Shown: piece after piece, positions 1-34,255 of the stretch
How the letters are laid out: the number at the start of each line of letters is the position of its first letter
Position numbering within the stretch: position 1 is the first letter of the stretch
DNA from: Candidatus Nanopelagicales bacterium
GTDB taxonomy: Bacteria > Actinomycetota > Actinomycetes > S36-B12
Reading direction: 5' to 3'
NCBI GenBank assembly: GCA_032117435.1
Contig: JAULZJ010000048.1
Location: forward strand, 1-34,255
Length of the DNA: 34,255 nucleotides
Made by a program: the position numbers and the translations under genes
Notes under the pieces: generated by a model
The model's input: only the letters and a program-made list of their open reading frames with translations
Told to the model about the DNA's origin: nothing
Databases searched by the model: none

Positions 1-1
1 G

Positions 2-607
2 CTCCTCATCGCCGCTGCGGTCGCTGGCGCTGCGGCAGGCGTCGCCGCGTGGCGGCGCTACCACGACACCGACCCCGTCGCCGAGCGTGCCGACGCATGG
101 GCCGACACGGTGTCCACCTTCGCCGGCCGCTCAGCAGCCGGCGTCTCCGGGGCGGCCACCACCGCGGCGGGGCTTGTGGACAAGGCCGCGCGCACGGCAT
201 CCGATGCCGCGTACTCGACGTCCGTCGTCCCACCCGTCGTCGCGGATGCCGTGAGCACCGCTGCCGCCACGGCGGGAGCCGCGGTGAGCGATGCGGCGGA
301 GGTCACGTCCTCCGCAGCCGCATCCGCCGCGAGCGCGACCAAGGCTGCAGCGGCCGACACGGCCGAGGTGGTCAAGGGCGCGGCTGCTGCCGCTGCAGAG
401 GAATTGAGCGAGTCCGAAGGCACGCCATCAGGCGAGGCGCCCCCGGCCGCCAAGCCGGCGAAGAAGAAGTCGACGGCCGCGAAGCCGGCTACCGCATCCG
501 GCGCCAAGGCACCCGCCGCCAGGAAGGCTCCCGCCAAGAAGGCGGCGGCAAAGAAATCGCCGCCCAAGCCGAGCGGAGATGACGCGGGGGCCGGACAGGC
601 TTCCTGA
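2..607 (+). CDS. Hypothetical membrane-anchored Ala-rich protein with a Lys/Ala/Pro-rich (histone H1-like) C-terminal tail. The 5' end lies upstream of the window.
   Basis: Frame 2 is open from base 2 and begins LLIAAAVAGAAAGVAAWRRY, a hydrophobic helix followed by basic residues. It continues through the listed 110..607 ORF to TGA at 605-607. The tail reads PAAKPAKKKSTAAKPA...KAPAKKAAAKKSPPKP. Third codon positions are GC-rich. Confidence 0.55.
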   Translation, partial: LLIAAAVAGAAAGVAAWRRYHDTDPVAERADAWADTVSTFAGRSAAGVSGAATTAAGLVDKAARTASDAAYSTSVVPPVVADAVSTAAATAGAAVSDAAEVTSSAAASAASATKAAAADTAEVVKGAAAAAAEELSESEGTPSGEAPPAAKPAKKKSTAAKPATASGAKAPAARKAPAKKAAAKKSPPKPSGDDAGAGQAS

Positions 608-622
608 CGCCCCACAGCGACT

Positions 623-671
623 CCGCCCGGGTGCGTCAGCCGGTGCGAGGGATTTCCCCCGCTCGCGGGCG
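623..671 (+). repeat. Copy 1 of a shared GC-rich hairpin-forming upstream element: CCGCCCGGG ... TTTCCC ... TCGCGGGCG
   Basis: CCGCCCGGG lies at 623-631, TTTCCC at 653-658 and TCGCGGGCG at 663-671, followed by ACACTCAC at 692-699. The same collinear blocks recur at 1350-1408. The outer arms CGCCCG and CGGGCG are inverted repeats. Confidence 0.3.
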
Positions 672-750
672 CGCCGTCCATGCGCGATGTAACACTCACG
701 AAGGCTCCTCACTGTGAGTGAGCATTCAGCTCCGTCTGGAAGGACAGCCC

Positions 751-1293
751 GTGAAGTTCGCCAAGTCGCTCGTCGCAATTGCCGCCTCGGCGGCGCTCAT
801 CGCCGGCCCCGTCGTCGCGGGGAGCACCGTCGCTCAGGCCGCTCCCGTCACCAAGGCCAAGGCCAGTGGCACCACCCTCATTTCCTTCAAGAAGGAACTC
901 GCCGGAATCACGAAGCTCTTCGGCGTGGTCAAGCCTGCCAAGTACCAGGGCAGCCTGATGACCTTCCCCATCACCGCCGTCAAGGGCAAGATCATCAAGC
1001 ATGCCGGCGGCCTTACTGCCGGAGACCTCAAGCTGATGGATCCGGTCATGGAGGTCAACGCCGATAAGAAGCGCGCGCGGATCACCATGACCTACGACGA
1101 TGGATCCGTGAATGTGTTCTACGCTAAGCACTTCAAGGTCAAGGCGGACGGAGTGGACGGCCAGGTCTGGCAGGGCAATCTGCACCTGACCAAGAACCAG
1201 GTCACCGTCGACACGATCAACCAGGCCCTCGGGGTCGACAGCCTCGAGCCGGGCATGGGACTCGGCCAGATCCGAGTGACGATCAAGAAGTAG
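751..1293 (+). CDS. Small secreted protein of unknown function with a Sec signal peptide
   Basis: GTG at 751 sits 6 nt after GGAAGGA (738-744). The N-terminus (M)KFAKSLVAIAASAALIAGPVVAGSTVAQA/AP has a basic n-region, a hydrophobic core and an AQA cleavage site. The track start at 718 is in the same frame and is an alternative. I recognise no domain. Confidence 0.7.
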   Translation: MKFAKSLVAIAASAALIAGPVVAGSTVAQAAPVTKAKASGTTLISFKKELAGITKLFGVVKPAKYQGSLMTFPITAVKGKIIKHAGGLTAGDLKLMDPVMEVNADKKRARITMTYDDGSVNVFYAKHFKVKADGVDGQVWQGNLHLTKNQVTVDTINQALGVDSLEPGMGLGQIRVTIKK

Positions 1294-1312
1294 CAGCATC
1301 CCTTGCCCTCGT

Positions 1313-1340
1313 GGGGCCCGGCTCACTCGAGCCGGGCCCC
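1313..1340 (+). terminator. Stem-loop terminator after the secreted-protein gene
   Basis: GGGGCCCGGCT-cactcg-AGCCGGGCCCC forms an 11-bp perfect stem 20 nt after the stop codon. There is no U-tract, which is common in high-GC actinobacteria. Confidence 0.55.
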
Positions 1341-1349
1341 CGTGCTGTG

Positions 1350-1385
1350 CCGCCCGGGCGGGGAAGGTTTCCCGCCTCGCGGGCG
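1350..1385 (+). repeat. Copy 2 of the shared upstream hairpin element
   Basis: CCGCCCGGG lies at 1350-1358, TTTCCC at 1368-1373 and TCGCGGGCG at 1377-1385, followed by ACACTGAC at 1401-1408. It can fold as CGCCCG-GGCGGGG-aaggtt-TCCCGCC-tcg-CGGGCG. Confidence 0.3.
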
Positions 1386-1422
1386 TTAGATCCTCAGGCG
1401 ACACTGACTGCAAGGAGGATCC

Positions 1423-2355
1423 ATGACTGATCGACCGCTCGTCACCTGGCACAGCGACCCCACTCCGGTGGAGGGTCGTCATGTCCTCGTGCATGCCTTC
1501 ACGGGCTTCCTCGACGCCGGTGGCGCCACGGCGATGGCCGCACGCCTGCTGCAGGCCCGTGAGCCGCGTCTGCTGGCCACCTTCGATATCGACCAGGTGC
1601 TCGACTATCGCGCCCGTCGCCCGATGCTGACCTTCGTGACGGACCACTTCGCCGCCGTCGACATGCCGCAGATCGCCCTACACGAGATCACGGACGCGGC
1701 AGGAACGTCGTTCCTCCTCCTCACGGGACCCGAACCCGACTACCAGTGGCAGCGCTTCTCCGAGGAGATCCTCGAGATCGTCCGCCAGACGGGCACGCGA
1801 CTCACCGTCGGCCTGTCGGCCATTCCGTGGCCCGCACCTCACACGCGTCCGCTCGGTGTCACCGTGCATGGCAATGTCCCGTCCCTCGTGTCGAGCCCGC
1901 ACACGATCGCGGGCAGTCTGCAGGTGCCCGGCCACATCGGCGGATTGCTTGAGTTGCGTCTCAGCGAGGCGGGCGAGCAGGCGATCGGCATTGCGACCCA
2001 CGTGCCGCACTACCTCGGCCAGTTCGAGTATCCGGCTGCGGCGATCACATCACTCGAGGCGCTCAGCACCGCCACGGCGCTCGTGCTGCCTGTCGATGAC
2101 CTGCGCGCTCCCGCATCACGCGCCGAGGGTGAGATCGCCCAGCAGCTGCAGAACAGCGAGGAGTTCGTCACGATCGTCCACGCCCTCGAGCAGCAGTACG
2201 ACCAACTCGCTGCGCTGCGTGGCACGGGACCGGTGGCCGCGGGAGCCTCGGAGCTGGCCCCGGGAGGGCACGTGCCCTCGGGCGACGAGATCGCAGCCCA
2301 GGTCGAGCAGTTCCTCGCGGATATGCACGATCGGGAGTCCGGCGACCCGGAGTGA
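1423..2355 (+). CDS. PAC2 (proteasome assembly chaperone 2-like) family protein
   Basis: ATG is preceded by AAGGAGG. The N-terminal segment HVLVHAFTGFLDAGGAT and the ~310-aa length resemble, from memory, actinobacterial PAC2-family proteins. I could not run an alignment. Confidence 0.6.
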   Translation: MTDRPLVTWHSDPTPVEGRHVLVHAFTGFLDAGGATAMAARLLQAREPRLLATFDIDQVLDYRARRPMLTFVTDHFAAVDMPQIALHEITDAAGTSFLLLTGPEPDYQWQRFSEEILEIVRQTGTRLTVGLSAIPWPAPHTRPLGVTVHGNVPSLVSSPHTIAGSLQVPGHIGGLLELRLSEAGEQAIGIATHVPHYLGQFEYPAAAITSLEALSTATALVLPVDDLRAPASRAEGEIAQQLQNSEEFVTIVHALEQQYDQLAALRGTGPVAAGASELAPGGHVPSGDEIAAQVEQFLADMHDRESGDPE

Positions 2356-2433
2356 CCCGCCCGGGGAGCCAGCGGATACGAGACATGTGAGACTGGGGTC
2401 CCTGGGCGCCGATCGAGGCGCAGGGAGGACCCG

Positions 2434-3471
2434 ATGAGCGACCGAGCACGGGGCGGCAACGCCGCCTTCCGTTTCACCGACACCGCGGTCCTCTCCGTGA
2501 GTATCGCCGAGGCACCGGTCGTCGTGACCTCCGCCGAGATCGATGAGGCTCTGGCAGGTACCTACTCACGCCTGGACGTACGCCCCGGTCTGCTCGAGGG
2601 CCTGGCCGGGATCGTCGAGCGCCGCTGGTGGCCCGAGGACGTCTCCTTCGCCGACGCCGCCGCCATGGCGGGTGCCAAGGCCCTCGCGGACGCCGGCATC
2701 GAGCCCGAGCGCGTAGGGCTGCTCATCGACACATCCGTGTCCCGCGCGCACCTGGAGCCCTCGGCCGCGGTCGACGTACACCATCAGCTCAGCATGCCCC
2801 CGCACTGCCTCAACTTCGATCTATCCAACGCCTGCCTGGGCTTCGTCAATGGCATGCACCTCGCCGGGACCCTCATCGATGCCGGCCAGATCGACTATGC
2901 CGTCATCGTGGACGGGGAGGGCTCACGGGGGCTCCAGGAGCAGACCATCGCGCGCCTCCAGGGGCCCGGCACGACGGTTGCCGACGTGTTCGAGAACTTT
3001 GCCTCCCTGACGCTCGGCTCTGGTGGCGCCGCCATGGTGCTCGGGCGTGCCACGGAGCACCCGGAGGGGCATCGCTTCATCGGCGGCGTCTCCCGCGCGG
3101 CCACCCAGCACCACACCATCTGCGTCGGTGATATGACGCAGATGCGCACCGACTCCCGGGCCTTGCTCGAGGCGGGTCTGGAACTCTCCGTCGAGACCTG
3201 GCAGGAGGCGAGCGAGACCTTCGACTGGTCCGACCTCGACTGTTACGTCATACATCAGGTATCGAGTGTGCACACCCAGGCGATCACGGGGGCACTCGGC
3301 ATCGATCCGGCGCGCGTGCCGATGACCTTCCCGCTCTACGGCAATATCGGGCCGGCATCCATCCCCTTCACTCTCGCCAAGCAGGCGGACAATCTTCGCC
3401 AGGGCGACCGGGTCGGCTGCCTCGGCATCGGCTCGGGACTCAACGCCAGCGTCATCGAAATCGCCTGGTAG
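2434..3471 (+). CDS. oleA: OleA, a FabH-like thiolase for head-to-head (non-decarboxylative Claisen) condensation of two fatty acyl-CoAs
   Basis: KAS-III/thiolase fold with the active-site Cys context LSNACLGFVNG and a C-terminal GIGSGLN. The position directly upstream of a fused hydrolase/AMP-ligase gene and an SDR gene matches the Micrococcus-type ole cluster. Confidence 0.8.
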   Translation: MSDRARGGNAAFRFTDTAVLSVSIAEAPVVVTSAEIDEALAGTYSRLDVRPGLLEGLAGIVERRWWPEDVSFADAAAMAGAKALADAGIEPERVGLLIDTSVSRAHLEPSAAVDVHHQLSMPPHCLNFDLSNACLGFVNGMHLAGTLIDAGQIDYAVIVDGEGSRGLQEQTIARLQGPGTTVADVFENFASLTLGSGGAAMVLGRATEHPEGHRFIGGVSRAATQHHTICVGDMTQMRTDSRALLEAGLELSVETWQEASETFDWSDLDCYVIHQVSSVHTQAITGALGIDPARVPMTFPLYGNIGPASIPFTLAKQADNLRQGDRVGCLGIGSGLNASVIEIAW

Positions 3472-3484
3472 CCCGCGCCCCACG

Positions 3485-6019
3485 ATGAGCGCGCACCTGC
3501 CGGACCTGCCCGGTCTCGACCCCGCCTGGTCTCGCCGCGTGGACCTTGGCGAAATCGCGATGCACGTGCTCGAGCGCCCGGCCCTCGGCACTGCCGCCCT
3601 CACTGTGCTCGCGGTGCACGGCAATCCGACCTGGTCCTACCTCTGGCGGCGCCTGCTCGCGACTGCGCCGGCCGATTGGCGGGTCATCGCGGTCGACCAG
3701 ATCGGCATGGGCTTCTCCGATCGCCCCGATGGCATGCGCCGCCTCGCGGATCGGGTGACTGATCTCGGCAGGCTTACCGAGGCACTTGCCGTCACGGGTC
3801 CGGTCGTCACTGTCGCGCATGACTGGGGCGGTCCCGTCTCGCTCGGCTGGGACCTGGTGCATCGGGACCTGCTCGCGGGCGTCGTGCTCGCCAATACCGC
3901 GGTCCACCAGCCCGCCGGGTCACCCGCTCCGACGCTCATCCGGCTCGCCCGCTCGCGCCCTCTGCTGGAGGCCGTCACTCGGCGTAGCTCGACATTCCTG
4001 CGCGGCACCACGTGGATGTCACGACGCATGACCCCGGATGTGGCGCGCGCCTTCCGCGCGCCGTACCCAGACCGGGCGAGTAGGCGCGCCATCGGCGACT
4101 TCGTGGCGGACATACCCCTGTCCCCCGATCATCCGAGTGCGGCCACGCTCGACGGAATCGCAGAGGGCATCCGTTCGCTCGACGTGCCCGTGCTCCTCGC
4201 GTGGGGCGCCGACGACCCCGTCTTCTCCGATCGCTACCTGCGCGACCTGCGCTCGCGCATGCCACACGCCGACATCCACCGGTATGAGGGCGCCCGCCAC
4301 CTGGTCACCGAGGATGCCGAGAGCTGGGTCGAGGACGTCATCGCGTGGATCCAGGCGCGAGTGCTCCGCGAGGTGCCACCCCGTGATCCTGGCGACGATT
4401 CCGTGATCCCAATCGGCCAAGCCCTGGACGACAGGTCCCGCGACTCGGATGTGGCCCTCGCTGATCTGCGCTCGGATCGGCGCGTGAGCTGGGCGATGCT
4501 CGCTGCCCGCACCCGGGAGATCGCCGCGGGACTCATCGACATGGGCGTCCGCACCGGCGATCGTGTCGCGCTTCTCGTGCCCCCCGGCGCGGATCTCATT
4601 GCCTGCGTCTACGCCGCATGGCGCATCGGTGCCGTCGTGGTCGTCGCTGACTCGGGGTTGGGAGTGCGCGGCATGCGTCGCGCACTGCGCTCCGCGGAGG
4701 CCACGCACGTCGTGGGGATTCCCGCGGGGCTCGGCCTGGCGCGCACCCTGGAGCTGCCGGGAGTGCGCATCCTCGTGGGGCGCACCGGTCCCGCCACGCG
4801 CGTCCTCGGCGCGGATGCCTCGCTCGCCGAGGTCGCCCGGCGTGGGCGCGAGCATCTCGCAATCCGGGATCTGCCCCCGGCGCCGCCGGCGGAGGCGGAT
4901 GCGCTCGTCGCCTTCACTTCGGGGGCGACCGGCCCCGCCAAGGGCGTCGTCTACACGCACGCCCGCCTGGCGCACCTGCGCGATGCGCTGCGGGCGGCAT
5001 ATGGCATCGGCACGGATGACGCGCTCGTCGCTGCCTTCGCCCCCTGGTCGGTGCTCGGCCCCGCGCTCGGCATTCCCTCGGCGATCCCGGACATGGACCT
5101 CACCGATGCGAGCACGCTCACCGCCCGCGCCCTCGCTGACGCGGTGGGTGCCGTCGACGGCACCCTGGCATGGGCTTCGCCGACCGCGGTGCGCGCGGTG
5201 GTCGACTCCGGTGACCACCTCGACATGCATGAGCAGCGTGCGTTGGACAGCCTGCGCTTCCTGCTGGTCGCCGGTGCCCCGGTGCCGGTGGACCTGCTCG
5301 AGCGAGCTGCTGCGCTCCTTCCGAGTGCGACTCTCGCTACGCCGTACGGCATGACCGAAGCCCTGCCCCTGACCGAGGTGACGCTGCAGGAACTCCGCGA
5401 TGCCGTGGGCCTGGGTGTGCTCGTCGGGCGTCCACTCCCGGGCGTGGAGATCGACATCGCCGGCCTCGATGCCGCGGGCACCCCCGCGGAGCAGTTGGGG
5501 ACGGCACCGGGGGTGACAGGCGAGATCGTCGTGCGTTGCTCGTGGATGCGGGACAGGTACGACCGCCGCTGGGCAACTCAGCACCGGGCTGGCTCGCCCG
5601 AAGGCTGGCATCGCACCGGCGATGTCGGTCACCTCGACGACGAAGGGCGGCTCTGGGTCGAAGGACGCCTTGCTCACGTGCTGCTGTGCGCTGACGGACC
5701 CGTGACCCCGGTGGCAGCGGAACTCGTCGCGCAGCGCGCCGCCGGGGTGCCGCTCGCGGCACTCGTGGGAGTGGGCCCCCCGGGCGCCCAGGTGCCGGTG
5801 GTCGTCCTGCAGTCGCCGGGGCCCGCGCTGGGACTCGCTGAATCGGCCCTCACCCAGCGCGTGCGCGAGGACGTGCGGCGCGAGTCGGGCCTGGATCTCG
5901 CTGCTGTGCTCACGATGCGGTCCCTCCCGGTGGATGTGCGTCACCGGTCCAAAGTCGACCGCCTGCGGATCGCGCGCGAGACGAGCGACTTCCTCCAGGG
6001 AGCGCGCGGAGATGGCTGA
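3485..6019 (+). CDS. oleBC: Fused OleB (alpha/beta-hydrolase beta-lactone decarboxylase) and OleC (AMP-dependent beta-lactone synthetase)
   Basis: The N-terminal ~290 aa carry haloalkane-dehalogenase-like motifs (HGNPTWSYLWR, VAHDWGG). The C-terminal ~540 aa carry the adenylate-forming motif FTSGATGPAKGVVYTH. The start lies 13 nt after the oleA stop. Confidence 0.85.
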   Translation: MSAHLPDLPGLDPAWSRRVDLGEIAMHVLERPALGTAALTVLAVHGNPTWSYLWRRLLATAPADWRVIAVDQIGMGFSDRPDGMRRLADRVTDLGRLTEALAVTGPVVTVAHDWGGPVSLGWDLVHRDLLAGVVLANTAVHQPAGSPAPTLIRLARSRPLLEAVTRRSSTFLRGTTWMSRRMTPDVARAFRAPYPDRASRRAIGDFVADIPLSPDHPSAATLDGIAEGIRSLDVPVLLAWGADDPVFSDRYLRDLRSRMPHADIHRYEGARHLVTEDAESWVEDVIAWIQARVLREVPPRDPGDDSVIPIGQALDDRSRDSDVALADLRSDRRVSWAMLAARTREIAAGLIDMGVRTGDRVALLVPPGADLIACVYAAWRIGAVVVVADSGLGVRGMRRALRSAEATHVVGIPAGLGLARTLELPGVRILVGRTGPATRVLGADASLAEVARRGREHLAIRDLPPAPPAEADALVAFTSGATGPAKGVVYTHARLAHLRDALRAAYGIGTDDALVAAFAPWSVLGPALGIPSAIPDMDLTDASTLTARALADAVGAVDGTLAWASPTAVRAVVDSGDHLDMHEQRALDSLRFLLVAGAPVPVDLLERAAALLPSATLATPYGMTEALPLTEVTLQELRDAVGLGVLVGRPLPGVEIDIAGLDAAGTPAEQLGTAPGVTGEIVVRCSWMRDRYDRRWATQHRAGSPEGWHRTGDVGHLDDEGRLWVEGRLAHVLLCADGPVTPVAAELVAQRAAGVPLAALVGVGPPGAQVPVVVLQSPGPALGLAESALTQRVREDVRRESGLDLAAVLTMRSLPVDVRHRSKVDRLRIARETSDFLQGARGDG

Positions 6020-7022
6020 TCGCATCGCGGTCACCGGGGGATCCGGAGTGGTCGGCGGCGCCGTCGTCAGGGCATTGCTCGGACGAGGCGACGCGGTCGT
6101 CGCCGTCCAGCGCGGACCGCTGCCGGATGCACTGCGCTCAGCGGGGGCCGAAGACAGGCAGGCCGATGTCGCGGGCCCCGTGGCTGCCCTGGTCGGCGCC
6201 TTCATGGGCTCCTCAGCCGTCGTGCATGCGGCCGCGCGCGTCGACATCGTCGGACCCTGGAGCGATTACGAGCGGGCGAATGTCATCGGCACGCGCCAGG
6301 TGCTCGATGCTGCTCGCCGTGCGGGCGTGCGACGCTTCGTGCTTGTGTCTTCGCCATCGGTGGCACATGCCGGGTATGCCCTCGTCGGTGCCCGCGCTGA
6401 GAAGGCTGATCCGGACAATGCGCATGGCCACTACTCCCGCAGCAAGGCGATGGCGGAGGTGATTGCGCTTTCCGCGGACAGCGATGACATGGCCGTCACT
6501 GTCGTGCGGCCGCATCTGGTGTGGGGTCCCGGCGACACGCAGCTCACCGAGCGCATCATCGATCGGGCGCGCAGCGGTCGATTGGTGACGATCGGCGGCG
6601 GCTCGGCTCTCATCGACACGACGTACATCGACAACGCCGGTTCGGCCATTGCCGCCGCGGTCGACCGGGCGGCGCATGCGGATGTCCGCGGCCGTGCCTT
6701 CGTCGTATCCAATGGCGAGCCTCGCACGGTGAGCGAGATGCTCACTCGGATCGCCCAGGCTGCCGGCGCCCCGGGTCCCACGCGCAACGTGCCCTTTCCC
6801 ATGGCCCGGATGGGCGGGCTGGTGCTCGAGAGGCTGTGGGAGCGCACGGGGCGCGAGGGGGAGCCGCCGGTGACCGCCTTCCTCGCCGAGCAACTGGCCA
6901 CGGCGCACTGGTTCGACCAGCGCGAGACGCGCACCGCCTTGAATTGGGCCCCCGATGTCAGCCTCGACGAGGGCCTTCAGCGGCTGGCCGCGTGGCTGCG
7001 CGGCGTGGCTGCCTCATCCTGA
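6012..7022 (+). CDS. oleD: OleD, an NAD(P)H-dependent 2-alkyl-3-ketoalkanoate reductase of the 3-beta-HSD/extended SDR family
   Basis: ATG at 6012 overlaps the oleBC TGA (ATGGCTGA). Rossmann motif IAVTGGSGVVGG and catalytic YSRSK are present. The track start at 5934 would overlap oleBC by 86 nt and add a non-Rossmann extension. Confidence 0.8.
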   Translation: MADRIAVTGGSGVVGGAVVRALLGRGDAVVAVQRGPLPDALRSAGAEDRQADVAGPVAALVGAFMGSSAVVHAAARVDIVGPWSDYERANVIGTRQVLDAARRAGVRRFVLVSSPSVAHAGYALVGARAEKADPDNAHGHYSRSKAMAEVIALSADSDDMAVTVVRPHLVWGPGDTQLTERIIDRARSGRLVTIGGGSALIDTTYIDNAGSAIAAAVDRAAHADVRGRAFVVSNGEPRTVSEMLTRIAQAAGAPGPTRNVPFPMARMGGLVLERLWERTGREGEPPVTAFLAEQLATAHWFDQRETRTALNWAPDVSLDEGLQRLAAWLRGVAASS

Positions 7023-7035
7023 GCCCATCGGGGGC

Positions 7036-7293
7036 TATAAAGGACGAGACCCCTGGAAGTATGAGTTCCAGGGGTCTCGCCACGGATCGCACCTACCGGT
7101 CCCGCGAAGGGAAGTCGGGGGCGTCGCCCCTCCTCCGTCGCACCCGTTGCCGGGGCGCCTCCGGTGCGGCTTTCACCGCTTCAGTCGATCCCGAAGCTCC
7201 GGTCCCCCCCGCGACACCGGGGTGGGGAGTTGCCTCCGATCTCGTCTTGCGACGCGACCTCCGCTGCTCCGGCCGCTCAGTTTCCCTCGCGAC
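7036..7293 (-). ncRNA. Candidate structured stand-alone RNA, class not recognised
   Basis: On the minus strand there are four GNRA-capped hairpins: CGUC-GCAA-GACG (7254-7243), GGAG-GCAA-CUCC (7237-7226), GCGGU-GAAA-GCCGC (7179-7166) and CCCG-GCAA-CGGG (7154-7143). A possible closing helix pairs GCGAGGGAA (7290-7282) with UUCCCUUCGC (7113-7104). CGGAGG occurs four times. A terminator hairpin with a U-rich tail follows. No credible coding frame is present. The ends are approximate. Confidence 0.45.
7044..7080. terminator. Strong hairpin that could terminate oleD (+) and the candidate minus-strand RNA
   Basis: GAGACCCCTGGAA-7 nt-TTCCAGGGGTCTC is a perfect 13-bp stem, extendable to 15 bp. On the minus strand it is followed by CCUUUAU. 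The plus-strand side has no U-tract. It begins 22 nt after the oleD stop. Confidence 0.7.
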
Positions 7294-7406
7294 AAGTTAG
7301 TTCTATTCCCTCAGTGCAAGGCTGCGCAAGAGAGTGTCGGAACATTTTCCAAAAACTTGACCATCAACAGTCACACGCGAGCGGATTGACCACACGGACC
7401 ACGTCT

Positions 7407-8366
7407 GTGACCGCCGAGGCGGTCGACCCGTACCCTCGGAGGGTGCCTTCGCTGACCTCACTTCCCCGCCGGCCTGCCCACGGCTCCCTGGTGTACCTCC
7501 ACGGTGTCGGCGGAGTTCGGGACGCATGGTGGCGCCCGGTCACGCGGACGCTGGGGACGCTCGACGTTGAACTCTCCGCACCCGCCTATGACGACCTGCT
7601 CACCGGCTCCGGTGCCGTCTATGCACGTCGAGAGGCGTGCGCGGTGATCAGCGTGACGGATGATGCGCGTCAGGCCTATCTCGCGCGGCAGCAGCAACTC
7701 GCGGATCTGGTGGAGGGAATCGGCGAATCGACGGCACTCGCGTGGCCCGCGAGTCTCCCGCATCCCGCCGACATAGCCGAGAGACTCCCGCTGACGCGCG
7801 TGCTACGTGCCCCAGTCTTCGGTCTCGACCAGGTTGGTCGCTACCTCGACGACACGTCCCGCAGGGCGGCGGTGCTCCATCGGGTGACATCAGCGGTGCT
7901 GCGCGCACCGCGACCGCGCGTGGTCGTCGCGCACTCGCTGGGATCGATCGTCGCGTGGGATCTGCTCACCGATCCGCGGATGGAGATCGACCTCCTCGTC
8001 ACCCTGGGTAGCCCGCTTGCCCAGTCGGCCGTGACGGTGGAGGAGATGCCGTTCCCCTATGGTCGCGTCGGGGCCTGGCTCAATGTCGTGCACCTGCTGG
8101 ATCCGGTCCCCGCGGGCCGAGGGCTCAGGGAATTCTTCCCCGCTGCCTGTGATGCCTTCCTGCCTCCCCTCAGCGGCGTGGGTTCACCGGCGAGTGGGAT
8201 GTCCCGGCTCGCTGCTGCTGTCGCGGGCGCGATGGCAGCGCATCTCGATTCGACGTACCTCGCCTCGAGCACGGTGCAGGCGGCGATCCGCGACGCGCTG
8301 CAGTCGCCGGTCGCCACCATCCCCGGGGGCGGATACGGCCCGCAGTTCATCGAGGTGGCGTCATGA
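7407..8366 (+). CDS. Alpha/beta-hydrolase (lipase/esterase-like) protein of unknown specificity
   Basis: The strand-then-turn segment GSLVYLHGVGG is followed by a nucleophile-elbow-like VVVAHSLGS. Candidate Asp (LLDPVP) and His (AAHLDS) follow in the canonical order. The start is uncertain: GTG 7407 or in-frame GTG 7443. The track start at 7164 is rejected. Confidence 0.6.
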   Translation: MTAEAVDPYPRRVPSLTSLPRRPAHGSLVYLHGVGGVRDAWWRPVTRTLGTLDVELSAPAYDDLLTGSGAVYARREACAVISVTDDARQAYLARQQQLADLVEGIGESTALAWPASLPHPADIAERLPLTRVLRAPVFGLDQVGRYLDDTSRRAAVLHRVTSAVLRAPRPRVVVAHSLGSIVAWDLLTDPRMEIDLLVTLGSPLAQSAVTVEEMPFPYGRVGAWLNVVHLLDPVPAGRGLREFFPAACDAFLPPLSGVGSPASGMSRLAAAVAGAMAAHLDSTYLASSTVQAAIRDALQSPVATIPGGGYGPQFIEVAS

Positions 8367-9403
8367 CAGCGTGGCGCACGTACGCCGACCCCCCGCAGTC
8401 GGATCCGGATCTCAGCCGCACCGAGAGGCGTGAGCATGCGCGGTCGCGCAGGGAGGCGATTCCCTTCGGCGCTGCGCTCGCGGGCCATGCCACGGGGTAC
8501 GCCGTATGGATGTGCGCTGATGCGCTCGATGCTGTCGAGGGTCCCCGCGGGGTCGTGATCGACGCTGCGCACGTCGACGATGCGCTCCCGGGCCCGTGGG
8601 AGGCCGATCTGCTCGCTCTCGCGCGACGGCGCGGCGCGACCGGAAGGGCGGCGGAGGCGCTCGCCGAGGGCTACCAGCACGCGATCGCGAGTGTGGCTGC
8701 TGAGCCCCTGCATGCGGCCAGGTCTGAGGCACTGCGGCAGTCCCATCGCCTCGCCGGCGGCGTGGACCCGTCCGCTGCCCAAGCGGTCAGCGCCGCTGTA
8801 CACCGCCTCGTGGCCGCCGGGGCCCGCCTGCGCCGCGACCGTGCGGCCGCTCGCTGGGCCTGTGACCTCGCGCCGGATGGTGATCTCGGGCCGGAACTCG
8901 CGCAGTACCGCGAGAGTCTGCCGGAGTCGACGTCACGCCTCCTGGCTCAATATCGCGTCGCGGACTCGCTCGCGGGTGCCGACGGCAGCCTCCTGGTCGT
9001 CATGGCACGTGGCAGCGATGGTGATGACGTGCTCCTGCTCGAGGCGAAGCCCGCGCAGCCGTCATCGCGTGAAGGAGAGTTCGGCGCTTGGCGGGAAGGG
9101 TCCGACGTGCAGCGAGTGCTGCTCGCGCGCGAAGCGGTGCCTCTCGTGCCAGCCGAGTTCGCGGGTTGGTCGACGAGCGCCGACGGCGCGATCGCTCGAG
9201 TGTGGTCGCGGGCCCGCGCGGCGAAGTCGGTGCCGGATTGGGGCGGCCGGCGCCGCAGTGCCCGACGACTCGGTGCTGCTCTGGGGCTGCTCCATGCGGC
9301 GAGTGGCGATGCCCCGACCCTCGCGGGCTATCTCGGCCACTCCCGCAAGTTCCCCGCGGCCCTGCGGGCGGCGATGCGCTCCGATGACATGCGCATCGAT
9401 TAG
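8363..9403 (+). CDS. Divergent, N-terminally short DUF2252-family protein
   Basis: ATGA start/stop overlap with the preceding hydrolase gene. VIDAAHVDDALPGPWEADLLALA resembles, from memory, the DUF2252 core (F-D-x-N-D-F-D-E-T-L-P-G-P-W-E-W-D-L-K-R-L-A). The later segments LLAQYRVAD, LLLEAKPA and LAGYLG also fit the family layout. Confidence 0.55.
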   Translation: MTAWRTYADPPQSDPDLSRTERREHARSRREAIPFGAALAGHATGYAVWMCADALDAVEGPRGVVIDAAHVDDALPGPWEADLLALARRRGATGRAAEALAEGYQHAIASVAAEPLHAARSEALRQSHRLAGGVDPSAAQAVSAAVHRLVAAGARLRRDRAAARWACDLAPDGDLGPELAQYRESLPESTSRLLAQYRVADSLAGADGSLLVVMARGSDGDDVLLLEAKPAQPSSREGEFGAWREGSDVQRVLLAREAVPLVPAEFAGWSTSADGAIARVWSRARAAKSVPDWGGRRRSARRLGAALGLLHAASGDAPTLAGYLGHSRKFPAALRAAMRSDDMRID

Positions 9404-10290
9404 TTGCGACTCAGCACGAAGGCGTCCATGCCCCACGCGATCGTGAGATGGGCCACGATGCCCGCGAGGATGGATCGCAGTCGCAGGGCCAGGTAGCCGA
9501 GGGCGAGTCCCCCGAGCAGGCTCGATGCCGCTTCCGGCAGGGGCTTGCCCAGGTGGAGCAGGGAGTAGGCGAAGGCCATGACGGGCACGGCGTGCACTCC
9601 CAGCACGGGCTGACCGGCGAAGACGAGGAACCCGCGGAAGAAGAACTCCAGGGCAACGAACGACGCACCGTACGCCGCTTCGAAGGCCAATAACGACCAG
9701 CCGTCGCCGGTGTAGAAGGGATAGGTGTCGAGGAAGCGCTGGTCCGCCGAGGCAAGCCAGACGAGCACCAGCGCGATGGGTGAGATGAGGGTCACGATGG
9801 CCGCCTCACTGCGGGCGAATCCCACCGACAGTCCGTAGCCGCGCAGGGACTGCCCTGAGCTTCGCGCGTAGACGACGGGCACCAGGACGTAGATCGCGAT
9901 GGTGCTCCCGGCCCACCAGAGGAGATTGGCGAGCGCGTCATCGAAAGGCTGGCGCTGGGAGACATAGAGCAGGGCCGCGGGGGTGACCCAGAGAGCGACG
10001 AGATATCCGAGTCCCGCCGGAGTGAGTGGGGCGTGGTGTCGACGCGCGAGTGCGATTCCGAACGCCGCGAGGGCGGGGATGGCGAAGATCGCGAGGCCCA
10101 CCGGCAGGCTATCCCTGCGCCACTGCTCGACGGGGAAGACCTCGTAGGCCAACCAGAGGCAGGTGAGCGAAGCGACCGAGAGGGTGGCCGTGACGGCGGC
10201 GGCGCGTGGGGTGTAGGCACGGCGTACCCACAGGGAGATGCCCAGGGCGCCGATGCCCGCGAGGACGATCACCTGCCACGACGCGAGCAC
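9400..10290 (-). CDS. CPBP-family intramembrane glutamic endopeptidase (CAAX protease/Abi-like)
   Basis: Polytopic membrane protein with ALEFFFRGF (the E-x-x-x-R type motif), AYSLLHLG (the F-x-x-x-H type motif) and GIVAHLTIAWGMD (the H-x-x-x-D/N type motif). Its TAA stop overlaps the TAG stop of the convergent DUF2252-like gene (TTAG at 9400-9403). Confidence 0.75.
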   Translation of the reverse strand: MLASWQVIVLAGIGALGISLWVRRAYTPRAAAVTATLSVASLTCLWLAYEVFPVEQWRRDSLPVGLAIFAIPALAAFGIALARRHHAPLTPAGLGYLVALWVTPAALLYVSQRQPFDDALANLLWWAGSTIAIYVLVPVVYARSSGQSLRGYGLSVGFARSEAAIVTLISPIALVLVWLASADQRFLDTYPFYTGDGWSLLAFEAAYGASFVALEFFFRGFLVFAGQPVLGVHAVPVMAFAYSLLHLGKPLPEAASSLLGGLALGYLALRLRSILAGIVAHLTIAWGMDAFVLSRN

Positions 10291-10318
10291 CGGTTCACCC
10301 TATGCGTTGCGACATGTC

Positions 10319-11371
10319 CTAGGTGGCAGTCGAGATTGGTGGTTCCGGCGGGGGAGGCGCGGCACCCCGGCTGCGCAGGTGGAAGCGGGACTCGTGCCGG
10401 CGACCGATCTGGAAGCCCTTGAGCTGCAGGAGCCACACCGACACGATGACGGCGAAAATGGGAAGGAGGGCGCCGAGCAGCACCCATGAGGCCGTCGACT
10501 GCGTGGAATTCACCAGCCATTGGAAGTTCATGCCGAAGTATCCGGTGATGAAGGTGATCGGCAGGAAGATGATGGAGACCAGGGTGAGCTGGTTGATGCG
10601 ATTGCCCTGAACCGCGCTCACCTGGCCCTGATAGTCCTGGATCGCGCTGCGGATGTCCGAGCCCGCGCTGTCGATGCGCTGCACGACGTCATTGACGCAT
10701 GCGGAGTACGTCTGCAGCGCCTGCACGCCCGCCGCGTCCACGCCGGGCATCGATCCGGTGCCCACGAGCGACTCGCTGAGATTCTCGGCATAGCCGGGGA
10801 TGGTGGTCGCGAGGGCTTCGATGGGCGAGCGCAGTTGCTGGAGTTGGGTCAGCTGGCCCGGATCGGCCGTGATGATGATCTGTCCATCCAGCAGCGCGAT
10901 GCGGGTCTGCAGGTCGGTGAGCTGGCGATCGATGCTGTCGAGGATGAGCTGCATGAGGATCCCGGGCACCGCGCCGGGATCCGCAAAGAGCTTCGATGCG
11001 CGCGGCTTGAGCTCGTCGAGGGCGGTGGCGATCGCCTGGTCGCCGCCGTTGCGGATGGTGATGAAGCAGCCGGCGTTCCACGCGCAGTGGATCAGCACAG
11101 GAGGAGCGTCCTCCTGGTCGGCGCAGGCGTAGGTGCTCCCGAGGGCATTGTCCCCGAAAGCCTGGAACATCCCGCCTGAGTAGGTGCGCGAGGTGTACGA
11201 CGCCACGACCTCGGTGAAGCCCATCGCGGTCAGCAGGCTCAGAACCTCGGGATCGCGGGCCGTGGAGGGCACGACGTCGATCCATGCGTAGGGCGTCGTA
11301 GCGGAGACGGCCTGGCTGTCCGCGGCGTCATAGGGGCGCAACGAAGTGCCGTCGAAGATCGTCGCCTTCAT
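10319..11371 (-). CDS. corA: CorA-family Mg2+/Co2+ transporter
   Basis: A soluble N-terminal domain is followed by two C-terminal TM helices carrying the signature GYFGMNF (GMN motif). The start lies 1 nt after the upstream esterase stop. Confidence 0.85.
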   Translation of the reverse strand: MKATIFDGTSLRPYDAADSQAVSATTPYAWIDVVPSTARDPEVLSLLTAMGFTEVVASYTSRTYSGGMFQAFGDNALGSTYACADQEDAPPVLIHCAWNAGCFITIRNGGDQAIATALDELKPRASKLFADPGAVPGILMQLILDSIDRQLTDLQTRIALLDGQIIITADPGQLTQLQQLRSPIEALATTIPGYAENLSESLVGTGSMPGVDAAGVQALQTYSACVNDVVQRIDSAGSDIRSAIQDYQGQVSAVQGNRINQLTLVSIIFLPITFITGYFGMNFQWLVNSTQSTASWVLLGALLPIFAVIVSVWLLQLKGFQIGRRHESRFHLRSRGAAPPPPEPPISTAT

Positions 11372-11372
11372 G

Positions 11373-12338
11373 TCACGAGTGGAGGGCGCGGCGGAATGCT
11401 GCGATCCGTGCCTGCCAGATGCGCTGGCTCAGCTCTGCCTGAGGCGCGAATACCTCGGACGCGTGATAAGCCCCCGGATACACGTGGAACTCCGTGGGTA
11501 CGCCGGCTTGCAGCAGTCGCTGCACGAAGACGATGTCCTCATCTCGGAAGAGATCCAGCTCGCCCACGTCGATGAACATCGGCGGGAGGCCGGAGAGATC
11601 ACTCGCGCGCGCGGGGGCGGCGTAGCCATCCGCAGGCATGCCGCCCAGGAACCATGCCCACGCCTCGATGTTGCCCGCGCGATCCCAGATGCCCACGTCG
11701 GTGATCTCGTGCGTCGACGGAAGTTCGTTGCGATCATCCAGCATGGGGTAGGGGGCCATGACGAAGGAGATCGCCGGGCCGGACGCGTCGCGAGCCTTCA
11801 TGGCGGTGGCGATCGCCAGGTTGCCCCCGGCGCTGCCGCCGTAGACCCCGAGGCGCTGCGGGTCGACGTCGAGTTCGCCGGTGTGCGCAGCCATCCACGT
11901 GAGCGCGGCGTAGCAGTCGTTGACCTGAGCGGGATGCGGATCCTCCGGAGCCTTGCGATACCCGGTCGACACGATCACGGCATTGATCTGCTCGCACAGC
12001 ATCGCCGCGGTGAGCTCATTGGCCTCGATGTCGCCGAGGATCATGCCCCCGCCGTGGATGTAGAGGATGCCCGGCAGCAGGACGCCCGTGGCGTCGGCGG
12101 GAGTGTAGATCCGTACCGGGATCTCGGGTGCACCCTCGAGACCTGGGATCACGCGATCCTCCGTCACGACCCGGTCGTTGGGCGGGACGTCCGCCATCTG
12201 CGCGGCCAGCAGCCCAGCGACCACGGCCCGCCTCTCGACGATGTCGGGGATCGCGTTGAAGCCCCCCGGGATGGCCGCCAGGAGCATGTCCAGGGGCTCG
12301 CGGGATGCAGGGTCCAGTCGATCGCGCTGGACGGACAT
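11373..12338 (-). CDS. Alpha/beta-hydrolase fold-3 (hormone-sensitive-lipase family) carboxylesterase
   Basis: Oxyanion motif HGGGMILG and nucleophile elbow GGSAGGNLA. I prefer ATG at 12338, which is preceded by GAGAGGAG with a 5-nt spacer, over the track start at 12362. Confidence 0.8.
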   Translation of the reverse strand: MSVQRDRLDPASREPLDMLLAAIPGGFNAIPDIVERRAVVAGLLAAQMADVPPNDRVVTEDRVIPGLEGAPEIPVRIYTPADATGVLLPGILYIHGGGMILGDIEANELTAAMLCEQINAVIVSTGYRKAPEDPHPAQVNDCYAALTWMAAHTGELDVDPQRLGVYGGSAGGNLAIATAMKARDASGPAISFVMAPYPMLDDRNELPSTHEITDVGIWDRAGNIEAWAWFLGGMPADGYAAPARASDLSGLPPMFIDVGELDLFRDEDIVFVQRLLQAGVPTEFHVYPGAYHASEVFAPQAELSQRIWQARIAAFRRALHS

Positions 12339-12408
12339 GGCAGCTCCTCTCGCAGTGGTCACGGACCGACAGGCACGCTATTGGGTCACGAGCACCCGTG
12401 TCCGGACT

Positions 12409-13710
12409 TCAGGCAACTGGTGCCTGTCCGTCCTCCGCCTGCGCTCGGCGCACGTATCGCGGGAAGACGGCGATCACGGGAATGAGCAGCAGCGAGATGC
12501 CAATGACGACGAACGCCGGGATGAGGAGACTGCCGGTCGAGCCGAGAAGGGCCTCCTCCAGGGCGGGCGTGAAGCTGCCGATGATCATGCCGATGCTGTA
12601 GGTCAGAGCGAGGCCGGTGTAGCGGATCTTCGTGGGCACGAGCTGTGTCATCTCGGTCGTGGTGGTCGAGTCGACGAAGGTCTGCAGGGTGGCGAGAACG
12701 ACGATGGCGAGGAGTACCCCCGCGATGGCACCGCTGTTGAGGAGCATGACCGACGGGATGCCCAGGACGACGTAGCCGATGACGGCGCCGATCATGAGCG
12801 GCCGGCGTCCGCGGCGATCTCCGAGCACTGCCACGGGCACGATCAGCGCGATGTAGATGACGGAGATAAGCGCCGACACGAGGTCTGCTCGGGCGTCGGA
12901 GATGCCGATGGCCGTCTCGAGATACGACGGCATCCACGAGATGAGCGTGTACACCGTGACACCGCTCCACGTGGCGAGCGCCAGCATGAGGAAGGTGGCC
13001 CCGGGATAGGCCCGGAGGAGGTAGCGGATGGGGGCACCGGTGTCGCCGGCCTGGGCGGCCTGCTCGAAGGACTCCGTCTCGCGCATCTTGCGCAGCATGA
13101 GCACCGCGACGACGGCGAGGACGAAGCCGACGGCGTAGGGGATGCGCCAGGTGCCCTCGGCGAGGGCGTCCTGTCCCCAGATGACGGTCGTGAAGAACAC
13201 GACGAGCGAAGCGAGCAGGTTGCCCCCCATGGCGGTCGCCAGGCCGAGGGAGACGCTGCGCCCGCGCCCGGACTGACCAGCGGACTCGCTGAGGGCGGTC
13301 AACGCGCCGGAGTACTCCCCGCCGACGGAGAAGCCCTGCATGAGGCGCATGAGGGTGAGCAGGATGGGGGCGAGGATCCCTATCTGGTCGTACGTCGGCA
13401 GGATCGTGGTGATGGCGAGCGGGATGAGCATGAGGGTCGTCGACAGCACGAGGGCGTACTTGCGCCCCTTGGTGTCCCCGAGGCGGCCGATGACGAGTCC
13501 GCCGATCGGGCGGGCGATGTAGCCGACGGCGAAGGTCGCGAAGGTGAGGATGAGCCCCACCGTGGCACTGTCAGTGGGGTAGAAGACCTGTTGGAGGGTC
13601 GTCGCCAGCAGGCCGTAGACCATGAAGTCGTACCACTCGATGACGACGCCGCTGGTGGTGAAGAGGCGGTTACGTCGACGCTCGCGCTCGGTGAGTCGCG
13701 TAGGGGCCAC
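12409..13710 (-). CDS. MFS transporter of the metabolite:H+ symporter (MHS, ProP/KgtP-like) family
   Basis: The N-terminal signature GVVIEWYDFMVYG precedes about 12 hydrophobic segments. I place the start at in-frame GTG 13710, because the longer track ORF (to 14049) would read through the tRNA gene. Confidence 0.8.
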   Translation of the reverse strand: MAPTRLTERERRRNRLFTTSGVVIEWYDFMVYGLLATTLQQVFYPTDSATVGLILTFATFAVGYIARPIGGLVIGRLGDTKGRKYALVLSTTLMLIPLAITTILPTYDQIGILAPILLTLMRLMQGFSVGGEYSGALTALSESAGQSGRGRSVSLGLATAMGGNLLASLVVFFTTVIWGQDALAEGTWRIPYAVGFVLAVVAVLMLRKMRETESFEQAAQAGDTGAPIRYLLRAYPGATFLMLALATWSGVTVYTLISWMPSYLETAIGISDARADLVSALISVIYIALIVPVAVLGDRRGRRPLMIGAVIGYVVLGIPSVMLLNSGAIAGVLLAIVVLATLQTFVDSTTTTEMTQLVPTKIRYTGLALTYSIGMIIGSFTPALEEALLGSTGSLLIPAFVVIGISLLLIPVIAVFPRYVRRAQAEDGQAPVA

Positions 13711-13744
13711 GTCGGGAGCATAGGCGCGACGATCTCGGGAAGGG

Positions 13745-13817
13745 CGCCCCCGGCAGGATTCGAACCTGCGACCTTCGGTACCGGAAACCGGCGCTCTATC
13801 CCCTGAGCTACGGGGGC
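13745..13817 (-). tRNA. tRNA-Arg (anticodon CCG)
   Basis: The minus strand reads GCCCCCG-TA-GCTC-AGGGGATA-GAGC-G-CCGGT-TTCCGGT-ACCGA-AGGTC-GCAGG-TTCGAAT-CCTGC-CGGGGGC-G. It has a perfect 7-bp acceptor stem and 5-bp T arm, a TTCGAAT loop, U33 and G37. One C.A mismatch sits at the top of the anticodon stem. CCA is not encoded. Confidence 0.9.
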
Positions 13818-13846
13818 TGGGGAGGGATCGAGGGTAACAGCCGGGC

Positions 13847-14149
13847 TTACGACGAGAACCAGCGCGGCGGCCCGGCGAGGAGAGCCGTCGCGAAGGAACC
13901 GAGCGCAGCACCGACGCCCATGGACGTGCCCGTGAGTACGAAGGGTGTGAAGAGCCACCCGACCACGAATGCGATGCTGCCGAAGACGAGTGCGGAGATG
14001 ACGGCGAAGGCGAATCGGCCGCCGGGCTTGCCGGATCCCGGCTGGGCAACCTCGGCGTTGGCCTTCTTGTCCGGCGTGGCTTTCTTGTCCGATGCGGCTG
14101 TCGAGGACTGGGAGACCTCGGCTAGCAGTTTCTCGATGTCGTCGCTCAT
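13847..14149 (-). CDS. Small membrane protein (two predicted TM helices), unknown function
   Basis: ATG is preceded by AGGA at a 7-nt spacing. A charged N-terminus (MSDDIEKLLAEV...KKATPDKKA) is followed by FAFAVISALVFGSIAFVVGWLF and SMGVGAALGSFATALLAG. Third codon positions are GC-rich. Confidence 0.6.
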   Translation of the reverse strand: MSDDIEKLLAEVSQSSTAASDKKATPDKKANAEVAQPGSGKPGGRFAFAVISALVFGSIAFVVGWLFTPFVLTGTSMGVGAALGSFATALLAGPPRWFSS

Positions 14150-14308
14150 GACACCATCCTGACCTGCCTGACCGGTGATGCGCCACCTAGGAGCGTGTAT
14201 ACGCCTTGCTGAGGTAGGCTCATGTGAGAAGCACTTCCACGGTTACTCGCACTTCTTCAGTCACGGGAAGGGAGTCCGCCTTGAGACTCCTCGACACCTG
14301 CAGACGCG

Positions 14309-15004
14309 GTGGCTAACCAGCGCTGGCGTGTCCTCACCGACGCGATCCAGCGAGTGGACCCTGAATTGGCGCCTGGTGAGCGGCTCTGCCTTGCGGGCGA
14401 GGATTTCCTGAGCGTGGACTCATTGAGCATCGCCACGGTCATCGACGAGGTGTATCGCCCGCTCGCGAGCTCGACTCCGTGGGGGGCCTTGCTCGACGAG
14501 GCGCAGTTTTCCGTCGGGGACGGACCCACCTTCCGCGCCCACGGTGGCGCGGTCCCGGTCTTGGCGGCCGATCTCCTCGGGCAGGTCGGTGCCGCGCAAT
14601 GGCCGCTCTTCGTCGGTGCGGCCGAAGGCGAGGGCGTGGCCGCGGCCTTCGCCTTCCCCCTGCGGATCGGCGCCGGCGCCCTGGGCGTACTCACGGGCTA
14701 CCGCGCAGCCCCCGGGGGCCTCGCGGACCAGGAGTTCGAGGACGGGCTCATCCTCGCGAGCCTCGCGGGGGCCGAGGTCGTGCGCGCTCTCGCCCTGGAT
14801 GTGCAGGGTGACGCCGAGGGACCCGATCTCGTCTCCTACGACCATTCGACCGTGCACTTCGCCACGGGGATGGTGGCCGAGCAGTTGAACATTGGCGTCG
14901 TGGAAGCACTCGTACGCCTGCGTGCGTATGCCTTCGCCTCCGGCCTATCTTTGACTGACGTGGCGAGGCTCATTGCCGATCGACAGGTCACCCTCGAGCC
15001 ATGA
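14309..15004 (+). CDS. GAF-like plus ANTAR domain RNA-binding regulator, paralog 1
   Basis: The C-terminal ANTAR-like segment is VHFATGMVAEQLNIGVVEALVRLRAYAFASGLSLTDVARLI. The N-terminal GAF-like region has GDGPTFRAHGGAVPVLAADL where the family usually has GEGPC. The GTG start is not well defined. Confidence 0.7.
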   Translation: MANQRWRVLTDAIQRVDPELAPGERLCLAGEDFLSVDSLSIATVIDEVYRPLASSTPWGALLDEAQFSVGDGPTFRAHGGAVPVLAADLLGQVGAAQWPLFVGAAEGEGVAAAFAFPLRIGAGALGVLTGYRAAPGGLADQEFEDGLILASLAGAEVVRALALDVQGDAEGPDLVSYDHSTVHFATGMVAEQLNIGVVEALVRLRAYAFASGLSLTDVARLIADRQVTLEP

Positions 15005-15020
15005 GGAGATTGGTGGAGTG

Positions 15021-15767
15021 ATGAAGGCCGATGAGATGACTCCGGGGGGGTCCAGTGCGACCGAGTTGGCGCGCACCTTCATGGAGATCACGAGTGCAAT
15101 CGCCAATGGCGAGGAGACTATCGATGTCTTCAGCCGCCTGACCCTCAAGTGCGTAGAACTCCTGCCCGTCTCGGCGGCCGGCATCCTCCTCCGCGATGCG
15201 GATGGCGTCCTGCGCGTGATCGGGGCGTCGAATCCCTCGGCCCACCTTCTCGACCTGTTCCAGGTGCAGAACGAAGAGGGTCCCTGCCTCGAGTGCCTGG
15301 CGACGGGTGAGCCCATCGCGGATACGGATCTGGACTCAGCCGGGAGGTGGCCGAGATTCGCCGCGCTCGCCCGAGCCCACGACTTCTCGGCGGTGTACGC
15401 CCTGCCCCTGCATTCGCATCAGGTCGCCGTCGGCGCACTCAACCTCTTCGCGCACACGACCCTGAGTGATGACCGGCTCTTGGTCGCCCAGTCCCTGGCG
15501 GATACCGCCACGCTATCGCTTCTGCATGTGGACGCGCGGATGGATGGGAGCCTGGTCGTGCAGCGGATTCGCATGGCGGTGGAGGCGCGCAATACGCTCG
15601 ATCAAGCCAGGGGAATGCTGGCCCAGCGATTCACGATCGACGGCGATGCTGCCCTGGTGCGCCTCCAGGAGGTCGCGCGGGAGACGGGGCTATCGCTCAG
15701 GGAAGTGGCGACCGCCGTGGTCCTGCGGGATACGGAGTCCCCGACCTTCATCTACCTCGCGGAATGA
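15021..15767 (+). CDS. GAF plus ANTAR domain RNA-binding regulator, paralog 2
   Basis: ATG 15021 lies 16 nt after the paralog 1 stop, with GGAG-rich sequence upstream. The GAF core NEEGPCLECLATGEPIADTDL and the ANTAR segment TLDQARGMLAQRFTIDGDAALVRLQEVARETGLSLREVATAVV are present. Confidence 0.8.
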   Translation: MKADEMTPGGSSATELARTFMEITSAIANGEETIDVFSRLTLKCVELLPVSAAGILLRDADGVLRVIGASNPSAHLLDLFQVQNEEGPCLECLATGEPIADTDLDSAGRWPRFAALARAHDFSAVYALPLHSHQVAVGALNLFAHTTLSDDRLLVAQSLADTATLSLLHVDARMDGSLVVQRIRMAVEARNTLDQARGMLAQRFTIDGDAALVRLQEVARETGLSLREVATAVVLRDTESPTFIYLAE

Positions 15768-15817
15768 AGCGGTCCTGCCCGCAACTTGCCCGATGTGCAA
15801 ATTCGCCCGAAACCTAA

Positions 15818-15849
15818 GTGAGGCCCGCCCCCTGAGGGACGGGCCTCAC
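15818..15849. terminator. Hairpin shared by the convergent ANTAR gene (+) and cspA (-)
   Basis: GTGAGGCCCG-12 nt-CGGGCCTCAC is a 10-bp stem. The minus-strand side is followed by UUAGGUUU and the plus-strand side by AUGCGAAAA. Confidence 0.65.
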
Positions 15850-15866
15850 ATGCGAAAACGATCGCG

Positions 15867-16070
15867 TCAGAGGGGACGGACGTTGTCGGCCTGGGGGCCC
15901 TTGGGCCCCTGGACGATGTCGAACTCGACCGTCTGGTTCTCGTCGAGGCTGCGGTAGCCGTCGGACTGGATGGCGGAGAAGTGCACGAAAACATCGGCAC
16001 CCCCGTCAGCCTGAGCGATGAAGCCGAAGCCCTTCTCGGCGTTGAACCACTTCACAGTTCCCTGTGCCAT
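15867..16070 (-). CDS. cspA: Cold-shock protein, CspA family
   Basis: 67 aa beginning [18 protein letters not shown], with RNP1 KGFGFI and RNP2 VFVHF. AGGAG lies 9 nt upstream of the ATG. Confidence 0.95.
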
Positions 16071-16342
16071 GCGGGGTAACTCCTACTGCTGGGATCCCAA
16101 ACTTGCGGATACGTGGTCGCCGGGCACCTCGCCCGACGGGCTGATGGTGCGAGCCGACGTCCCGCCCTCGGGTCTCCCCTGGGAGCTTGGGCATCGAAAT
16201 CGGTGGTCACCCACCGACGCCGACGCCCACGAACGGTGGTTCATGTGCAGCACAGCCACCTGGACGGTAGCACGCGGCCTCGCCACCCTGGAGCCATATC
16301 CATAGGCCACTGCCCTCAGCATGGACGATTACTCTGGCGCCC

Positions 16343-18001
16343 GTGACTCCTGAGGACCTCGCCATCGCCGTGGGGGAGTGCATAGCGGCGCTCCGGTCCG
16401 GGGGCGCCCTAGCGGGGGATCTGCCGCCGGCGATCGTCATCGAGCGTCCCAAGAACCCCGACCACGGCGACTACGCCACGCCGGTCGCCCTCATCCTGGC
16501 CAAGTCGGCAGGCAGGCCCCCGCGTGACATCGCCGACTTGATCGCCGGGCGACTGCGACTGGTCCCGGGGATCACCGATGCCGAGGTGGCCGGTCCAGGT
16601 TTCGTCAACATTCGCCTGACCGCCGATGCCCAGGGAGTCGTGGCACGCCAGGTCGTCGAGGCTGGTGAGTCCTATGGGTGCGGCGTCGGCCACGCGGGGC
16701 AGACCATCAACGTCGAGTTCATCTCCGCAAATCCGACGGGGCCCATTCATCTCGGTCACACGCGCTGGGCCGCTGTGGGCGATGCGATTGCGCGCGTCCT
16801 CGAGGCAGACGGTGCAGACGTCTCCCGCGAGTTCTATATCAACGACCGCGGCACGCAGATGGAGCGCTTCGGCGCTTCGGTGATGGCCGTGGCGCAGGGG
16901 CGCCCGGTGCCGGAGGATGGCTATCACGGGGCCTACATTGCCGACCTCGCTGCGCACATCGTGGCGGCGCACCCGAACTACGTGTCCCTTCCGGAGGCGG
17001 AGCAGGAGGACGCTTTCCGCGAGGCGGCGTACGACCTCCAGTTGGCGGAGCAGCGGGACGTGCTCGAGCTCTTCCGCACTCACTTCGACACGTGGTACTC
17101 GGAGCGATCGTTGCACTCCTCCGGTGCCGTCGAGCGTGGCATGCAGCGGCTCCGAGACGAGGGCCATGTCTTCGAACTGGACGGCGCGACCTGGCTGCGC
17201 ACGACCGACTTTGGCGATGACAAGGACCGCGTGCTCATCAAGGCCGATGGCGCATTGACCTACTTCGCGTCCGACACCGCCTATTACGTTGACAAGAGGG
17301 TGCGCGGATTCGATGTTGCGATCTACCTCCTCGGCGCTGACCACCACGGCTACGTCAACCGGCTCCGCGCCGTCGCTGCCTGCGCGGGCGATGACATGGA
17401 TCGCAATGTCGAGGTCCTCATCGGGCAACTGGTGAAGATGATGCAGGACGGAGAGGAGGTCAAGCTCTCCAAGAGGGCGGGCACGATCATCACCCTGGCC
17501 GAGCTCATCGAAGAAGTCGGCGTCGATGCGGCGCGCTACTCCCTCATCCGCTACCCCGTCGATTCGCCGCTGACGCTGGACTTGGACGTGATCGTGCAGC
17601 GGACCAACGACAATCCGGTCTACTACGTGCAGTACGCCCACGCACGCGTGAGCTCGGTGCTGCGCAATGCCGCGGACCTCGGCATCGACTGGCGCTCGAC
17701 CGGATACGACCCGGCGCTGCTGGCGCACGAGCGCGAGGGGGATCTGCTGAGGGCACTCGCGGAGTTCCCCGCGGTTATCGCCACGGCGGCCGAGTTGCGC
17801 GAGCCGCATCGCGTGCCCCGCTACCTCGAGTCCTTGGCCACGGCCTATCACCGCTTCTACGACGCCTGCCGCGTGCTGCCGCGTGGCGATGAGCCCGCCG
17901 AGCCCACCCATCTCGCCAGGCTCTGGCTCTGTGCCGCAACTCGCCAGGTCCTGGCCAACGGCCTCGCCCTGTGCGGGGTCACCGCGCCGGATCGGATGTA
18001 G
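16343..18001 (+). CDS. argS: Arginine--tRNA ligase
   Basis: Class I HIGH-type motif SANPTGPIHLGH, the KMSKS-like KLSKRAG, and the argS-specific DALR-type anticodon-binding C-terminus ending in M. Confidence 0.95.
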   Translation: MTPEDLAIAVGECIAALRSGGALAGDLPPAIVIERPKNPDHGDYATPVALILAKSAGRPPRDIADLIAGRLRLVPGITDAEVAGPGFVNIRLTADAQGVVARQVVEAGESYGCGVGHAGQTINVEFISANPTGPIHLGHTRWAAVGDAIARVLEADGADVSREFYINDRGTQMERFGASVMAVAQGRPVPEDGYHGAYIADLAAHIVAAHPNYVSLPEAEQEDAFREAAYDLQLAEQRDVLELFRTHFDTWYSERSLHSSGAVERGMQRLRDEGHVFELDGATWLRTTDFGDDKDRVLIKADGALTYFASDTAYYVDKRVRGFDVAIYLLGADHHGYVNRLRAVAACAGDDMDRNVEVLIGQLVKMMQDGEEVKLSKRAGTIITLAELIEEVGVDAARYSLIRYPVDSPLTLDLDVIVQRTNDNPVYYVQYAHARVSSVLRNAADLGIDWRSTGYDPALLAHEREGDLLRALAEFPAVIATAAELREPHRVPRYLESLATAYHRFYDACRVLPRGDEPAEPTHLARLWLCAATRQVLANGLALCGVTAPDRM

Positions 18002-19094
18002 CTGTTTCAGCCGTACGTCGCGTACGAGCAATCAGAATCGCCCCCGACACTGCCAACAGGATGACCCCTGCCACGAAGAGCCCCGCGACCATGCCCAGCG
18101 TCTGCCCGGCGATGGAGAGTGCGCCTGCCCCGGCAGCGATCACGCCTCCGGCTGCCCACACCCACGAGCCGCCCCGCGCGAAGATGACTACTGCGACGAG
18201 CGCGAAGATCAGTAGAGCGATCCGCGAGAACCACATCGCCCACATGAGTTGCTGCTGTCCACTGTCGTCTGGCAAGGACGAAGCGAAAGTCGTGAAGGCA
18301 TTGCCCAGTTGCAGCCCGATGAAGGCGGTCACGCCAAGGGCTTCCGTCAGAAGGCGTGGCGGTAGTAACCGTGGTGCGATGATGAGCCATCCCACCGTGT
18401 ACACCGCACTGACGATCGCAATCACGAGGGGCTGCTCCCACGATCCGAGAATCCGGTCGGTGACCAACCACAGCCAGAGGAGCCCAGTTACGGCGACGCT
18501 GAGAGTGGGCACCGCCCCGGGTGCCCACCACGCAGCGACGGCCGCGGCCACCAGGGCCATCGACGCGAGTCCGATGGGCCAGTAGGTGCCCTCGGCATCG
18601 ATGTCGACTCCCGCCCATTCCAGTGCCACGACCAAGGCTGAGACGACCAGGGGTATGGCGACGGCGAGGAGCACGCCTACGAGGCGGCGTCGAGTCGCAT
18701 GATCGCGCAGGGAATTGAGGCCACCCGCAGTAGTCGTCACGATCAGCGCCGTGACGTAGAGAGCGATCGCGCCAAGGGTGACGACCCCCAGCTGAACAGG
18801 CTTTGGCCATAACGCCCAGGTCTGGCTCGCCAAAGTCAAGCCTGCGCCGACGATGAATGCAGCACCGATGTACCCGATGATCTCCGGAAGGGCCCCCCGG
18901 CGCGTCGTGTCCGGAGCCGGGACCACCTCACCCGTAGGCGGGGATGCCGTCAGTGCTGCGACCTGGGCCCGGAGTCGAGCGGCCTCCGCCCTGAGCTCCC
19001 CCACCTCTGCCTGCAGCCGTGCCACGTCCGGCGCGGTGGAGCCGTCGGGGGTCGCGGGCGTCGGATTCCGGGCGCTGGAGGTGTCATCGGTCAT
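17979..19094 (-). CDS. Polytopic membrane protein with an N-terminal coiled-coil segment, unknown function
   Basis: Starting from ATG 19094, MTDDTSS...DVARLQAEVGELRAEAARLRAQVAAL is followed by about 10 hydrophobic segments. The 3' end overlaps the argS 3' end by 23 nt (convergent). The track start at 19148 is an alternative. Confidence 0.6.
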   Translation of the reverse strand: MTDDTSSARNPTPATPDGSTAPDVARLQAEVGELRAEAARLRAQVAALTASPPTGEVVPAPDTTRRGALPEIIGYIGAAFIVGAGLTLASQTWALWPKPVQLGVVTLGAIALYVTALIVTTTAGGLNSLRDHATRRRLVGVLLAVAIPLVVSALVVALEWAGVDIDAEGTYWPIGLASMALVAAAVAAWWAPGAVPTLSVAVTGLLWLWLVTDRILGSWEQPLVIAIVSAVYTVGWLIIAPRLLPPRLLTEALGVTAFIGLQLGNAFTTFASSLPDDSGQQQLMWAMWFSRIALLIFALVAVVIFARGGSWVWAAGGVIAAGAGALSIAGQTLGMVAGLFVAGVILLAVSGAILIARTRRTAETATSDPAR

Positions 19095-19236
19095 GGAAAC
19101 ATTGTCATCTAGCACCCCTGCCGATACCCATACATTGTCGAAGACCACCTCAGCTCAAAGCGGCCGGCTGGCTCAATGGGTTCCGCCGTAGTGGTCGTTG
19201 TCGAATCCGGATCAGTTAGGCCACTACCCTGGCGCC

Positions 19237-20646
19237 ATGCGCGCTCATCCGGCTGGCCCGCGACACGGAGAGGTCCTCACTTCCTCACCAGCTCCTGCCG
19301 CACCGTCAGGAGATCCCGGGGATCTCGAGGCCCTCATCTGGCCTCAGGGCGCACATCGCAACGCCGACGGCGCGCTGGTGATCGGCGGCGTAGACGTGCG
19401 GGATGCGGCCCGCGAATTCACCACCCCCGTCTTCCTCCTCGATGAGGAGGACTTCCGCAGCCGCGCTGCCGCCTTCCGCTCGGCGTATGACGCTGGACGA
19501 GCTGACGTCTACTACGCCGCAAAAGCCTTCCTGTCCACCGCGATCGCGCGCTGGGCCGTGGAGGAGGGGCTGGGCATCGACGTGGCGAGCGGAGGCGAAC
19601 TCGCCGTCGCGTTGGCGGCGGGAGTGCCCGGCGATCGCCTCCTGCTGCACGGTAACAACAAGTCGCGCGAGGAGATCCGACGCGCGCTCGAGGCCGCTGT
19701 CGGCCGCATCGTGGTGGACTCCCTGGACGAGGTCGATCGCGTGGCGGAGGTGGCGCGCGACCTCGGCGTACGCCCCTCGGTGCTTGTCCGCGCGACCGTG
19801 GGCGTGGAGGCGCATACTCACGAGTTCATCGCCACGGCCCATGAGGACCAGAAGTTCGGTCTCTCCCTCGCGTCCGGTGCAGCCCTCGAGGCGATCCGCC
19901 GCATCGTCGCGACCCCCGATCTGGACTTCCGCGGCCTTCACTCGCACATCGGCTCGCAGATCTTTGATGCCGCGGGCTTCGAGGTCGCGGCATCTCGACT
20001 AGTCGGTCTGATGGGTGAGCTGCAGGCCGAGGGCATCGCGGTCGAGGAGCTCAATCTCGGCGGCGGCATGGGGATCGCCTACGTGAGCGATGACGACCCG
20101 CTCGAGGTGGGAGCCATGGCCAAGGCGATCGCGGCGATCGTGGATGGGGCGTGCGTGCGCGCAGGACTTCGCGTGCCGAGACTTGCCTTCGAGCCGGGTC
20201 GCGCCATCGTCGGGCCCGCTGGCGTCACGATCTACGAGGTGGGAACCGTGAAGCCCGTCGAACTCGACCACGGCCATAAGCGTGTCTACGTCTCCGTCGA
20301 TGGCGGGATGAGCGACAACATCCGCACCGCTCTCTACGACGCGGATTACACCGTCGTCCTCGCCTCGCGCGTCTCCATGGCGGAGCCCGTCCTTTGCCGG
20401 GTCGTGGGCAAGCACTGCGAAAGCGGAGATGTCATCGTGCGTGATGCGTGGCTGCCCACTGACTTGACCCACGGCGACCTGCTCGCCGTGGCGGCGACGG
20501 GGGCCTACTGCCGCTCGATGGCGTCCCAGTACAACTACCTGCCTCGTCCGGCCGTGATCGGGGTGCGGGACGGCTCCTGTGCCGTCGTGCTGAGACGCGA
20601 GACGGAGCGCGACCTGCTCGCCCTCGATCCGGGCGCGGACTCCTGA
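19237..20646 (+). CDS. lysA: Diaminopimelate decarboxylase
   Basis: PLP-Lys context VYYAAKAF, plus HSHIGSQ, EPGRAIVG and GKHCESGD. I prefer ATG 19237, because TACCCT ends 6 nt upstream and gives a leaderless geometry, over TTG 19198. Confidence 0.9.
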   Translation: MRAHPAGPRHGEVLTSSPAPAAPSGDPGDLEALIWPQGAHRNADGALVIGGVDVRDAAREFTTPVFLLDEEDFRSRAAAFRSAYDAGRADVYYAAKAFLSTAIARWAVEEGLGIDVASGGELAVALAAGVPGDRLLLHGNNKSREEIRRALEAAVGRIVVDSLDEVDRVAEVARDLGVRPSVLVRATVGVEAHTHEFIATAHEDQKFGLSLASGAALEAIRRIVATPDLDFRGLHSHIGSQIFDAAGFEVAASRLVGLMGELQAEGIAVEELNLGGGMGIAYVSDDDPLEVGAMAKAIAAIVDGACVRAGLRVPRLAFEPGRAIVGPAGVTIYEVGTVKPVELDHGHKRVYVSVDGGMSDNIRTALYDADYTVVLASRVSMAEPVLCRVVGKHCESGDVIVRDAWLPTDLTHGDLLAVAATGAYCRSMASQYNYLPRPAVIGVRDGSCAVVLRRETERDLLALDPGADS

Positions 20647-20709
20647 GGGCCCGGGCCATCTGAGAGGCTAGGTCCGCGCGTTAGTCCCGCCCGACCCGAG
20701 GAGTCCAGC

Positions 20710-22002
20710 ATGCCCGCCCCGATCACAGTCGCCCTGCTGGGCGGGGGCACCGTCGGTGCACAGGTGGCGCGACTCATCCTTGATCAGTCGGCCGATCTCG
20801 CGGCGCGCATCGGCGTGCCCCTGGAGCTCGTCGGCGTGGCCGTCCGCGATACCTCGCGTCCGCGGGACTGCATCCCCTCCGAGCTCCTGACCGACGATCC
20901 TGCGGCGCTTGTCGCGCGCGGCAGCGACATTGTCATCGAGGTCATGGGCGGGATCGAGCCCGCGCGGTCGCTGATCCTGGAGGCGATGGCGGCGGGATCC
21001 TCCGTTGTCACCGCCAACAAGGCACTGCTTGCAGCAGACGGTGCCTCGCTCTACACCGCCGCGGAGGCGAACGGTGTCGATCTCTACTTCGAGGCCGCGG
21101 TCGCTGGCGCCATCCCCCTGCTGCGCCCACTGCGCGAGTCCCTGGCGGGTGACCGCGTCACCAAGGTCCTCGGAATCGTCAACGGCACGACGAACTTCAT
21201 CCTCAGCAAGATGGACGAGGAGGGTGCTGACTACGCCGATGTCCTGGCGGAGGCACAGGCCCTGGGGTACGCCGAAGCCGACCCGACGGCGGATGTCGGC
21301 GGCCTCGACGCTGCGGCCAAGGCCGCCATCCTCGCTGAATTGGCGTTCCACACGCGCGTGACCTTTGACGACGTCTACTGCGAGGGCATCACGGGTGTCA
21401 CCTCGGCGGATGTGGCGGCGGCGCGCGAGATGGGCTTCGTGGTCAAGCTGCTCGCCGTGGCGGAGCGCACGGACGATGGGCGCGGCGTCATCGTGCGCGT
21501 CCACCCGACGATGGTGCCGCGCGATCATCCGCTCGCCAGTGTCCGCGACGCCTTCAACGCGGTGTTCATCGAGGCGGAGAATGCCGGCGAGATGATGTTC
21601 TACGGCAGGGGAGCGGGTGGTGCACCCACGGCCAGTGCGGTCCTGGGGGACGTCGTCACGGTCGCACGCAATCTCCATGGCGGCGGCCGAGGTCCGCGGG
21701 AATCGACCTATGCCGCACTGGATGTGGTCGGCGTGCAGCATGCTCGCACGCGCTACTACGTCAACCTCGACGTCGCAGATCGGCCCGGCGTACTCGCCAC
21801 CGTCGCCCGGGTCTTCTCGGACAACGGCGTGAGCATCCAGGTGGTGCGCCAGGAGGGACACGGCGACGATGCCGGCCTGGTCGTGCGCACGCACCTGGCC
21901 ACCGACGGCGACCTGAGTCGCACCATCGACCAGCTCCGTGGACTCGATGTGGTCAAGCGCATCCTCGGTGTCATGCGCGTCGAGGGGGAGGCGGGAGCAT
22001 GA
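20710..22002 (+). CDS. hom: Homoserine dehydrogenase
   Basis: N-terminal NAD-binding [13 protein letters not shown], a central homoserine-dehydrogenase domain and a C-terminal ACT-like domain. The position ahead of thrC and thrB fits. Confidence 0.92.
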
Positions 22003-23069
22003 CCGCCGGTGCCCCTCAGTGGCGTGGGCTGATCGAGGAGTACCGGTCATGGCTGCCTGTCGACGAGGCGACACCGGTCGTCACGCTCCGGGAGGGCGGC
22101 ACCCCGCTCGTCTACGCCTGCACGATCAGCGAGATGACCGGGTGCCAGGTCTGGCTGAAGTACGACGGTGCCAACCCCACGGGGTCCTTCAAGGACCGGG
22201 GCATGACGATGGCGATCAGCAAGGCGGCCCAGGAGGGGGCGCGGGCGGTCATCTGCGCCTCGACGGGCAATACCTCCGCGAGTGCTGCCGCCTACGCCGT
22301 CAAGGCGGGGATGGTGTGCGCGGTGCTCGTGCCCGAGGGCAAGATCGCGATGGGCAAGCTCGCCCAGGCCATCATCCACGGCGCCACGCTGCTCCAGGTG
22401 GAGGGCAACTTCGACGACTGCCTCACCCTCGCGCGGGGCCTCGCGGACGACTATCCGGTCTCGCTCGTCAACAGCGTCAACCCCACTCGCATCGAGGGGC
22501 AGAAGACCGCCAGTTTCGAGATCGTCGACTTCCTCGGCAACGCCCCGGACATCCATTGCCTGCCGGTGGGCAACGCGGGCAACATCACGGCGTACTGGAA
22601 GGGCTATCGGGAGTACGCCGATGCAGGTCATGCGGCTCGACTCCCGCGGATGTGGGGATTCCAGGCTGCCGGCGCTGCCCCGATAGTCACGGGAGCCCCT
22701 GTCGCCAAGCCGGAGACGATCGCCACGGCGATCCGCATCGGCAATCCCGCATCGTGGGAGCAGGCACTTGCCGCACGCGACGAGTCGGGCGGCCTCATCG
22801 ACTCCGTCACCGATGAGCAGATCCTCGCGGCGTACCGCCTGCTCGCCGCGAAGGAGGGGCTCTTCTGCGAGCCGGCTAGTGCAGCGAGCGTCGCGGGTCT
22901 CCTGCAGGCCCATGAGCGAGGGCACCTCGACCCCGGCCAGACGGTGGTGTGCACCCTGACCGGCAACGGCCTGAAGGATCCCCAGTGGGCACTCGAGAGT
23001 GCACCGGATCCGATCGTCGTGCCGGTCGATGCAGCTGTCGCTGCCGTCGCCCTGGGCCTGCGAGGCTGA
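21999..23069 (+). CDS. thrC: Threonine synthase
   Basis: ATGA overlap with hom. PLP-Lys motif TGSFKDRG and the glycine-rich loop GNAGN. Confidence 0.92.
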
Positions 23070-23073
23070 GGCG

Positions 23074-24000
23074 ATGTCGACCTTCCGCTCTGCCGGCGTC
23101 GAGGTCATCGTGCCGGCGACCAGCGCCAACCTCGGGCCCGGCTTCGACTCCCTGGGACTCGCCCTGGCGATCCACGACCACCTCGTAGCGATGGTGACCG
23201 AGGACCCGGGCGTGCTCGTCACGGTGGAGGGGGAGGGAGCGGGTGAGCTGCCCACCGACGAGCGCCATCTTGTGGCCCGTGCGATGTCCGCCGCGTGGGA
23301 GGCCATGGCAGTGTCGCCACCCGGCGTGGTCATCCGGTGTCGCAACGGCATCCCCCAGGCGAGGGGCCTTGGCTCGTCGGCGGCCGCGATCGTCGCCGGT
23401 CTCCTCCTGGCCCGCGCCCTCGTCGAGGATGGCGAGGAGCGGCTGACGGACGAGGATCTCCTGGGCGTGGCCACGACGATGGAGGGCCACCCGGACAACG
23501 TCGCTGCGGCGCTGCTCGGCGGATTCACCACTGCCTGGATCGATTCCGTGGACGACACCCATGCCAGTGCGGTGACGCGCGCCGTGCACGGGTCGATCGC
23601 GCCGATGATCTTCGTGCCCGAAGTCGCCATGCGCACCGAGGAGGCGCGCATGATGCTCCCTGACGTCGTCGACCGCGCTGATGCGGTCTTCAATGTCGGT
23701 CGCGCGGCGCTGCTCGCGCATGCACTCGTCGATGATCCCGCGATGCTCTTCCCCGCGACGGAGGACAGGCTTCACCAGGATGCGCGAGCACATGCATACC
23801 CGGACTCCCATCGCCTTGTCATGTCCTTGAGGGAGATGTCGGTGCCGGCTGTCATCTCGGGTGCCGGCCCGGCGGTCCTCGCGCTGACCACCGAAGACGA
23901 GGAGCGCACGGCCGCCTCCGCGGCTGCTCCTAGTGGCTGGCGCGCGCTCGTCGTGCCGGTGGACAGCGACGGCGCCCGGGTCCGCATCCGGGGGTCCTGA
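23074..24000 (+). CDS. thrB: Homoserine kinase (GHMP family)
   Basis: ATG 23074 lies 4 nt after the thrC stop. N-terminal VPATSANLGPGFDSLGLAL and GHMP motif GLGSSAAAIVAG. Confidence 0.92.
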   Translation: MSTFRSAGVEVIVPATSANLGPGFDSLGLALAIHDHLVAMVTEDPGVLVTVEGEGAGELPTDERHLVARAMSAAWEAMAVSPPGVVIRCRNGIPQARGLGSSAAAIVAGLLLARALVEDGEERLTDEDLLGVATTMEGHPDNVAAALLGGFTTAWIDSVDDTHASAVTRAVHGSIAPMIFVPEVAMRTEEARMMLPDVVDRADAVFNVGRAALLAHALVDDPAMLFPATEDRLHQDARAHAYPDSHRLVMSLREMSVPAVISGAGPAVLALTTEDEERTAASAAAPSGWRALVVPVDSDGARVRIRGS

Positions 24001-24174
24001 GGCATCGACCCGGGGGTGGGTGCTAACCTCGTGGGAGTCCGCGTTGGACCCCTCCAAGATCCCCGTTCCTCTCGGGAATGCCGACATAGGCACAGCGGAC
24101 ATTGCGCGGTGTGGACTTCACCTCCGTGCACCCACCCGATCCCACCGTGGTGTCGGGCTGACAAAGGAAACTAC
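24001..24174 (+). promoter_or_regulatory. rho 5' leader with a C-rich, G-poor (rut-like) patch; possible autoregulatory attenuator
   Basis: This is a 174-nt non-coding gap before rho. It contains GACCCCTCCAAGATCCCCGTTCCTCTC at about 24049-24075. Any function is inferred from Rho autoregulation in other bacteria. Confidence 0.3.
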
Positions 24175-25857
24175 GTGAGCGATACCGCTACCGCCCCTGC
24201 CAGCAAGTCAGCGTCCGGGCTCTCCGGAATGCTCCTGCCCGAGCTCAAGCAGCTCGCCCAGTCGCTGGGCATCACCGGGGCCAGCACGATGCGCAAGGGC
24301 GCTCTCATCGAGGCCATCAGCGCCAAGCAGTCCGCAGGGCGATCCTCCGGCGCGACGCGCGCCGAGGGCAATGGGGCCGCGCGATCCAAGGAGCGCACTG
24401 GCAACGGTGGTTCCGAGGGCGATGGCAGCACCGAGACGGCGCCTACGAGCGATGCCGGGGCCGCCCCGCGCAGGGACAACCGTGGCGACCAGCGCCCGGA
24501 CAATCGACAGGACAGCCGCGGCGATCAGCGGCCGGACAACCGTCAGGACAGCCGTCAGGACAGTCGACAGGATGCCTACGACGACGACGGTGACGGTGGC
24601 TCGCGACGTCGACGCCGTCGCGGCCGTGATCGCTTCCGCGACCGCCGTGATCGTCGCCCGGGCACAACCTTCAACGAGCAGGACATCGAGGTGTCCGAGG
24701 ACGATGTGCTCGTCCCCGTCGCGGGCATCCTGGACATCATGGACAACTACGCATTCGTGCGCACCGCCGGCTACCTCCCGAGCCCCAACGACGTCTACGT
24801 CTCCCTCTCCATGGTCAAGAAGCACGGGCTGCGCAAGGGCGATGCCATCACGGGTGCCGTGCGCCAGCCGCGCGATGGGGAGCGGCGGGAGAAGTTCAAT
24901 CCGCTCGTGAGGATCGAGACCGTCAACGGCAGCGAGCCGGACCAGGGCCGTCAGCGTCCGGAGTTCTCCAAGCTCACCCCTCTCTACCCCCAGGAGCGGC
25001 TGCGCCTGGAGACCGAGCCGGGCAACCTCACCACGCGCGTGATCGACCTGGTTGCGCCGATCGGCAAGGGCCAGCGCGGTCTCATCGTCTCCCCGCCCAA
25101 GGCGGGCAAGACCATGGTGCTCCAGTCCATTGCCAACGCCATCGTCACCAACAACCCCGAGTGCCATCTCATGGTCGTCCTCGTGGACGAGCGACCCGAG
25201 GAAGTCACCGACATGCAGCGCTCGGTGAAGGGCGAGGTCATCGCCTCCACCTTCGATCGTCCCGCCGAGGACCACACGATCGTCGCGGAGCTTGCGATCG
25301 AGCGCGCCAAGCGCCTTGTGGAGTTGGGCCACGACGTCGTCGTCCTGCTCGACTCGATGACTCGTCTCGGGCGGGCCTACAACCTCGCCGCCCCCGCGTC
25401 GGGACGAATCCTGTCCGGTGGTGTCGACTCCACGGCGCTCTATCCGCCCAAGCGCTTCTTCGGCGCCGCACGCAATATCGAGAACGGCGGGTCGCTCACC
25501 ATCCTGGCGACGGCCCTCGTCGAGACCGGCTCTCGCATGGACGAGGTGATCTTCGAGGAGTTCAAGGGCACCGGCAACATGGAGCTCAAGCTCGACCGCA
25601 AGCTGGCCGACAAGCGCATCTTCCCCAGTGTCGACGTGGATGCCTCCGGCACCCGCAAGGAGGAGCTCCTCATGGCTCCGGACGAGCTCAAGATCGTCTG
25701 GAAGCTGCGGCGCGTGCTCCACGCACTCGATCAGCAGCAGGCCATCGAGCTGCTGCTCACCAAGCTGCGCGACACCAAGAGCAACCTCGAATTCCTCCTG
25801 CAGGTCCAGAAGACGACCCCGGCCGTCACCGGCTCCACGGAGTCCGACGACGCCTAG
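24175..25857 (+). CDS. rho: Transcription termination factor Rho with an actinobacterial Arg/Asp/Asn/Gln-rich N-terminal insertion
   Basis: GTG 24175 is preceded by AAAGGAAA. The N-terminal domain begins [14 protein letters not shown], the Walker A motif is PPKAGKT, and the RecA-type core is present. The track start at 24016 adds a Cys/His/Pro-rich extension that looks non-coding. Confidence 0.95.
24475..24573 (+). repeat. In-frame degenerate tandem repeats inside rho, encoding DNRGDQRP / [12 protein letters not shown] / [13 protein letters not shown]
   Basis: Three GACAAYCG-initiated units span 24475-24498, 24499-24534 and 24535-24573. They are coding, not a CRISPR or an intergenic repeat. 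Confidence 0.8.
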
Positions 25858-25946
25858 CCCCGTCGCGGTGCGTTCACGCGATGGCGTACCCTTCCCTCGT
25901 CCGGTTCACCGCCGTCGCGGACCCGGACCCGAACATAGGAGTCACC

Positions 25947-26174
25947 ATGAGGTCGGGAATCCACCCCGAGTACGTCGAGACCCAGGTCACCTGCACCTGC
26001 GGGTCGACGTTCACCACGCGCAGCACAGCGAAGAACGGCGTCATCCACGCCGATGTCTGCTCGCAGTGCCACCCCTTCTACACCGGTCGCCAGAAGATCC
26101 TCGACTCCGGCGGCCGCGTCGCCAAGTTCGAGAAGCGCTTCGGTGGCAAGGACAAGGCCGACGCTTCCGAGTGA
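25947..26174 (+). CDS. rpmE: 50S ribosomal protein L31, Cys-containing (zinc-ribbon) type
   Basis: 75 aa beginning [22 protein letters not shown] and continuing to [15 protein letters not shown] lies 5 nt upstream of the ATG. Confidence 0.95.
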
Positions 26175-26226
26175 GGCGTCATCGATGCGCTTCTCCCATG
26201 ACGCTTCGCGTCGATAGGTAGGTCCC

Positions 26227-27297
26227 GTGTTCGACGCCTGCGTCGAGTTGGCCCTTGAGTACTCCGCGATCGAGGAGCGTCTCGCCGACCCCGCCGTCCA
26301 CGCCGACCCCGCGGAGGCGCGCCGCCTCGCGCGGCGACATGCCGAGCTTCGGCCCACCATCGAGGCCTATCGCACCTGGGTGGCCATGGGCGACGACATC
26401 GCTGCAGCACGCGAGCTCGCCGATGCCGATCCGGCATTCGCCGACGAGGCTGCCGGACTCGAGGTGCAGCGCCAGGAGATCGGCGAGCGCCTTCGCGAGC
26501 TGCTCGTGCCGCGCGATCCACTCGACGGCAAGGACGTCATCCTCGAGATCAAGGCCGGTGAGGGCGGGGAGGAGTCGGCCCTCTTCGCCGGCGACCTGCT
26601 GCGCATGTACCTCCGCTACGCCGATCAGCGGGGCTGGAGTGCCGAGGTCCTCGAGGCGGAGGAGTCCGATCTCGGCGGCTACCGAGATGTCGCCGTAGCC
26701 GTGAAGGCTCGCGGCGTCCCCGAGCCGGGTGAGGCGCCGTACGCCCGCTTGAAGTTCGAGGGTGGTGTCCATCGCGTGCAGCGTGTCCCCGTGACGGAGT
26801 CGCAGGGGCGCATCCACACCTCCGCTGCGGGCGTCCTCGTGCTCCCCGAGGCCGAGGAGGTCGATGTCACCATCGATCCCAACGACCTGCGCATCGACGT
26901 CTTCCGGTCGTCCGGCCCCGGCGGCCAGAGCGTCAATACGACCGACTCGGCCGTACGCATCACGCACCTGCCCACGGGCACCGTGGTGTCGTGCCAGAAC
27001 GAGAAGAGCCAACTGCAGAATCGCGAGCAGGCCCTGCGCATCCTGCGCGCAAGGCTGCTGGCCATCGCCCAGGAGCAGGCCGAGCAGGAGGCTTCCGACT
27101 CCCGGCGTGCCCAGGTGCGCACGGTCGATCGCAGTGAGCGCATCCGCACCTACAACTTCCCGGAGAATCGCGTGAGCGATCATCGCTCCGGCTACAAGGC
27201 CTACAACCTCGACCAGGTGCTGAGTGGCGAGCTCGACGCGGTCATCCAGTCCTGCATAGATTCATCAGCCGACGCGGCGCTGGCGGAGGGGGCGTGA
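26227..27297 (+). CDS. prfA: Peptide chain release factor 1
   Basis: GGQ motif [12 protein letters not shown] and the RF1-type tripeptide region RVPVTES (PVT). Confidence 0.95.
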
Positions 27298-28250
27298 GTC
27301 ACTCCGGGCAAGGCCCGTCTCCCCGCGTAGTGGAGGGATGGGTGTCCCTCCGCGATGCGATCGCCGATGGGCAGCGACGTCTCGCCGCTGCGGGTGTGCC
27401 CTCGCCGGACACCGATGCCATGCTCCTGGCTGCCCACGTCAAGGGCGTGCCGCGCGGCCGCCTCCTGCTACACGACCGCATGGACTCCACCGAGCGCACC
27501 GCTTATGAGCGCCTGCTCACCAAGCGCATGGCGCGGATTCCGCTCCAGCACCTCGTCGGTTCCGCTGCCTTCCGCAATCTTGAGTTGGCCGTCGGCCCGG
27601 GGGTCTTCATCCCGCGGCCCGAGACTGAGTTGGTCGCACAGGCGGGGATCGACGCACTGCGCGCACTCCCGGCGGGGGAGCGCCGCGCGGTCGACCTGTG
27701 CACGGGGTCGGGAGCGGTGGCCTTCGCCCTGGCGACCGAGGCCGCCCCCGCGCATGTCACCGCCGTCGAGGTCGACGATGCGGCCTTCGTCTGGACGCGG
27801 CGTAACGCCGATGCGCTCCTCGAGGAGGTGACAGCAGCCGGCAGTCGGGTCGATATCGTGCAGGCCGATGCGCGCACGTGCGCGGCTGACGGCGGACCGC
27901 TCGCATCCCTGCGCGCGAGTGTCGCGGTCGTCACGATGAATCCGCCCTACGTCCCCAGCAGCGCGAGCGTGCGCGATCCCGAAGTGCGCGACCACGATCC
28001 GGCGCTTGCGCTCTACGGCGGTTCCGATGGCCTCGAGGTGATCCGCGGTGCGCTCGGCACGGCAGCACTACTCCTTCAGCCGGGTGGTCTCCTCGTCATC
28101 GAGCATTCCGACGAGCAGGGCGACGAGGCAGAGGAAGGCGTGCCCGCACTCCTCGCCGCCGACGGGCGCTGGCGCGATGTCGCCGACCACCGCGACCTCG
28201 CCCGCAAGCCGCGCTTCACCACTGCCACGCGGGCCATGGACGCGGTGTGA
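27294..28250 (+). CDS. prmC: Release-factor glutamine N5-methyltransferase
   Basis: GTGA overlap with prfA. SAM-binding segment DLCTGSGAV and catalytic motif NPPY (VTMNPPYVP). Confidence 0.88.
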
Positions 28251-28897
28251 GCCTGGTCATCGATGTCGGCGACCGCCCGGGACCCGGGCGGGAGCGCGGC
28301 ATCTCCGCAGCGGCTGCTGCCATCAAGCGCGGTGACCTCGTCGTGCTGCCGACCGAGTCCGTCTATGGCCTGGCGGCCGATCCCTTTTCACCCAGGGCGA
28401 TGCGCGCACTGCGCGAGGCCAAGGGTCGCGGCGACGACCTGCCGGTCGGCGTCCTGGTCGGAGCGGTGCGCACCGTAGATGGCCTGGCCAGCGGCATCAC
28501 CGCTGATGGCCGCGCGCTCATCGAAGCATTCTGGCCCGGCCCACTCACTCTCGTCGTGCGAGAGCAGCCGACCCTGGCGTGGGACAACCCGGACGGTCAT
28601 GTGTCGCTGCGCATGCCCCTGCATCCGGTGACGCTCTCAGTGCTCGCTGCCACGGGTCCGCTCGCGGTGACATCGGCCCAGCGTGCCGGGAGCGTTCCGC
28701 CGCGCACCTGCGCCGATGCCGAGGCGCAGCTCGGGGATGGGATCGCGCTGTATCTCGATGCGGGACCCACGACCGACGACGTGCCCAGCAGCATCGTCGA
28801 CCTCACCGTGGAGCCGCCGCTGCTGCTGCGGGAGGGTGCCTACTCCCTCGACGCGCTGGTGGGGATCTGCCCCGACCTGGTGCTGCCCGAGGCGTAG
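28247..28897 (+). CDS. tsaC: L-threonylcarbamoyladenylate synthase (YrdC/Sua5/TsaC family, single domain)
   Basis: 4-nt overlap with prmC. YrdC-like motif VVLPTESVYGLAADPF and a size of ~216 aa. The position after prfA-prmC is conserved in actinobacteria. Confidence 0.85.
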   Translation: MSLVIDVGDRPGPGRERGISAAAAAIKRGDLVVLPTESVYGLAADPFSPRAMRALREAKGRGDDLPVGVLVGAVRTVDGLASGITADGRALIEAFWPGPLTLVVREQPTLAWDNPDGHVSLRMPLHPVTLSVLAATGPLAVTSAQRAGSVPPRTCADAEAQLGDGIALYLDAGPTTDDVPSSIVDLTVEPPLLLREGAYSLDALVGICPDLVLPEA

Positions 28898-28981
28898 ACC
28901 TGCGGAATCCCGCAGATCCGGTCGAGACGAGGGGCCGGCGTGGAGGAAGGTAGGCCCGCTCACCCACTCGAGGAGGCCGAT

Positions 28982-31900
28982 GTGGCGACCCGCCGCCGTA
29001 CCACCGTCCCTGTGCTCAGTGCCGTCGCACTGGTTGCCCTATCGATGGTGCCGGTGTCCGCGCAGGCTGTGGCCAAGCCTGCGGAGGTGTACGCGCCGAC
29101 CGTGGCCTCGCGGACTGTTCTCGAGCCGAGTGCGGTCGCTGCACCGGCGCCAAGGGCGAAGCCCGTGAACTTCGTCGCGCGTGCACCCAAGAAGGTGAAG
29201 TCATCTGAGGTCTTCGCTGTCAAGGCTACGTTGCCCCGCACGTACGCGAATCTGTCCGCGGTCGGTGAAGTGCTCGTGGGCAGGAAGTGGATTCCCCAGC
29301 GCACGGCGCGAGTCGCTGGTTCGGGTCGGGTATCGGTGACCATGCAGCTGAGCGAGCCGGGGTCGCACAAGATTCGCTTGAGGATTCCCGGCAAGAAGGC
29401 GGCTCAGTCTCAGGTTCTCGCCATTCGCTCCACGGGGAAGAAGCCCGCGGATGCCTCGCCGCTCCGCATGCTCTCCCACTGGATGGCGGGTGGGAGCGCC
29501 CCCCGGTCGGCTCGCTCGGATGGCGCTGAGCCTTCTGCTGCTAGCGAGGTCGCGGCTGCGACTACCGAGCAGGCCCTGTCCTTCGGCACGATCTTCGAGA
29601 AGACCGCGGAGGTCGCCGGCGAAGAGGTCATCGGCTTCGGCGTCGAGCAGCTCCTGGAACTCATCTTCCCTGGCACGGCTCGAGCGACGGAACAGCAGAT
29701 CGAGGCGCTGCAGGAAGAGGTCCAGCAGGGCTTCGAAAACGTCTACAACGACCTCAATGAGATCCAGTCGACGCTCACCACGGTGCAGCAGCAGAATTCG
29801 CAGGTCTTCAGCGAGGCATCACTCGCAGCCTGCAAGTCGTCGCTGGACAGCGCCCAAGAAGACGTCAAGGCTATCCAGACCGCCTACGCCAACTACCAGA
29901 ATGCGCTGACACCGACCTGGGGCCAGGCGAACCTGAACTACGCTGCCGGGACGGCCAATGCGAGGGTCATCGGCAACTATGTCTTCGGGACAGGAAGCGG
30001 CACACCGTCCTTCGCGCCGGGAGTGAATGCCCTCCAGGTGCAGGTCGCCAACCTAGCTGGCGCCTTCAACGTCAATAACGCGGGAAATGCGCTCAGCACC
30101 TGCGCCGACGCCGTCGCCGCCTACGTCATCCAGAGCCAGGCCCCGGCGAGCAGCAACACCGCACCACCCCAGGTCGCGGTGGGCTCACTGGACACGGCAT
30201 ACGCGGAGCAGATGCAGAGCATCGTGGCCTACTACACGTCGTATATCAGCGTGGGTGCTGGACTTGTCGGCATCGGCGACGTGCTGGCTGCTGCCACATT
30301 GGTCAGCCCGAACCTGCAGTCGCAGGCGCAGTTCCTGCAGGCGTGCAACACCCTGTCGGTGTTCTCGTGCCAGCAGACCCAGCAGTCACTCAACTCTGCG
30401 AACGCCGCCGTGGCGGCTACCTGGCAGGCCACGGGTGCGTCGTGGACCCAGGTGACCAATGGCACCCTGGCCGCGGATGTGTACGCCACCAATGCCGACA
30501 CGGTCTTCTCGAAGGCGAATGGCCAGAACGCCTGGGTGGTGGACCTCGCGAGCTACCGGGACGGCTACTTCGGCCAGGGTTCGGTCGGCTCACCGCTCAG
30601 CTCCACGAATGTCGATACCAACAGCCCCGTGTCCGGGGTGTCGGGCTTCGCGCCCGGCAACAGCACATGGGCTCCGCTCACCTTCGAGCCGGCCTCGAGC
30701 GAGGACTGGAACAATCTCCTCGCCATCTCCGGCGCGTTCAATGCCTACCCCGGAGCACAGGGGACGATCCCGGTGCAGTGCGCGGTCGGCTCAAGCAACT
30801 CCCTGACCAGCTGCCAGAGCCCGACGCAGACCGGCACCCTCATGGGCAACGCCGGCCTCGGCAACGGCGGGCAGCCGGTGAGCGCACAGGACGATCTCAT
30901 CGTCTATACGGGCGAGAACTACGAGTGGAGCCCGCAGTCTTCTGGCATGACGTCGGGCCTGTCGTTCTCCGTCCCCTGGCCCAGCTTCTTGCAGACCCCC
31001 AATCTCACCGTGGCGTCCTTCCTCGACACCGGGCTCTGGCCCAACATCGGCGCGTCGGTCGTCGTCAACGATCCCGACTCCGTGGGTCCGGCCAACCCCT
31101 CCGGCGCGGTGCAGAACCTCACCGTGAGCAGCGTCTATCCGTTCGCCACGGAGGTGACGTCTGTCGATGGCGACTCGAAGGCCGAGGCCGCGTGGTTCAC
31201 GACCCTGCAGAACTGGAGCGGTGGCTACAACTACGTGATGGTGCCCTGCTCGACGTGGTCGCAGTCGGACTACGCGCTCAACGGCGGTTCGTGGACCCTC
31301 ATGAACTGGATCGCCGGTCAGGGATCCAACGGCGCCGCGACGACGTACGGCAGCGGCTGCGGAGCCACGTCCTACTACCCCAAGGGAGGCGCCAGCAATA
31401 CGTCGCAGCAGTACAACCTGACCTCGACGCAATTGCCCGCCTTCTACGAGGAACCGACGTTCTACGCGGCTTACATGGCCAACGGACTGGCTGGACCGTG
31501 CACGGCGAGCATTCAGAACTGCCCCACCGGCCCCTACGGGCCTCAATACGGCAGCGTCCCGGGCTTCACCCTGCAAGTGGGGAGTACGAACGTCTCGCCG
31601 CCGGCCCAGGAGCAGTATTTGTGGCCTCTCCTGCCGCTGGACACCCCCGAGTCCTGCGCCAGCGCCGGAGGACCGACTGACTTCACGCAGGGCACCACGA
31701 ATATCTACTTTCCCCAGGTGTGCCAGCAGCTCTTCAACGAGTGGCTCAGCGTGGACGTCGGCCAGACAGTGGGCAGCGTGAGTGCTTTCGCCCAGCCCAA
31801 TACCGGCATGGCCGCGGGCAATGCCGCGCAGATCCAATTCCTCAATTCTGGGAGCACCGCTGCCTCCATGACGGCGGTCTTCGCGGTCGACGGCGGTGCC

Positions 31901-33319
31901 ACACCGAGCGCAGCGCCCACGAGCGTCACGCCCGGTGCCGTCTCGTCCTGCACGAGTGGGTCGGTCGACGGCCAGACGACGTACCTGTGCACCCTCACGC
32001 TGCCTGCTGGCCTCACGACGGTGAGCCTTCCCGTCACCTTCTCCAGTGCGTCGTCAACGGGCACGCTCTTCGTCGGTGCGGAGAACGCCCTCGCCGGCAA
32101 TTACACCGGCCTCACCACTCCCATCGATCAGAGCCCCATCTCCGGCCTCGTGCCGGCCGGGGTGACCGACCTCGCTGCGACGTTCAACACCTCCGGAGCG
32201 GGCGGCTCGGGCACGGGTGGCCCGGTGACTCTCTCCTGGACGGTGCCGTCCTCGCCGACACCCATCACCGGCTACCAGGTCACGGCGATTGGACCGGGGG
32301 GCACGACGACGACGACAGCGCCCGCCGGGAGCGTCGCCGCGGGAGGCACGACCTCCTACCAGTTCACCCTGCCCCAGGCCGGCTACTGGACGTTCACCGT
32401 GGCCGCGAGCAACTCCGTCGGCACGGGCCCAGCGGACACCATCAGCATCACGATCGGCAATGTCCCACCACCCCCGCCCCGCAACCTCCGCGGCACCGAA
32501 CTCCTCGGTGGCGAGGTGGCGCTGCGGTGGCAGCCCATCGTGGTCGCACCGCCCGTGAACTACTACACCGTGGCCTGGTGGTACGGCGATGACACTGCGC
32601 CGCCCACAGGGCTTCCGGTGATCGCGGGCGGTCAGGGTCTGGCCACCGTCGGTTCCGGCACGTCATTGGTCGGGATCGCCACTACTCAGGAGCCTGCCTT
32701 CATCGTGCCCGGTCTGGACGCGACCGGCGTGTGGACCTTCCAGGTCACTGCCACGAACGCTGTCGGCACGTCGATGCCACCGACGCTGACGACCGTGAAT
32801 ATGCAGGGCTTCCGGCCGTCGCAGGTACTGGCCCTGACACCCGACATCGGGGCGACCGGCCGCGTGGGTGCGTCGTGGATCCCGGGCGTCGTGGGTGTGC
32901 CTTCACCGACGTCCTACACGGTGGGCCTCTACGCGCCCGCCACGTGTACGACGGACGACTCGTGCACGGCTCCCGCACTGACGAGCCTGACGCTGCCTGC
33001 TCCATCGGCCCGCGGGCCGATTCGTGTGGCGGACTTCTTCCAGCTCGGCAGGAACTCCGCGGCGGGCGCTTACACGATCACCGTGACGGCAGCCAATGTC
33101 TACGGCAATAGCGCCACAGCGCGGGGAACCGTCTACCTCACCAGGGACTTCATCTCGACCCTGACGGGATCTGAGCAGACTACGAAGGACGCCCAGGATG
33201 TTCCCCCGACCCTGGCGAAGCTGGATGCCCAGGAATGCGCCGAGGGCAACATCTCAGGGTCGACACCCTGGGGAACGTGCACCAACCAGGTCTGGACACC
33301 GAAGAAGGGCACGGGCTAG
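28982..33319 (+). CDS. Orphan 1445-aa secreted multidomain protein: signal peptide, Ig-like module, helical Q/A/N-rich region, Cys-paired beta-rich region, three FN3 modules and a short Cys-containing tail
   Basis: GTG 28982 lies 5 nt after AGGAGG (28971-28976). The signal peptide is (M)ATRRRTTVPVLSAVALVALSMVPVSAQA/VAKP. There are 18 Cys, all in the mature part. No LPXTG motif and no C-terminal TM segment are present. I recognise no catalytic motif. Confidence 0.8.
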   Translation: MATRRRTTVPVLSAVALVALSMVPVSAQAVAKPAEVYAPTVASRTVLEPSAVAAPAPRAKPVNFVARAPKKVKSSEVFAVKATLPRTYANLSAVGEVLVGRKWIPQRTARVAGSGRVSVTMQLSEPGSHKIRLRIPGKKAAQSQVLAIRSTGKKPADASPLRMLSHWMAGGSAPRSARSDGAEPSAASEVAAATTEQALSFGTIFEKTAEVAGEEVIGFGVEQLLELIFPGTARATEQQIEALQEEVQQGFENVYNDLNEIQSTLTTVQQQNSQVFSEASLAACKSSLDSAQEDVKAIQTAYANYQNALTPTWGQANLNYAAGTANARVIGNYVFGTGSGTPSFAPGVNALQVQVANLAGAFNVNNAGNALSTCADAVAAYVIQSQAPASSNTAPPQVAVGSLDTAYAEQMQSIVAYYTSYISVGAGLVGIGDVLAAATLVSPNLQSQAQFLQACNTLSVFSCQQTQQSLNSANAAVAATWQATGASWTQVTNGTLAADVYATNADTVFSKANGQNAWVVDLASYRDGYFGQGSVGSPLSSTNVDTNSPVSGVSGFAPGNSTWAPLTFEPASSEDWNNLLAISGAFNAYPGAQGTIPVQCAVGSSNSLTSCQSPTQTGTLMGNAGLGNGGQPVSAQDDLIVYTGENYEWSPQSSGMTSGLSFSVPWPSFLQTPNLTVASFLDTGLWPNIGASVVVNDPDSVGPANPSGAVQNLTVSSVYPFATEVTSVDGDSKAEAAWFTTLQNWSGGYNYVMVPCSTWSQSDYALNGGSWTLMNWIAGQGSNGAATTYGSGCGATSYYPKGGASNTSQQYNLTSTQLPAFYEEPTFYAAYMANGLAGPCTASIQNCPTGPYGPQYGSVPGFTLQVGSTNVSPPAQEQYLWPLLPLDTPESCASAGGPTDFTQGTTNIYFPQVCQQLFNEWLSVDVGQTVGSVSAFAQPNTGMAAGNAAQIQFLNSGSTAASMTAVFAVDGGATPSAAPTSVTPGAVSSCTSGSVDGQTTYLCTLTLPAGLTTVSLPVTFSSASSTGTLFVGAENALAGNYTGLTTPIDQSPISGLVPAGVTDLAATFNTSGAGGSGTGGPVTLSWTVPSSPTPITGYQVTAIGPGGTTTTTAPAGSVAAGGTTSYQFTLPQAGYWTFTVAASNSVGTGPADTISITIGNVPPPPPRNLRGTELLGGEVALRWQPIVVAPPVNYYTVAWWYGDDTAPPTGLPVIAGGQGLATVGSGTSLVGIATTQEPAFIVPGLDATGVWTFQVTATNAVGTSMPPTLTTVNMQGFRPSQVLALTPDIGATGRVGASWIPGVVGVPSPTSYTVGLYAPATCTTDDSCTAPALTSLTLPAPSARGPIRVADFFQLGRNSAAGAYTITVTAANVYGNSATARGTVYLTRDFISTLTGSEQTTKDAQDVPPTLAKLDAQECAEGNISGSTPWGTCTNQVWTPKKGTG
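32141..33145 (+). other. Three tandem fibronectin type III-like modules within the large secreted protein
   Basis: Module 1 (32141-32458) reads PVTLSWTVP..ITGYQVTA...YWTFTVAASNSVGTG. Module 2 (32465-32803) reads PRNLRG..VALRWQP..YYTVAWW...VWTFQVTATNAVGTS. Module 3 (32810-33145) reads VGASWIPG..SYTVGLY...AYTITVTAANVYGNS. Boundaries are approximate. Confidence 0.65.
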
Positions 33320-33409
33320 CCGCGTTCCGACACGTCGGCGGGCGCTCGGCGCCATGCCACGTACACTCGCCCCGACGGTGGGAATCCGCCGTAGTGAGGG
33401 GAGTGCGCC

Positions 33410-34255
33410 GTGAGCGAGACATTCTGGGGCCCGGACTTCGGGCAGCTGCAGTCTGAGGATCCTGAGATCGCGGGCATCCTCCTGTCGGAGCTCGATCGCG
33501 CCCGCGGCGGTCTCCAGCTCATCGCGAGCGAGAACTTCACCTCGCCCGCCGTGCTCGCCGCTCTCGGCTCGACGCTGAGCAACAAGTACGCCGAGGGCTA
33601 CCCAGGCAAGCGCTACTACGGCGGCTGCTCGGAGGTCGACAAGGCGGAGATCATCGGCATCGAGCGAGCCAAGGAGCTCTTCGGTGCCGAGCACGCCAAC
33701 CTCCAGCCGCACAGTGGCGCGAGTGCCAACATCGCGGCGTACGGCGCCTTCGTCAAGCCCGGCGAGACCGTCCTCGCCATGAGCCTGCCTCACGGCGGTC
33801 ACCTCACCCACGGCTCCAAGGTCAACTTCTCCGGCAAGTGGTTCGAGGTCGTCTCCTACGGCGTGCGCGAGGACACCGAGACCATCGACTACGACGAGGT
33901 CCGCTCCATCGCCTTGGAGCACAAGCCGCGGATGATCATCGCCGGCGCCACGGCGTACCCGCGCCTCATCGACTTCGCCGCCTTCCGCGCGATCGCCGAC
34001 GAGGTGGGCGCCATCCTCATGGTCGACGCCGCGCACTTCATCGGCCTCGTGGCCGGCAAGGCGATCCCCAGCCCTGTGCCCTATGCCGACGTGGTCACCT
34101 TCACGACGCACAAGGTGCTGCGCGGCCCGCGCGGCGGCATGATCCTGTGCAAGGCCGAGCACGCGGCGGCAATCGACAAGGGCGTCTTCCCGATGATGCA
34201 GGGCGGCCCGCTCATGCACGCGGTCGCGGCCAAGGCCGTGGCGCTCAAGGAGGCG
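33410..34255 (+). CDS. glyA: Serine hydroxymethyltransferase (3' end beyond the window)
   Basis: GTG 33410 is preceded by GAGGGGAG. The sequence includes [36 protein letters not shown] and the PLP-Lys motif [13 protein letters not shown]. The frame stays open to the window end. It is absent from the ORF track because there is no stop codon. Confidence 0.93.

Follow-up and report, generated by a model that had tools for sequence, protein, structure and literature searches.

To our knowledge, Actinomycetes have no 6S RNA that can be recognised, and conservation of their small RNAs seldom reaches past the genus. The papers on Ms1, an actinobacterial RNA that binds the RNA polymerase core, describe it as flanked by an oxidoreductase gene and, at its other side, by a gene for CpaE or for an HAD-IB hydrolase ('inhibition of morphological differentiation'), and the published Ms1-candidate genera include Phycicoccus, Pedococcus and Microlunatus. 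Further classes of RNA that bind RNA polymerase are held to exist in actinobacteria without 6S or Ms1 (PMC11077062).

Here, we examine a locus in a 2.6-Mb, high-G+C metagenome-assembled genome (MAG) of a freshwater or wastewater member of the Nanopelagicales, class Actinomycetes. The window, by which we mean the whole 34,255-nucleotide (nt) stretch of DNA that was analysed, very probably carries a genuine small RNA (sRNA) gene on its minus strand at 7293-7036. This gene and its neighbours are arranged as follows.

3485-6019: oleBC fusion upstream of the RNA locus, coding for an 844-aa OleB-OleC protein with alpha/beta hydrolase and AMP-binding domains
5934-7022: oleD, a 3beta-HSD/epimerase gene convergent with the RNA gene
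7036-7293, minus strand: primary transcript, with a predicted length of about 258 nt; 7032-7298 scores 267 bits with the covariance model
about 7443 (start): PGAP1-like alpha/beta-hydrolase gene on the downstream side, followed by a DUF2252 gene
13745-13817, minus strand: tRNA gene, the sole match at the Rfam gathering score in the whole window

Positions 3485-7022 form an olefin cluster of the actinobacterial style, oleBC then oleD; the listed oleD open reading frame overlaps the 3' part of oleBC by 86 nt, and its real start is probably more 3'. The RNase P gene of the genome lies on contig C5 and the tmRNA gene on contig C18. BLAST searches identified 20 loci of the same genus (69-91% identity), in which the RNA region always lies between an oleD-like gene and a hydrolase gene.

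The original prediction could match this RNA to no class, and our searches bear that out. A comparison of positions 6950-7480 with Rfam 15 gave nothing at the gathering score and only noise at E<=10 (miRNA and CcsR1, E>=0.09). A Mycobacteriales-type member of the family likewise gave only noise, and 12 other loci gave nothing at the gathering score. The covariance model of the raiA motif (RF03072) had no match in the window region, and literature searches, with the terminal-hairpin sequence in the open literature and with keywords, found no description of the RNA. The RNA is alike raiA motif, OLE, ROOL and GOLLD RNAs in being widespread, highly structured and extremely abundant; it differs from them in having no Rfam match, a far less conserved body and a variable number of simple hairpins.

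6S RNA, which binds the sigma-A/sigma-70 holoenzyme and templates pRNA, was considered and rejected. Its model (RF00013) was unmatched at E<=10 in 6950-7480 and found nothing in 25 whole genomes of the order, and the fold is of another kind: the 5' end forms a local, covarying hairpin (H1, below), and no end-to-end helix surrounds a central bubble. Like 6S RNA, this RNA stands alone, measures about 200 nt, has a strong promoter and belongs to the most abundant non-ribosomal RNAs, and it is present where 6S is undetectable. Unlike 6S RNA, it matches no model, forms no rod with a central bubble and has its 5' and 3' ends in separate local hairpins.

Ms1 was rejected as well. In blastn comparisons of Streptomyces coelicolor Ms1 (PMC9130861 supplement) with 95 family members and the whole genome, the best E values were 0.13-0.5. 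No HAD gene was seen beside the RNA; its neighbours are the oleD-like 3beta-HSD and PGAP1-like genes here and TGT, GT2, metG, Usp and CoA-transferase genes elsewhere. With Ms1/MTS2823/scr3559 it shares an actinobacterial host, high abundance and short hairpins at the two ends with a structured region between them, and in the genus it adjoins an oxidoreductase-type gene. It differs in its lack of similarity to S. coelicolor Ms1, in its terminator and in having no HAD-IB neighbour, and it shares genera with Ms1 candidates: Phycicoccus, Pedococcus and Microlunatus carry the RNA family studied here as well.

Two looser likenesses deserve mention. CsrB/RsmZ sponges also combine repeated short hairpins and similar loops with high abundance, and tandem copies occur here in some genomes; in this RNA, however, the loops are generic stable tetraloops (GNRA, and UNCG in some lineages) and not a shared protein-binding ANGGA motif. 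We know of no CsrA-like partner in Actinobacteria. With antisense recognition loops and tRNA anticodon arms, the RNA shares a 7-nt Y-U-N-R loop, which matches the CAU anticodon loops of its own genome at all but one of seven positions; unlike these elements, including the ThrRS operator as an anticodon mimic, it carries that loop on a 16-bp terminator-like stem.

The transcript is predicted to start near 7293, as placed by the -10 box, and to end past the terminal hairpin and a short U tail. Along it, the following elements were found.

7272-7293, minus strand: H1, the 5' hairpin, GUCGC-GA-GG-GAAA-CU-GA-GCGGC; double changes in 6 of 7 pairs (helices 1 and 2)
7238-7259, minus strand: H3, GGUC.CGUC-GCAA-GACG.GAUC; double changes in 5 of 6 pairs (helix 4)
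7226-7237, minus strand: H4, GGAG-GCAA-CUCC, with a GCAA or GAAA loop; double changes in 3 of 4 pairs (helix 5)
7207-7222, minus strand: H5, CCCCG-GUGUCG-CGGGG; double changes in 4 of 5 pairs (helix 6)
7166-7179, minus strand: H6, GCGGU-GAAA-GCCGC, with a G-U pair possible on the minus strand only
7139-7157, minus strand: H7, the best-conserved block of the body, CGC.CCCG-GCAA-CGGG.U.GCG; helix 8 is 99.4% paired
7118-7130, minus strand: H8, GGGG-CGACG-CCCC; helix 10 is 90.6% paired, with double changes at 2 pairs
7101-7111, minus strand: H9, CCC-UUCGC-GGG, capped by GCAA or GAAA in divergent species
7043-7081, minus strand: terminal hairpin of 16 bp with the 7-nt loop CUCAUAC (7065-7059); double changes at 9 pairs (helix 12)
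7032-7042, minus strand: 3' tail CCUUUAUAGCC, which overlaps the opposite-strand oleD stop codon in many relatives (alignments)

Sequence features reported in the original prediction are all present at the positions it gave, and their interpretation stood up unevenly. The four GNRA-capped hairpins that it described are real and are conserved with compensatory changes, but the count was too low, since at least six hairpins carry such caps. Its terminator hairpin, put at 13-15 bp and 7080-7044, proved to be a 16-bp stem at 7081-7043 with nine double-change pairs and an invariant loop. The proposed long-range closing helix (7290-7282 with 7113-7104) fell away: 57% of its cells are paired, which equals the shuffled controls, its covariation is zero, and one of its strands lies in H1 and the other in H9. 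A short closing helix is possible at 7262-7260/7086-7084. The repeated CGGAGG hexamer is overrepresented in the window, with four copies against 0.5 expected (one of 1,000 shuffles reaches four), but it is lost outside the closest relatives; family-wide, GGAG is mildly enriched, at 296 observed against 248 expected.

The hairpins vary among relatives at their loops and closing pairs. The loops of H1 (across relatives) and H6 (in the genus) read GAAA, GCAA or GUAA; the closing pair of H6 switches between C-G and U-G, and that of H7 is swapped from G-C to A-U and C-G. U-A/C-G swaps occur in H9 (helix 11) in 11 of 24 sequences. The GUGUC/GUGAC loop type of H5 is seen again in other orders.

Conservation and covariation in relatives, which the original prediction had named as a check, yielded strong compensatory change in the hairpins of nineteen same-genus homologues. 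RNAalifold, run on a minus-strand MAFFT alignment of the genus, returned 66 pairs, and 30 of these show compensatory double changes. A covariance model was also used to align 24 sequences drawn from four genera; both partners differ in 34 of 59 pairs of that alignment, where fitting to the model favours structure and with which the independent MAFFT/RNAalifold result agrees. Its cells were paired at 95.7% against 83% after shuffling, and double-change cells numbered 156 against 41, falling to 9-24 when the registers were slid by 1-3 columns.

Several of these measures also distinguish the strands. G-U/U-G outnumber A-C/C-A combinations in paired cells by 83:15, an excess that places the RNA on the minus strand. 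GNRA-capped hairpins number 333 in the sense and 35 in the antisense orientation family-wide, and the z-score of the minimum free energy against shuffles is -4.1 for the minus strand and -2.1 for the plus strand. The minus strand had been proposed as the sense strand at the outset, and the G-U bias and the GNRA loops uphold that choice. The earlier view that the region lacks a convincing coding frame also holds: overlapping open reading frames have no Pfam match, and indels among close relatives are not multiples of 3.

Upstream of the predicted start, on the RNA strand, lie the following elements.

7299-7305, minus strand: -10 box TAGAACT, with T41, A42 and A44 invariant in the genus alignment; the same box occurs across orders
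7324-7329, minus strand: -35 element TTGCGC, conserved within the genus
7345-7362, minus strand: A/T-rich, UP-like element with a GGTCAAGTTTTT block, 5' of the -35 element and kept in all same-genus loci
7386-7394, minus strand: single DnaA-box-like site, TGTGGTCAA on the RNA strand and TTGACCACA on the plus strand, with one mismatch to TGTGGACAA

The two promoter elements are spaced by 18 nt (TTGCGC-18-TAGAACT, 7329-7299, minus strand). Conservation singles out TAGAAC(T) at 7305-7299 as the -10 element, and not the hexamer TAACTT (7299-7294) that was first put forward. A TTGYGN-N16-19-TAGAAM pattern precedes 95 of the 137 hairpins of the family, across many orders, and comparable A-tracts stand 5' of the -35 element in other orders too. 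Judged by these motifs, the RNA gene has its own, predicted strong promoter of the housekeeping type, preceded by an A-tract.

DnaA-box-like sites (TGTGGACAA, at most one mismatch) recur farther upstream. The 250 nt 5' of the promoter hold a mean of 1.36 sites per locus against 0 and 0.04 in two control stretches, and 28 of 67 loci of other lineages have at least two upstream of the promoter; no control stretch has two or more. Clusters of 2-4 sites stand 5' of the sRNA promoter in about 40% of family loci (L057, L059, L061, L065 and L099 among them). Such clusters may reflect control by DnaA or a locus that titrates DnaA, and whether DnaA boxes are linked to a small-RNA promoter is directly testable. 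An oriC, which the sites also suggested, was rejected, the flanking genes being neither dnaA nor dnaN. Between the promoter and the hydrolase gene, several relatives (L009-L012) carry a perfect palindrome, TTGAGTCA-CACA-TGACTCAA, together with repeated GTCAC(A/T); the palindrome and repeats look like a putative operator, and the counterpart in the window (7363-7400) is degenerate.

We next turn to environmental RNA. DNA metagenomes contain the full 1.3-kb stretch, and metatranscriptomes contain words of the RNA region only: about 7% of 139 words sampled over the long stretch were recovered from metatranscriptomes, against 27-41% of 22 words from 7030-7300. Assembled contigs, which are unstranded, from four RNA runs (one from oil sands, one from a river and two from freshwater) were mapped on 6700-7700, with one segment covered.

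7096-7291: segment seen in metatranscriptome assemblies, the sole covered part of 6700-7700 in the four RNA runs

Depth was zero in these runs over oleD, the terminal hairpin and the downstream hydrolase gene. Summed word depths over 7096-7291, unscaled to tmRNA or RNase P, were 7,500 in oil sands, about 289,000 in the river and 670 and 260,000 in freshwater, and one run has contigs identical to the window. At these unscaled depths, the RNA ranks with the most abundant transcripts that these bacteria make in nature, at a level usual only for housekeeping RNAs. The uncovered terminal hairpin may either be trimmed off the mature RNA or resist random priming on its 16-bp G+C-rich stem. Some short contigs retain adaptor remnants, which place fragment ends near 7279/7280, 7239 and 7092-7100; the orientation of these remnants in two runs fits a minus-strand RNA if the libraries are of the dUTP type, which is weak evidence.

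In one metatranscriptome, two contigs, one otherwise identical to the window and one with 4 mismatches, skip 12 nt at 7165-7176, the 5' half of H6. This skip is probably a reverse-transcriptase jump over a stable GNRA hairpin and not a variant allele.

With its own conserved promoter, its covariation and a discrete transcript in metatranscriptomes, the locus bears out the earlier reading of an autonomous structured RNA. That RNA is also widespread. The covariance model matches 104 of 301 genomes of the order, in 19 of 47 genera. In other genera, the body diverges and the terminal hairpin is near-constant (GGCCCCU-NNN-A-CUCAUAC-U-NNN-AGGGGCC). A search with this hairpin pattern, one genome per species, found it on at least 119 contigs with the loop CUCAU(A/G)C. 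Among the matches listed are Nanopelagicales, Propionibacteriaceae, Microlunatus, Nocardioidaceae, Frankiaceae, Jatrophihabitantaceae, other Mycobacteriales MAGs, Pedococcus, Phycicoccus, Longivirga, Streptosporangiaceae and one Streptomycetales MAG. An even sample of Actinomycetes had the hairpin in 60 of 401 genomes and 36 of 175 genera, while the reversed pattern, used as a control, matched once; in every match in those 60 genomes, the three stem positions that vary were complementary. Large-genome Streptomyces-like families in the same sample had no hairpin, and the other classes of the phylum had none in about 149 genomes. The RNA gene is conserved from streamlined freshwater plankton of the acI type to soil and wastewater genera.

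Taken together, these features define a provisional family: a TTGYGN-17/18-TAGAAM promoter, a GNRA hairpin at the 5' end, a series of hairpins with tetraloops and, at the other end, the hairpin CCCCU-NNN-A-CUCAURC-U-NNN-AGGGG, all four of which are found in the window. The family is spread over many orders of Actinomycetes and absent from Rfam 15, and on follow-up would provide a new abundant RNA class to annotate across thousands of genomes and metatranscriptomes. Predicted lengths are 177-193 nt in Propionibacteriaceae and Mycobacteriales-type members, 235-280 nt in Nanopelagicales and about 440 nt in Pedococcus. GCAA (163) and GAAA (70) dominate the GNRA loops, with a median of three per RNA, and the body in Phycicoccus has UUCG/CUCG loops in place of GNRA. 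H1, the H4-H5 pair and the last GNRA hairpin recur across orders. MAG records named Bifidobacteriaceae, Actinomyces sp. or Rubrivirga sp. (L063, L069, L121, L129 and L130) carry an sRNA of the Nanopelagicales type, at up to 285 bits with the genus model; these are probably mislabelled or contaminated bins.

Neighbouring genes change with the lineage. A convergent oleD-like gene is found in Nanopelagicales, a GT2 gene in Pedococcus and Phycicoccus, metG downstream in one Mycobacteriales MAG, and Usp and CoA-transferase genes elsewhere. No neighbour is universal, the commonest occurring in 18 of the at least 119 loci listed, which points to a function in trans. In one group of genera, the queuosine genes tgt (PF01702) and yhhQ/Vut_1 (PF02592) lie divergent and upstream of the sRNA at L040, L139 and 14 other Nanopelagicales loci, and at L058 and 9 others.

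What might such an RNA do? Across orders, its body ranges from 177 to about 440 nt and differs in hairpin number and loop type, and sequence is kept only in the terminal hairpin. Only the terminal loop and the adjacent stem appear constrained in sequence across orders, making them the likeliest functional surface. The loop, CUCAURC, has the YUNR layout of a U-turn, and its CUCAUAC form agrees at six of seven positions with CUCAUAA, the loop of the genome's three CAU tRNAs. As an intrinsic terminator, the hairpin has a 16-bp G+C-rich stem followed by a tail of just UUU-A-U, and a consensus terminator scan made no call. It nonetheless appears from its form to double as the terminator facing oleD, and the invariance of its loop would go beyond what termination requires.

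We consider the best overall explanation, with a probability of about 0.5, to be a stable, abundant, trans-acting RNA that would present an invariant U-turn loop to a conserved partner, most likely a titrated protein. In the mode of action that we propose, the RNA would act in trans by offering its CUCAURC loop to a conserved partner in the cell, its chain of hairpins would form a scaffold that resists nucleases, and the RNA would titrate or carry a conserved protein in the manner of 6S, Ms1 or CsrB, RNA polymerase being one candidate. Its extreme abundance suggests such stoichiometric binding. We put this mechanism forward tentatively, at somewhat less than even odds; loop conservation could also serve termination, processing or stability rather than the binding of a partner.

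Among the alternatives, one that we regard as possible though doubtful is that the RNA is a functional counterpart of 6S, Ms1 or CoRP, binding RNA polymerase (core or holoenzyme) and tuning transcription in slow-growing cells. The RNA has the size and abundance of polymerase-binding RNAs and is kept in streamlined acI-type genomes, RF00013 is not found in any of the 25 genomes of the order, and further RNA classes of this kind have been proposed for actinobacteria (PMC11077062). Its architecture speaks against this, with a local 5' hairpin where an end-to-end helix fails and no rod with a central bubble, as do the missing similarity to S. coelicolor Ms1, the missing HAD-IB synteny and the presence of the RNA in the Ms1-candidate genera Phycicoccus, Pedococcus and Microlunatus.

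The terminal loop might instead act by base pairing, kissing GUAUGAG or GCAUGAG (which contain AUG) at the starts of target mRNAs and so blocking or altering translation. A YUNR layout is typical of antisense recognition loops, and GTATGAG is rare in the genome, with 47 sites, two of them at plausible start codons. Seven nucleotides give little specificity, however, and the abundance is far above the usual need of catalytic or antisense regulators. The complementary site at the best candidate, a homocysteine methyltransferase-like gene, is not kept in relatives and does not co-vary with the A/G variant of the loop. No complement of the loop occurs in the tmRNA, RNase P RNA or tRNAs of the genome. 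We judge such regulation unlikely, and a base-pairing role less likely than protein binding.

The resemblance to CAU tRNAs raises another reading, in which the hairpin mimics an anticodon arm as a decoy or ligand for a reader of CAU anticodon loops (MetRS, TilS, an anticodon nuclease or the ribosome). In addition to the six matching positions, the sole variable loop position is always a purine, like tRNA position 37, and in some lineages the gene adjoins tgt and yhhQ or lies immediately 5' of metG. Yet about 1 in 16 random 7-nt loops fits the generic anticodon-loop rule, the 16-bp stem has no tRNA features and the suggestive neighbours are lineage-specific, which leaves mimicry quite improbable. 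That there is no RNA gene at all, only an oleD terminator plus a plus-strand promoter and leader of the hydrolase gene or a decayed coding sequence, is scarcely credible: a plus-strand frame (7164-8366) is open across the region and tblastn alignments reach into it, but the G-U pairs and GNRA loops are asymmetric between strands, indels are not multiples of three, Pfam has no match, RNA contigs stop at 7291 and 7096 with both flanking genes excluded, and the same RNA occurs elsewhere beside unrelated neighbours.

In a bolder reading, the RNA would be the missing global riboregulator of Actinomycetes without 6S, a housekeeping RNA linked to replication and controlled via DnaA boxes, whose invariant CAU loop, resembling an anticodon, would titrate a core translation or transcription enzyme and so couple growth state to gene expression, including in the dominant freshwater acI/Nanopelagicales bacteria. 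We regard this reading as a long shot. Follow-up of the RNA would yield a candidate global regulator in ecologically dominant bacteria. Cultured carriers exist in Pedococcus, Phycicoccus, Microlunatus and Longivirga, which makes experiments feasible.

Copy number varies among genomes. Tandem sRNA genes, with 2-3 copies 370-580 nt apart, were observed at several loci (G318:C1:1890434-1891502; G631:C132:6231-6622; G561:C1:10119-10632; L077, L101, L151 and L156), and genomes with two copies often have one of about 219 nt and one of about 260 nt. In Phycicoccus sp. Soil802 (L055), the roughly 350 nt 5' of the terminal hairpin consist of near-identical repeat modules in which GUCACCUCGGUGAC hairpins are joined by a CCCGCACGUGGGAAG linker, a pattern that suggests growth of the RNA by internal duplication.

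Follow-up and report, generated by a model that had tools for sequence, protein, structure and literature searches.

The window analysed here (the whole stretch of DNA, 34,255 nucleotides) carries a genuine secreted-protein gene of an uncultured actinobacterium, referred to as gene X, which is a true accessory single-gene insert between housekeeping genes, is under purifying selection and belongs to a small, uncharacterised family. Its product (~145 kDa, nine predicted disulfides) is tentatively read, from its sequence, as a binding protein of the adhesin or surface-coat type that would be associated non-covalently with the cell wall, rather than as an enzyme or toxin; we infer its binding activity, wall attachment and ecological role.

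An accessory gene between tsaC and glyA

Gene X occupies positions 28982-33319 of the forward strand as an uninterrupted open reading frame of 1445 residues. The frame is open from 28940, and the N-termini of homologues align from the region of the start at 28982, not from the GTG at 28940. A Shine-Dalgarno sequence (GAGGAGG, 28970-28976) can be read before the GTG start codon (28982-28984; element as a whole 28970-28984, forward strand), as expected from the strong ribosome-binding site of the preliminary description, and re-reading of the sequence also recovered the spacing given there: 84 nt from the tsaC stop at 28897 to gene X and 90 nt from gene X to the glyA GTG at 33410. Directly 3' of the tsaC stop the sequence contains a 6-bp hairpin (CTGCGG-AATC-CCGCAG, 28900-28915, forward strand) that lacks a T-run and has no terminator score; the earlier wording, a weak hairpin and no obvious terminator, holds on both counts. 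Neither a consensus terminator nor a sigma-70 promoter was found in the flanks of gene X. The spacer between tsaC and gene X is poorly conserved among relatives. The spacer between gene X and glyA gives no Rfam match and includes a conserved -10-like element (TAnnnT), CGTACACT, at 33360-33367 of the forward strand, ~45 nt 5' of the glyA start. Since this element is kept both in loci with gene X and in empty sites, it suggests that glyA retains its own promoter 3' of the insert.

The insertion into a conserved prfA-prmC-tsaC/glyA block, proposed earlier from this one sequence, is borne out by empty sites in the nearest relatives: tsaC is directly followed by glyA in the closest of them (L018) and also in L019 and L021, and the same adjacency is present in distant Actinobacteria. 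Across nine different contexts gene X has no conserved partner genes. It is not an orphan in the literal sense, nor is it unique to its source genome, as 21 full-length homologues (close to moderate) and 32 representative clusters were found, the latter being all that a profile search returned when run exhaustively over 1.84 billion representatives. In total ~50 full-length relatives share its architecture, all from uncultured Actinomycetota.

Purifying selection is indicated by a dN/dS of ~0.16 (gene X compared with its L003 homologue). The lower GC content noticed previously is real (0.665 vs 0.69-0.71 in prfA, prmC and tsaC), but does not amount to a deviation in codon usage: GC3 (0.841) resembles that of the neighbours (0.81-0.86), so that the dip is an effect of the first codon position (GC1 0.587), that is, of amino acid composition, and not a foreign codon signature. 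A foreign origin, considered on grounds of composition, finds no sign in these values.

Export and modular architecture

The protein begins with the signal peptide anticipated in the preliminary description (residues 1-28; 28982-29065, forward strand), which comprises an RRR n-region, a hydrophobic core (17 residues, Kyte-Doolittle 2.11, within residues 9-27) and an AQA|V cleavage site. An N-terminal hydrophobic segment occurs in almost all family members, and a twin-arginine in only about one quarter. All 18 cysteines lie beyond residue 283, and the closely spaced pairs formerly pointed out in the mature protein (at positions that equal the present residue numbers plus 14) are retained or lost jointly across 45 relatives, most of which have an even cysteine count. 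Signal peptide, modules and cysteine pairs together support the original view of an exported, modular, disulfide-rich protein.

The signal peptide is followed by a basic N-terminal module (residues 29-185; 29066-29536, forward strand; pI 11.5, 22.9% charged residues), composed of a presumed beta module (~60-150) and a linker with the invariant motif P160-x-R162-M163-x-x-H166. This module has no Pfam or PDB sequence match, and its former designation as Ig-like found no profile to back it. The remaining segments are acidic (pI 4.05-4.66) and poor in charged residues (7-11%), with a composition rich in S, T, A, G and N. The same arrangement recurs in 35 of 44 family members (module pI 9.6-12, net charge +7 to +20; rest of the protein pI ~4.1), whereas the basic module is absent in the other nine, which counts against wall attachment. 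As previously stated, the protein has neither an LPXTG motif nor a hydrophobic anchor at its C-terminus, and this extends to all 44 members; the conclusion formerly drawn, that the protein is probably released, is not secured, because the family-wide combination of a strongly basic N-terminal module with an acidic body is a pattern of non-covalent wall attachment. As searches for wall-binding domains (SLH, LysM, GW, CWB) and sortase signals found none, charge is what would point to the wall.

The front part of the body consists of two domains. A helical domain (residues 186-484; 29537-30433, forward strand), predicted as helical from the outset, is modelled by AF2 with long helices at ~237-273, 278-308, 402-440 and 463-484 (pLDDT 50-70 up to ~residue 285 and 85-94 thereafter); it contains Cys284-Cys374 and Cys455-Cys463, invariant in 45 of 45 sequences, and gives only sub-threshold profile matches of coiled-coil type. 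Its helix 422-440, ISVGAGLVGIGDVLAAATL, is of membrane grade in gene X and its close clade (KD 1.77), an observation that counts against a binding protein, but the family mean is 1.2 and distant members carry polar Q/S/R substitutions. The second domain (residues 485-935; 30434-31786, forward strand) is modelled as loop-rich alpha/beta (pLDDT mostly 85-95), is rich in W, Y, N and G, carries the conserved motifs GASWxQVTNG, AWVxD, YTGE, SFLDT, VNDP, QxQYLWP and TSFTQG, and has no Pfam, NCBIfam, PDB sequence or Foldseek match. In the AF2 model built on 45 sequences, residues 155-950 are confident (pLDDT 79.7, pTM 0.82), and the helical bundle of ~300 residues packs on the loop-rich domain. A Foldseek search with this model against the PDB and BFVD returned nothing significant; as modelled, the front part of 750 residues is a new fold with respect to these two collections.

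The head is followed by a chain of beta modules. A beta-sandwich, Ig-like module (residues 936-1050; 31787-32131, forward strand; Cys990-Cys1003, all-beta model) has no Pfam match and is the only part that reached moderate confidence in a model from a shallow alignment (pLDDT 60-79). Three FN3-type modules come next (residues 1051-1160, 1161-1275 and 1276-1385; 32132-33136, forward strand), with an invariant PPxPPRN linker at residues 1162-1168. Pfam fn3 scores 34.1 bits over the whole protein, and the best PDB sequence matches are FN3con and titin. Of the three FN3 modules originally proposed, the second exceeds the Pfam cut-off by itself (25.6 bits), the first falls just below it (22.4 bits) and the third shows only weak Ig-like matches. 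The protein ends in a conserved tail of 60 residues (1386-1445; 33137-33319 including the stop codon, forward strand), a helix followed by a Cys1419-Cys1433 loop with the motif ECAxG...GTCxN, which is conserved even in relatives of only ~30% overall identity. Two homologues (P0019 and P0030) continue with further domains beyond it, so that the tail counts as a small domain, not as a sorting signal at the end of the chain.

Among equally related genomes, the first ~1140 residues come in two types that are 55-60% identical to each other; both types are found within one housekeeping group and have the C-terminal 300 residues in common, the switch to the shared part lying at ~residues 1140-1200. 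The divergence of type-2 proteins is as slow as that of prfA (dN 0.08-0.10; prmC and tsaC 0.24-0.27).

A proposed binding protein and its alternatives

In the proposed model, the protein would be exported through Sec with its cleavable signal peptide and fold oxidatively outside the cell, where the basic N-terminal module would hold it non-covalently on anionic wall polymers. The acidic, almost uncharged body would then be displayed outwards: a new-fold head (a helical bundle on a loop domain rich in W, Y and N and stapled by disulfides), one Ig-like and three FN3-type modules, and the small disulfide-loop tail. The head, in its two deeply diverged types, would be the specificity determinant; head dimorphism and gene presence/absence among close relatives are as expected for an exposed structure in biotic interactions.

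FN3 modules in bacteria are typical of secreted polysaccharide-degrading enzymes, and their presence here, with the FN3 of chitinase A1 among the PDB sequence matches, favours an enzyme secreted to act on an extracellular polymer (a new type of glycoside hydrolase or lyase). The helical and alpha/beta head would be catalytic and the Ig and FN3 modules would serve as spacers, an arrangement shared by many chitinases and cellulases of actinobacteria; the conserved acidic residues D521, E645 and D682 of the W/Y/N-rich domain (in AWVxD, YTGE and SFLDT; one invariant, two near-invariant) and the strong purifying selection on the head within each type agree with it. This reading is nonetheless unlikely, as there is no CAZy-type or other catalytic match in Pfam or NCBIfam, no structural neighbour among solved enzymes, little regular secondary structure in the central domain, and no linked transporter, regulator or other utilisation gene in any context; a head divergence of 40-45% between otherwise close genomes is also unusual for a conserved enzyme. 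A self-assembling lattice, for instance an S-layer in which the basic module binds the wall and the acidic body forms the lattice, with the locus acting as a variable cassette, would suit the charge dipole, the low-charge composition, the chain of beta-sandwich modules and a monocistronic insert that is present or absent at one locus and has diverged into allelic types; one of the noise-level Foldseek matches is the S-layer protein SbsC (E 1.1). Most S-layer proteins have few or no cysteines, and the 18 found here, the lack of an SLH or other S-layer domain, the lack of a recognisable strong promoter and a codon usage at four-fold degenerate positions (C/(C+G) 0.53-0.57) like that of weakly expressed neighbours and unlike rho, prfA, glyA and atpE make this rather improbable.

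Quite improbable is a secreted membrane-active toxin, whose soluble helical bundle would hide a hydrophobic helix and rearrange into the target membrane (the logic of ClyA, Smh and Vip3), while receptors would be recognised by the beta, Ig and FN3 modules and anionic membranes by the basic one; as no immunity gene was found, such a toxin would be aimed at a grazer or another eukaryote. A helical domain does precede beta domains, helix 422-440 is hydrophobic in gene X and close relatives, the low pLDDT of the first ~130 modelled residues could mean mobility, and accessory presence/absence is frequent among toxins. SmhA/SmhB, Vip3B, ClyA and MakA are the best natural Foldseek matches, but they lie at noise level (E 0.5-2.8, TM <= 0.25), and the toxin analogy drawn in the preliminary description is not supported: the weak Bacillus_HBL match (E 0.05-0.1, in one of eight members, far under the cut-off) and that to SesA are sub-threshold coiled-coil noise. 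The PDB profile search gives no toxin even at E <= 10, the helix does not keep its hydrophobic character across the family, partner components and immunity genes are lacking near the gene, and the type-2 sequence is under prfA-like constraint. That no known catalytic or toxin motif is present, as the first reading had it, agrees with the profile and structure searches (no such family in Pfam, NCBIfam, PADLOC, PHROGs or PDB sequences).

Comparison with known systems

With the alpha-pore-forming toxins of the ClyA family (ClyA, Hbl/Nhe, SmhABC, MakA) and with Vip3 the gene X protein shares an elongated helical bundle with a hydrophobic helix, and with Vip3 also the order of a helical part before beta domains, accompanied in Vip3 by carbohydrate-binding-like ones. 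It differs from the ClyA family in being 4-5 times larger, and from both in its classical signal peptide, in lacking partner genes and in that the hydrophobic helix is not kept family-wide and the matches are non-significant. Non-covalently bound S-layer proteins of Gram-positive bacteria (such as Geobacillus SbsC and Lactobacillus SlpA) resemble it in the basic wall-binding part (putative in gene X) with an acidic low-charge body, the domain chain, the divergent alleles and the presence/absence at one locus; unlike them, it is cysteine-rich, has no SLH or S-layer Pfam domain and shows no sign of very high expression in its codon usage, and the SbsC match of its head is noise (TM 0.05).

Compared with the modular surface proteins of Gram-positive bacteria in which an Ig/FN3-type stalk carries a distal binding head (such as streptococcal antigen I/II and MSCRAMM-type adhesins), the family lacks an LPXTG/sortase signal, differs in module order (it starts with the basic module and has its FN3 modules towards the C-terminal end), is predicted to form many disulfides, and has a head for which no kinship in sequence or structure with a known adhesin domain was detected. 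It has in common with them a signal peptide, a large size, a non-repetitive head that precedes several beta-sandwich modules, and a variable head on a conserved stalk encoded by a gene that stands alone.

The inserted gene and its neighbourhood

The secreted-protein gene (gene X, 28982-33319, + strand) lies in a GC-rich window (GC 0.65-0.73) in the order hom-thrC-thrB-rho-rpmE-prfA-prmC-tsaC, then gene X, then glyA, with spacers of 84 nt to tsaC and 90 nt to glyA, as the preliminary description stated. It is a single open reading frame with its stop codon at 33317-33319. The earliest in-frame start is a GTG at 28940, and the GTG at 28982 (1445 residues) is the likely one since it is preceded by GAGGAGG (28970-28976) and the N-termini of homologues align there. 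The hairpin reported at 28900-28915 is present, and consensus scans detected neither a terminator nor a sigma-70 promoter adjoining the gene. Gene X is coding and constrained: dN/dS against the orthologue of a relative (locus L003) is 0.16, and constraint is strongest in two parts, the helical domain with 0.075 and the third FN3 module with 0.08.

The lower GC content noted earlier holds for the gene as a whole (0.665 vs 0.69-0.71 in prfA, prmC and tsaC) but not for third codon positions (GC3 0.841, neighbours 0.81-0.86). The deficit sits in GC1 (0.587) and thus reflects which amino acids the protein uses (T 11.1%, S 9.8%, Q 5.9%, N 5.0%; charged residues 9.3%). With GC3 equal to that of the neighbours, a foreign origin judged by composition is ruled out and there is no compositional sign of a recent one. 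In phage and plasmid collections, tblastn with the head (the helical and loop-rich domains) as query found nothing, which leaves an origin in such elements unsupported. At four-fold sites the gene's codon choice (C/(C+G) 0.53-0.57) is like that of tsaC and thrB, unlike that of rho, prfA, glyA and atpE, and therefore bears no sign of very high, S-layer-type expression.

Comparison of the tsaC-glyA region in related genomes supports the view of gene X as an insert. Among loci recovered with the TsaC protein, glyA directly follows tsaC in L018, L019 and L021 (spacers of 97-217 nt), including the closest relative found (L018; prmC 96%, tsaC 92% and glyA 96% identical), whereas gene X is present in L020, L003, L006, L008 and L011 at a similar housekeeping distance. 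The empty arrangement is taken as ancestral because distant Actinobacteria (tsaC ~50% identical) mostly show tsaC-glyA-GT4. For the three empty sites insertion and deletion are indistinguishable, and a search there for remnants of gene X and for flanking or target-site repeats returned only short matches at chance level. The sequence CGTA[C/G]ACT (-10-like, TAnnnT; 33360-33367, ~45-55 nt upstream of the glyA start) is retained in filled and empty sites (the window, L018, L019, L021, L001 and L003-L005), which places the insert between the tsaC stop and the probable glyA promoter. This motif suggests that glyA may have its own promoter and would not depend on read-through. A riboswitch or leader in the spacer between gene X and glyA was discarded, as Rfam gave no match and the folding z-score was -0.9. 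On the other side, the last 5-15 residues of TsaC vary by locus (window 28860-28897 compared with L018, L003, L008 and L011), the protein ending in CPDLVLPEA in the window, CPDLVNSGVS in L003, CPDLVDSG(T/N)P in L008 and L011 and a longer tail in L018, so that the 3' end of tsaC is variable beside the insertion site.

In the clades of ~45% and ~30% identity the gene is located elsewhere, often near toxin-antitoxin genes. In L016 and L012 the homologues (P0051 and P0017, respectively) lie in flexible genome regions, surrounded by toxin-antitoxin genes (PIN, HigB, RHH, HTH), and not in a housekeeping block. Across nine contexts no recurrent neighbour or partner gene was found. Two same-strand genes overlap the end of a homologue's gene: one after P0023 (L013, 5070-7163) encodes 697 residues with a faint Glug match, and one before P0030 (L014, 366-668) encodes 100 residues. 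Both are possible lineage-specific operon partners, with none elsewhere.

Other features of the window include three adjacent + strand genes: 2434-3471 for a KAS-III-like thiolase, 3485-6019 for a fusion of an alpha/beta-hydrolase with an AMP-dependent ligase, and 5934-7022 for a reductase of 3-beta-HSD/epimerase type. Their order would match that of oleA, an oleBC fusion and oleD in the Micrococcus luteus pathway for long-chain olefins. The rho gene (24016-25857, + strand) carries 36-nt and 12-nt tandem repeats (24474-24572) that encode an R/D/Q-rich insertion of a 12-residue type within the protein's N-terminal part, a kind of insertion typical of Rho from actinobacteria. The only RNA family match is a tRNA-Arg (anticodon CCG; 13743-13817, - strand), which overlaps the long mechanical open reading frames 12178-13806 (+) and 12409-14049 (-); as listed, these cannot both be genes.

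A rare family of exported proteins

The protein had been called an orphan, and full-length homologues contradict this. A word-indexed search of 5.8 billion proteins recovered 14 of them (45-89% identity), a second search with an added profile recovered 7 more, and an exhaustive HMMER search of 1.84 billion representatives with a profile of residues 185-1050 matched 32 proteins, nearly all 1100-1800 residues long, 24 of them at E <= 1e-30. Gene X belongs to a rare family. Distant members (~30% identity) taken at full length have the same order of parts: signal peptide, usually the N-terminal module, helical domain, loop-rich domain, beta-sandwich, FN3 modules and an ECAxG...GTCxN tail (residues 1-28, 29-185, 186-484, 485-935, 936-1050, 1051-1385 and 1386-1445 of the window protein). 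The genome matches are all metagenome-assembled and labelled by their depositors as Actinomycetales, Ca. Nanopelagicales, "uncultured Actinomyces sp." or Actinomycetota, and full-text searching found no literature on the family.

Rule-based inspection points to a Sec signal peptide of the kind described earlier (RRR, then a hydrophobic stretch at residues 9-27 with a KD of 2.11, and an AQA|V site), conserved across the family. Against the Tat motif S/T-R-R-x-F-L-K the window protein reads T-R-R-R-T-T-V; good Tat-like motifs occur in some relatives (P0011, SRRPFLV; P0023, RRRGFLP), and RR is found in only about a quarter of members. The 18 cysteines are at residues 284, 374, 455, 463, 600, 611, 756, 793, 840, 847, 892, 914, 990, 1003, 1322, 1328, 1419 and 1433 (14 lower than the positions first given). 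The pairs 284/374, 455/463 and 892/914 are retained in every one of 45 relatives, 600/611 and 756/793 disappear together, and most members have an even number of cysteines; these patterns support the proposed disulfide pairing.

The statement that the protein is probably released fares less well. Two of its premises, the lack of an LPXTG signal and of a C-terminal anchor, stand, as none of the 44 family members has LPXTG in the last 80 residues or a C-terminal hydropathy maximum above 1.2. However, residues 29-185 of the window protein have a pI of 11.5 and 22.9% charged residues, while the other segments have a pI of 4.05-4.66 and the stretch from the helical domain through the FN3 modules contains 3.5-9.4% charged residues. 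The same split occurs in 35 of 44 members, distant ones included (N-terminal module pI 9.6-12, net charge +7 to +20; remainder ~pI 4.1). In Gram-positive surface proteins, a basic module joined to an acidic body usually marks non-covalent attachment to anionic wall polymers; this lessens the case for release without proving attachment.

The head and its two types

The only Pfam family recognized in the protein is fn3 (PF00041; 34.1 bits for the whole protein, gathering cut-off 25), which is also the sole one in the distant members tested. Scanned singly, FN3 module 1 scores 22.4 bits (below the cut-off) and module 2 25.6 bits, and module 3 has weak Ig-like matches only. Profiles from Pfam, NCBIfam, PADLOC and PHROGs gave nothing else beyond coiled-coil-type noise: the sub-threshold matches (SesA, HBL, JukB, syntaxin, cavin) all fall on the Q/E/L-rich helical hairpin at residues ~222-310, and those to SesA, Bacillus_HBL and JukB are treated as probable coiled-coil noise.

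With an 8-sequence alignment AlphaFold2 resolved only residues ~945-1050, as a beta-sandwich (pLDDT 36.5), and with 45 sequences residues 155-950 were modelled at a mean pLDDT of 79.7 and pTM of 0.82. The predicted head comprises, over residues 186-484, a bundle of ~12 helices, of which those at 237-273, 278-308, 402-440 and 463-484 are long, and a loop-rich domain of ~450 residues in which strands are short and helices few (pLDDT mostly 85-95). At E <= 0.001 Foldseek matched this model to nothing in the PDB or BFVD (best E 0.13 and 0.049). The top PDB matches are de novo helical bundles, and the best natural ones are SmhA/SmhB, Vip3B, ClyA and MakA (E 0.5-2.8, TM <= 0.25). Relative to solved structures (PDB) and viral predictions (BFVD), the modelled head would therefore be without a known fold.

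Heads and housekeeping genes group differently. By prfA, prmC and tsaC the loci form groups A (the window, L006, L003, L011, L008), B (L004, L010) and C (L001), with prmC and tsaC 84-95% identical inside group A and 65-72% between groups. Over residues 62-534, however, type 1 comprises the window, L006 and L003 (82-89% identical) and type 2 comprises L011, L008, L004, L010 and L001 (82-95%), with 55-60% identity between types. A full-length type-2 protein of group A (P0007; its contig, L098, bears a group-A tsaC end) was compared in a sliding window with the type-1 protein of L003 (P0004): identity is 40-70% up to about residue 1140 and 83-92% from there to the end, and the non-synonymous difference drops from ~0.3 to ~0.05 over residues 1000-1200, around an invariant PPxPPRN linker. 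Type-2 proteins across groups show dN of 0.08-0.10, a conservation equal to that of prfA. Because synonymous sites are saturated everywhere (pS ~0.5), the dimorphism may reflect either recombination (cassette exchange) or accelerated divergence of the type-1 head.

Possible functions and significance

Our preferred reading, held tentatively, is that gene X encodes an accessory, exported, probably wall-associated binding protein in which the new-fold head is the variable, specificity-bearing part. A new polymer-degrading enzyme is unlikely: the FN3 context and the conserved D521, E645 and D682 are consistent with one, but neither Pfam nor NCBIfam shows a catalytic domain, be it of a glycoside hydrolase, a polysaccharide lyase or another kind, Foldseek finds no matching fold in the PDB, and linked utilisation genes are lacking. 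The charge dipole, composition and cassette-like locus recall an S-layer-type lattice protein, which typically combines a basic wall-binding part with an acidic self-assembly part, a feature that is not specific to S-layers; the richness in cysteine, the lack of SLH or any other recognised wall-binding domain in Pfam or NCBIfam and the missing high-expression signature in codon choice, the proxy used for expression, make this unlikely.

The analogy with toxins drawn in the preliminary description is not supported, as all profile and structure matches to toxins are at noise level. A membrane-active toxin would have a similar layout, and the helix at 422-440 is hydrophobic in the close clade (KD 1.77), but across the family it averages 1.2 and distant members carry polar residues in it. 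Bacillus_HBL (PF05791) scores 12.9-13.9 bits in one of eight members, where the cut-off is 29.1. The ClyA-type helical tail-plus-head fold, sought with the model of pTM 0.82, gives E 0.5-2.5, probability <= 0.08 and TM <= 0.25 (SmhA, SmhB, ClyA, MakA), and Vip3 domains I-V have no Pfam match and only E 0.58, probability 0.30 and TM 0.16-0.17 against Vip3B. Among PDB sequences, profile searching with E values up to 10 allowed listed no toxin, adhesin or enzyme. Nor is there a tripartite or binary operon layout, gene X being single between tsaC and glyA and without partner or immunity genes, and a toxin is likewise unlikely. A long shot beyond this is that the head represents an undescribed fold class in a new type of secreted effector, active on membranes or binding to target cells, which uncultured aquatic Actinomycetota would direct for instance against protist grazers or competitors; its two head types would then stand for different target specificities exchanged at one fixed place in the chromosome.

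To return to the binding protein, if the model holds it would belong to a family with 32 representative clusters among 1.84 billion, with a confidently predicted 750-residue unit that has no relative in Pfam, the PDB or BFVD, and would occur in uncultured Actinomycetota as an accessory insert of one gene within a housekeeping block. Filled and empty sites and two head types at one fixed locus offer a natural experiment on the diversification of exposed or secreted proteins in environmental actinobacteria, and the head is a defined target for structure determination. Gene X does not amount to evidence of a new toxin or biological mechanism and stays a well-characterised "hypothetical protein". 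As a modular secreted or surface protein with Ig and FN3 modules it is of a familiar kind overall; what is new lies in the details, namely a head of 750 residues, how rare the family is, an insert of one gene with empty sites in relatives, and the existence of two head types.
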